Shown piece by piece: positions 1-64,000 of a DNA stretch of 64,000 nucleotides. The translations under genes and the position numbers were made by a program. Source of the DNA: Polymyxa betae A26-41 (taxonomy: Eukaryota; Protista; Endomyxa: Phytomyxea); NCBI GenBank assembly GCA_003693705.1, contig RBZT01000672.1, positions 178,838 through 242,837 on the forward strand, given 5' to 3'. Below the pieces are notes generated by a model. That model did no database searches. It saw nothing but the letters and a program-made list of their open reading frames with translations, and was not told where the DNA came from. Within the stretch, counting starts at the first letter, position 1. Each line of letters starts with the position of its first letter.

Positions 1-203
1 CGAGGATCTCTTGAAGTTTTCTTGGTTCGGTGCCGCATATGCATGACCTGATTGCAAATGCCAATCGTGTGCTGATTGTCTACTACTGTCCTTTTGCTGC
101 TCTGTCTGCGAATAAAGTGCAATTTTGTATATATTCATGTGATAAAGCCCTTGAATCTGGCAGGATATTATTGTAATAAACAATATCTTCTCAAAGCTCT
201 AGA

Positions 204-2924
204 ATGCTAGATGATCCCCGGGTGAATATTTTGTGCCCTCGATCGTATTTAGGCCTGAATTGGAAGGACATTCTGCGCCTAGTTTTAGGAGCCCAGCAGT
301 CTAATCGAGACCCCGAATCTCACAAACCGCCTGATCATTCTGCACATGCCAATGTTACTAAAGGCAATCATGGGTTCGGCCATTGATACACGTTGGCATT
401 GTCATGATTCCAAATACATACAGGAACGTGAAGACCGGGAAAACTCGCTCTCGACAACAACGTTTGAAATCGTATCGTAAAACTCTGGTAACATGTCCCC
501 CATGTCGCTGTTCATTGCTATCAGCATTGGTCTCATTTCATATTGGTGTGTCTAGACTAAGGTCTCCAATACTTATCGACCTCTACTATCATTTGTGAAC
601 TACTCGTCGGGCATTACGCCAGCCCTGGCTGGGAATGTCACCACCGCCCGCCGCCAGTATCTCTACGTCACACAACGACTTGTTGATCTGACCCGGTCGA
701 CGTCGGCTGCGTTCTTGTCCAGATATACAAACCTATCCAATACCCATCGATATGGGTCATTGGTGCTCACGTACATCGCTTTCTCGATTCGTTCTTTTTT
801 AGAGCTGTCCAGATGCTTTCTTTTGGCCAAAATATTACTTCCTGTCGCATTTGATTTGATCGAAACATTTTTCAGAAATCAAACTGTTGTAATTTGGAAG
901 CGTCCCGAACGCCCACATCGGTTGCTGTCTGCTCTACCTGATATGGGATTCTACATCTCAGAATTGATCGAATATCGAGATCTGTTTCGTCACATTTGCA
1001 AGCAATGCCGAGGAGCAGGCGATGTTCGCGGCCAACAGCAAGAGCATTCTCTGGTCCTGACACGGGCCATGTTCAAGCTCTGGGTTTATCAACATCTGGT
1101 TCAGGCAAAGTCCAGAGAATATCACTGCAAGTTGATCCATTATCTGAACTTAAATGGCAGGGCCTCGCTAGATTTGCTGTTAAACCGCTTCTTTGACCAG
1201 TTCGCCTCAAGCCCCTCGCAAGGTCATTCGAGATTTTCATATTACCCGTTGTTTTCAAGAAAAGTTTACTTGTTTAAGTTTCCACTTTTTCCATTGAAAT
1301 CAGGACTTCAATTTATGTCAATATGCGTTAGGTATGGATTTTACTGATTACTTCTTCATGATCGCCCTGTTAAGCAAAGGCGGATCCTCTCCTGGGTTTC
1401 AATGTGCTTTCGACTGTAAGTGGGACTTTCTTTCGCCGGCATTGTCTAACCCAGCGATCAGCCTACGACTTGAACGGTGACGGCAGTGTCGACAGCCATG
1501 ATATATTCGCTGCAATCTTCCGCGGCTATCAATATATTTTGGGCAATGACATTTATGCTCTTGCTAAGGTTTGTACTGGCCGAAGCAGCTGGTCGACAAT
1601 GTGACGACATTTATAGTGCGTTTCCGGGGGGTCTCGTGAGCGCCCAGCACTGGAAAACGGCCTTGAGCGCGATGCTCCGGTGGTTATCGCCTTTCAGGAT
1701 TTCTACAGCGCCAGCTTAGATGATAGTGAAACTGACCTAGGTAATGATTTCTCCTTAATTGCTCGCACATTCGTCGTTTGACGAAATGGCTTGGTCTTCT
1801 TGCAACAAGTTTTGCTCAAATGCTTTTGACCGTTTCGTTTTATAATTCGTACGTAGTGAATTATGTTAATCCTTTGTTAACATTTAGGAAAACTGATTCT
1901 GGACGTATTCTATCGTCTATTGCGAACTCGATCATCAATTCAGATTTATTCCACATCAGACACCGTATCGCTCATGCAGAATTCGGATCGTCTCCCGCCC
2001 ATTCATAAACGACGTACTGCTGATCGGGCTGTCTCCAGCATGATCCTCCCTGACATTGCTCATCTTACGGTTTGTAACGATCCGCTCCGGATTCTGCTCG
2101 GCAACCGACCCCATTATACTTCAGTCGGAACAAATGATGGGCCTTAAATCGATTTTCGACCACGCTTGTCAGTCACCAACATCTGAAGAGATGTCACGAA
2201 AGGCGCTCGCTGATGCGTTGCATGTTTTCCTGAACGATGCCGCTGTTGTGAGCGATGATGTCATCTACGAATTTCTGACACTTGGTTGGATAGCTGGGTA
2301 ACGATGCTTCATGGAACTGATTTCAGTTCAGGTTTTGACCAGAACCGCACCTGGGCGTTAAGTTTCACCGAATTCGCCCAGCGCATCTCTGAATTATATT
2401 TCGGGTCTGCAGTAGATTTGCATCGTATCGTATTTCATATGATTGATAAGAACAACGACGGTATGTATGCCCATTGCTTGACCATATTTTTGAACCGTAT
2501 TATAGGACAATTGTCCTTACCAGAACTCTATTCGATCTTGGAAGATCCGCGAGTGTCACCAATCTTGAGCAAAGATATTGAACCACTGATGGATTTGATC
2601 GTCAGCAGAAATCACGATCCGGACAAATCCGAAAACGTGGTATACTGGAGTAGTTTGCGATTGTCGGTTATTTGATTTTAGCTTCGGCCTTTATCTTTCA
2701 TGACTTTTAGAGCTCAAAATTGTTTACTGAGATTGCAGGTAACCTTTCATGACGTGACCCGGATATGGAAGAAACCGCAGGCGCTTTCAGTGTTCAAGAA
2801 GGACATCTGGGAGGCCATTGAGCAGCATAACGAAAAGTCTACCGGTGATGAACCTCCAGTGTTGGCCGCCAGATCGGCCCGCGCCATCCCCATATTACTT
2901 CCGCCCATCCTGAAAGTAGATTAA
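204..2924 (+). CDS. Multi-exon EF-hand calcium-binding protein (boundaries approximate)
   Basis: Two EF-hand loops: YDLNGDGSVDSHD (~1465-1503) and spliced IDKNNDG|QLSLPE (2441-2525). Exon fragments are joined by ~50-nt GT-AG introns. The last exon ends ...PPILKVD* at 2924. Confidence 0.6.
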
Positions 2925-3079
2925 ATATTCTAGGCATTGAGCACGGGACTTTGGAGAAAACATAATCTGTATTTGGTAGTATTCGATTTGCGTATGCTGC
3001 TGTTTTGACAATATGTAATCTGAAGGCATTTTAGAACACTTTTTATTCTCTGTATTTAGTTGTGTTTAGTTATCGGTTG

Positions 3080-4768
3080 TTATTCGCAAGCTATTTTATA
3101 ATCAAAGCTACTCAATGCAATTGCAAAGGCTTGTAAAGGGGTCAGAGGCGCTCTACATCTCATATTAGTATTGCACACTGACTGCCATAATTGCACCTAC
3201 CTGAAATCCATAGTGAAATTATCTTTGGCGACACGTCCAAATTGCATAACGACAACGCTGTCTTGCGCCGAAGGGGTCACATTCGTCTGAGCTGGCGCAT
3301 GACATCCCGTCTGAATCAGCTGGAAGTTCTTGACACTCGCCATTGTGACGCGCCCATTGAAATTCAACACGTAGGCGCCGACCTCTAATTAAATACCTGT
3401 CAGGTCGCATTTCAGCACAAACAATAGGGAATTACGATCGCTCCATTTCGGAGGTTTGTTCTCCAGACAGAGGATCTTATTAGAAATTAAATGTTCTCCG
3501 CTTTTGAACGCTTCCAAGAGCTCGAGTTTGTCGCTGCTTGCCGATCCTCTGCAGCAATCATCAGGACAATTGTTGTTGTCAATTGAAGGGAACGCACTCG
3601 GAAGGCAGCAAAACAGTCATCTTCCTGGGTCCCCGAGAACCCAGAATATTTGACTGATAAAAGACGCATCCAAGCTCCTATAAGGAATGGTTTACAAATC
3701 GATGTCAATGCAACGTTTTATACCTTTCTGGATGTTTTTGGAGTCATTAGCGAGTCTTGGGTTGCAGAATCTTTCGGTTTCGCTCCACTATCATAAATGG
3801 TAAATTCAGTCCCGATGAAATTCGACCTGTTCCGTTTTTGATCAGTCATGTCGGTGACAATGGGTTTATCAAAGGCGAACCGTAGTTTCCCCACGAAATT
3901 TGAAGAATCCTTATTGAGATCATGGGTATCTTTGGAAATGAGATAATTTGAAGATTTGTTCTTAGTCCTGTACAGAAACCTGTCATCAACCACAACTAAC
4001 CCTGCACCATTGCAACCTTTTCTTTGCTGCCAAAATGAAGTGATCGCCGTTCTTCAAGTAGAGCTCGTATTTTGGATAGAGGCGGTTCTTTAACCCGCTA
4101 CGTTGCCTAATGATGTAGCATTGAAGCTGAGCGGACGGTGGGCTACAATAGCGATCATTTCAGTTGGGTCCCACAACATATAATGCTGGCTCCAACCTGT
4201 TCAGAAACCGGTTCATATCCTTAAAATCGATATCGCCCGGGGAAAGCGCTGATGATGGATCAGGTTCCATAGCGTTGGTATCATTGGATGCGGTTGGGTC
4301 AAAGATGGGCTCGATTGCGTCCGTGCTGCTACTGCTTCCTTCCGAAGATCTTCCTTTCCCATCCTGCTTGCAGTTGAATTCAGATTGACCTTGTAAAAAA
4401 CACCGATTACATCAGTGAAATCATCGGCCACTGAGCTGCTCTGCTTCTTGACGATACGATTGGTTGGGCTGGAGCCAATAACAATCGCTGTGTCGTCACT
4501 CGTCATCTTTATGCTGGAGGCGCCCGCCATTGCCGCCTTCCTGGCCTCTTTCTTTTTTAAAGCTAACGCCCTGGAAATAGCTTCAGTTCCTTCTAGAAGA
4601 AAATACGTTTGTGGTTGTTGTAAGATACCGCTGCTCTGCGAGGATATCTTTCATTTTGTTCTTCTTATCGTCATTGTTGATTGCCGACGCATCTGGCTGG
4701 TTTGGCGGCGATCGGTGAGACCCGTCACTTCCATCAACATCATCAAATATATGTTTATTGACAAACAT
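3080..4768 (-). CDS. Tubby-like protein (TUB/TULP family), multi-exon
   Basis: Tub-domain motifs [53 protein letters not shown] region, [14 protein letters not shown] and the C-terminus [22 protein letters not shown] (stop at 3080). Start taken as MFVNKHIF... at 4768. Confidence 0.9.
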
Positions 4769-5194
4769 GCTGGCAGGAGAAACGATGGGGAACGATCAAT
4801 GGCGGAACCAAAACGATGATGAAGAGCGATCTTGATCGTCTCCGTTGTACCCACTCCAATGTTATTTTCATAGATCATAATAGTGTTAAAAAGGCCAGAT
4901 GTACTTAAGCTATTCTGATTCTCTTACGAAATCCCCGATGCTGGCGTTTTTCATTGCATTTCAGCGCAAAGGAGGCAGGCAGTCAAACTTGAGCCTTTCT
5001 TAAAACTCAGAAGCAGAGCAATGTTCTACAACCTCGGATGTCAGAGTGAGACTTACTATGTCGATTGATAACGACCCGTAGATATGATGTTTTTCCTCTT
5101 TTCATTCATCCCGACTGGTCTAGTCGCTATAAACATATTTCGGCGATATATCAAACCGATTTAATCAAATCGTATATGTTGTTTAATTCCTAGT

Positions 5195-8100
5195 TTAACT
5201 AATTGTCTCATTTCCGCCAATATTGATAACTGTAGCGAATATATTTCTGAATCTGCTTAAAGCTCCTGTGTTCGAGTCAGTTGAGGGCCTCGAAGGAGAA
5301 TGCGATCTGGTCTGCGAAGGAGATGGAGCTCGCGAGTCTGAAGATATGTTCTTGATACAGCGTGTTGCACGCTCAACGAATGCTGGGTAATGCGGGCATG
5401 AGTTTACTAGCATGGTATCCAGGGTCCGCAGCAGACCAGAATCACGTATTGGAGATCGTAGTCTTACATGACGAGATAATCTGATCGAACAGTTTTGTCA
5501 GAAGAACCAACAAGAGTACAACTAGCCTGAAACCTCTGCAAAGCTAATCCTAGTGCATCACAGCATTGTTCTCTTTCGGGAGATTCTGCTGAGTTTGTCA
5601 TCGCATGAAGCGCAGCGTCCAGGGCTGACAGCACCTATGTGATCAAATGAGTTCAACAAAAATGAGCAAAAGTTATAAACAGAACCTGCAACTCATATAG
5701 CTGCATTGAAGTGTGCTCCTCTATTGCTAGAAACGCTATAACCGATGCTGCACCCGTTGATCCCGACGGAAGTAGAACCGATAGCGAAGAAGGCGATAAG
5801 GGATGCTCTTCTAGATCCAGAGATTGGCGACGAAGAACGGTTATCGCAACCTGTAATTCAACCGAACAAGTCAGTCAAAGTAGATTGTAAGCTAACAAAC
5901 TATACCTCTGCGACTACTGCAGTATCAATCATGTCCATGAGGAGCTGTGTAGCGATCGACTTCTTAATGTTAGGAAATGTTGAGAATGCTAGATTTTATA
6001 TTACGTACACGATTGGCTTCAGTGTGCAGAGACGCCTGGAACGATTGAGACGCTTCAGACACAGTTAACAACAAAGTGAACATGTCGGGCGTCAGGAGTT
6101 CATTCGCAGGGCCTGATTGGCGAACGTGAGATACGCAATGTCCAATGATAGTCAACCAGGCTGATAAGAGCCGCCAGTCTCTCATCACATTATTATTAAG
6201 AGCGTTCATTACCTGATCGCATTCAGATGTCATTGCATTTCAACTTTTTCAGTAAACCGACCACAACTTCAGAAACATTTCTCGAATAAACTGCTGGAGC
6301 AATCTTGAACACAGATGGAAGCATTGAAGCAACAGCATTGGTGACACGTTCATCGACACCGACGTAATACGACAATATCGACAGCAAAGTGGCGGGCATA
6401 CCGGGAACTTGCAGTAGGATAGAACCTATTCAGAATTAAGTTCGATTATATCGGAGCATTATCTAAATTAGTATTACTGGGGAATGTTGTTAAAAGCTTG
6501 ACGCAAAGTGTTGGAGATGATTGAGCGAAGCTCTGCATTGCCGAATGGCATAGATTAAGTTGAGCAATACCATCCTCCTAGAAGCACACTGAGATTCATA
6601 GAGTAACAAATGATACCAAAAGTTACTCTGCGAGCTGATGAAGCGAAAAGCGCTACAGCGATGTCCAAATTGGCTGCCACTGCAGTTTTGAAGTCATAAA
6701 ATTGGTCAAGCAATTAAGCAAAATTGTTGATTACCTATTTTGTCACAGCAAATTTTAACCCCTCTCACGAACCGCAACCCGCTACATTGTCGGAACTGAA
6801 CTTGAGCAGCTAATCAACGTAAGCAAAGAGATTTCATATCGACCAACTCCTTACGCCATGATTGTTGCAAGAGTAATGCAAGCGAGTGAATCGCAAGCGA
6901 AGAAGCGCACATGGCGTTCTTAGATGCCTGGCATTGATGGCTGCTTTGTAGAGTGTATATCAGAACGTTTACGACACCCAAATCAACCTTGGGAGAATTA
7001 AGCCGTTTCCATCTATCAGTTACCAGATTGACTACCAGAGATTTGACTCGATCTTCGACAGAAGAAAGGGCGGATATTGTCGAAAGGGCATATAAGCAGG
7101 CTTGAGATGATGATGATCGATTACGTAAGATATCAAAGAGAAGTGGAACTGGATCCTGAGAAATCAAGTCAGATTGGCTTAGAGCAATCCAAACTGGTTT
7201 AACTTGAATGGGATGTCTTGAAAAAATGGAATGACAAGCACGAATGATTTCTAAATCATGGAAATTTAGATCCAAGCATTCAGCAAGCGCAAAGGTCATG
7301 TTTTTCGTTAAAGTATTAGCATCTTTAGACAGGATTCGCATTGCTACAAGACATGTAGATCCACCTAATGGATTATATCTACGTAGGCACTCCACAATAG
7401 CATCGCAATCAACACTTATTGGTGTACTCTGGTCTGATTTACTCAATAAGTAATTTTGACTTTATGAGCAATTCTACCACTTACCGTATGTAGCCAGTTC
7501 TAAAAGCAGCTCGAGTAGTGGTTGTCCATTTCTTGGAGGGCTTACTTCTTTCAATCGCTGTTGAATATGCCTTGAAGGCGTCACTCATTATGGGCGTAAG
7601 AGCGGAACACGAATTCGGAAATACCTTACAGATGAATCGGTTAGAAACTCATCGATCAATAAAGGATATGCTTTCACCAAAGCAAGAGCTAGTTGGGCAC
7701 CATGGTCGGCGAACGTTCCATTTTCCACGCTCAGCCCCTAATGAAACTATTTAACGGCGGTTATGTGCTTTATGACGAGATTACGTGGAGAGCCAACTCG
7801 ACTGGACTCTTCGTCAATTCTGATATAATATCCAGAGTGGATGAATTCCCAATCACCTGGGGATGCAGCAGAAGCAGAATAATGTCACCATATATTGACG
7901 TTAGCAGCGGGTCTGAATCTGCGACAGCATATGTTTACTCCCATAGTTATAGAGCCACGACTACCTTTACGGTCATGGAATGACCAGGATTGGATTACGG
8001 CCTCAATCCCGCCCAGACGGATTAAAACAGCTATGGCAGGTGGATGCTTCCAGATTAGATTCGCCAAAACAGATGAGCAATGCTTTGAAAGTGATACGTC

Positions 8101-11100
8101 ATTCGGGCGACAATACAGACATATCTGAAAGATTTCGGTTATTCAAAACCTAAAGAGGATTTGCGACAGATGACAACCGTGATTCCTTTTACGATCTCAA
8201 CATCTTCGGCGATCGCTTCAGCACCTAGAATATCTCTGAGCATGTAATGCATGAAGACAAGTGAAAAACTACCGGCAGGCAACGATACGATATGTTGCAA
8301 AACTTTCAAAGCTATTTCAGCTTCACCATCATCAAAAACTGTTGGCTACAATGGTCTTAAGTCTCCAGCGAAAAATATAAAAAAAATATTCTATCGGTAC
8401 CTTACTACAAGAGAAAAACATTGCTTCTTTGACTTTGATCATACCGCCAGCATTGATGAATCTTGTTATATTCCCGGTCGAGATTGCGATCAGATAGAGC
8501 AGCTGCACAGATTCAACGTCGCTTCCGAGCATTAAAACAATATGACGTAAGTGCCGGCATCGGGCGATGGATTCTGCATATGACCTGTCTAACATTCTGT
8601 GAGTTAGCTCTGACCAGCCGTATAGAGAATCTAAACCTGCTGTAGCTTTATCCAATACGTGTTTTAGCAGTATTGGGAAATCTGCAGATGTTCCAGGATC
8701 GCAGAGCGCGGCCTTGACCAAACGTTTGGCTTCAATCGGTAATCCATCCAATTCAGGCAGCGGATCATCTTCATCAGGAGTGTTCAATGGAACAGATCCA
8801 ATAGCGTCGTGCTTGAAAGCATCGCTGTTTTGCTCCTGCTTTTTTACTGACATAGCAGAATCCTCCTGACAATGGATCGGCAACAGTAAGGCTAGAGCAA
8901 CGTTAACGAACCTGAATTTCAGTTGTTGACGAATCCGCTTTCTCAGGCTCGATTGGCGCCCCTGTCCATTGGACAGGTTTCGGGTGCTGAAGGCGTGATA
9001 CATGTCCTCTCCACAGTGACTGAATTTTGATTGAAGAGCTCCATCGAATTCGCAGATACCTGTAAAGCAATCAGGATCAATGTTAAAAGCGTTTTAGCCT
9101 GAGCCGACTCACTTTCGAATGGACTGTTGCAAGAAGATACACGCCTTCCTTTTTAAACGGTATCGACTTCGATGCTGCATACCCCGAACATGGCGCTGGA
9201 TTTTGGTAGCCATTTCAGCAAGGACACAGCCGACCAAGGCTTCCAAGCGTTCATATACACTTGCTTTAAAAAAAACTTTCGATTTGCCGATTTGTACCAA
9301 GGGCGACGGGAACTCAAGTCCAAGAAATTGGAAGAGAAAAGCAACTATTCGTAGATGAGACAAGGGTGTCAAAAATAATAATATCGGTATGCATTACGCT
9401 GTTCCTTTTGAGATAAGGATAGATTACGTGTTTGAGGGCAAAGTGTTCCAAATCTTTTGAAAAGAGAATCGAATGAATGTCCTGGGAAGAAAGTGAGTTG
9501 AATTGAGTTCATATATCTTATACTCACTTTGCGGGTACCCATCGGACCTTATTCGAATGGCCTCGACAATCCCAATGTCTCTTAGTTGACCTGGAACAAA
9601 AGCTCTCAATGTCCTTCAAACCAATATATAAATTCACATATATTTACCCGCAACCATTTTGGAGTCGAATGTCAAAGGGGCATTAGCACTGTTCGATTTG
9701 ATGCAGCGAACAAAGTGAGGATCGCAACTTGACAAACGCGCCGTCAAATCGATTAAGGATTCGTAGAATTGTACCACCAATGTCTTCTTTGAGGTCCCAA
9801 TGACGTTAACGCTTTTACGTGTGTCTCTTTGTATGTTCGATGGGCTTTGCCTTGTAACAGCCACGATATCATCGAATAGATGCGCAATGAAAATCGAATG
9901 ACACTTTGAAATTAACTTGAATCAAATGTTAATTCAAACGCAGCCAGACGACCAGATGAACTTACAGCTGTTAGGCTGGTGGAGAACTGTTGCCGATTCT
10001 TGACAAGAAATCCTGTCACTGTATAAGCAACGGTACCGCAGTAATGCTTGATGCTGAACATGTCTCCTCCAAATCGCTGGCGTATGAAATGGGCGTTCTG
10101 TACCAAGAAATTCCGATTAAACAAGAGATACCATTATGCCATTTACTGACTTGAGCTGTGGTACCAGTGAAATTTTGTTCCATTTTGGTCAGCAACGTGG
10201 CATCAGTTGCTTTGGGAAACTTCGATTCCTCATCAAGAATGCGAATCAGGCCTAAAGGCGTCTAGATGGAAGTCAGATAGCATTTAAAATTAACAAAACG
10301 GTTATCTGAACCTGCTCAAACAGATCGATACAAGGCTGGTTATTATGATACACAATGTGACCAATGTCAATCCCCTCAGAAGCATATGCATCCAGTTCGA
10401 ATTTGAACATGTAGTCGTTAAAAAGAACTAAGAGACGTTAAACGTAGTCAGAAAATCGCCTGCTAGGCATACGCTGCAATCTCTCATTGGCGTAGTTGAT
10501 ACAGAGCTGCTCAAATGAATTCGTTTTGAAAGATTCAAATCCGAAAATATCCAGAAGCAGAACCGAAGCACAAGCTTGGTGCTTATCGCTTTCAAATTCT
10601 TGATTCAGTCGCCGGATGATGAATTGAAAGCAGCGCTCATATAGTTGCTGTGCCAGCGTATCCCGTGTACTTGATGCCTAAACAGTTTATTGTGAGCCAA
10701 AAACAAAACTCATGGCTTTGTAACCTGTTCTGTGTCATTCTGCATGAAAACCGTTTCATCTCGAACATACGACACCCGTTTGGTTAGAGCCAGTGAGAGC
10801 TCATCAATAGGGCAGCCCAATATTTCGCTTACGGTCAACAAAGATTCCCCTGATCGAAGACTCAGCATAAAATATTTGGATAACAATCAACAGTTCATTA
10901 CAGACCCGATAAACTTTGGTCTACATTGGCGGCGGCAGACTCCGAATCAGTAAACTTTATATTGCCTAAATGTAGAATGGCACACATTACTTCCATCAGA
11001 TTGCTGCATTCTTCTTCAGTGAATCGTGATACAAGCATTGAATCCTGAACGTGAAAGTCATCAATGGAGAGATATTATAAACATGACGGTCGCACTAGAA

Positions 11101-12404
11101 GAGACTGATATTCGGAAGCAGGATCCTCCCCATTGATTTCGTAGCAACCAGTTCCGTTTAAATATGACAGGAAATTACGTTCCGGCAACCGCCATTTTGC
11201 TGCGATTTTACTTTAGTGCATTGCGTTGAGTTGGCCTCCGCAATGCAGGGATTCATACCTTTGAAATCTTTTGGTGCGCCAGCCATAATGTAATAAAATA
11301 TATGGAAATTTCTTTCGTTTGTATTCTGCACTGAAACACGCGACTACGAAGAAAAAACTGAGTTAGAGATAACGACTCAGCATGCGAAGAACCTTCTCTA
11401 GTAGATCTGGAGCATACAGTAAGTTAAGTTAAACAATCATATTGGTCTGTGGATTGAGACTTACAAGACTCGAACTTAGCGCCGACCAGCGTTCCACTTT
11501 CATTGAATTGACATTCGAACAGCTTCCCCTGTTCAAGATGTTAATAATTTCTTAAAGTAGGAACTGTTCACAACAAATCGGCTCGAGTTATGATTGCGGA
11601 CAGTTTTCGCATTGCCAAATGCCTCTAAGACGCAGCTCGTGCTAACGACTCGCTTATCGATTCCATCAGTTTCACAGCCAGCGTTAGCGCTCTTTTTCGA
11701 CAGATGTTTGACAATAAACTTGTTGGCCTCCGTCTTTCCAGCGCCGGATTCCCCGCTAACACTGAAATCAGAAAGCAGTTCATCAAGTGCCACATATCGA
11801 CCTAATGATAACGGCCTGATTACGCCTGCTCGCTCTCATCTGCCTGTATACATCATCTGCAAACCCATAGATATGCGGTTGCATTTGATTGTTGCCATCA
11901 GGATACAGTGGAAAAGAGCCGCGTCGTATCTGGTTGATGGCCTCATCATAAGACGATACTGCTGCGAATGGGTTCACCGACACGAGTATGTCGGCGATTT
12001 TAGTCTAAATGGCCAATTGATTAGGATGACCCCAACATGAACAGAATACGCCATAACGTTACATATATCAGTTGTCGCTGGAAACGCAGACGCAGATTTT
12101 GGAGAACAGAAGCCTCGTGCAGGCTGCTCATTGTTGTCATGTCTGAGAAGCCATTATCAGGATATGTTATGCCGCTGAGGCATGACGATGCATGAACGGA
12201 ATGCATCTATAAAGGTCCACTTAGGTATCGGAGGCTGTGGAAATGGCTTCGCCTTACATTCCCAGCGGCATCGCATACTCGAATGGTGTTTTCGTCAACC
12301 TGGCCTTGAACAATGCAATCGGTCCAGACTTCTTTCTCGTCTGGTATATACACATGCGTTGCCTGCAGAGTCATGGAAGACAGCCGGCGTGGTTCAGAAG
12401 CCAT
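5195..12404 (-). CDS. Unconventional myosin: motor domain, IQ motifs and a long Leu/Ala-rich helical-repeat (ARM/HEAT-like) tail
   Basis: Motor motifs [28 protein letters not shown]-loop [64 protein letters not shown] and [10 protein letters not shown] motifs IQRHVRG and IQSLWRG. Splicing continues in frame into helical exons 8332-9003, 6814-7446, 5970-6233 and 5195-5413. Confidence 0.85.
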
Positions 12405-12702
12405 CGCCTTTGTAGTGCCCTGAGCCACTGTTAGGAGGGAGTACTAGGCCAGATATTTGACGATCTTTCTATTAGAGAATTTTTCGTACATACAGTAAGT
12501 ATGTCTCTTTGATAAACTAGGTTTGTCACTTTTTAATAGCTCTTTCCTATCTGCCTACTATTTGTCGAATTGCCTAATGTGTAAAAAGAACATGTGCGAA
12601 ATCAACAGCTGTTATTTCATATCACAAGGAACAATTAAAGCAGCAAGTTGGAACCGAAATCGAGTGATTGTACTAAATAGTATCTGTTTTATGGCATGCG
12701 GA

Positions 12703-13194
12703 TTACACGCGGCGACTCGGGGATCCACCAAGTACACGAACAGCTTTGCCATACCGATTATAGTATTTGAAATCTTGTGGAGCAATTCCCATTACTGATG
12801 AAGCCTTGATTGTACGAGGAGACAATGGCGAACGTAGATTTCCTGTTCCAACCTGCAGATTCTTATATAGAATAAAATTTCGACAACATCAATTTACCTC
12901 TAGTTGATTTGTGTCCAATTGAGCAGTACGGCTGCTTTCAAGTATGCTTTCACATCTTGCATTACACCACATCTCTCGAAGCTGGACGTATTCATCATAC
13001 GATGGCATATCTTCTCTGAAACGTAGCCGAGCGATCTTTGACGAACAAACTAATCCGAGATAATCGCTGTAGAGCTCGATGTCTGCATACGCAAGCCCGA
13101 GATATGACGTTAGCTTGATCCATCTCAAAGCTTCGGCTGCAGATACAGGGACCTGCCTGGTGCTGTCTCTGTTAATCTTGGCGATAGGCATCAT
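12703..13194 (-). CDS. Hypothetical protein (5' end uncertain)
   Basis: ORF 12889-13206 plus a GT-AG intron leads to a last exon VGTGNLRSPLSP...GGSPSRRV* (stop at 12703). No family recognised. Confidence 0.35.
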
Positions 13195-13773
13195 CAATGA
13201 TCGCAATTTGAGTCAATTCGCAATGAAGGAATTCCTGGTGGCCCTGACAACTGCCAACTACCGACTCTGTAACAGAGAGAAGGCTGCTGCATCTATCATA
13301 GCCAGCCCCTATGAATATCCTTCTTTACGTATAATTCACTTATCTACGGGGGGGCATGTACTACTCAGCTACATCGTTTTCATTATCAACTGATGAAGCG
13401 ATGGGGGAAATGATGAACAGCTCCAAATTGATAATAGCAATCAAGGCAATGCCTGGGTACTACCGGCCTTGCGCTTAGGATACAGAGCCGCCCGTTGACG
13501 AAGATCAACGAACAAGACGAGTCCAATCCAATTTAAATGATGAAGCGGTCATGGACTAAAGCAGCCACCGCAGTGTCATTCATTATTGCACTTTCTCTAT
13601 GTTCAGACTGTAGATTGACATCTAATCTGTTGATTGTTTGGTCCAGAAACTTGCCTGGATATGAAACATTCGATCAAGATTCGGTACCAATATCCCTACA
13701 GCTTTCTAAGTTGCTTAACGAGGGATCTGTTAGAAGGGACCTAGACTTCGTCTGCCCCTTTAACAACAGTGAA

Positions 13774-14675
13774 ATGGAACTTGAATTCTTACCCTGTCAT
13801 AAATCGTTCAAAAGCAATCCTCTTCTAGTTCATCCTGCGGTTGGTCGGGCACGACGACCGACATCCAAACTGCCTCCAGAAACTTTCGTTTATGGAAGTA
13901 AATCCGATTTCAAGGACAATTTGGATGCTGGAGAGAGTCGTGTATCTTATTTAAATTTAGCTCCACAACTCATTTTACTTTAGTAATATTTCACTGGAAG
14001 CAGCATGTTGCGAATCCTTTGGCTAAACCGGGGCTTGACTTTGTTCGCCTGAACATTTCCTCAGTCGATGAAGGAGCGCTGACATCGCAGCAAGTCAGCT
14101 GGGTCATTCTCGTATGAACAGGTTGGAATTTACAACTTAACAGGTGGCACAATATCGTAAATCACATGAAATCCGATTACGACAAGGATTACGACAGGCG
14201 ATATCTAGAGATATGCCAGCTCATTTTAAAGATATCACATTCGGTAGCTCCATAGCGTTCTTTAATCATGCAGTCTTGTGAGAGTGCCTTTAGGGAAAGA
14301 AGCGAAACCAGCGGAACGTGAGGACTTCAGAAGCATCATCACCAATCAGGCACATGCAGCTTGGATCCAAGGGCAACGCAAACGAGCCCAAGAACGGAAC
14401 AAACTGATTCGAGTATAACGGATATCAACACTGTGTAAATGCTGAGAGATACTTTGCAGAACCGATTGACAGGAACCGGTGTAGCACCACGATCCACTCG
14501 GGCAGATGAACTTCGGTTGGCACAGAGGCAGTCGAAGGAGGCGTTAATGAAGCATAAATCTGAATCGTCGTTGTGGAAGATGGAGCGATTTCGTCATATT
14601 CAACCGCGATTGCCCGTTGCTTGTTCGCAATCGCCACACTGCTCAGCGGTTTTCAATGCAACGAAGGAATCCTAA
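13774..14675 (+). CDS. CFAP77: CFAP77-like ciliary microtubule inner protein (DUF4483)
   Basis: NPLLVHPAVGRARRPTSKLPPETFVYG, W..H...PGLDFVRLN..SV..GA.T..QV..YR..HEIR and the C-terminal LWKMERFRHI match recalled CFAP77 motifs. Confidence 0.75.
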
Positions 14676-14705
14676 ACACCTGTATAAATTAAGTGTATTA
14701 CTCTT

Positions 14706-17700
14706 TTACAATGCCTTCAGCTTCGTGAAATATTGCTTGTTGAGAACAAAAGCTGCTCTATGTCGGATAGCTCGCTGCAGTTGGCTGTTCTTGTAGGCGT
14801 ATCCAATCAGTAATGCAATCCCAATGAGCATGGCAGTCATGGCGATTACAAATGTCTCAACTGCTGTTTGGAGTGGAGGATTTGTGACGAATACGAGAAA
14901 TTCAGTTGACAGTTCGCAATAGGATCCTTGTCTGATTGAACGAAATATTTGACATTTCATTGGATCACATACCTTGAAGAACAACAATACGGAAATGATA
15001 AAGTCCTTCACCACTCCACCGAATCCCAGCATTTTGCGATTGATCTATAATGTAAGGGCTGGTATTAATTAAACATGTAGTCGAGACTGAAGCGACAGTG
15101 GTTAGATGAAAGTCAAGGGTATTGATCAACAACCGACCTGAAGTGCAGAAGTCGTCGCGCCCATTTAGTTCTATGATTTTAAACGGCTCGGTGCAAGTAG
15201 CGATAGCTTCGTCTCCATCTAATATCAGAACTGGTACTTTAAACAAATCGCCATAAGCTGCTTCCGGCACCTGTTGGAACGTGATCAGCGCAAGGTGATT
15301 TTCGAAGGCTCTCAGAAGTACTTCTTGGATGCAATCTGTCTGTGTGATAGGAGTCATAGAGCCTCCAGATGTGGTACAAATACAGGAGTCTGTTCCCAAT
15401 CCAGTGCAGTTCTTATACTTCCCAGTTATCTGAGATATCCTCATAAACTCTGTCCGAGTTTTGTTTGGGTCGGCATTGTATATATTCGGGCTAATAGGAA
15501 CCCCAAGGCCTAATCGGTATGATTCGGTGCTTGGTTACATCACGTCAACCGCTGTACCTAAAGCTGATGGAGAACGGTAGTTTATAGGTAAAGTCAGCAT
15601 ATTCGTGTTTATTTGCGCCATGTCGAGGATTATTGCTTTACCAGGAGGACAACCCATTATGAAATGAGAAAATGTTGGCAATGACGCTGGATTGCATTGC
15701 ATCGAGCTGGATTTAGTTCCAAAAATGGCTGTTGCGATACAATTGTTGCAGGTTCCAACATCAGTGAACGTGAGAGAGACCTTCACACCTGAAGTGATAT
15801 CAGATGTGCAGCAAACGAAAGCCAATAAGCGGACCATTGACACCCAAATCATCGTCGAATGAGGCAGTTTGCAATTGGACCATCGCGTTAGAACTTTGGA
15901 TTCCTAGACAGTAATTTAGCTTTGAGTTTCAAGTGCATGCAAAGGACGCTGACCGAATAAAGACAACTGCGGCTTGGATTTGTATTCAGGCAGGAAAATG
16001 GAAACATTTGCAGACTCATCCAGGTCTAAGTGCTGATACGATGATGGTTTCACAACCGCTCTGTCATCATATGGACATGCTGGTATGTTAAGTGCGAACG
16101 AACGCTAAAAAACCGATTAGTTTTACAGCATCGGGGCACTTTGGGAATACCTTGGCGATCCTAGAAATATCAGGCATAAATGATAAATCAGCATCGACAT
16201 CAGTCGCAATCATGCTCCACTCTCCAGCTTGATACGTCCGGTTGCCTTGCAATTGGGGAGAATTCGCACCGAGCGCACACTCGACGGTCTGGGTGGAGAT
16301 GAAGCTGGTAATAACGCCCCATATCGCATCTAGCACGACTATTTGTCCAACAAATTGCTTTTTAAATGAAAACCTAGGATACTTAAAAAAACTCCTGACG
16401 TTTAACAAAGCACCCACGTTCCAGAGCTGAGACTTAATCGGAAATATGATGGATAAGAGGTTGTCATTAATTGAAGGCTTTGTTGACCAACAACAGCTTC
16501 GTTGCGATATGGTCGAGAATCCCATATTTTCCAATCACCTGCAGCTGACGACAGACGTGATGCAGCAGATGCAGGAATTATGACAGCTGCGCCGATTTGT
16601 GTTGCGTTTATATATCTCTTTCGTAATTCAGCAACACATTTGTTCACTTGGTAGGAAGATTACGTTGATTAAGAACACTGCGTCTTTGATCCAAACTGTG
16701 CAAAACAGATGTGCTTGCAACCATCCTTCACTGGTTCCATTGACAATTTGGTTAAATGTGCCTGCAACATGCAATACGACGGCTGAAGAATTGATTACAG
16801 TCACCGATAAGTCGAAATTCGTGATCCCGAAAAGCGAATGCGATCTAAATTGTTTTTGTTGGTAATATCGATAAGAATATAAAATGAAAAAATTACAAGG
16901 AAGAATGTCCTAGCGGTGATGAAGACGAATCAATCCCTGACAGCTGCAAATAACCCATATCGATATCATATGCCCATTCCTGTGTCTGTTAGCAATAAAT
17001 GACACAGGGGGTTCTGTTCGTACTTGCAGCGACGTGTTCCACCTATCGACAAGCAAGTAGCGAGGATCAGAAGCAAATCCAGAATAACTGGGAATGGGAA
17101 CTAGAATCAGGTGCCTTTTGAGTCTGGAGTCACAATTTTTGCAGCATATTCGTACCTAAAAATGTATTTACAGCGGATGGCAGAAATTTGACTGATGTGA
17201 ACCGTCGTAGCCAAGAAGCACCGATATACGAACTTCTTGGAATGAATATATGTAGTCGCTTAGCTTTCGAATTAATGTACGTTAAATGAAGCAGATCCGA
17301 CTGAAGACGATCAGATACGTATAATGTAAGCAAACGTGAAAATACACTGTCAAACCATAGATACATATTGCTTGATGATTGGGAATTTCCTATATAGCAA
17401 GGAATGACGAAATCCAAAGAAGTTCTTCCACAATAAGCAATGTCATTGGTTAGATCGTTGATAGCGAATGCTGTTGAAGTTGAGCTGGACGTGATTTGTA
17501 TCGATTTCGGCTTAGGTCCGGGGAACGATATGGTTGTGAAATATTGTCCATCGTCACGAGCAATCCAGAGAGTATCATCTGCAAAAATCTATCAATGGAG
17601 ACGGAGATCAACTAAAATATTACCGATAAAGACAAACAGGCCATGCCCATAAGCAAATGGTGTGATTACTGGCACTGATGAATTTTTGCGATGGCCCTCG

Positions 17701-19403
17701 AAGATAAACCCAGTTTGGGAGATTGAGGTATATGAGTTCGTTATCAAGCTCTTGAAATTGCCTCCAGCTCTAATAAGGCTAAATGTAATGTTACGATTGG
17801 GTAAAGATATAGGAGTTGCAAGAATGCTGTTGCTCAAGTTCATCAATCGGCATGATTTTGCTTGGCAGGAATATGTCTGAAACGGATCGTTGACGGTTCC
17901 ATTCCAGGCAGAGAGAAATATGAACGACCTGAAAGCATTGCTAAATTGTTCGGCATCGGGACATCAGCCCGCTTACGTTCGCTTTACCATGTCGGGGATT
18001 GGGCACTGAGATATGCTACCAATAACAGCATGGGTTGCTGTATAATTCAGAACTCGACTAATTGTGTTCGGAGAAGTAAGCGACAGCACGAACAACGATT
18101 CATTAGTAGCAACGACGAGCTCCTCTAGAGCGAATCGTGCATCCAAAATTGTGCCCGGGATAAGAACACTTTTTCATCGTGAGCAAACGAAGCGATAGTA
18201 TAGCGGTCTGACAAAACCTAAAATCTTTTGAGGTAACAAATCTATCTCTCGTAGCAATTATATGTGATGGACTGAATTCAACACACGCCAATCTAGAGCA
18301 CGGATGGCAGGTTATCTGACTGCGAGTCGGCAATGGCGCTCCAGTACGTAGAACTTCGTCTGAAGTCACGTTCGTTTGCACCGGCCATCTGTCAACATTT
18401 GAATGTTCCGAGAGAGCGATTATCATAGAAGATTACAGGGGTTCCAATAGCGGGAATAGCGAAATCGTGATCCGAGTTTCTTGAACAGGATCGCCCAGTA
18501 ATGAGGACTTTGTGACAGTGACAGTGATTGCGTTGATGGAAGCCTTCCCAGAGATTGTCGCTGTCCAGGCCTTTAAAGTTTCATTGTATTGAACATTATC
18601 GATGTTGAGCGTGGAGTCAGATAATGATATGTTTGGGGTTTCACCTGAAATTCACTTCAGTGAAGTTTTCCCTGAAAATCCATTTTGAAACACCATAATC
18701 TGCAAGCTGGTTGGTCAAAAATTTTGCTTCTTCCAGGGAATTGATTTCAGGATCCCAAACGCGAATGGGTAGAATCGCAAGGAATCTGGTTGAAGTGCTT
18801 GGATACGTAATCGAAATTATCTCTCCATGGTGTGTTAGTGTCTTCTCACTGCTTCGATATAAATATGACTACAAACTTATCATTATCTTCAGTACATAAT
18901 GGAAATACGTAAGACCTGGAGTTTCTTCTCTACGAAAAAGGCTTTAGTCTTGAAGGGCGACGCCCTGCCGGATGCAGTTAGCGTCTGCTCTCCGAAAGCA
19001 GCATTAGTTGCTGTAATTTTAATACGTTTTAGACCAGTCGAGTGCAATGAAAAGTAATGCATGGTCTGAGTCGAATTGTGAACCTATCCAGCTTGTTATA
19101 AGGATCACCATGCAGCAGCATTGCACATTACTGCGAGGAAAGGTGGCCCATCATCATCAAACGATTCGATTGTGAAATACAACGGCAAGTCATCGTCGTC
19201 ATACGATAGTCTCAGATCCAGAGCAATCTACCCGAGTTCAGTGCTCTGTTGTTAGATTCGAAATGAGAAGTGACCGTAGAGTCTGTTGTTATCCTGTCTG
19301 TATATCGTGGATACACACTAGCAGCTATATGGGGCTCCGCTCCACACCATCCTATATACACTATTGCAATGATAGCTAGAGATTCACATACGCGTCTCTT
19401 CAT
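14706..19403 (-). CDS. CATSPERB: CatSper channel auxiliary subunit beta-like protein: signal peptide, large extracellular domain and C-terminal TM
   Basis: Spliced sequence LPINYRSPSALGLGVPISPNIYNADPNK..ISQITGKYKNC..CIC..TDCIQEV..IIELNGR..WSGEGLYHFRIVVLQGSYCELSTEFLVFVTNPPL, followed by a TM. It aligns colinearly with the recalled human CATSPERB C-terminus (LPINYRPPSNMGIAIPLTDNFYHADPSK..SKKTGKFKQC..CNC..SDCREKV..VTEVNMR..IKGSELFHFRVTVISGVTFCNLIEEFQIYVDEAPL + TM). N-terminal signal-like MKRRVCESLAIIAIVYIGWCGA. Confidence 0.8.
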
Positions 19404-19860
19404 TCTAAAGCAAAACCATCTGTCAAGGCCATGACGGTTCCGAGACCCGTAACAACTAGTCATAGTGATGCTATCTTCAATGTTGCAAGCTCCAAAATGT
19501 CCCATGCTCGGATCCTAACTCTGGCGTTCAAATGTCATAGCCAAAATTCCGATTTGGCTTCCAGCTGGATCAGAAAGAATTCTGCAAAGTCATCCGAAAC
19601 CAAGAGCATACGATATCATAACATATGATGTCAATTGAACAGTTTTTATACGTCCATTCAGTATAACAGACTGGCTTATCTGCAGCAGGGAAATTATCTT
19701 TGACCTACATTTCCACGTTGTGGGCTGCGCACCCTGCGCTTTGCTGTACTGAAGTGCGCTACGGACCGGGCGCGCACCTCACCAACTCTTCTCCCTCTTT
19801 CTGGAGACCGATTTCTACCATCGCATTGGCAGTGTCCTTCTATCTAGACCTTAATCTATA

Positions 19861-21963
19861 ATGAAGGTGAGTGCATCGATGTCCTGTTTGCGATTGCTGT
19901 TGATGCTGACTGCAACAGCATATGATGCGAGGCCAGCCGTCCCTGTTCAAAGCAGGGACCAAGCATTTATCTGGCGTCACCGATGCTGTCATGCGAAACA
20001 TTGAAGCATGCCGGGCATTGGCCAAGATGACCCAGACCTCTCTGGGTCCGAACGGAATGAACAAGATGGTGATTAACCATCTTGATAAATTGTTTGTTAC
20101 TTCGGATTCGGCGACGATCCTGAAAGAAACTGACATCGAGCACCCGGCTGCAAAAATGATGGTCATGGCTGCTAATCAGCAAGATTACGAATGCGGCGAC
20201 GCCAGCAATTTTGTTATTGTACTTTGCGGTGATTTGATGACCAAAGCCGAGGGTCTTCTACGAATGGGCCTTCACCCAGCAGATATCGTTCGAGGATACA
20301 CCAATGCTGGTGCTAAGGCATGTGAGATTATGCAGTCTCAAGGCTGCCATACACAAGGTTCAGATACATCGACGCCTTTATCTTAGTTGTTTTTATTCAC
20401 TCTGTGTTTCAGCGTCGTACACTGATGCCAAAGATTTGGCTGCCGCTTGCTATGCCGCTATTTGCGCTAAGCAATACGGAAATGAAGAAGCGATTTGCAA
20501 CTTGATTGCGACAGCCTCTGCTGCTGTTATGCCTGCAAAGCCGTCCAGTTTTAATGGTATTTTTTTCACTGTTGATAAGTTTATTCTCATCTTCTTGCAG
20601 TCGACAACGTTCGAGTTTGCAAAATCCATGGTGGCAGTTTGCAGCAAAGCGAAGTGGTAATGGGCGTCGTTGTCGCTCGTGCTCCGGACGGCACCGTTCA
20701 AGATGTCGAGAAAGCGAATGTCGCTGTGTTTGTTGAATCTATCGATGTCGCCAACACGGACACCAAAGGTTTCGATTTTACACATTCTCATGCTTAAGCT
20801 CAATGTTTACAGGAACTGTGGCTTTGAAATCCGCCGAAGAGCTACTGAACTACAGCCTCGGTGAGGAGAATCTCATTAAGAAGATGATCGAGAACTTAGT
20901 TTCGATTGGATGCAATGTTGTCGTGACCGGAGGCAAAATTTCCGAAATGGCTTTGCACTATTTAAACAAGCATAACATCCTCGCTGTGTAAGCTCAACTT
21001 CACAGCCTCTGAATATCCACCGCTTATGCCTGTTTTTAGTCGAGTACTTTCGAAGTTCGAGCTGCGACGACTGGCTCGGTCATTAAAAGCGAATTTGAGC
21101 TTAAGCATCAACACTCCGATCACCAAGGACGATCTCGGTTATTGCTCTCGTGCTTATCGCAGGTCCGATTATTTTCTGTAATGATCTTTCTATTGTTTCT
21201 CATTCGATTATAGAGACATCGGTGCTCAGAGCTGCACCTTATTCGAACAGATTTCCGCAGATGGTGATGCCGTTTGTCAACGAAGCGCTATTAGCACCAT
21301 CATTCTGCGCGCCTCAACAGAAAACACCTTAAACGATTACGAACGTGCCATCGAAGATGGTGTCAACGTTGTTCGTGCGGTATGATATTTGTTTGCGATA
21401 TAATCGTGGTTTCATCTTATGTAAAAGGCATGCAAATCGCCCGAGTTTACTGCCGGCGGTGGTGCTTGTGAAATTGCTGTCGCTTCGCAACTGCTGTCGT
21501 ACGCCACTAGCTGTGAAGGTCTCGAGCAGTATGCCATCAAAGCGTTCGCTGAAAGTCTGGAAATCTTCCCACGAACGCTTGCCCAGAACGCTGGTCTAGA
21601 TGCCACCAAGATTCTTGCCAAGGTAAATCATGCTTTCTCTCTCGTCACTTTTTGTCTTAGCGTAATGCTGCAGCTGTATTCGGCCCATGAACGAGGTGAC
21701 AGTTCCGTTGGTGTTGATATTGAAGGTGGTGATATCGCCGATATGAAGGCTCGTGGCGTATTGGGTATGTTTGCTGAGCTGCCAAAGAGCGTTGCCAATA
21801 AGATTATTTGTTAGACCATCTGGAGACGAAATTGAACGCTCTGAAGCTCACCACTCATGTTGCGACAACGATTCTATCGGTGGATCAGATTATCATGGCG
21901 AAGCCAGCTGGTGGACCCAAGATGCCAAAAGGACAAGGACACTGGGATGACCAGGAAGATTAA
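19861..21963 (+). CDS. CCT8: T-complex protein 1 subunit theta (CCT chaperonin)
   Basis: RNIEAC..LAKMTQTSLGPNGMNKMVINHLDKLFVTSDSATIL.E..IEHPAAK, SKFELRRL and VDQIIMAKPAGGPK. The first exon ATGAAG is followed by a gtgagt intron. Confidence 0.95.
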
Positions 21964-22267
21964 ATAAACACTGTCTTAATTGACTTGACCCTTAGATCAA
22001 ATCTGGTATTTCTATTTCACTGGAATACGATCCATTTCGCTCCAAATTGCCTCATGAAGAATTAGATATATCCTCTTGAGCTCTATCTATATAACGGCTC
22101 TGGACAGAATCGATTGAAGTTGTCAAAGGAAGGCTCTACAAAGCGACATGAACATCACGCTTTTAGCCTGTACGGAATCCGTTAAATAGTCCGGACATTT
22201 TCGTGAGAAAAATTTCGTGCCGTTCTCACTTCGTTTAACGCTCTTTCGGTGCATAATAGAGCCTCCC

Positions 22268-23971
22268 ATGTCTAGCAATCGACGTCACGATCGTAGTCGT
22301 AGCCCGGACGGCTTGCGAAGCGCCTCTCGACGACGTGATGAGAGCGACGCGAGGGATGATGATGAAACGTCGAGCCGCCCCGCCCTGTCCCTAAAGACCA
22401 AGAAAGCGGACAAATGTATTTTTTTTCTGTTTTCGTTGTATTTGCGATTTGCATGATGGTTTCCACTTTATTTTTTTTTAAGTATTGAAACATGCCTATT
22501 AGCTGTTGAGAATGACGATACCCTCTATGAGACTTCCGCCGCCGTCGATGTCGTCCCATCGTTCGACGCCATGAACCTGAAGCCTGAATTGCTTCGGGGT
22601 ATCTACAACTACGGATTCGAACGTCCTTCCGCCATTCAGCAGCGTGCCATCATCCCCATTCTACAAGGTTGTTTGGTGAATTATCTGACCTTCATCGACT
22701 TATACAATTGTTAGGAAGAGATGTGATTGCTCAATCGCAATCCGGAACAGGAAAAACCACGATTTTCTGTGTCGGTATTTTACAGGCAATTGATACAAAG
22801 AAGAAGGTTGACTTTTTTCTGCTGTTTTCGAATTGTTTCTGATTTTTTTGTCAGGACCTTCAAGCTCTGGTGTTATCACCTACTCGTGAATTGGCCGAAC
22901 AATCACGTAATGTTATGTTGGCATTGGGTGATTACATGTCGGCACGATGCCATGCATGCATCGGCGGTAAATCTATTGGTGATGATATCAGGGCTCTGGA
23001 AGCCGGCGTCCATGCCGTCTCTGGTACGCCGGGTCGAGTTTACGACATGATCAAGCGGTAGAGCTCTGCTTCGTTCGATTGTATGATATTCATGGATATC
23101 ATAGGCGCTGTCTTGAAACTCGCAATATCAAGATGCTTGTTATCGACGAAGCTGATGAAATGTTGGGTCGAGGTTTTAAGGAGCAGATCTATGACATTTA
23201 TCGGTATCTGCCACCCACTACCCAGGCAAGTTGCTAATGCGTCGAATCTGCTGGTCCTAATCAGGGTCTTAGGTCGTACTAATCAGCGCTACGCTGCCTC
23301 ACGAAGTTTTGGAGATGACGACCAAGTTCATGTCAAACCCGGTCCGAATTCTGGTGAAGCGTGATGAATTGACGCTGGAAGGCATCAAGCAATTCTTCGT
23401 TGCCGTCGAAAAGGAAGAATGGAAATTCGATACGTTGTGCGATTTGTACGATACTCTGACCATCACGCAAGCCGTCATTTTCTGCAACACCAGACGTAAA
23501 GTCGACTGGCTCACCGAGAAGATGCGCGAGGCGAACTTCACGGTTGTCTTCTGGGAATCGATCGTTCTGCTAATCTCACGGTATATTGTAGGTCAGCGCT
23601 ATGCACAGTGATATGCCTCAATCCGAACGTGATGCCATCATGACTGAATATCGATCTGGCAAAAGCCGTGTGCTTATTGCAACTGACATTTTTGGCCGCG
23701 GTATTGATGTGCAACAGGTTCGCAACATCCGTTTGTTGGTCGGTCGCTTGATTCTAACATTGTCTTCTAGGTGTCGCTTGTCATCAACTATGATCTTCCG
23801 AACAACCGTGAGTTGTATATTCACCGCATTGGTCGTTCTGGCCGTTTCGGCCGTAAAGGTGTTGCAATCAATTTCGTCAAGAATGAAGATGTTCGCATTC
23901 TGCGCGATATCGAACAGTTCTATGGTACACAAATCGACGAAATGCCAATGAATGTTGCCGATCTGATCTAA
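22268..23971 (+). CDS. EIF4A3: DEAD-box RNA helicase eIF4A-III (exon junction complex core)
   Basis: [112 protein letters not shown] and [11 protein letters not shown]. Confidence 0.95.
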
Positions 23972-24057
23972 GCCAAATCGATAAACTTTTAATCAGTTTC
24001 TTTCACTGCAGCTGAATGAATATAACGCTTTATCCATTATACATTAAATACTGTATT

Positions 24058-27000
24058 CTATCTAGGTGAATTTAAACTGTTGTTTCGGCTCTCTCTTATC
24101 CTTCTCCTCTCTTCGTCTTGCTTGATATGATTGTTCATGCGTTGTTCGATTACGATTTTTAAGCTCTTCACGAACTCTGGATGATCCGCAAAAATATGGT
24201 TAAAATCACTTTTCGAAAGGGTCAAAAGTAAAACCGGTTCAACAGCCATGATTGAAGCTGTTCTTACAGCATTTGTTAACATCGCCATTTCACCGAAACA
24301 CGCTCCTTGCGTAAGAAATTTGGCGGGCTTCGTATCGTCTTGAAAGATCAGCCCGACCTTTCCTTTAAGAACGAAATACATGCTTTGAGCCGTATCGCCT
24401 GCCTGTACTTTCTAGTCAGCATAACATGTTCATAAATTTGAAGGGTGCCTGACCTGGAACACATTCTGGCCAGCTGGAACTGAACAGAACCCTAAATAGC
24501 CAACGACTTCGTGTAGAAACTCTTTGGACATCGTTTCGAAAAGTGGTGCTTTGGAAAGCAGTTTACCACAAATATGCATCATGATATCTTGACGTAATGA
24601 TTGAGGCAGGTCCTCTAGGACCCGATCATGGTCAATTCCGTCAGAAGATTGCCACTTTGAAAAAAGTCAGAAAAATGGGATAACTGAGCGCATTGCTGAC
24701 CTCATGCTGCATGTAGCGGAATGATTCTGTCTTGAGCTCACCAGGAACATTAAATCTATCCAGAAGCGATTCCAATCGACGGACACGACGATGAAACATC
24801 GAAGAACTCAGATCAATGTCGGTGATCTGGACAGAAACATGGCCTGGCACACGCTTTTGAAGGAATTCACGGAGGATATCAGTGTTCTTACCGATAAAAA
24901 ATGCTGTTACAAACAATCCCAGAATGCTACAAATAATAGTGAAAAGGAGTTCAGCATCGGTTTCTGGTCGGATAGTGGGACCAAGGCGCAGAAGCATTTT
25001 AAACGAGAACAGCGCTGCTCTGCAATATCGCGAGAATAAAGGATCGGATTCTGTCAAGAACGCATTCAATCAATCAATAAGTTCGGCACCGGATATAACA
25101 GACCGGTGATCTCTTTCGGAATCCGAAATGAGCTTGACGATGAAGACCCTTGAAGTCGATCAAACATAAGATACCTAAACGCATATCGTTAAAAAAAGTC
25201 CACAAATGCTTAAGACCTGAGATTACGAGCAGGACACCAGATGCGTCAGCATGGTGAAATAAACAAAAAGAGCGATGAGTTGAGCCAGGCTCCGTTGCAG
25301 ATAGAAATTCAGCTGATAGCGAAGCAAATTGTAGAGTTGCGGAAATCGCAGCAGCTTGTTCGCGTACGTCCAATAGATACTCGGGGCAATCCAGTTGAAG
25401 GGAAGAGACGACAACGCCAGCCATCTGAAATCGGTCGACCTCAAATAGCTGCGCTCGAGCTGGCGTGGATCCGTTTCCGAGGCGCCACTGCGTTTCAGTG
25501 TCCAAAGCCGAAATCGTAGAAGGACATCGACAATCAGAACAAGATCGAAAACGTAATTGAAGATAAAAATAGACGTGAAAGCCGTAAAGTTCCAGTTTGA
25601 CAGAAACATCAGCGGAAACCGAAATATGTTGAAATTGACAACCAGCATGACGACATTCTGCCATCTGAACCGATAGTTAATTCGCTGTGAATTGTTCTTG
25701 TCGTTTTGTACCTGATCCAATATGGGTGCATCGGGTTGATTGCCGAATACAGAAAGAAGTAAGAGACCTTCCAGAGATAGTAACGAAGACCTTGATGACG
25801 AGCTCCCATGAATATAACCATCATTCTTATCTTCGCCCAACGTTTCCGAGTTGCCTAAAAATATAAAGTGTTTAATGGATCTCAATGGACCGATGCTATA
25901 CACAAACCTTCTGGTTTCCGATGGCTACCGCTTCCGAATTGATATGTTCAATCTGGGCGGAGATCACGACAAATTGAGCATTGAATTCCTCCAGCAAGAT
26001 GGCATAATCTGCGGGATACAGACGAGCAATATCCATCAGCTTAGTTCGGGACAATTCATAGATCTCGCAAAACGATAGAGTCTATGCAACAGCTCAGCCA
26101 ATGCAGTGCATCAGAGAGATATCGATACCATAGCAGAAGTGGGATATGGAGTTGAGGACAATGCAGCCGATTCACCGAATACGCTTCCGGTACCAAGGAC
26201 GCCAATCCGAGATACTCGCCCGAACTTATCACGATAGAGCAACGCAACGCCGCCGCTTTTGATGAAAAACAGATTGTACGAATTGCTCGATTGCTGATAA
26301 AGCATTTCTTCTGCAATCTATAATAGCAGCTCGGAATAGTTCGTGATGATGGGTGGTCTGGGGACTCACTGTAAACCGTTGCCGAAGCCCACAGATCACA
26401 GCTCGAGCAGCTGCCGGCGATAACTGCTTCAGCCAGACCAGATTATGCAGCATATCCTGCAGCACATACGTCGTGATATTACAGCGAATCTCCAACGGAA
26501 GATTGGTCAGTAATTCGTTATTCATGATGCCGATCTGTTTGGTTCCTGATTAAAAAGTTCAGCATTGCAGCTCTTTTGGGATTTGTCTCGTACTGATGAA
26601 CTCGTAATATCGGCGAACTTTGATTTGGATATTGGACGGGATTTGGTATTTCCTAAATCGATATCGAATCAGAGGCAGCATGAAGCTGGAGAGAAGACAA
26701 AACAAACCGTAAGAATTTCTGGCAGTAATACCATCGACGTTCGTTTTCTGCCGCAGAGCTGTCCACCGAATGCAGCAACGTTTGCAACGATCCGACCTGC
26801 ACGGCTCATAAATTGGGGACCTTGGCCAATATCGTGAACGCATACCATGTAAGATAACAGAACGATGGATATGAGAGAGACGGCCAACGAGAAGACGGTC
26901 CCCAAAGACGTGCTCGGCATGGCGATCGTCGACTCGTTGAACATGAGACCGATAGCAAAATACAGCGAATAAAGGTACTGGGTGACAATGGACGAGTCCT

Positions 27001-28142
27001 TCAGACTAGTTGGTGGAACCCAATCATCGATTCCGAACCCCTATGAGAAACTTAGATAGAGCATTCGCAGGTCGTATGGATATGAACCTGGTAGCTGCTA
27101 AACCAGAACCAAGCACAGGCTACATAGTGACAGATGGTGATCGTGTAGATCAGCAGCTTCAGCAGACGGATCAGGAACGGGTTCGCCTCGCGAGACTTCT
27201 CCAGGTCGTCGATCAAGAACACGATCTGGATGAAACCGAGCAGTTTGTTGGCGCCGATCAGGGCCGTTGCTTCTGGCTCGAACAGCCTCACCATATCCTA
27301 CCATCATCATCATTAGAAGAATGATTGTAAGATAGAGAGAGAGTGAGAGAGAGAGAGAGAGAGAGAGACGCACAAAGTTGTATCATACCATTGGAATAGC
27401 ACAGATGAAGTCAATGGTGAACTCTTTACGAAGGTAGTTTCGTCGGATACGAACCGGGTCTCGAACCAGCTGCCCTTCGTCCATGAAAGCCTGACGAAGC
27501 GGCGTCAATCGTGATCAAACCCGAACCCCAATTCGAGCGGCGAATACCGTTCGAAATTTTCTGACGATGTCCAGCATGAAGAATACATCGATCAGAGCGA
27601 GCGTTAATGTGAGCGTCAACGTTTCTCGATGGAATGCTGCAGGAAATTGCTATGAGAGACAGAAGGAGCATGGCGCTGGGGGGTACCTGCATTAAAAGGC
27701 AACGACAGCATGATATAGGTGATTAGACAAGTTAATATCGAGAGCCAGATGGTGACGAACAGAGAATCAGGAGTCAAAATCAACGGTCTGTAAAACCAGA
27801 TCGTTTATCATCCAGCTATCTGGTGATAGATTCCATCTAATACCTGTCTTCCTGGTCCTCTTCCTCATTATCAATGATACCAAAGCTCTGCTTGATGGAG
27901 CGCCGCTTCCTTTTCTGTGGTCTTTGAACCACATTGCCACCGATCGATAACTTTGTGGAATCCTCATCAGAGCTATCGGGACCCGAAGACGATTTGCTGA
28001 TATCATCTCCCTGCCGTGCCGAATTCCCTGAATTCGTCGCCAGATATTCTTCAGGAACAACCTTTCCGGGCTTGTATCGAGACGAGTGCGGCGAATGCTG
28101 TGAGCCAGGTGATCGAGGCGGTTTCTGCGGCTCGTTTAGCAT
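24058..28142 (-). CDS. Two-repeat cyclic-nucleotide-binding-domain (CNG/KCNH-superfamily) ion channel
   Basis: Repeat 1: TM exons 27780-26850 (DVFFMLDIVRKFRTGF..LVRDP.RI..NYL; HYVACAWF; YLYSLYFA), C-linker LTNLPLEIR and CNBD FGESAA. Repeat 2: TM exons 25750-24850, C-linker LEDLPQSLR and CNBD MYFVLKGKV..GACFGEMAMLTNAVRTASIMA. Confidence 0.85.
27333..27368. repeat. (GA)n/(TC)n microsatellite within an intron of the channel gene
   Basis: agagagagagtgagagagagagagagagagagaga, flanked by a short (CAT)n run at ~27302-27313. Confidence 0.9.
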
Positions 28143-28945
28143 GCTATTTCCTGCTGATGTCAGCGATCGTCATGGGTACTGATGACAGGGACCGTCATGG
28201 CTATCAGAGAGGGATCCGTCCATCATGATTCGCAGCGTTTAGTTTCTCGTATTGTTCAAGGGTACCAACATCTTGACTTTCACAACGATTATAGACAATG
28301 GTCTCAAACGGATTGCATTCCGATGTATTTCGCTTCCGGCATGCGGCTGTATACATAGCATTCTAATTAAGTCAAAAAAGAGACTATCGGGCGAACCCGA
28401 TCGCTACGTTGTCGCTAGGTCTTGGCGATGGACCTAGCTTGAGAGCGAAAGCATCATTAGACGACCAGTAATCATTACACTATAAACTGGCAAGGATGAC
28501 ATTGCAAGCTGTATTGCATCTATTACCATCAACTGGTATTCTTATCCAGCGTAATAGCGGGATTGTACCGAGTCTGCTGTTTGTTTTTCTAAACACATCG
28601 GCGTCGATCTTGGAAACAGGGATGGGCCTCAGCTCAATCAACAATGTGATGCTGTTTGAGCCAAGTAGCGATTCGCTGACAGTACCGGACCTGTCACTAT
28701 GCGTTCGCGGACTCATCTGGAATTCAAATTATCCGGGCCCAAGTCACAAGACCCCAAAGCAGACGGCAAAAGCCAAAAAGTAAACGTTACGCACTTCAAC
28801 CAGCGTCTTATGTAACATGATGAGATATGATATCTTGCATGACCGCCTTCCAGTGCGATGCATGACCCCGTAAGCGATCCCTTGGCAGTGGTCGGCTACC
28901 AACCCTCGGCTTCATTCAATATTAATTCTGATTGAGTTCGCATCT

Positions 28946-29194
28946 ATGAAGCTGTTCGGTTGTTTACTGCTGGGGGCGCTTGGTGTCATGGGAGTCGCCG
29001 CTCAGCCTAATAATGATGATCAAGCACAGCAATCGCAACTGTCACGTTGCAGCCCAAGTTTTCAAAAAATCGCCTGCGCTGTGAAAGGTTCTACTGGACA
29101 ATCTGAAGGAGACCCGGACTCGGACTCGGATACACCGATATGCGGTGCTTGTAATGGCCAGCAAGTATGGTATTGCTCCTGTCGTAGGGCCTAA
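28946..29194 (+). CDS. Small secreted cysteine-rich protein (3' end may be spliced further)
   Basis: Signal peptide MKLFGCLLLGALGVMGVAA and 6 Cys in the mature region. A possible donor caa|gtatgg lies at ~29165. Confidence 0.6.
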   Translation: MKLFGCLLLGALGVMGVAAQPNNDDQAQQSQLSRCSPSFQKIACAVKGSTGQSEGDPDSDSDTPICGACNGQQVWYCSCRRA

Positions 29195-30115
29195 TCATAC
29201 CAACATAATATGGTACGAACTACTACCATCATACGTTGAGTTGGACTTAATGAAAGCGTTAATTTGTGTTTGCGGTGACATCGGGACATTAGAAATGAAT
29301 GGATACGGTACGACCCCGAGGCGCTCGTATTACGGCCCTGCTTCTCCTTGATTCTAGATTCTTGATCGTCATGGATGTAGTTCTTGTAATTCGGAATCAA
29401 ATTGATGTATGGCGCTGATATCTCCAAACTTATAGTTGTCTGTTTAAATCAGTAGATGGCTGTCGAAGTTGATGATTAATGCGTTGACGAAGATCATCGA
29501 CAACGTATCCAATGTTAGATATATTTCAACAAACAATGTATTGTTTACTACTGAATCACACGAAAACCAATTACTTGAGGATGGCACTATTATTGCTCTT
29601 GGTTATCCATTGAATATCGACAATGACAATTAATGGGCAACCCTTGAAATCCTCAATTACCAATGAAGTGTTAAAGGAATATGGGGAATTTCACAAAACC
29701 AGCATCACCTAAGAGAATTTCCAAGACAGGTAAAAGAGATTACAGCTGATAATATACTGAAATAAATTGACAATGAGAAACAACATGATGATTCAAAACT
29801 TAATTGAATCACTAAGACAACAAATTTTACAAGATGCATTAATTGCAGAGATCTTTAGTCCAGATTGCTGGCTCTCCAGCACTTGCTTCGGTCTTTGCTG
29901 CCCAACGAAATAAAGCATTGTTCCATACCAAGCTAAAACTGCCCAATGAATCCATGAATCAACTTTCAGAGTGAATAGAAGAGTGTGAGAAAGTGAAATG
30001 GCAACAGATTTTATATGACACTGTGACCAAGGCATTTTGCGCGCGCTTTTAAACTTTGTTTAGGCCAAGCCATTCAAAGTTGCTCATAATTTAAAAGTAC
30101 TGATTTAGTGATACC

Positions 30116-32378
30116 ATGACTCTCATTCCAGGGCGTCGACAGACCCTGGGCGTCATCAATACCAATGTCCCGACACGCCCGATCACGTTAGGGCAAAAAC
30201 GTGCATCGCTGGCGCCGCGATTGTCGATGGCCTCGTCCGGCCGGCGTTTATCTCTGTAGTTGTTGATACAGTCGCGATCTGCTGCGGTTTAAGTTGCCTG
30301 TCAGTTTCAATGGTGGACGTCCGGCTATCGCAGCTGATCCTCGTCCTGTCAGCAGCAAGGCGTTTCAGCAGGACAACATTCGCGCTCTTATTAAGTTTCT
30401 GACACTTCATCAGTATGATCGGGAGATTTCCCCAAAAATTCTTTTCGCTCCCACTCGGTTCGTTAATTGATTTTTACATCCTAAATGGTGCCAATGGTTT
30501 GCTCAGAAATGATGTCTTACATATTGCTACATTCTTGTTTTGTCATCTGGATCCTAACTTTGCATTCGATCCGAATAGTCAAAGCCTGACCGAGGACTTC
30601 CCTGCATTCTTCGAGACCGCTCTTGGTTGGTCATATTTCGCAAAGAATGCATTTTGGAGCTGATTCGTTTGTGTAGCATATCCCTTTAAAATTAGCAAAC
30701 GGAGCCTGCAATCGGTTGGATCTCCACACACATGGCCGTCGCTGCTTGCGGCATTGGTTTGGCTTATTGATCTTATCACCAGCAAAGAGGCGATCGAACA
30801 GGAACAAATGAAAGATCCCGCAGCACTCACAAATCAGAGCGAAAAAGTGTTCTACGAGTATCTAGCAGCTGCCTATATGAAGTTTCTGGAGGGTGCTGAT
30901 AACTTCTCTTTTATGGAGACAGGGCTCGCCAACCAGTTCAAGGTAAACCTTGTTTCTGCTGTTTTAGAATTCATTCAAAATGCAGTCAGTAGGAACGTAA
31001 CGCTCAAATTCATGATGAGTCTGAAGAGTTTCGGAGAGATATTCAAGAAGTGAAGCAGGAAATTCTCATGCTGCAGACATCGCGATCTGATCTGGCAGAA
31101 GCTCAGGTATCACATTGTAATCCGTGGTCATCTTGATACCCCTTTCAACCTTTAACAGGAACGAAGGCGCAGCTTAGCTATCGATGTGGCGAAATACGAG
31201 AAACTTCGAGATGAGCTCCATGAATATAAGGCCAGGCTCACTAACGAGCGCATCACTTTAGAAGAAGAAGTACGAACTTATTTACTCTCTGTACTGTTGG
31301 ATTGTTAACTGCTGTTTAGGTTGCCGGTGCCAATTCCAAAATCAGTGAGGCAAAAGCAGAGTTATCGCATCTTCAAGATCAACTTGATAAACAAGAAATG
31401 TCCCCTGCCGACGTTGCTCGGATTCAGGTAATGCTTTTTAAATGGATCCAAATAACGCTAACAGCCTTCTTTCTACAGAATGAACAGAAATCATTACAGC
31501 AGAATCTTGATAAATTGCAAAACGAATGCGAAGAAGTTTCGCAGAAAAGCTGGAGTGCTGAGGTATTGCATACATCGCCCAAATTAAAGAATTCATGTAG
31601 AAATTTACAATGCTTTAGACTAATCTGGCTCGAATCCAAAGCGAGCTGACTCGAGTTGCTGAAGAATATAACGAGATTTGCGTTCGTGTTGGGTTACTGC
31701 CACTTAACGACTGCCGATATGGGCATGGAATTGATTATGAGCTGAGACTGAACCTTGAGGGGGCCACAATTGATGATATTCTTGGCGGAACTGATTTAAA
31801 ACGGGTTGTGAAACCAGCGCTGGTTAAGTTAAAACAGAGCTTCAATAAGACTGTCAGGAAACAGGTATCATTGCTGCTGACGGCTGATTTTACACTGAGA
31901 TGTCTTATATGTTAGGCTGCAGAGAAACGTCGCGCTCAGGAGCAGTTGACCACGACAACAGACCAAAGGACAGAGCGCGCTGATGAATTACAACAGCTTC
32001 AGGTTTTAAGGGAATCCATTTGGGTGACAATTCACTTATTGATCGGATCAGAATCGATTAACCAAGCTAGATGCTTCATATCGCGAACAACGGGATCAGA
32101 AGAACGAAGAATTAAAGCAGCGTCTGGCAAAACTAGAGGATCTGGAACTGTCAACTCAAGCTTTGGAAAAGTCGCATTTTACCGCTTTAGCCGAAAGCGA
32201 AGAAGAATTGCAACAGGCAAAAGCAGCATTAACCCGGATCATGTGTCAGTGTAATGAAGAAGCAGATGTCGCACGTACCGTTGTCATGCAACATTTGGAA
32301 CAGCTTGCTGCTCATAAAGTTTATGTTGGAAAGACACTACAAACTCTTGAAGATCTGTCCACTACATATCTGGATTGA
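30116..32378 (+). CDS. NDC80: Kinetochore protein NDC80/HEC1
   Basis: Basic N-tail, [63 protein letters not shown], then long coiled-coil exons. Confidence 0.9.
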
Positions 32379-32612
32379 ATTGGCTACAAAATCCGAAATA
32401 TTGTTCTAAATATATACAAACCGGTTGGTGATTGTTTTATCAACTCTGGAAGTCGAGAGCCACTATATTGTTTTAAAGTAGTTTCTCCAACTGGTCCGGC
32501 TCTGTGTTTTCATCAACAGGGTCTTGTCCATAGTTTCTTCATACCTGTGCAGCAGATTGGAATTTGTGAAGACTTGCGCCTATTCATCAGTAACTTCGGA
32601 TTCATATATTCC

Positions 32613-33140
32613 ATGGCGGCCAATGACCGCATTGCTTGTGGGTCGTCAGACGCCCGTGATCAGCAGAGCGGCGGTCATGGCGAGACGATACGGTCCATCA
32701 TCGCTAGCAATCTGGAATCCGATCACGAGAACCGAATCCTTTCGTTAGCTTGCATGAAGCAGTTCACGACATTGATATTTCAATGGCAGTCTGTCGATCC
32801 AGTGATATTTCTCATCAACACGACAGAATCGGAATCGACGCCACCCTTCCCGATACCCGATCCGTTGACGTCGCGTTCGTTGAAGCGTGCCATACTCGAT
32901 CATATTCGTGATGGGTATGCACCAGAGACCGACCCGATTGGAATCTCAGCTGTGCCTGGATCAACAGCACAGACTATTCGTGCGATCAGCCGAGCGACAG
33001 CTCTCTGCTATCATCCATGGATCAGAAATCTCTGCGCACGACAGCCCGACTTTCGACTCGGTCGAATTTGGGCCTTCTTTCATGATACGTTCAGGTTCGA
33101 GCCAGTAATGCCACACGTTCCTGACAGCATCTGGCTCTGA
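32613..33140 (+). CDS. Hypothetical single-exon protein (~175 aa)
   Basis: Uninterrupted ORF from ATG 32613 filling the gap between NDC80 and a convergent gene. No recognised motif. Confidence 0.4.
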   Translation: MAANDRIACGSSDARDQQSGGHGETIRSIIASNLESDHENRILSLACMKQFTTLIFQWQSVDPVIFLINTTESESTPPFPIPDPLTSRSLKRAILDHIRDGYAPETDPIGISAVPGSTAQTIRAISRATALCYHPWIRNLCARQPDFRLGRIWAFFHDTFRFEPVMPHVPDSIWL

Positions 33141-33257
33141 AAAATCTCGTTCGTTTGAGCGAACAATCTGAAAGAACAACGCAGACGTTTGAATATAATC
33201 ATGATACTATTGTATTTTCGTTCGAAGTTGAGGAAACGGGCGTTGAATGGTCCTCGA

Positions 33258-33770
33258 TCATGTAGCCGGTGGTATCGAGACGGTCGCGCCCGAATCGATA
33301 ATCGCTTTGATCAGTTCAAAGGGAAGAGGCTTGTTCTTATCCAGTGTGATCGTGATCGTCACCTTGCCGGGCGTCGACGTCGAATTCGTCGAGTTCGCCG
33401 TCGTCCCGTTGATGCTCGGTACCCGTCCCCTGACGCTCGGCAGATCCGGCTGGGGATCGTCCTGGTCTCGATTGGGGTCCCTTTCGTCGTCCGGAGTCCG
33501 AGCAGGACTTTTAATCAGGGTGATGTTGCTGGATTTCGACGGCTTTGGCCGGCTTGAATCGTTGTTGTTGGAGACCAACGACAACAGACGATCGAACAAC
33601 GTCTCGCCTTTGGTCAGGATTCGCGTGAACTCGCCGAGCGTCATGTTGGAGGCGTTCAGCGCTCGCAGAATCTCTTCGGTAGAGCCGGTCGAGTTACCGA
33701 CCTGGGCCTGGGCGTAACTGACAAAGACGACGGTCAGGTAGATGGGTATGGAGTAGCTTAAACCTTTCAT
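33258..33770 (-). CDS. Secreted Ser/Thr/Asn-rich single-exon protein (effector candidate)
   Basis: Signal peptide MKGLSYSIPIYLTVVFVSYAQA, multiple N-x-S/T sequons, no Cys and GC-rich third codon positions. Confidence 0.7.
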   Translation of the reverse strand: MKGLSYSIPIYLTVVFVSYAQAQVGNSTGSTEEILRALNASNMTLGEFTRILTKGETLFDRLLSLVSNNNDSSRPKPSKSSNITLIKSPARTPDDERDPNRDQDDPQPDLPSVRGRVPSINGTTANSTNSTSTPGKVTITITLDKNKPLPFELIKAIIDSGATVSIPPAT

Positions 33771-33889
33771 GATCGAAATCTTTCTGATCAAAGGCGTCCG
33801 GTATCATACGGAAAGAGTTCCGAAAACCTTGACTCATTGTTCGGAAGCGACCATGAAAACCTCAAAAGCCGCCCGGAAGCAATAGCGAA

Positions 33890-34733
33890 TCAGTATGAGA
33901 AGGTAGGCGCCAATGCCTGCCAGTATTGGTTCTCGGTGAGATAACGTGATGGGATATCAGGACTTGGTAGAGAGATATCACTACAATAGGGATTGTATTC
34001 AGTAGTCCAGATCCAATCATCACCTGTTCAATATTAATGCTTAATAAACGGGATTCAGATGATAGACGGCTTACTCGTATAGCCCCATTCCACAAGCCTG
34101 TCCTCATCGTCTTCGCATTCTTCAAAATTATAGGCGGTGATCACCAGACCTGCGAGAACAGACGTTATAATTTGCTGGAAGGCGATAGCAGATAGATGAT
34201 CAACCTAACAGGGTATTCTGTCGAGCAAATTGAACTGATTCCTTCCACGAATCATACGCCCATATACCAGCCTAATTAACACATTTAATATTATGAATAT
34301 CAGATGATAATGGACTACCTGGAACATGTAAACAGCATGGGGTTTGTCATAGTTCAACATTGCATCTATATTGTAGATACCAACAATAAAGTCAATGATG
34401 ATGGTCAGGACAGTCCCGCTCTGACTATTATGGATCAGCTGAATAGAATTTCTGTGGATTTATGAGAGGTTGCCGTGCTGGTAAATGGGCTACAAACTGT
34501 TGGGCTAAATTAGGTCCAATGAAGACCAGATGTATTCGGTTCATGAGCCCATCGACGAACTGGAACAATGAGGCAAACGTCTGCTGAATAAACGTTTGCT
34601 CTTGAGAATCAGCACCAGCGATATGCAGTATTAGTACATCAGGATATACACCGTTAGAGAGTCGTTTTAAAGAGGAGATTATTGTATCAGATCGGCTGCG
34701 ATCATGTCCTATTGGAACTCTCATTGCTGTCAT
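33890..34733 (-). CDS. MSS51 C-terminal-like domain protein
   Basis: LHIAGAD..E, LVFIGPNL, PHAVYMFQAGIWAYDSWKES, VITAYNFEECEDD and NPY..ENQYW resemble the recalled MSS51_C motif order. Confidence 0.55.
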
Positions 34734-34872
34734 TATTGAGATAACAAAGCTGCAAATCTATCCAATTCTACAGCCCGTAGCGCACTTATTTGTGAATCTT
34801 CGAAATTTTAAAACAATTTTGCTCTATATATTAATTATAGACGATTAGCTGACCACGGTCAGCGTCAGGAAA

Positions 34873-37152
34873 TTAATGCTGCTCTACGGTTGGATAGAGA
34901 TGAACCGGCTTGTTATCGGACGTTCGTAACGGGATCTGTGAGAATAGCATTCCTTTCTTCTGGACTCCGTTTCGGAATGTGATAGCATTGTTGATACGAG
35001 AATCTCGTGAGAGTTGATCCAGTGCAATATTCCATACTTGAGCGTCAGGCTCTAAACCACAATGTTCGAATGCTGTGGCGGATAGGTGATCGAGCGCGAC
35101 AGGACCCTGGGAAGCTTTCAATACGTTCAACGCTTCCTTGAAAATAAGAACAGCACGCCTCTTTCGTAAAGCACGACGTCGCTGCCTGAGAATGAACACA
35201 GATACAGAAATGATCGCAAGCAAGACGGCGGCAAACACAGGAGCATGTTCCAGAAACCAATGCCGAATTGCACATAGAAATGGACGTGAGGGCTGGGTGG
35301 CCCATACACGAGCAGGATTAGAAGCATAATGAAGTGATGATGTAGTATTTAACCGAACAAGATCCATCGTCTAAGGAAACGTTCACATTAGAATCATATA
35401 ATGGAATGGGCAATAGGGACCTTTCGTAATGCATCCTTATATCTGTTCTGCCTTCCATAGAGCTGGAATAGATGACGTTCAACGTCCTGCAATGATAAAT
35501 ACGGTTCTCCTTGATCTCCGCATAAAACTCGGCCTAGATGCCGGGAGCATAACGAGCTAATATCGTCAGACATATCTTCCGATAGCAACACGACCTGAAC
35601 AGTCACTTAAGCCCAAAATACATCAGTGCGTTTGCGAGACGCATACTTCGGGATCGTCAACACAGCGATGGTTCTGTAGGACGAGACCTTCAAAGCAATG
35701 GGCTTTTCCAGATCGGTCACATAGGGCCCTTGCAGGACATGGAATACATCCCGGCAGAGCAGGGTCAGATGGATTCGATGGGCAGTAAACAACTGTTTCA
35801 CGTAATCGAGGGAACAGGATCGACACGAACACACCAATCGCTACAACCACGACACTTATTAGTAAATAACGCCATAAAGAGGGCCTGGACGGGGCTGTAG
35901 GGACCACAACAGTTTGCCGAACAACACGTCTAGGAGCACTGGCTCCTCCAATTGAGAACAGATTTCGCGGTTCAACAGAAGCCTGGAATTGGTTTAACAA
36001 ACTCCATCCATAATTCAATAACAGTATTTACTTTGGGAGTTGTCGTCAACGGCGATGAGCCTTTGATCGAATGAAGTTGATTCTTAACTGATCCCTGAAC
36101 CTGACATGAGCAGCTAACTACAGAGCATCAAAAGGACAGACCTGGCTGGTTTGTCGAACCGGTTGCCGGGTAACTGACGATGAAACCACTCGGAATGGCG
36201 ATTTGACCAAATCTCGCCTACTACGAACAACGGAACTTGCCTCGGCCCGAGCCGATTCCTTTTTGGATTTCTTTCCAGAGCCAGACTGAAACGGATTCCG
36301 ATCAGATGTTGTCAATATTGGAGACTGATAGGAGCGGTCTGATTGCCCATCCTATGACGAAATCAGTGAATGGAATTCATAAAACCTGAAGCTCTAACAT
36401 TGACCGGCGATCCTGGAGGAATGGAATCCATAGAGCGAGATTCTGCTGCAGGTGACATCACAGCTGGACTTTCTACAATAACAGTCTCTACTTCGGTTAA
36501 ACTTGATAGAAATTTCTTGTAAAAAGTTCAGTACAATAACACAAAACAAGCTGGCAATCCCTACAGGGTTAATCATCGGGGTGCCAGATAATGACTTCCT
36601 TCCGAGAGATTTGGTTCGCTTCTTCGGTGTCGTATCTTCAGAAATTTTTGCTGGACTCGGTTTCCCTTCCGAAGTTGGTTCAACCTCATCAGAGCTCTTC
36701 CTTTTGCGGGAAGTAACAGACCCTCGACGTTTAGTTGTAAGCGCTGTCTTGGGAGGCGATTTCGCAGCGGAACGTTCGCGTTCTTCAATGGCATTCTCCT
36801 AAGGACGGTTTAGACTAAAAGTGAAGCAGCTGCGAGAGTAACCGACACGTTTTTCAGTTAATTTTTTAACAGCAAGAGTAACAAATTCAGCTTTTTTGGC
36901 AGTCGATGCAGGAAGTTGGACCTAAACCACTCGAATTGATATCGAGAATCGATTTGGAGAAAATTAACAGCAAAGTTGTATCTTTCATACTTCATTATCT
37001 GTCAGCCACATCTTCAACTGGGCGATCGTAGAGCCTCTGGAGACAAAATCGTCAATGTCATCCCAGTCGGAATCGCCGATGTCAGCGAGCTGATCGGGCG
37101 ACTTCTCCAGCAGATCGCTGAAATCGGTCTCTCCAGCTGGGGCAGGCGCCAT
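34873..37152 (-). CDS. Inner nuclear membrane protein of the Src1/Man1 (LEM-MSC) type
   Basis: N-terminal HeH/LEM-like segment (TIAQLKMWLTDNEVQLPASTAKKAEFV), S/P/R-rich linker, TM1, luminal Cys cluster YCPSN..GCIPCPARALC..HCFEG..CVDDPE, TM2, then a winged-helix-like end (HL...W..L..DSRI). Confidence 0.8.
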
Positions 37153-37613
37153 TTTCTATGATCCCTTCGTCAACTTCGCCTAAATCCTTTCACCAGCCTG
37201 GGACACTGGCGTCCAGGACAAAACGTGCAATGACGAATTCAAACCTGATCCAAATGGTGAAGTGGGGAATTTGGGGAAGGCCGCGCCTTTCCCACTTTTA
37301 CGTTTCTTCATCTGCAAACACCGAGTTGATCTGTTTGTTGCTATTGCTCTTTCAGGGTTATTTACAAGTTCAGTTCACATCCTTGTTGATAGCAGTCAAG
37401 TCTATAAACCGAATGGATCCGGCGATTGCCCGCCAGTCGAGTTCAGTTGCTGACCATTCATTTTCAATCCTGAAATCTGATATTTTGCATCAGGTGTTTT
37501 ATTGTGCTGCACATAGATTGTAGAATTGGTTCGTATACTTTGTACTTTGCATTCGTAAAGGTGCCGATCAGTTGGTGTTTTTGGTATTGAATGCAGTGAT
37601 GCTGGCCCGTCAC

Positions 37614-38248
37614 ATGGGATCGATCGAGATTCTGGTAGCTGTCTTGTTGCTCTCGATCTCTCACGCGGATGTCTTTGACAACATACGAAGCGTGAATGAT
37701 GGCAGTCTATCTGCTTCGAGATTTCGCTCGCTTTTAGAGAATAATGGCAGCGATGACGTTGCTCTCATAACTGAAGATGGCATATCCCCTTTATATATGG
37801 CTACTTGGTTTCTTCTGTATATTGATTTCGCTTTCTCGATGAAGAGCTCATTCCGATATAGCGACAATCAGTGTCCTGACGAGATGATGGAAGTCGTTTC
37901 AACGCTTTTAAATACGGATATCGAACAGTCGGAACGAGATCGTGCTCTCCTTTTGGCAATTCACCTGTTGATGCTCAGGTTGGTATTAGACTCTCTGCAA
38001 TAGCCTGAAGATAAGAGTTCTTGTTAGAGAGCGTCGTTTATCGGATGATGCCTTGAGGTTGGCTGAAGACTTAGTTCGAATTCTGATCGGATATGGAGCT
38101 CGGGTCGATGCTGTTAATCGGCATGGTCAGTCACCGCTCTCTGAAATCGAATCTATCTCTGGTCATTCGTACGAACGATTCTGTCAATGCAGAACGTAGT
38201 TTATCTAATCGATTTATTGTAGACCTTTGTTCTCTATCGCTCAAATAA
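37614..38248 (+). CDS. Secreted ankyrin-repeat protein (effector candidate)
   Basis: Signal-like MGSIEILVAVLLLSISHA. Ankyrin-like motifs DGISPLYMA and LVRILIGYGARVDAVNRHGQSPL. Confidence 0.6.
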
Positions 38249-38551
38249 TCGTGCATGCACCCAGAGCAAACAAATCGAAATTGGGGCAAATGACTATCTG
38301 GCTATCGTCGTTTGGTCAGAGGCTGCTAGTCAAATTAGTACAGTATTAATCGTTTAGATTTCTGGAAATTAGGGATACATATATCGAATAAATTGAGCTA
38401 TCCAGTAGACGAGTCGTCGTTTCCATATTTTTTTTTGACAAATCAACGGAATTGGCAGACTTAGCCTAAAGTTGCATTCGATCGCAGTGTACCTTTGATC
38501 TAACAGAAATCCTTTAACTGTATCTATCAGTCGTAAGTCTTAAAGGCTCCG

Positions 38552-40169
38552 ATGACAGCAGGCTTCCAGCCCATCGCTAAACCCGAGCCTGATGCACTCC
38601 AAAAGCAGCAAGCTAGCATTGAGAGACGGCGGGCTCTAGAAGCGCAACGAATTCCTGTTATCTTTGACGCCAAAAAACGCACGATCGGAGTAAATGCATC
38701 GTGTGCAGTTAATCAGCAATTACAACAACTGGCCAGATTGATGTGGACGCTCTGGATAAGCAAGTTGAGGAGAAGGAACAGCGCGCCGAAGAAGAACGCG
38801 AGCGCAGCCGACAATACGATGAAGCGGCATTAGATATCGCTCGGCAATTGTCGGAATTACACCGTGAAAAGCAACGTCGTGTTCGCGAGCGAAATATTCA
38901 AATCGAGGTAAGCACATTTGTATTATGTGTGCCTGTTGAAGAATCTCAACCATTACCTAGACATATCGTGAGCTATATCAGCAACGGAACGAGACGAGAG
39001 ATTTCGACTTGAATGATCCAGCTAAAAAACGCAACGATTTGCCGCCTCGTCTCAGTGACGACGAAGTCGGTGCTGGCTGCTGCTATAAAATGGTCTGACA
39101 ATCCATATAGAAGTTGCCGGTCTCTTCTTTGCAAATGTTTACCGGAGAAGACTTGAGAAAGAGCGAGCGCATCCGTCAACAGCAACGAGAATTAAAACAG
39201 AAAGCTGACTACACCCTTCAAGAAAAAGCGACAATCCGAGCGAAAATGCAAGAGGAAGAACATGTGGGCTATTTTTGTTCTCTTTTCTTGACGAAATTGC
39301 TAAAAAAAATAATAGGCATTCAACCAAGAAATGGAGCGTATCAATGCCGAACTGCATAGGCTGCAATTAGAGCGACAAGCAAACGTTCGAACGCATAACG
39401 TTCGTGTGCAAAACTTTAACATTGACCTAGACAAAGTTTGACTACAGATTGTCATCTCGAACTGTTATAAAATTGTGATTCAGGTCACTAAGCAGACCCA
39501 AGAAGAGCTTGCCAAACATGAGCAGGAGGTCGCTGACAAAGAGCTTGAGGTCAGCAGACAGCGTAATTTGCCCACGCCTTGATAATGACTTTGCTACAGC
39601 ACTATCGACAGAACGATTGGTTTAATGAGCGATATATGACGACATTGAGAGCGGCCCCTCCATCATTGTTCAAGTCGTCACGACATCACTACATACCATA
39701 CAACTTTAAAGTAACGTGTTGCTAACAGTAACGGGTGATGCTCAGCTGATAATCAGGGATACTCCTTGGAGGAAAGGCAGGCCATTCTCAATGAACAGGC
39801 AGCCCAAATTGCTGCAAAACAATCAGCTCGTCAGCAGGAGAGGGAGCAAACGAAACGAACTGATGAGGATATGGTTCGAAAACGTAGCCAAGAACATTTT
39901 CAATATGTGACATGTTATTAGTTGGAGACAAATCGACGTCTGACCTTACTCGCCCGGGAAAGGCAGCGGAACGATGCTCAACATCGGCTTGCGGTCCGAT
40001 TTGAGCAGGAACAGCAGAAACAAGAATTCAAGCAAAAGTATCAACCTTAAAACGTTTTTGTCGCTGGCACTGACGCAGGAATGATAGGTATGATTACATT
40101 AATAAGGACTTATACCAAAACAAGATCGATGATTACTACTTCAAATGCTTCGGAACGACAACGCGTTAG
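38552..40169 (+). CDS. RIB43A-like axonemal ribbon/microtubule inner protein
   Basis: IERRR..E..R...IFDAKKRTIGIDVDALDKQVEEK, RDFDLNDP..K.NDLPPR.SD, SSLQMFTGEDL and the C-terminal YFKCFGTTTR*. Confidence 0.85.
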
Positions 40170-40319
40170 ATCCCCTGGTCTAAATCCCATGTTCGCGACC
40201 AGATTCGGATTTGTTATAAACTTAGAAGATTGTTGGTCGCTCGTTCTGTCTGCCATATTATAATTGGGATGAATTGAATGGAACGGAAATCATTCAACCA
40301 TCAAAGGTTAACAATGTAT

Positions 40320-43300
40320 GTATGTACATTACTGTATGGGGGTGACCAAAGGGCGGCGCCTCCAGCCATAGTGTTAGAGAAGTGTTCAGCAATCACGGAG
40401 AGGCGGGTCTTTCATAATACTGCCATCTCGCTGCCTCTCGCGTCGAAGGATGTCGACAGCTATCTTCGCTGGCCGTCGTTTGGCTTGCCGCAACGTACGT
40501 TGCTTTCATTCGTCGTCAATCAACCGTGCCGGTGGTCATGTATGTTCAAAGTTTTGCCAACATGGCCATTCTTGAAAAATTTGCAGCATAATCCTCCGAT
40601 TTTTAAAGAAGGGCCTTGGTCCAGAGGCTGTGTTCTTGGATGGCTCGCTTTTATCGTCGGAGGAGGAGTTGGGGTCCCATTAGTTGCTCGTGAGCTTGCC
40701 ATGCGCAAGGGAGGTTTCAAGTAAGAGGCCAGTAATACATTGCATTTGCTTTCCCACAGTGGTTATGAACTATTTTTTTTACTTCAATTCCAAAGCGCGG
40801 CTATTCACCCTCTCGCTTTATCGGAGCTTCTGGAGGTCCAGTACCCCAAGCCCTCAGAGCATGCGATTTTGATATTGCGCGATCGAGCTGTCGACAGAAA
40901 TCACTACGAACCGGTCATAAGTCCACATCTTCCCTTACCGTCGGGTACGCCATGCTAGCAGGATCAGGTGTTCTATAAGCACCGGCTTCTATGTTCTGCT
41001 CAGATTTTAATTCTGGTATCCCCTTTTCCAGAAGCGGCCGAGCGCCTTCGGACGGAGCTGCTTCTATGTCTTTGTTCGTATTAAAATCTCGGATCACTGC
41101 GACATTAACGGCAGCGTGGACCGTCGCAGAAGAATTTTTCTATACCTTGGAATTAAAAAATCTGACCTCATCAAACTGGCCCTTACTTTCTGCTGGCGTA
41201 GCTCGAGGTTTGGTATGCGATAACGAACTTGGCTTAACCTTTGGCGACACATTGAACGCATCCAGATAAGACGGGATCTCCAACGTTCTGCCCAGTCCTG
41301 AAGAGATTCTTCAAACTCCATCCAAGTGTCTTCGTTCCAGAAACTCGCTATCATCTTTTTCAGTCCATTCTTCGAAAAAAGCAGTTTCGGTACACCCACT
41401 TGGACTGACATACTCGTAATTGAACGCCGGAAACTCGGGCCGATCTGGGTATTTTAAATGCAGCCGTCGATTGATCTTTTTTAGTTCGGCTTCTTCGGCC
41501 TACCAGTCAATGTGTAAGATTCAGAGATGAACAGCCGAAGTGTCTTCTAACCTGAATACGTTTGAATTCGGAAGTGTACTCATCCATAGCAGCAGTTGTT
41601 GTTGCTTTCAATTCATCTAACAGTGCTCGAAGCAAACTTTGGTTCTCTTCGCTCAACACTGCAACGGGCTCGAGAATCAGAATGGAAATGAGAGCTTCCA
41701 TCCAAATACCGACCGATTAAGGGATGTAGACCTCCATCAACTAATCGAAGAAGTTCATTATTACTTACTTTATCACCTACAGGTATCAACTGTCATTTGA
41801 GATATTCAATTCTCATGTGATTTCACGCACTGCTGTTGATTTTGTATACTTCGATTTCTGACAAAAGATCACGTTCCGAAGAGCGAACAATGTGATACTG
41901 TGTCGCATACACGACGATGGATCCGGCTACAGAGCATGATGAGAGGACATCCAAAATGAGAAACAAAGATTTCAATTACGTGCGACATATACATCAGGAA
42001 GTGAGAATCGCAATAGTCTCACGTCCTTCAGCAATACGTTCAAGAATCGCCCATCGCGCATCTAGTAATACTAATCAATGGAAAAGCAAAAAAAAAATTG
42101 GTTGCTGAAACCTGGACTCGAATTCTATCGGTAAAGAGATCAACCTGTCGAGCCACGGGCGACCAGAAAATGTTAAACATAAACACCATGACGAAGAACG
42201 CGAAAAATAGCTCATAGTACTCGAAGACGATCTTAGCACAGATCCCATCCTCTGTAAATCGGTTAAATGATGCCTGGATCATGCGAATATCAACCTTTTG
42301 TTTCCTGCAGAATGCAAGTATGCTGCACATAACCAACCGCATACAGATCCAGCAACACTCTGCCAAGCTGCACAATGAAGCGTACGAAAATCAATATGAA
42401 GCTAATTCAGTTGTCAGCAGCCTCTATGAAAACGATGTTAACGAATACCATGTTATCAGAGCCCGGCGCCAAAACACAGGCCAGGATATCGATCGTGAAG
42501 GCAAAGATAGCCGACGGCGGCTGTCAGGACCAGTAGGGACCATCGCTTGGGATCTCAAGCTGTATCTGAGGAAACTGTGAATACCTTTGTTTTGTATTGG
42601 CCGCTCAATGATTTACCGACGACCAAACGAGACGCTCCAGGATTTTTCTAAAGCTTCCATTGCGATATGAACGTCGCTTAAATAAACAATTGTCTAACAA
42701 ACATCGCTATGATGAGTATATTGAGCACTCGGGCTTCGTTTACGCGATACGGCCGGCCTTTCTGAATGGCTTCTGGAGCTTTCGACAGGATGCGCCAGAC
42801 GCCGAACCTATCTGCTGGCCGAATACGGACGACGACCCGAGAACTAAACACCAGAACCATTCCCAGCTGAACCACAGAGATGACGTCCTATTCGTAAACT
42901 AAGGATGAGGATCCCCAAAAGACCTTCTCAGTTACCGATTTGAAAATCGATTTCGACGTGTGATCCGAAAACATCAGCACGATCCGATCCGAATAAACGT
43001 AAGTCGAACATTGAAAATGATCGCAACGATAGCGCCATATCCTGAAAACAAAGCAAACAACCAGGATACAGAGCGACACCCATTGGGACGCTGCTGGAAG
43101 ATGGACGCCATAGAGCCTTGGCACCAGATCTGCACATAACAACAATGAGTTATGTTACCCAGTTCATTGAATGGTTGCGTTACCTATAAGAAGCGAGTTC
43201 ACTATGTAACCAGCTAAGAAAGCCATTATCAGGAAGATGATAGTTGTTGTAATCCATATCGGGCCAGGTTTACTGTGAGCGATGCTTCAGATTAGGTATG

Positions 43301-43731
43301 CCATTGTTCGGTGGCGAACCGGTCGTCGCGATAGGCTAGGTCGTGTGGGTATGGGACAGTTGTGTAGTTAGGCATTGGGCGAGCCTCGACTCGATCTGGA
43401 TTGGACTCTGGGGCGAGCGTTTCCGCCCCCAGAATCTGGACTTTGTCCAGGTTCAGCATAGCTGTATATATTGGCTGAAATCGTCCAGCGTTGCAATTCT
43501 GATCAACTATTAGGACATTCTGACCAGAACGGTACCGATTCGAAATCAACTATCAATGATTGTATGTGGCATTCTGGTCAGGATGCTTTGTTGCTTTTGA
43601 GTAGAATTACCATACAGATCTGATTTTTCAATTAATTAGGAAGCCCCTGGTCCTCCCACTCAACCTGTTGTGTTATAAGCATCAATGCTTCCATTCTATA
43701 ATGGGATCCTATTGCTTCTGACTTACGCCAT
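40320..43731 (-). CDS. Hypothetical multi-pass membrane protein with two tandem 2TM + PH-like modules (3' end uncertain)
   Basis: Spliced hydrophobic pairs are followed by TYVYSDRIVLMFSDHTSKSIFKSDVISV and VDLFTDRIRVQ|MRDGRFLNVLLKDVRLL. The C-terminal region is coiled-coil and Pro-rich. Confidence 0.5.
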
Positions 43732-44181
43732 CGCTATCCCATTTCTTATTTTTCGTCTCTCTCCGGAGAACGCTAGCTAGCGTTTGGGAGTTGAGAGAAC
43801 GCCGACCAAACAGCCAGAAGACCTCTTCACAATTCACTGACAGCAGACGTACTCTGCTAATTTCGGTCGATGCCGACTAATTCTGTTTCGCTCGGGGCTG
43901 TAATGGATTCGTCAGAACCCTGACCTGGTCTGCTTTCCGAAAGCAGCCATTGCAACATGAAAGCGTCACGAGCAACTGTTTCCAATTTTACTACTACAGA
44001 TTATTTAAGGTTTTAGTGGTAGAACCAAAATTCACTCAAGGTAGAATCGAATTCCGATCGAACCAAAAGTTCATTTCATCGCATCAAGTGCAGCATGACT
44101 TGAATTGCCTGAGAATGGTTTCGATGGTCATGATCTTTTACAGGAGTAGTCACAGGACAAATTGTCTACAGCAAAGCAGCT

Positions 44182-44514
44182 ATGGGGAATCCGACACCTC
44201 TTGCACCGGTGGTGAAAAATGCAGATATGAACGAAGATATGATCGAGTTCACCAAGACGACAGCCATGAAAGCTTACAACGAATGCAAACGTGAAGTCGA
44301 CATGGCCGATATGATTCGCCTGGATTTCGATAAGCAGTATGGGCACACATGGAATGTTGTAGTTGGACGACGATTCGGTTCCGATGTAATTTGAACATCT
44401 CCGAAATCAGTTTTATTGCGTTATTGAAATGTGTCAAAGGTGACGCATGAAGCTAAGCGCTACATTAACTTTCAGATCGGCCAACTATCATTCCTCGTCT
44501 GGAAATCAGGATAA
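44182..44514 (+). CDS. Dynein light chain type 1 (LC8-family, divergent/axonemal)
   Basis: VVKNADMNEDM..A..A......DMA.MIR.DFDKQYGHTWNVVVGRRFGSD|VTHEAKRYINFQIGQLSFLVWKSG*. One intron at 44386-44439. Confidence 0.9.
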
Positions 44515-44681
44515 ATAACCTCAGATCAGAACATGTAGATGGAACCTGAGGAAGCAATAAAAAATTGTAATTCTCTCACGATTGCGTCCGAGTTTACATA
44601 GAATTAGTGCTTGGAACTTGGTCGTCGTGGGAATGAATTACTCAGGGACTCCTGAGCCGCCGACTCCAACCTAAGCAGGAG

Positions 44682-44867
44682 TTAGGGAATGCCACCGGTG
44701 AATCTGAAACCTCTATACATATTGGCCGTGATTTGTGTCAATCGATGCAGATGAGCACTGGTCTGCGAGGCTTGGTCGAGATTCTGGGCCAGCCTGTCGA
44801 ACGACTGGTCCAAGCGAGCTATTGATCGAGCCAGTCCTGTATAATCATGGCATGAATCCGACGACAT
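44682..44867 (-). CDS. Small helical protein, possible DASH/Dam1-complex subunit (Hsk3-like)
   Basis: 61-aa ORF. The heptad pattern YTGLARSIARLDQSFDRLAQNLDQASQTSAHLHRLTQITANMY matches the recalled Hsk3 consensus register. Confidence 0.35.
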   Translation of the reverse strand: MSSDSCHDYTGLARSIARLDQSFDRLAQNLDQASQTSAHLHRLTQITANMYRGFRFTGGIP

Positions 44868-45772
44868 TCTTCCTAAATTGTCAGTCTTCTGGTCCTGACA
44901 ACCACCAACCACTCTGGTTATTGGAATTGCCCCAAGAACTATTATGGCCGCGGTTGAAGGTTCCCCATACATATCACATCGATTATTCAAATCGGGCAAT
45001 TTTCTTTACAAACTCTGTTAAGAGTTTGTGTAGTTAGCGAATAATTCAAATTTTGAACTCGCCTCATTGCTAGCACTGTTTAGGTTTCGGCACGTCTGCG
45101 CTGGAAATCGATCCTGATGGAATGCCGTTATTTTTAAGTTCTGAAGTTAGTGAAGCCGGTCCCTTGCTGTATGCTGGCAATTTTCCAAATTTTTCCAGGA
45201 CGTTATCTGACATTCCTCCTGTTTCCTGGACGCGACTTTACTCATGCCGCAGCTTCGCAACACTCCTGCTGAATTTGTTGGGATTATAATCCGAAATTTA
45301 ACTGAGACAAACTTCGCTGGATGAAAGCAATATAATATCACTCGATTCGCGATATTGGAACTTCCAAGCAGCTTTGGGTGCATGACGGCGCTGAAAACCA
45401 GCATCTGCGCGATCTTCTAATCGAAATGCAATACACGACAATGAAGATACGAATCTGTGGATGTATCTTGGACATAGCAATGCATTATTATATATTATTC
45501 GTTCTGATTGCCAATAAACAGACCGTGGCCGTTGCAAATCTTCGCTATCGGATCAACACTGGGTCGAACTCAGACGTTTACCTCAACAGTCCCTGACGCT
45601 ACCTAACGCTGTACAGAGCTTGACGATTATAATCGTCATTGACAAAAGTGGCTCTATAGCATACACTGGCATTGTAACATGGTAAGGAAGGCTGCGCTCC
45701 GTCATTCCTTCCATGTTGTGCTGCTGTCAGATCCCACTTGATAGAATCTGCTGATCATTCTCAATCGTCGTC

Positions 45773-46396
45773 ATGGACGAACAATCAGTATTGCCCAAGG
45801 CAGCCATGAAACCGGTCCCGCAAGGGACGCTGAACGTCATGGATAACTGTGCTGTCAAAGGCGTATTCAGCGGCGTCATCGGTTCGCGACCGCCTCTAGT
45901 GGATCTCCAGCTCGGAATGATCATTGTTTAATTGCAGGTGGAGGTATGGGTTTGCTGTTTGGCCTATTTATGGGGTCGTTTGACCATTCCGTTTCGATGA
46001 GCGATGAATATCATCGGGCTAGTAATAGAGGTTATATGCTCGGCTCGGACCTTGGCTATCTCATGAGTTCTTATCAAATTATCCAGGGAAGATTCGCATG
46101 ACATTGAAAGATATGGCTTCCAAAAGCCGATCGTATGGCAAGAATTTCGCCGCTGTTGGTCTGATCTATTCAGCTGTCGAATGTTTTATAGAAAAGGTGT
46201 CGTCATCTCGTTTTTGTCAAGTTCGTTTTCAGATCTTTTATAGCAACGTGCGAAGCACGATTTGTACAACGTTGCGGCTGCTGGCTGTATGACCGGTGCT
46301 GTATTAAGTTCTGGTGGTGGGCCTCAAGCCTGTTTGATGGGCTGTGCTGCCTTTGCTGCATTCTCAACAGCTATTGATGCGTATATGGATCGATGA
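45773..46396 (+). CDS. TIM22: Mitochondrial inner-membrane translocase Tim22
   Basis: MDNCAVK...[55 protein letters not shown] and [15 protein letters not shown]. Confidence 0.9.
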
Positions 46397-46438
46397 CTAA
46401 AACCTATATTTCACATCCGGATGGGCTCTCATTGTTTC

Positions 46439-47456
46439 TCAATGCTTTGGGTCTTTATTATTGGTGCGATGGTTGCTGACGTCGTGTGGCACATGTCCAG
46501 TATAACCAATGCATTTCTGTCGACTATAGCACCATCAGCTACAAGCAATAGTTTTTTCGAAGACACATACTAATTCATTGTTAAGAGTTCGTTCTTAGTT
46601 GATTTCATAATCGGATGGATTTGATGCTGATTATTTGCTGATGCAGGTACGAATCCGGAATATCCCAACATTCTGTAACAAAATTCATTATATTTCGACA
46701 ATCTGAAACTGTCGCTGACCTATTCGAGTATTTATTTGTTCCAAACGTGAGGTCGTCTTTGGTCATGGGCAGCTTCCCAGGTTCGCGGTTTTGGGCTACC
46801 ACCTTCAAACACGTAAACGCGGGTGTACGGTAACATTATGCTTTATTGTTACCACTGGGTCCCTGAATTCGTTTCCGTAACATGATCGTACTGATGACCG
46901 ATGTATTGTCGGTCCATGCGAAGACGTGGTAATCTGACTCGGATCATGACATCGTACTGGGGCGTTCACATTCCAGGCCTGCCCATTAAATGCTTGGTTG
47001 TACGTGGTCTGCCAGTGTTTCATTAACGATGCTTCGGTCCTTTTAAGATGTCAACATTCTCATTTGGGGAAGAGCGATAATTGTCTAATTACGACTGGTC
47101 GGTTGATGCCGGCAGCTTACTGGAGGACTTTCTTGCTGGTGATCTGTTGTAATCGCTTGTTGTCGTAGCAGTGCCTATCTGCGCCATATAACTGCTCATC
47201 TGCTGTCCATTCGAATAGCGTCGTTTTGCTGCTTCCAGATAATCTTGATCTGTCTGTAGAGCCGAATCTGCTAACTGAGTTGTGTAACCCACCTATTATT
47301 GCATCAGAAAGATTGAAGACAGGTTGTCCTATCTTGTTATACATTATTGCCAATTGCGCGTTCGTAATGGGGCACATTGCCCATGTAGCCCGGTATGCGG
47401 CAACTCAGCATCATCTGTTGACGTTCTTCGGGGGTCTCCTCCCCAGAATGCGCCAT
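46439..47456 (-). CDS. Probable ciliary microtubule inner protein with GYxGxVP repeats (FAM166-like)
   Basis: Three motifs IPGYMGNVP, LGYSGFVP and IGYTGHVP, plus HWQTTYNQAF and SSYMAQI segments typical of MIP repeats. Confidence 0.55.
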
Positions 47457-47775
47457 TATTTCCCAAACTAACCAACAGGGCCAGTTATCCACAGATTACT
47501 TCAGGTACTGGATCGGATCGCATTTCTGTATTTTCATTGCTGTTGTCAGAATCTTCATTGTTTGTTTTTCAACTGATATAATGTTTATTCTAGTTCCGCA
47601 GATAAGTTACTAAAGTTAGCCAACCATCCCGGCAGGATTATTATCTTGTAAGCGCAGCGCAGGTATTAGCGTTTTTTCACCGACCAGCCTCAATTTTATT
47701 TAAGATTTTCGCAGAGGATCTCGTTGAGCTTTCTTCGCTTTTCGCCTAGAGAGAGTCTGAGCTCGATGACAGTAT

Positions 47776-49833
47776 TCAATATAATAAGGTCGTACTGATC
47801 AGAGGTCGATACATCTGCCATTGTTTACATGGAAACAACCGAATGTATCGACCACGACGCTTATACTCGCGGTCAGCATCAGCTTGAATTGATCGAACAA
47901 CAAAGGCGAATCGAGGATCAGATCGCGACTTCCCGATGATCATCCGGCTTGGACAAGCCGTCGATTTCCTGCATTTCCAATTTAATTTGTCTGTCGAAAT
48001 CGCGGTAGCGGTCGCACCCAATCGTAGCTGTCGAGTCACTTTGAATGGATTCATTTGGAATGGAGATAATATTCAGTGTATCTGCCAAAACCGCCGACTG
48101 TTCCTGTTCAGTATCACAGCAATCGACAGTCTTTCGCTATAACCTTGATTTCGTTATCCAAAGAGGTGTCGCATCGTAATGAAGGCGACATGTTGATTTC
48201 TAGCAGCCAGGCACGAAGGTCACGATCCAGCATGACATCGAATCCAAGTAATGCGAAACAGGAATCTCGATGGAAGCTGCCATGTTCCATTGTATGATTC
48301 ACCATCGGCTCGATGCTGATAACCGATTTTGTAATCAAATCGTGGATTTTCTCCTGAACTGTCTGGACTTTGTAGCTACAGAATAAAATCAATTCATGAT
48401 GATCGACGCCAAACGTTAGCTGACCCCATATCGCTCAGCGACGACCATAACCAGGTCAGCGAACGTTTGTATCCGAACACATCATCGTAACGACCCGATC
48501 GTTTTGACACGGATGTGTTGGTTAGATGAGCGAATCGGTTATCGGTATCACTCAAGCAATATCTGCGGTCTCGTTACCCAAATTCAACATTCCAAAATCG
48601 ATTCAAGAAATCAATGATTCTAACTTCAATTACATCTAAATGAAAGCAGCGGATAAAATCAAATGGCGTTTTTTGCCAAACACAAACCGATCGGTGGCAA
48701 TTCGAACGAGACCATGCTCATGGAGATAGATACGGAGAGGATCGAAAGAGGTCACCAGGACGTATAAGCGCAGGTCAAATTTGTGACCATCAATTAAAAG
48801 CGGCTCGTGAATATACCTGAAATACGTTAACCAAGGTGACAAATCGTTGTCGACTGAACAGCGAATAACCTGGAAATGACACACGGGAACATATTGGCGA
48901 TCGCGGTGAATGATCGCGAAATTAGGATTCCTCGGCCTTGAGACGAATCGACGGGCTTGGCGATCCAAATGGTGTTGGTACCGGCAGATCTCTGCACTCG
49001 GTTTTGGAATTTATCCAGGTCGGCTGGCAAGCAGAAGGACTCCGGCAAGAAGTCGATCACTTTGCGACCGTGGATCTGCTGCAGTTTCGACAGATTCCTT
49101 ACCAGCGAATCCTTTCGGGTGATTTCGTCAAGATTCGGAAACCGGTTGATCTTTTGATGTCTGCAGACAACCGCATCAAATTTACAGCCTAGAGTGGAAC
49201 CAGCATGACCCGAATCGACGCACCTTGAAAGCCGATCGAAGACACTGTTATGAAAGCGACCGGTAATCCATAGAAGGTTCCAATCCGATTTCGACGTTCG
49301 ACGGAAGTCCTACCAGACGCGGAAATCAGCCCTACGAAATAGCCTCACAGGCATGACCCGGCACACATGTTGTCTCATGAAGGTCGTCAGCAGCGACGGC
49401 TCCGTACAAGATGCTCTATACGTTAACGTGCATTGCCGATCATCAGCCGCAACATCGCCTTCACCGGCGGCATCTAAATCCGGTTCAAACATGTCATTCA
49501 GGCGTCGCAGATAAGCTCCGTACAGCTACGACAATTGCTGCCAAAGTCGACGTATTTTTTCCGTGCTGATTTGGCTGTCGGCGTCGCCTTTGCAGAATGA
49601 GATTTCGGAGCCGTGCGGCAACGCCGCCGTCCTGGCGGGCGCAACTTGGGCAAGCGAATCGGTCGCCGTGGCTCATTCCCAATCAGAACCGCTGCATAGC
49701 TGTCATTTTCCCTGTAGAATACATCCAAAAATGACGACCGCCATCCGACTTGCATCAAACGGCTGGTGCCGTGCTGCCTTGCACCGGGTCGTCGTACACT
49801 ACCGATCGAGTCGAATGGATTTTTTTCCGCCAT
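47776..49833 (-). CDS. Tubulin-tyrosine-ligase-like protein (TTLL4/5-like polyglutamylase); start uncertain
   Basis: [94 protein letters not shown] and [27 protein letters not shown]. Confidence 0.9.
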
Positions 49834-49844
49834 CAATCGCATTA

Positions 49845-51724
49845 TTATATTGGATTATCGTTTGCAGACTGAACGCTGCTGGCGACACTGAAGCGTCTGG
49901 CGGCAAACATCGCCTGGAGCAGTTTATCGGTGCCATGCATTGCGATACTCTGCCGTCGATATTGTTCGTATATGGCGTCGATGAACTGGCGACCGGCATC
50001 GCCTGCATCGTGGATACGCTCTCCATGCTGAAATTCGTCCTGGACTTGTGATGTTGACAAAATATTGAAATTGGGCCCGACATGACGCCCTGTTGCTACG
50101 CTTGGAGGCATCTGAGATGCCCCCGCGGCATCAATCAGATCGTATCTGAACCATATCGTTTGAAAATGAACCATACATTGCTAAACTGTGCTGCTTACAT
50201 TCGGGTTTGAAGTGCTTCCAGACCTCGTTCTAAAACCAGATGTGCATCAGGAACGTGATTATGGGATAGGAAGTCAGAGATCTGGTCCAGCTGCTGGACG
50301 ATATATTGATGTCGCTCCTGCAGGTCGCTGATCTTGCGCTCTTGGCAATCGATTAGAATACGAAGCTCGTTGCTGCGATCTGCCGTGACCGCCTCCGACT
50401 CGGTGCTGATTTCAACGCCTTCTGCTCTGCTCTCCTGCAGATCGCGCTCCAAGCTGGAACGAAGTCTGGCTAGCGATTCGATCTCTGCTACCAGTTCGAA
50501 CTGTTGCTCCTGAGCCTTCAGGAAATGGTCACTAATGTCGTTGATGTTCTGCAATCCGGTCGCTCTATCACCCAAGATCAGACTTCCAATTGACAAATGC
50601 ATCATGTCGATATAATTACTGGCAGATCCAGCTCAGTACGCCCTTGGTCTGGTCTAATTCACTCAGACGCTGTCTAATCTTGGCTTTGTTGGTTTCGATC
50701 TCGAACTGGACTTGGACCTGTAGGGCGTCCAGCTTCTTGGCGACGGCACGTTGTGATCGTGTCGAATCCTGGACGACGGTTAGCGCAACTGAGTCATAGC
50801 AGTAATCGCCACAGACTTCGTGCAATCTCCGGATGTCGTCGAAGATTTCGAACCTTCGCTGTATAGCCGGGTTCTCCTCTTCGAACGTTTTCAGGCAGTC
50901 CCAATCGCGACGGAATTGTGAAACCTACGAAATCGTTAAATAGTTCAGGGAGGTTTCGCTTGGAGCTGGAACCTGCTTGGCGGCTGCCGTTTGGAGCACT
51001 CCCAGATCGGCGCGAGCTCGGTGAATGTCACGTCGAGTCTGAACCAGACAATCGACCTGGGCATGAATGTTTCGTCGTAACTTGCTCATATCCTGCTCCA
51101 TCGACTTCATGACGATCATCTCAAGACGGTTGCCCTTGACACAGAGCTCGAACTCGTTCTTCACCTGGCGCCATTGTCGTTCGGCCTCAGAAATTCGCTG
51201 CCGAGCGTGCACGATGTCATTCTCGATCAGACGTACTTTCCGTTCGGCGATCCGAACGTTATCGAAGACAAACGAGCCGGACCTGGTTTCCTTTAGATGA
51301 AAAATTTTGTCGATCAAGTTTCTGATATCATTGTCGAGGCGTCGCAAATCGTTTGTGAGCTGGTCGTCGGTGTGAAGAATCGCCGAAGCATGCGACGCCT
51401 TGCTGAACAGAGCATTATCTTGAAGGATGGCGTCGGCGGCAAGCGACTCGTTCAATCTACGGGGAATCTCAGCTTCGATTCGCATGACCGGATCGCCAAC
51501 ATTTGAAATTGGCAGCGCGCCTCTTCAACTCGCTTCTCGATCCTCGACAACGGTTCAGCTAATCGGTGTTTGTTGACGGGTTGCGATTTCAGATCGCGAG
51601 CTGAGAGCTCAAAGGCATGAACCCTTTTCAGAACATGCTGGAACTGATTGATAATATCTTCGGTTTCAGGGTGCAGAGCCCGACGTCCTACAGGACGCGG
51701 GTCTGCAAATGTCGCTGCCGACAT
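49845..51724 (-). CDS. Hypothetical coiled-coil protein, multi-exon
   Basis: Consecutive minus-strand ORFs 51452-51724, 50925-51485, 50616-50825, 50195-50605 and 49845-50174 have heptad-rich E/Q/R/L composition and are joinable by short introns. Confidence 0.6.
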
Positions 51725-52192
51725 CGTCTTAGCGAAACGACGTCCTTCTTAGAAGCAGATTCGCGACTTGTTGGAAATATCTTCGCTGACGCGCGCGGCT
51801 GTCAGAATCAGTTGACAACGCATTATTATCGACCTGCAAGGCTGACGCTGACGACGATGCTGGACCTGATAATAGTGAGAATGAGAATATCAATATGGGA
51901 TCCCCCTTTGACTGCAATGAGTAATGTAGGGGATGAGGCGGCCTCCCATGGGGACTCCCTGACCCTGTTATGAACTATAGAGCCTACTACTATTGCCTAT
52001 AACAGGGAGTGATGGAGACCGCTATCGACACTCTCGTTCCTTTTTCGATTACTCGGGCTAGATCAGTTTTCATTGTTAGGTTTAATAGTGAACAAGACGT
52101 TGCCGGAATTTTGTTGACTGGCGCGGGAGACCAGCAGGATCGGAAGCCGGCACAAGGTCGCGACCAAGCAAAGCTTGTATTCGCGAAACTGT

Positions 52193-53379
52193 TCAGCCTT
52201 GGAATGCAGGTGTCACGATCTGGGCTTGAAGCTTGGCATTGGTACTGCCTGAGAACCCGGTCGCACCCCATTCGACATGCTGCTTCAGTTTCTTGCCACA
52301 ATGACAACAGCACTTCTCGGGAGCCACCAACGTCTCAAAACAGTTCTATAGTAAACTCGTTAAGCGAACGATATAAAGCGTTTAGGTAACAATGCAAGGC
52401 TTTCTAATGCAATTAAATACAAATGCGACAAATGAATCCAAAACCCACCTTGCAAAGGACATGGCCGCAATTCGACAGCCACACCGATTTGACAGCAGAT
52501 GTTAAAGCTTTCCTACAGCTTGGGCACATAAATTTGTAGCTCCGATCAGCCTCTGACGTTGCGTCGTCTACCATATATCAATTCTGTGGCCTTTTCGAAA
52601 AAAAAAAGGTCCATTACCGAGATCGATTCGATCCGTTAATCTAACAGGCCTCAGCTGCGAAAGCTTTAATGGATGTCTCTACAAACAAATCAAATATAGA
52701 ATCAGGTGAGTAAGTTGGTAAGCGAGTACCTCGGGGCATTGCGTTTTCGTATTTGGCGGCACAAGCCTCTTCTCCTTTTTATAATCAGGCTCACAGTTCA
52801 AAGTGCAATCTGGCAGCCAGAATGCACGAAGATTAGGCTTCTTCGAAGATTGCGATTGATTGTTATCAGCATTATCATGTGTAATTCCTGATTCGATTAG
52901 AGCAAATCTATTACAAGTAAGTTCTACAAAATCGAATTAAAATTGGCAAATTTGAACTTTTCGATTTGTTCGTCTTTAACACGAAGTTCTTGTTCTTGTT
53001 GTTCGGCTTGTAGTTGGCGTAATTCTTCCTCATATTTGGCCTCGGCTGCCTAAGCTATTCAGCAACGAGCTATTATACAGGTCATTGCCTACTTTAATAA
53101 CTTGCTTCTGATGCAAAAGATTGTCATAGATACAGGCTTTGCAGAAGACATGTCCTTCTGAGCAAGCTTGTGCATCAATCGCCTAAACCATACCTATTAG
53201 ATGGTGATTGAAATTGCCAATTGGTAAAAGGCGACCAGTTCGAGGCAGAGAGTACAAGCTTCTGGTCTTTTCTGGCTATCGGCGCCAAGACGAGCCGTCT
53301 GGGTGCCATACTTCAGTTTGCGCTTCTCGCCATACGAGAAATATTGCCTGGCTGTGGCATTCTTAGAATGGCGAGGCAT
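52193..53379 (-). CDS. NOSIP: Nitric oxide synthase-interacting protein (RING/U-box E3)
   Basis: MPRHSKNATA...FSYGEKRKLKYGTQTARLGADSQK..EAC.LCL, GHVFCKACIYDNLLHQK, F.CPSCRKALT..CGHV.C and the C-terminal GATGFSG..L.A..TPAF. Confidence 0.9.
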
Positions 53380-53785
53380 CCCTAAGACGTCACCGATATC
53401 GGCAAAAGAATGCGAACTGCGTCCGATCTGACTTTCGTTGTGAGACAATACTAATGCATTGACCAAATGCTTGTCAGATTCATAATAGCAGGTCGAATTA
53501 TGAGAGCAGAGTGACTAAATCAATTATGCCAATAGTGTCTCGATTGTAAGTCGGGGCGACTTGGAGCATAGTTGCAATCCAGGGAAATCGACAACAATAG
53601 AATTATAGAAGAGGTAGCCGCAGTGCCTGATTATATAGTCGCTTCAAGAATAGCGAGATGCTACATCACCACAATGAGCTAGACGCAATCTGGCAAAAAA
53701 AATCGTCCCCTGCGGAAGTGACAGTCTTCCGAATAAGTTGCATCCTGGTTTGCTGCATTCCGAAAAGGCCGATGTATTTCTGTTA

Positions 53786-54501
53786 TCATAAGTACGCTGC
53801 GACTTGCCCATGAAGTAGCTGCAGTACCACATAATCAGTTATCTGTTTGACTTTCTCGATGCATTTGGGAGTTTTTAACGTAAATTTCGGCAGATCGCTC
53901 CAGAAAGTCGAGTTCCTCTGGGCGCAAATCGCGAAAGTATCGAGCCGGATTCCCCGCCCAAATCTATACACAACAAGATCATTATCTAAAACCAAATTCA
54001 AATACAAATAAGGGAAATCGACCAAGCCTGCTTGAAAGCGTGCAGAATGTCGGCATACCTGTCCAGAAGTGACAATAGACCCGGGTTGAAGAACAGCACC
54101 AGCAGCAAGTTGAGATTTCGATTCCATCTCGGCACCAGTAATTATTGATCCGATCCCAACCAGACAATAATCGCCAATTCGGCAGCCATGTAGACGAGCA
54201 GCATGACCGATTGTGGCCCCAATCCCGATACTCACAGGATTCTGCTTGTCGCCAGCGACCACCGCCCCGTCTTGTATATTCGTATCTTTTCCAACTTTCA
54301 CATCTCCTTTCGAAAAGTCAATGACAGAACGACCTCGATTTGTGATACTCTGCCCTGAACGACAGTATTATACCAGACACTGCATCTAGAGCCTAATGCT
54401 ACTGGGCCTTGAACAGTGGCTGTTGGTGCGATCCAAGCTTGAGAATCTATAGCTGCCAGCTTTGCCAGCCACCGGATGCGAGTCCGGAACGGAATCATCA
54501 T
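53786..54501 (-). CDS. Gamma carbonic anhydrase-like hexapeptide-repeat protein (3' end approximate)
   Basis: AWIAPTATVQGPVALG..CSVWYNTVVQG, VGKDTNIQDGAVV, IGHAARLHGCRIG..CLVGIGSI and VWAGNPARYFRDL..EE. Confidence 0.85.
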
Positions 54502-54666
54502 TGAAGGCGCCAATATCAAATAGATGCCATCACATAAGCTTCATAATAGTTCCGTTAAAGACTGCCTACTACAGTAATAGCATCTGTCTATAGAGAAACT
54601 TTTGTGAAAGCTTAGAAAGGTGACATTGAGATGCGTTCTATGAATGATAGTTAGATAGACTGCAGT

Positions 54667-55338
54667 TTATGCTAATCCATCATGCCAGCTTGATCGTGGA
54701 TGGGTTTTACGGTGGTTGGATCGGGGCCAGAGGTACAGATTGCAAATCGCACCGAAAAAGACCAGTTGGAATGCTACGAAAGCAATCCAGTTGAAAGGTT
54801 GGTTTCTTGAGAGTTCGGGGACTTCATATGAGAGCACCAAGGTTCTGGGATTGAATCCTTCTCCCATCTTCTTCTTGAAATAGGACGTTGATGTTTGATA
54901 CAGATTGTCTAGCGACGACCTCAGCTTTCTCAGTTCCTCATTAAGACCAGCCAATTTCGAGACGTGGTCGCCAAATCGTTTCTGAACCATAGCGTTCTCG
55001 TCACCTACCCCATTCGATATCAATGAAATGGTTTGCCCCAAAGCGGCAAGAATTTGATCAAGTTCAAAGAAGGAGCGGCTTGACATGGGCATGGTTTGGA
55101 AGCCAGACACAGTATTATGTGCTGACCAGGCGATGTAATTTTCGATATTATGCTCGAACTCTTTAAAAGCTTGGCCTGCAGCTTGAGCTTCCAACACCTT
55201 ATGAGAGGTTGCATGGATCAAGTTGTCCAGTTTGCCATGTGACTCGGCAAACATATTATTATTGCCAGGCACCGGTTGACTCTTCACTGTTATTGCCAGT
55301 AAAGCCAGGATTAAGTACGTATTCAGTACTGAAACCAT
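54667..55338 (-). CDS. Single-exon type I membrane/secreted protein with coiled coil
   Basis: 223-aa ORF with signal peptide MVSVLNTYLILALLAITVKS, coiled coil LAGLNEELRKLRSSLDNL and a C-terminal TM WIAFVAFQLVFFGAICNLYLW. Confidence 0.7.
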   Translation of the reverse strand: MVSVLNTYLILALLAITVKSQPVPGNNNMFAESHGKLDNLIHATSHKVLEAQAAGQAFKEFEHNIENYIAWSAHNTVSGFQTMPMSSRSFFELDQILAALGQTISLISNGVGDENAMVQKRFGDHVSKLAGLNEELRKLRSSLDNLYQTSTSYFKKKMGEGFNPRTLVLSYEVPELSRNQPFNWIAFVAFQLVFFGAICNLYLWPRSNHRKTHPRSSWHDGLA

Positions 55339-55522
55339 TTTACATTATAAAAGGAGACACCCGAACGATGACCGAATCCAAAATTCCAAGACATGGCTAA
55401 ACCAAAGGTCCGAAAAAAATTGTGAGTTCCGGCGAAGTTCTAAATTACAGCTTTTCTGAGTGAAGAATTAATTAGTAGACAAACGTTAGAGAGTAATAGT
55501 TAAAATGCTGGTTTAACTTTCA

Positions 55523-57458
55523 TTATTTACGATCTACAATTCGGGTCCGAATGGAGTTGGGTAGAGCGCTAATCTTCTGGTACGCCTCATAAGCAATATG
55601 ATCATCTATTTGACAAATCATATATCCAATTTTCCTGTAGATCATCAGTTCTCAAAATCCATATATATAACAACACGAGCGCACCCTTGAGTTCCCAAAA
55701 CTTGGGCAGAAATATTGTAATCAGACAGAGCATTATTGATTTCCTTTCGATACCAATCACGATGACAGCGTGAGAGAGTTCTGGATGAGACTTACTCGAA
55801 GTACCCCTGGAACATTGCGATGGATGTTCATGATTCGGCATTTCGCACCATCTTGGATCATATTGACGTTGGGGAAATTCACCGCTGATGTCTGGGAACA
55901 TGCTTGAAAGTCGATTCTACAAAGTTCTGGAGCCTTACAGTGTTTCCAGTCACGATGTAATCAATAAGTTTTTCTGCAACCTCATAGCCAATCGCTTCCT
56001 GGGCTTCCTCTGTTGATCCACCTAGAAACAGAACATGATGAATGGGCGTTGCCAGTACAAAGAAAAAATAGAGATGAATGCATGCTACAGCGAGCACTGT
56101 GGATTTCTTTACCTATATGAGGCGTGAGAATAGTATTTGAGCATCCTTGAAGAGGGCTAGAGAATGAGCCACCAGCTGCGGGCTCTTCAGGGAATACATC
56201 GATTGCTGCTCCCAAAAGATGCTAGAAAACATGAATTTGGGTGTACAAAGTTGAACTACAAATGATTTACTCTAGATTTCAATGCGGAAGCTAATGCATT
56301 TACATCGACACATTTTCCTCTTGCATAGTTTATCAAAAATGAGCGCCCCTAGTTGTCAATTAGCCACATTCTGAAATTGTAAAAGAAATAAACTTGCCGG
56401 CTTCATTTGAGCTATCTCTTGTTCCCCAATGAGATTAACTGTTAATGGCGTAAGAGGCACATGTAGCGATACAAAATCGGATTCAGACAGTAACTACACC
56501 ATGTCAGTGCAAACTGAAATGCCAATCGCAAAATCATGTACGTCATTCTGCGATGAAACTGGTGTTGCATTCCCCAAAGGCATTTTACGATCAATATCGT
56601 AGAAGATCACTCGCATCCCCAAAGCCTCAGCTAGAACAGAAAGTTGTGAACCAACGTGTCCTGAAATGTCTTATTAAGTTTCCTTCTCAAGAATCGACCC
56701 ATGGACTAACCGTATCCAATAATGCCCAGAGTTTTGCCCCGAACTTCGTATCGGTTTTGGGACGATTTGTTCCATTTCCCCTATTCGCAATAAATCAGAA
56801 TGTCCAACAGCATTGCAAACACTTACAGTATGCATCGCCCCACTGCATTCTGTCAGACCTCGTGCCAGCCCAATAATGCATGAAAGCACAATCTCAGCGA
56901 CACTGCGAGTGTTGGCGAAAGGGGCGTTGAAAACCGGAACCCCTCGCTCAGCGGCTACTTCCAAATCCGTCTGATCCGTTCCTAGAAAGGAATGTCAAAA
57001 TGACTTCAGGGTGTGCGGCAAAGCAAGAACCGATACAGAAACAGCCAATGGTTACTGGACCAGACTTCGAAATAGCTTCTAGCACTTCGGCAGTTAATTT
57101 GGTTTTCGATCGAATCCCGATGATGTTCGCCTAAAACGCTTCAATAAATACAAGCAGACCCAAATGCGTCATCTCCAAACTTGAGTACTTTTGGAATCTT
57201 CTTGATCAAGTCTTCGCGACTGATTCGTGACAGTGCTTCAACTTCAAAGCCTTGTCGCTCGAAGGCATCAACAGCGTTCTGCGAAACCGCCTCCAGAAGC
57301 AGTACCTTGACCGGCTGGAGATTGAGATCAGAGATGGCACTGAGATCGAGTTCACCCTCCATGGTTGAGAGATTCTTTAAGTGATTTAAGTAGATACTGA
57401 TTCAATGTGAAATCGATGAAGTAACATGAGCGACTGCGACTTCTGGTGCCACATCCAT
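55523..57458 (-). CDS. PHGDH: D-3-phosphoglycerate dehydrogenase (SerA/SER3 type with ACT domain)
   Basis: VLLLEAV, GIRSKTKLT, IGCFCIGTDQ, PVFNAPFANTRSVAE, EVRGKTLGIIGYG, SLHVPLT, INYARG, GAAIDVFPEEP, NTILTPHIGGSTEEAQEAIG and ACT-domain HRNVPGVL. Confidence 0.95.
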
Positions 57459-57549
57459 CCAGTACCCTACTTGGCAGAACTGCGTCTGCCTTCAAGCAAT
57501 CTGTCATTGAAAACATTCCGCAGCATCTAGGTGAGGCCAGATTCGGCTA

Positions 57550-58094
57550 TTGATGGCAAATATCAGCATCGGTTTTGGATTACTTCAAGCGTTGACGAAA
57601 CGCGACTCAACTGAAGGAGTCTTGTAAGGGTATAAAATGCCAATGGGGATACTTACGATTGCAAATTCGTAAAATCGCACAGCAGTCAAAACTCAGAGGA
57701 CAGGCGCGAGACAATGGATATGATTCTAAACTGGCAGTAATCCTATTTTCCGATTCCATCTAACACAAAAGATCGGGTTTGGCGGGATTTAGAAATGGTA
57801 GTGTATAAGAAAAATGACATCGCTATGGATAAGAGCGCAGGAGTTAGTTGGCAAACAGAAGGACAGATTACAAGGAATGTAGCGCGTATTATACACCTGA
57901 CCGCTATAGCTAGAGCGACCAAGCACCTTGTCGTATGCGCATGCAGCAATTATGCTTATCGCAGACTGAGGAATTGGCGTCCACCATCCCTTTACGCAAA
58001 ATCTGCAATTCGTCATAGACTCATAGTGCCCTTTCACCTCGCGGAAGTCTGAGTTGATAAATGACAGTAAAGTTGGCCTTTGGCCATTGCTCAT
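57550..58094 (-). CDS. Possible small spliced Cys-containing hypothetical protein
   Basis: ORF 57789-58094 (CRFC...AAC) plus downstream short GT-AG-bounded segments. The structure is not resolved. Confidence 0.25.
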
Positions 58095-58747
58095 GTAAAC
58101 AGAAGTTTCTCGGCGCGTGAAACCAGCTGAAAATTATTTCAAGTTTCATTGTGCTTGTGATAAAGACATATTTCAATAAGAAAATAAAAATAACCATTCC
58201 TCAGGAGTTCAACCAAATTTGTACTGACCCCAAGAAAAATGGATTGCATTTGATTGAAATGCCAACAAAGAGAGCTGTCTAAGATTTCATTTGAAAAAAA
58301 CTCAATCTGCATGCTTTCTCAACAAAACGTTACGATATATTTGCACAAATCCCTGCTTTAGATCAGGACTATTTCAGTCATCGTTATGACGGAAACTGTC
58401 TCAGTATGATCATGGTTTGACTCTGGATAAACCATCGAAAAACTGCACCGAACGAACAATGCGACGAATAATTTCGTCAGGAGCAGCGACGACCTCATAG
58501 ATGTTATCTAATTAAAGAATGTCGCTCTGCAATCCACATTCTACAAATTATACGGAAATTCGTAAAACGATTCTCATGAAAACTTTAAAAGACCCATGGA
58601 ACATATGAGATTCGGGTTTCGGTCCAAATGCCATCGCCAACCGATCACTTCATGAGTATGTGTGACTGATACCAAGTTTGTGTCATCGAGCTGGTAGTAT
58701 CATCTGAGTTGTGCTTTTGACGACTTGAGGGGGAATCCATTATAATC

Positions 58748-61700
58748 ATGTCGACCTCAAATCCGAAATCTTCCGAGAGAACGGCAGCTACGACAGCGGC
58801 CAGCAAATCTTCACATATCACATCCAAACGATCGATTATGTTTGGATCGCATCGAACAGGAAAAGGTAGCTGCGATATCTGTGCTATCGATTGAGACGAA
58901 TTTGGGTTCAGGAACGACGATGCGATCTGGCCGTTCTGTAAGAACTAAAGATCCATTACGAGTCATCATCAACGGTGTCGATGTCACACCCTTACCGCTG
59001 ATCGAGACTAAAGACGCCAAAGTAAAGAAGAAATCGTCCTCGAGTAAATCATTATCGAGTCGGAGAACAAAAGTAACACACCGAAACCGTTTAACTTCTT
59101 ATAATAATCACCAAACAGGGCGGCTCATCGATGATGGTGACGGATTCCAGCATAACCTCTTCTAAAGTTCCATCAAACTCGAGCAATGCGACCAGCATAC
59201 GAGAAGGTCCTGGTTCGTCATCTTTGAGCGACATTATCTGAATTCGCCAGTGTAGGATCGGATAGAAACGGTATCGATGCTGGGTTATCGATGAGCTCGA
59301 TAACATCAGACAGTTCTGAGATTGTTAGCGATGACGGTCGCTCTGAGATCGCTGTTGGATATAGCGATGGAGATCAGAGCTCGGGCAATGAAACTGACGA
59401 TATTGAGCGTGTGCTAGTCGACGCTAGTACACTGCCAGTTGAACATGCAAACGTCGCTGAGCAGGTTCGGTCGAAAATCATTCGACTGTAAACGTTCGCT
59501 TAACGATTTAGTCAGGTTCATGAAGAGCCTATTACTATTGAGTATAGCCCAATCGAACTGAATCAACTTTTGGAGGTACGACTTTCCGAATCGACCACCC
59601 AAACTGTTTTGAACCTTCCTTCCATCTGTGTGTGGTCGAAGCAAACAGATCTCACTGCCAAAGTCGAGGTGACGCTTCCTTTCCGATCCTTCGCATTAGA
59701 CTCGTGTACTCACCCACGAGCAGAAAGATGTCCAGGCCTATCAGCAGAGGTTAGCCTCCAAGGCGACAGCTTCAGAGCGCTCTGCTCAGACATTCAATCT
59801 GCCATTGAAGACCAAAGAGGTGCAAGCTCAACCTCCTTGGAAATACAATGTAACGTTACTCCAGTATCAATCGACGACTCTGAGGGAGCCTCCTAGGTCG
59901 GCTGTCAAACCTCCAAATGGGACATTCATGATAGATTCGCTGCCAGCTCGACGCATGTCAATACAAAGGAGTCGAAAGCAGCGACCGCAGGTTAGATGGG
60001 CGCTGTTATTAATTGATGCATTTATGGTTCTGTATCTAGATGAGATCCAATCGCCTTATCCAAGACTTTTGAGATCGCTAATCACAGTCGAGAAGGCACT
60101 GATTCAAAATGAGATCCATGACAAGCATCTCTTATATCGGAATCAAGAACTTTTAATGCCTGCCCAACCAATATCGTAATGTCGTTCAATTTTTCCTTTC
60201 AGTATCTAAACAAAATATGAAGCAAACAGCAACCCGAACGTAGCCCGAGTTTATTGCAAATGAAAACGACCGAATCCGACTCAACTGGAGGAGAACAGGT
60301 TATTGGCGGCCTGGATCGACTCTGGACATTCGGCTGTAAAGCTGTGTATGAGCTATCTAACATATTGCTATATTACTGAATGCTCTCAGGGCCGATTTCT
60401 GTGTAAACGGCATGGATTGGAATAGGGTCAATCCTGATTTATTAGCAGCTGGATATGGACCTGCAGAGTTTAACGACTCTGTTAAATTCGGTAATAATGC
60501 TGTGAGCATATTCTTCAAACCATCACAACGTTTGCATCGCAGAGATTGGTTCAGATGCCGGACTAATCGCCTTATGGACTTTGAAGAATCCAGAATGCCC
60601 GACACGCTTAATCCGGTCCAAGATCGGTGTCACCAGTGTTGATTTCAGTTCGGAGCACCCACAGCTATTGGCAGGTTAATATTATCATTGTTCAGATTAC
60701 AATATCTGTAATGTGGTCATTTAGCGGGACTTTACGATGGGTCGCTAGCCATCTACGACGTTCGGATGGCTGGCAGTTCGCCAGTTTTGAAAGCTGCTTA
60801 CGGCACCCACTCACATAGCGATCCTGTATGGAGTGTGAAGTGGACCTCGAAAGGGAGTCAAGGCAGCGAATCCATCATGTCGGTATCAACAGACGGCCAT
60901 ATTAAACAATGGAGTATGAAAAAGGGTCTATTCGCTCACGATGTCATGATTCTGAAACGCATCCAAAACCCACAGGCCCTTGCCAACGATTCGGGTAGGC
61001 GATTGCAATCAGTTATTTTTGTCGGTGTAACCACTTAGCAGGTGAGGGCATGATTAATCGTATTGGCTCCAGCCTTTGTTTCGATTTCTCCCGAATCGAT
61101 TCGACTTTGTACCTAACTGGAACCGAAGATGGCGTTGTTCATAAATGCTCAAAGTCATACAATGAGCAGGTCTTTTGGAACTTCGTATAAAACGATCATT
61201 CTGACTGACAGATATTTTCAGGTAATTGAAAGCTATTTCGGACATACTGGCCCGATCAATAGGGTGAAGATCTCGCCGTTTCTTGATCATGCGTTCGTCA
61301 CTGCATCAGCAGATTGCACAGTTAGAGTATGGACTCAGGTACGGAGTCAAATGTTTTGCATTGAACTGAAACAATGTGGCTGAAATGGCTTAAGAAATCG
61401 ACACAACCTGCGCTGACTCTTCAATGTGGTTATGATTATATCATGGACGTGGATTGGTCTCCGAATAATTCTTGCGTATTTGCATCTGTATCGAGAGATG
61501 GACGTCTAGATGTAAGCTTATCTATATCTTTTCGTTTAAAAAATCGGATTTTGAAACAATTTGCACAAAACAGGTTTGGAACATCGAGAGTTCAACAGTA
61601 AATCCTTGGGTGACACAGTCGGCTGATCCTGGAAGAATGCTGAATTCGGTTCTATTCGGGGTAAAGGCTCCTGTTATAATGACGGGAGCTCGAGATGGAA

Positions 61701-61795
61701 ATATTGATGCGTTCCGTCTGTATGGGTTGAATTCAGGTGGGACTGTAGAAGAGCAGCAACTTAGGTTCTCTTCTGCTCTTTCCAATCAAAACTAA
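58748..61795 (+). CDS. DNAI4: Axonemal dynein intermediate chain, WDR78/DNAI4 (IC138)-like WD40 protein
   Basis: RVIINGVDVTPLPL, VRLSESTT.TVL.LPS, VEKALIQN, W N.VNPDLLAAGYG, LWTLKNPECP, HSDPVWSVKW, SVSTDGHIKQW, GTEDGVVHKCS.SYNEQ and GHTGPINRV..SPF. Confidence 0.85.
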
Positions 61796-61877
61796 TTCTG
61801 TGTCAATGTATAATCACAATAGCATTCCTTCATGGTGTCATTTAAGCAAAACTAACATTTTAGACACTAAAATATAT

Positions 61878-63600
61878 TTACAGTGGAATATCGTCGTCCT
61901 GATCGGCATTATCAACCATAACATCGTCGTCGCCTTTCAATCTCTTCGCTATAGGACTAGATGAACCAGACTCTGGTAATGGTATATCCATATCTGGCAA
62001 TGGCGTCACTTTGATGGCCGACAGTATAAACCCGCTGGCAGCATGCATGTTCATCATTGGGTGTGTGCGGTTTGATAGAACTTGGTATTCGCGATACCAA
62101 TTCTCAGATACCTTCGTTGCACCAAACATCAGTACTATGCTGAGCACTGCTAACAGCAGACCTGAACCATGACCGCTCGCTTCGATTGACGTAGTCTGAG
62201 AGCATAATGCTGCAGTGGCTCCAGATACTGGCTATAAACAACCAACGAGCCTCCACTATTCAAAAAAGGGAGGCACTTCTCACTACAATTCTGATCAATA
62301 TCGCTAACGATAACGGAACGACTTGCCATACACAGTTGATTCGACATCGAATCTGGTACAGATTACGAGAGAATCACAGCCTTCTTGCAACCACGACTCG
62401 ACACGATCGGAAGGATGTCTGATTGATGTCAGTTAGAACTATAAACCTACCATACTGAAACGTCACCTCAATCGTCCTTTCTCACTATAATCTTCTGGTT
62501 TTGGCTCAAACGTCAATACCACTGGCTCATAAACAACATTATCTTCATCGGGTGTCGAAACTTTCGCCTGCATGATGTCCGATTTCCGATGCAGAATCTC
62601 GATCGGAAACTGAATCACAGATTCCGATATGAAAGAATCCTAGTGATGAAATTCAGAGCGGCATTTACAACGAATGAATGCAGTACGAGTCCAAAAGCAA
62701 GCAAACTATCATAGCTGGTTCCTGGGACATCGAATATGGGAGATAATATTCTGGCATAGCCACCAAGACGTTCAGCAATGGAAGCTGTAACCAGTCCCAT
62801 ACATTCATCCAACACTAGGACTTGAGACATTGGACGTAATGAGGCCTTGCTTAAGATCATGGCGAGCGTATCAGGGCGCATACCGAGCACCTTATCTGAT
62901 TTCTTACCGGTATACATCCTGGTCATTTGGGGTCAGCTAATGATTATCTGCAGTTAAGTAATGGCAGGGCGGACCGGGACATAGACAGAGCAGACGGTTT
63001 CAGAATACGAATCTCGATAATGTGATGCTTGCGCTTCTTCTTCAAATACTTCTCCTGGCTGTATTCCGTTTTCGTCGTGAAGGTCGTACTAGCCAACGAT
63101 TTGAGAAACGCACACGAGTTCGAAAAAGCTGCCATTGTTCACCTGTTGGCAGCAAGCAACGAAATCAGTTCGTCACCAGAAACGGTTTTCTTGAGCTCCT
63201 CGATTTCCGCCTGAAACCAATAGGGTGTGGGCATGAGCGAAGGTGGATGGGATCAGGCTTATACCTGTGTAAGCTTCTGGGCGCTGTTCTTGGCGAACAG
63301 ATTGCTGTTGTCGTTGGACGGGACGTGATTCGAATCGAGTTCGGTTCGTTCATCGGCGAGAGAGTATTCGACCTCGACCAGGCTGCCATTGATTAGACGG
63401 AAGACAGTGCCATATGGTCGGCCTGGGCATTGTTAAGATGCCGATGGGCGAAGGACAACCAGTCTACCAATGATAGGATCAATAGGAACGTAGACTTTAT
63501 TCAGTCGGAGATTCGAATTCGGATGGGCATGGACCATCGAATACGACCCGTCCAGAAAGGCGATTAATATTCGATCATGAGGTTTGACGAGTGGGATCAT
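61878..63600 (-). CDS. TRM6: tRNA (adenine58-N1)-methyltransferase non-catalytic subunit
   Basis: DNNSNL...AQKLTQ.EIEELK, F.TKTEYSQEKYLKKK.K, GMRPDTLA.ILS.A.L, VLVLDECMGLVTASIAERLGG, LVVYSQYLEPL and SENWYREYQVL.NRTHPMMNM..ASGFIL. Confidence 0.9.
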
Positions 63601-63920
63601 GCTGGTAATACAGTTGAGACAATGACCGTCCGAATTCTCAGCTGATGATTACACTAGCGTTTTATTCGCTGTCCGGCTATTCAAACCAGGCAGTCAAATC
63701 CAACCGAATCAGGAGGCGGATTCAAAAAAGTTCCGCAATCTTGGCCAAAATAGTGAGCAGCGAGGCCACGGACTCCGCAATATTTTCGATTTTAGGATCG
63801 CGGTTACAATCTGTATACCGAACTGCGCACCTGAACATATGGACGACGTAACCCGCGATTAAGATGAAGAATCAGCGGTTCGTTCAGTGCAGAATTTTGG
63901 ATTGGTACCGTAGGCTCTCA

Positions 63921-63957
63921 TATAATTAATTCTCTTATAATTAATTCTCTCTTATAA
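63921..63957. repeat. Short imperfect AT-rich tandem repeat (TATAATTAATTCTCT x2)
   Basis: tataattaattctct tataattaattctctct tataa. Confidence 0.6.
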
Positions 63958-64000
63958 CTGATAGAGATCCGGTCCACCGACATCGGTAGTATGACTTATA

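What the first reader, a model, noticed from the sequence alone, without database searches (positions are those of the whole stretch)
14706..19403. CatSper-beta-like subunit of the sperm Ca2+ channel complex in a zoosporic protist
Seen: removing the 48-nt intron 15510-15557 and the intron near 14920-14968 gives LPINYRSPSALGLGVPISPNIYNADPNKTRTEFMRISQITGKYKNC...CIC...TDCIQEV...GEGLYHFRIVVLQGSYCELSTEFLVFVTNPPL followed by one TM. The gene also has an N-terminal signal peptide, ~4.7 kb of multi-exon extracellular domain and an upstream GCPPGK motif. Knowledge (recalled): this colinear motif series, cysteine spacing and topology match CATSPERB, an auxiliary subunit of the flagellar CatSper channel. 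CatSper is best known from animal sperm and has been reported only patchily in a few unicellular lineages. Inference: this organism, probably a plant-parasitic phytomyxean, may encode a full CatSper complex that controls zoospore swimming and chemotaxis to roots. That would be an apparently uncharacterised system in this group and a potential control target absent from angiosperm hosts. The ORF track fragments the gene, so automated annotation would likely call it hypothetical.
Basis: partly seen in the sequence, partly recalled or inferred. Interest (0 to 1): 0.9.

Follow-up and report, generated by a model that had tools for sequence, protein, structure and literature searches.

The report
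CatSper-beta gene in a plasmodiophorid protist
This is a real, transcribed gene for the beta auxiliary subunit of the CatSper flagellar calcium channel. It lies in a root-infecting protist, very probably Polymyxa betae, whose genome also encodes four CatSper-like pore subunits, so its zoospores may steer with the same kind of channel as animal sperm.

Summary

**Gene.** A minus-strand gene runs from the ATG at 19403 to the stop at 14708-14706. My model has 22 exons and a 1230-aa product with a signal peptide, a large ectodomain, one C-terminal TM helix and a short tail.

**Family.** True exons hit Pfam CATSPERB_C, and exon 19 alone scores 35.5 bits against a cut-off of 27. The closest relative is a Spongospora subterranea protein whose only PDB sequence matches are mouse CATSPERB chains. 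Its model aligns to CATSPERB over 544 residues (Z 19).

**Transcription.** Spliced RNA-derived contigs from two studies cover the gene.

**Organism.** The assembly size and contig count match the Polymyxa betae draft genome.

**Other subunits.** Four single-domain channel genes have best single-domain PDB hits to CatSper1, 2, 3 and 4 respectively. A CATSPER delta/epsilon-like gene is also present. No gamma subunit was detected.

**Novelty.** This is a new member of a known kind. CatSper complexes in unicellular eukaryotes have been reported since 2014, and UniRef already labels the Spongospora homologue. No paper I could search links CatSper to plasmodiophorids.

**Open points.**
- Two predicted introns are retained in both RNA contigs, which would truncate the protein.
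- The CatSper3-like filter carries Asn where mouse has Asp.
- Function in zoospores is inferred, not shown.

The parts
14706..19403 (-). Whole coding region of the CATSPERB-like gene, from ATG to stop. The model has 22 exons, 21 introns of 44-55 nt (mean 48) and a 1230-aa product.
   Evidence: RNA contigs with GT..AG joints. The ORF stays open across all junctions.
19338..19403 (-). Signal-peptide-like N-terminus, MKRRVCESLAIIAIVYIGWCGA.
   Evidence: Read directly from the sequence. No dedicated predictor was run.
15835..19337 (-). Exons 1-17, about 935 aa of N-terminal ectodomain. No Pfam model is detected here, but the exons are weakly colinear with full-length CATSPERB homologues.
   Evidence: Local profile of 27 full-length homologues against single exons. 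Exons 3, 5, 6, 7, 9, 13, 14, 15 and 16 hit profile positions 71 to 922 in order. Shuffle control. tblastn of Spongospora P0068 covers 17834 to 14715.
14709..15788 (-). Exons 18-22, holding the CATSPERB_C domain. It carries the motifs GCPPGK, LPINYRSPS, TGKYKNC, CIC, DCIQE, ELNGRDDFC, GEGLYHFR and SYCEL, then the TM helix and tail.
   Evidence: Pfam PF15149: exon 19 scores 35.5 bits (profile 50-111) and exon 22 scores 26.2 bits (profile 207-252). The ORF pieces are colinear. Residues invariant across the family are present.
14793..14867 (-). Single C-terminal transmembrane helix, TAVETFVIAMTAMLIGIALLIGYAY (aa 1178-1202), followed by a 28-aa tail.
   Evidence: Kyte-Doolittle window and coordinates. 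The region aligns with the TM of mouse CATSPERB in the orthologue alignment.
16618..16663 (-). Predicted 46-nt GT..AG intron, kept in both RNA contigs. If kept, the ORF stops at 16630-16628 after 732 aa.
   Evidence: A frame change is needed here. tblastn of Spongospora P0068 brackets the position. Both contigs run unbroken across it. Truncation computed.
16374..16417 (-). Predicted 44-nt GT..AG intron, also kept in both RNA contigs. Spongospora isoforms diverge at the orthologous junction.
16651..16708 (+). 58-nt stretch skipped only in the X2 contig. Its ends read GT..AG on the plus strand, not on the gene's strand.
   Evidence: Record arithmetic and depth bins; end letters. Unexplained; it may be an antisense transcript or an assembly chimera.
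15087..15137 (-).
   Evidence: Joint present in both RNA contigs.
15271..15321 (-).
   Evidence: Joint present in both RNA contigs.

Best explanation
**What it is.** The gene encodes the plasmodiophorid orthologue of CATSPER-beta. It is a type-I membrane glycoprotein of about 1230 aa: a signal peptide, a multi-domain ectodomain, a cysteine-rich CATSPERB_C stem, one TM helix and a short tail.

**How it probably works (inferred).** By homology with the mouse CatSpermasome, the ectodomain would form part of an extracellular canopy with the delta/epsilon-like subunit. The TM helix would sit against the voltage-sensor domain of the CatSper4-like pore subunit. Together they would scaffold a heterotetrameric Ca2+ channel built from the four CatSper-like pore proteins this genome encodes. 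In an organism whose only flagellated stage is the zoospore, the most likely site of action is the zoospore flagellar membrane, gating Ca2+ entry that changes flagellar beating and swimming direction.

**Shown here:** family membership, gene structure, transcription and splicing, and co-occurrence with pore and delta/epsilon-like genes.

**Inferred only:** complex formation, flagellar location and a role in motility or chemotaxis.
For: **Sequence family**
- Pfam CATSPERB_C scores above the cut-off on a true exon (35.5 bits against 27). The hits on exons 18/19/22 are colinear with the profile.
- There are 66 HMMER relatives. Of the 20 looked up, those with a family-specific source name are all CATSPERB or CATSPERB-domain proteins from Spongospora, zoosporic fungi and hemichordates.
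- Family-invariant cysteines and motifs are present.
- Single exons map in order along a profile of 27 full-length homologues, from position 71 to 1252. Exons 3, 5, 6, 7, 9, 13-16 and 18-22 matched or beat at least 194 of 200 shuffles; exons 5, 7, 9, 14, 15 and 18-22 beat all 200.

**Nearest orthologue, Spongospora P0068**
- CATSPERB_C scores 102.9 bits.
- Its only PDB sequence hits are CATSPERB chains 7eeb_E and 9ubw_E, including the TM.
- Its AF2 model (pLDDT 72.8) gives Foldseek E 6.8e-34 and 1e-32 to CATSPERB, ahead of epsilon, delta and gamma.
- VIA-align gives Z 19.0 over 544 residues, model 1-762 against chain 345-1058.

**Gene model and transcription**
- The ORF is an open 1230 aa with a signal peptide and one TM.
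- Spliced contigs from two studies cover it.

**Partner genes in the same genome**
- CatSper2-like: TLDNW filter, top hit 7eeb_B at 1.5e-23.
- CatSper4-like: SQDGW filter, best single-domain hit 7eeb_D at 128 bits.
- CatSper1-like: TLDDW filter, top hit 9ubw_A.
- CatSper3-like: top hit 9ubw_C.
- CATSPERD/E_C gene: 57.9 bits, PDB hits to delta and epsilon.

**Known role of beta.** In mouse it is a canopy hub that anchors to CATSPER4 through its single TM (PMC13484710).
Against: - Both RNA contigs retain two predicted introns. Retention would end the protein at 732 aa, before the CATSPERB_C domain and the TM. No fully spliced transcript was seen in this organism.
- The animal-built Pfam models for the CATSPERB N-terminal domains do not hit the exons.
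- No gamma subunit and no CatSper-tau was found.
- The fold of the window's own 189-aa piece was mediocre (pLDDT 64.7). Its CatSper-chain matches ranked top but were not significant, at E 0.06-0.1.
- The two RNA raw-read runs carrying the same organism code as X1 gave no reads, which is no test.
- Nothing here shows stage of expression, location or binding.
Confidence: 0.8

Rival explanations
1. The protein is a CATSPERB-family ectodomain protein that has been repurposed. It would act alone, for example as an adhesion or sensing molecule, and not as part of a CatSper channel.
For: - No gamma subunit was found.
- The N-terminal half is highly diverged, with no Pfam hit.
- The retained-intron form would give a secreted 732-aa ectodomain without a TM.
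Against: - The genome keeps one gene each with a best hit to CatSper1, 2, 3 and 4, plus a delta/epsilon-like gene.
- The stem and TM region, which contacts CATSPER4 in mouse, is the best-conserved part.
Confidence: 0.1
2. The gene is decaying or effectively silenced. The dominant transcripts keep two introns and cannot encode the membrane-anchored protein.
For: Both RNA contigs, from two studies, are unbroken over 16151-16649, so they include 16374-16417. X1 also keeps all of 16618-16663, and X2 keeps part of it. Retention gives a stop at 16630-16628.
Against: - With the two canonical GT..AG introns removed, the ORF stays open for 1230 aa across 22 exons with no other defect.
- Exons downstream of the retained introns score strongly against the family profile.
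- Spongospora has a spliced form through the same junctions (P0068).
- Contigs drop rare variants, so a spliced form may still exist.
- The sampled material may not have been zoospores.
Confidence: 0.07
3. The stretch is contaminant DNA from a zoosporic fungus or an animal, mis-binned into the protist assembly.
For: - The published assembly was binned from a root metagenome.
- Many relatives of the protein are fungal.
Against: - The gene lies within a contig that spans at least the 64-kb window, with even composition near 44-45% GC.
- All 21 introns are of the same tiny 44-55-nt class.
- The best hit by far is from another plasmodiophorid, Spongospora.
- RNA contigs from two studies match without a single difference.
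Confidence: 0.02

Closest known systems
Mouse and human CATSPERB (PDB 7EEB chain E, 9UBW chain E)
   Same: - CATSPERB_C domain with the same cysteine and motif series.
- Type-I topology: signal peptide, ectodomain of about 1150 aa, one TM and a short tail.
- Similar length, 1230 aa against 1109 aa.
- The orthologue's model aligns to residues 345-1058 of the chain.
   Different: - About 15-16% identity in the structural alignments.
- The Pfam models for the 1st, 2nd, head and Ig-like domains are not detected.
- Expressed in a protist with zoospores rather than in sperm.
- The partner set seems smaller: no gamma, zeta or tau was found.
Spongospora subterranea CRZ03233.1 / CRZ03226.1 (UniRef A0A0H5QPE5, A0A0H5QMJ9)
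   Same: - Nearest relative: E 1e-21 to a single ORF piece, and tblastn colinear from 17834 to 14715.
- Same plasmodiophorid order.
- UniRef already names it a 'CATSPERB C-terminal domain-containing protein'.
   Different: - These are partial transcript-derived proteins of 365, 503 and 815 aa that lack the first ~400 aa.
- Identity is only about 30-44%.
- NCBI calls them hypothetical.
- No paper I could search discusses them.
CATSPERB-like proteins of zoosporic fungi (Allomyces, Blastocladiella, Rozella, chytrids)
   Same: - Full-length proteins of 1280-1380 aa with CATSPERB_C at the C-terminus.
- The window's exons map onto them in order.
- They belong to organisms with flagellated zoospores or gametes.
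- Allomyces CatSper genes are described in the literature (bioRxiv 10.1101/230292).
   Different: - They come from a different supergroup, Opisthokonta rather than Rhizaria.
- Identity is about 30-37% in the C-terminal domain only.
CATSPERD / CATSPERE (paralogous canopy subunits)
   Same: - Related stem and TM domain.
- Weak cross-hit of exon 22 to CATSPERD-E_C at 13.9 bits.
- They rank second in the fold search.
   Different: - CATSPERB_C scores clearly higher.
- A separate gene on contig C853 carries the true delta/epsilon-type domain at 57.9 bits.

Membership tests
CATSPERB (CatSper auxiliary subunit beta) | CATSPERB_C domain (Pfam PF15149) above the curated cut-off. | tested here: met
   True exon 19 scores 35.5 bits against a cut-off of 27. 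Exon 22 scores 26.2 bits. The ORF piece scores 47.9 bits. The hits are colinear at profile positions 31-51, 46-127 and 203-252.
CATSPERB (CatSper auxiliary subunit beta) | Family-invariant motifs and cysteines of the stem domain: LPxNYRPPS, YKxC..CxC..SDC, ELNGRxD, ELYHFR and YCxL. | tested here: met
   In the 30-sequence alignment A1, the invariant columns include C43, C51, C53, D67, C68, N124, R126, D128, L178, H180 and F181 of the window piece.
CATSPERB (CatSper auxiliary subunit beta) | Type-I topology: signal peptide, large ectodomain, single C-terminal TM helix and short cytoplasmic tail. | tested here: met
   The spliced ORF has a hydrophobic N-terminus and one TM at aa 1178-1202 of 1230. 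This rests on a hydropathy window only; no dedicated predictor was run.
CATSPERB (CatSper auxiliary subunit beta) | N-terminal domains of beta recognised by Pfam: CATSPERB_1st, 2nd, head and Ig-like. | tested here: not met
   Ten ORF pieces, ten true exons and an own-genome scan gave no hit to any CATSPERB N-terminal model. The same models also miss the Allomyces, Rozella and Spongospora homologues, so they appear to be animal-centred.
CATSPERB (CatSper auxiliary subunit beta) | Whole-length colinearity and shared fold with CATSPERB outside the C-terminal domain. | tested here: inconclusive
   **For:** exons 3 to 16 hit a profile of full-length homologues in order, and most beat shuffles. The Spongospora orthologue's model aligns to 7eeb_E residues 345-1058 at Z 19.0.

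**Limits:** the per-exon scores are low (4-17 bits). The window's own first ~400 aa were not folded, because a joined model has no reference.
CatSper channel complex | Four distinct single-domain pore subunits (CatSper1-4) with a T/SxDxW filter. | tested here: met
   Best single-domain PDB hit for each locus:
- C1: CatSper1, filter TLDDW.
- C446: CatSper2, filter TLDNW.
- C892: CatSper3, but filter TCNNW.
- C666: CatSper4, filter SQDGW.

One of the four filters has Asn in place of Asp. No tree was built.
CatSper channel complex | [quoted passage not shown] | tested here: inconclusive
   A delta/epsilon-like gene is present on C853, with PF22850 at 57.9 bits and PDB hits to delta (1.5e-8) and epsilon (5e-7). 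Gamma was not found with PF15064 or PF22851. Exon-wise scans have low power, and the gamma C-terminal model was not tested.
CatSper channel complex | Physical association of beta with the pore (its TM against the CATSPER4 voltage sensor) and flagellar location. | not testable with these tools
   This needs biochemistry or imaging. The one complex prediction gave no verdict.

The most novel reading that the evidence does not exclude
Plasmodiophorids may hold CatSper-beta back by regulated intron retention. The two tiny introns at 16618-16663 and 16374-16417 would stay in the mRNA during intracellular stages, giving a truncated or non-productive message. They would be removed only when zoospores form. 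This switch would be shared with Spongospora, whose isoforms break at the orthologous junction. The channel it completes would have an unusual D-D-N-D selectivity ring.
Probability: 0.15. Interest if true: 0.7.

Novelty: new member of a known kind. Interest (0 to 1): 0.5.

Why it matters
CatSper is well studied in animal sperm, but PMC6660944 states that nothing is known about how it is regulated in non-metazoans. Polymyxa betae zoospores carry the rhizomania virus to sugar-beet roots, and its relatives cause powdery scab and clubroot. A near-complete CatSper gene set gives a concrete, testable candidate for how these zoospores turn Ca2+ signals into steering. It also adds a rhizarian lineage to the record of the complex's distribution across eukaryotes. 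[quoted passage not shown]

Tried and rejected
**Searches that found nothing**
- Own-genome Pfam scans for CATSPERG beta-propeller, CATSPERD beta-propeller, CATSPERG Ig-like, CTSRT / CatSper-tau and CATSPERB_2nd gave no match. These are six-frame, exon-wise scans, so absence is not shown.
- A guessed accession, PF22852, turned out to be SoxE_N and is irrelevant.
- The search for homologous proteins with the 815-aa Spongospora protein found only its own cluster. No Plasmodiophora brassicae orthologue was seen in any search. That genome could not be searched directly, so nothing follows from this.

**Weak or uninformative results**
- The weak CATSPERB_C-like hit on C127 (20.6 bits, three TGA inside) did not hold up against the full-length profile. 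I treat it as chance or a relic.
- Complex prediction with beta exon 22 and the CatSper4-like channel core gave no verdict. It is evidence neither way.
- The RNA raw-read runs X16 and X17 gave zero reads on the gene, which is no test.
- Folding the window's own 189-aa ORF piece, which contains two intron-coded inserts, gave a mediocre model with top-ranked but non-significant CatSper hits.

**Papers not held**
- Cai et al. 2014 (PMC4169769) and Cai et al. 2015 (PMC4355082) are not in the library. What they report is taken from papers that cite them.

**The joined spliced protein**
- It was never sent to any search, fold or complex tool. All tool queries were single exons or stop-free pieces, given by reference.
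- The exons were joined only inside local scripts, to check frame continuity, length and hydropathy and to locate motifs.
Full report
**What is there**

Pfam matches three successive pieces to CATSPERB_C (PF15149) in profile order:
- positions 31-51 at 14.6 bits
- positions 46-127 at 47.9 bits (E 1.5e-12, cut-off 27)
- positions 203-252 at 26.6 bits

**Gene model**

I laid Logan contigs of two runs from two studies on window 14500-19700. A 3805-nt contig (X1, 2017) and a 5780-nt contig (X2, 2022) lie on the gene's strand without one differing letter. They skip short stretches whose ends all read GT..AG on the minus strand. Fifteen joints were listed.

Four more joints at the 5' end follow from three things:
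- the record arithmetic, which requires 191 nt of skips
- the depth bins
- the requirement for an open frame

Its second intron is really 14927-14972. Two in-frame 51-nt introns without stops, 15087-15137 and 15271-15321, were missed.

Between 16151 and 16844 the frame changes twice, yet both contigs run unbroken over 16151-16649. tblastn with the nearest relative brackets two canonical introns, 16618-16663 and 16374-16417.

With all 21 introns removed (44-55 nt, mean 48), the ORF is open from the ATG at 19403 to the stop at 14708-14706. The product is 1230 aa, with a hydrophobic signal-like start, one TM helix at aa 1178-1202 and a 28-aa tail.

The exons were joined only inside local scripts for these frame, length and hydropathy checks. 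Everything there went exon by exon, by reference.

**Family**

With the intron-coded residues removed, exon 19 alone scores 35.5 bits and exon 22 scores 26.2 bits to CATSPERB_C.

A full HMMER scan of 1.84 billion representatives with the 189-aa piece gave 66 hits. I looked up 20 of them. Every one that carries a family-specific source name is a CATSPERB or CATSPERB-domain protein; the rest are 'hypothetical protein', one UniRef 'PKD domain-containing', or unnamed. They come from:
- Spongospora subterranea
- zoosporic fungi: Paraphysoderma, Allomyces, Blastocladiella, Rozella, Podochytrium and Polyrhizophydium
- hemichordates

I built a local profile from 27 full-length homologues and searched it against each exon on its own. 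It hit 14 exons in strict order, from profile position 71 to 1252. Exons 3, 5, 6, 7, 9, 13-16 and 18-22 matched or beat at least 194 of 200 shuffles, and ten of them beat all 200. The likeness therefore runs the whole length, although the animal-built Pfam models for the N-terminal beta domains do not fire. Those models also miss the fungal and Spongospora homologues.

**Structure**

The window's own 189-aa piece folded only moderately (pLDDT 64.7). Its three best Foldseek matches were the CatSper beta, epsilon and delta chains, but at E 0.06-0.1.

The 815-aa Spongospora orthologue aligns to the window from exon 8 to the stop. Its results were much clearer:
- Its only PDB sequence hits are CATSPERB chains 7eeb_E and 9ubw_E.
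- Its model has pLDDT 72.8.
- Foldseek gives E 6.8e-34 and 1e-32 to CATSPERB, then epsilon, delta and gamma, then generic propellers.
- VIA-align gives Z 19.0 over 544 residues, model 1-762 against chain 345-1058. The next unrelated match scores 12.9 over about 150 residues.

**Organism**

The window's genome has 27,085,814 bases in 1001 contigs. The Polymyxa betae draft is described as 1,001 contigs, 27,085,946 bp and 45.1% GC (PMC6328671). The window sits at 42-51% GC, mostly 43-46%. The nearest protein comes from Spongospora, a fellow plasmodiophorid.

**The rest of the complex**

A six-frame scan for Ion_trans found 22 loci. Most are K+, CNG-like or two-pore channels. Four are single-domain channels, and each one's best single-domain PDB hit is a different CatSper paralogue:

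| Contig | Best single-domain PDB hit | Filter |
|---|---|---|
| C446 | CatSper2, E 1.5e-23, top hit overall | TLDNW |
| C666 | CatSper4, 128 bits | SQDGW |
| C1 | CatSper1 | TLDDW |
| C892 | CatSper3 | TCNNW, aligned to mouse TVDGW |

A gene on C853 carries CATSPERD-E_C at 57.9 bits, with PDB hits to delta and epsilon, a GCPP motif and a C-terminal TM. Gamma and CatSper-tau were not found. These exon-wise scans are weak tests.

**How it most likely works**

In mouse, beta contacts delta and gamma in the extracellular canopy. It anchors to CATSPER4 through its single TM and is needed for assembly of the whole channel (PMC13484710). The stem and TM are the best-conserved part here, and the candidate partners exist in the genome. 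I infer the same scaffold role in a zoospore flagellar Ca2+ channel. Binding, location and physiological role are not shown. The one complex prediction returned no verdict.

**Open problems**
- Both RNA contigs keep the two predicted introns. If they are kept, translation stops at 16630-16628 after 732 aa, before the CATSPERB_C domain and the TM. Contigs can drop rarer spliced forms, and the sampled stage is unknown.
- In Spongospora, three isoforms diverge at the junction orthologous to exon 14/15. This hints at shared alternative processing.
- The X2 contig also skips 16651-16708, whose ends are GT..AG on the opposite strand.

**What is known**

Papers citing Cai et al. 2014 state that CatSper1-4, beta and gamma date to early eukaryotes (PMC5362262) and that CatSper genes occur in all eukaryotic groups (PMC6660944). 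The species screened there include Thecamonas, Allomyces and Aurantiochytrium (PMC5362262). Allomyces expresses CATSPERB, G and D homologues (bioRxiv 10.1101/230292). UniRef labels the Spongospora proteins by their CATSPERB domain. No paper in the library holds CatSper together with Plasmodiophor*, and the four that hold CatSper and Rhizaria do not link them.

Earlier first-stage notes of this scan flagged a CatSper2 gene and a possible C2CD6 homologue elsewhere in this genome. My own searches agree with the first and did not confirm the second.

**Verdict**

This is a correct and careful reading of raw sequence. It identifies a new member of a known kind, in a lineage where it has not been discussed. 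Interest is moderate.

Noticed in passing
L011 (G000:C892:9876-10629, minus strand); pore exon L011:1017-1229: The CatSper3-like pore gene reads TCNNW where mouse CatSper3 reads TVDGW. The predicted selectivity ring would therefore be Asp, Asp, Asn, Asp instead of four Asp.
   Followed up: partly
window 16374-16417 and 16618-16663; Spongospora P0067, P0001 and P0068: Two tiny introns are retained in RNA contigs from two studies. In Spongospora, one isoform ends at aa 365 of P0068, and another joins P0068 at aa 366 behind a different 53-aa head. Both breaks fall at the orthologous exon 14/15 junction.
   Followed up: partly
window 16651-16708: The X2 contig skips 58 nt whose ends are GT..AG on the plus strand, opposite to the gene. 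This may be a spliced antisense transcript or an assembly chimera.
   Followed up: partly
window about 12900-14500: The 5780-nt X2 contig runs about 1.6 kb past the 3' end of the gene into the neighbouring region. Either transcripts of adjacent genes overlap or they were assembled together.
   Followed up: no
window 19922-20386 and onwards, plus strand: An ORF with a chaperonin-like (CCT/TCP-1-type) sequence, recognised by eye and not tested, starts about 520 bp upstream of the CatSper-beta ATG on the other strand. The two genes are arranged head to head.
   Followed up: no
L004/L005 (G000:C853:46643-47268, minus strand): A CATSPER delta/epsilon-like gene. It has a GCPP motif, an upstream exon with an FDGGVTF-type motif that may belong to a propeller, and a C-terminal TM.
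   Followed up: partly
L003 (G000:C127:3648-3881, plus strand): A short stretch reads NTGKYRKN..C.C..SEC, like the CATSPERB stem motif, but it has three TGA stops inside and no supporting exons. It is either chance or a relic.
   Followed up: partly
window 15087-15137 and 15271-15321: Both are 51-nt introns, in frame and free of stops, so ORF scans read straight through them. Similar introns elsewhere in this genome could inflate naive ORF-based protein predictions.
   Followed up: yes
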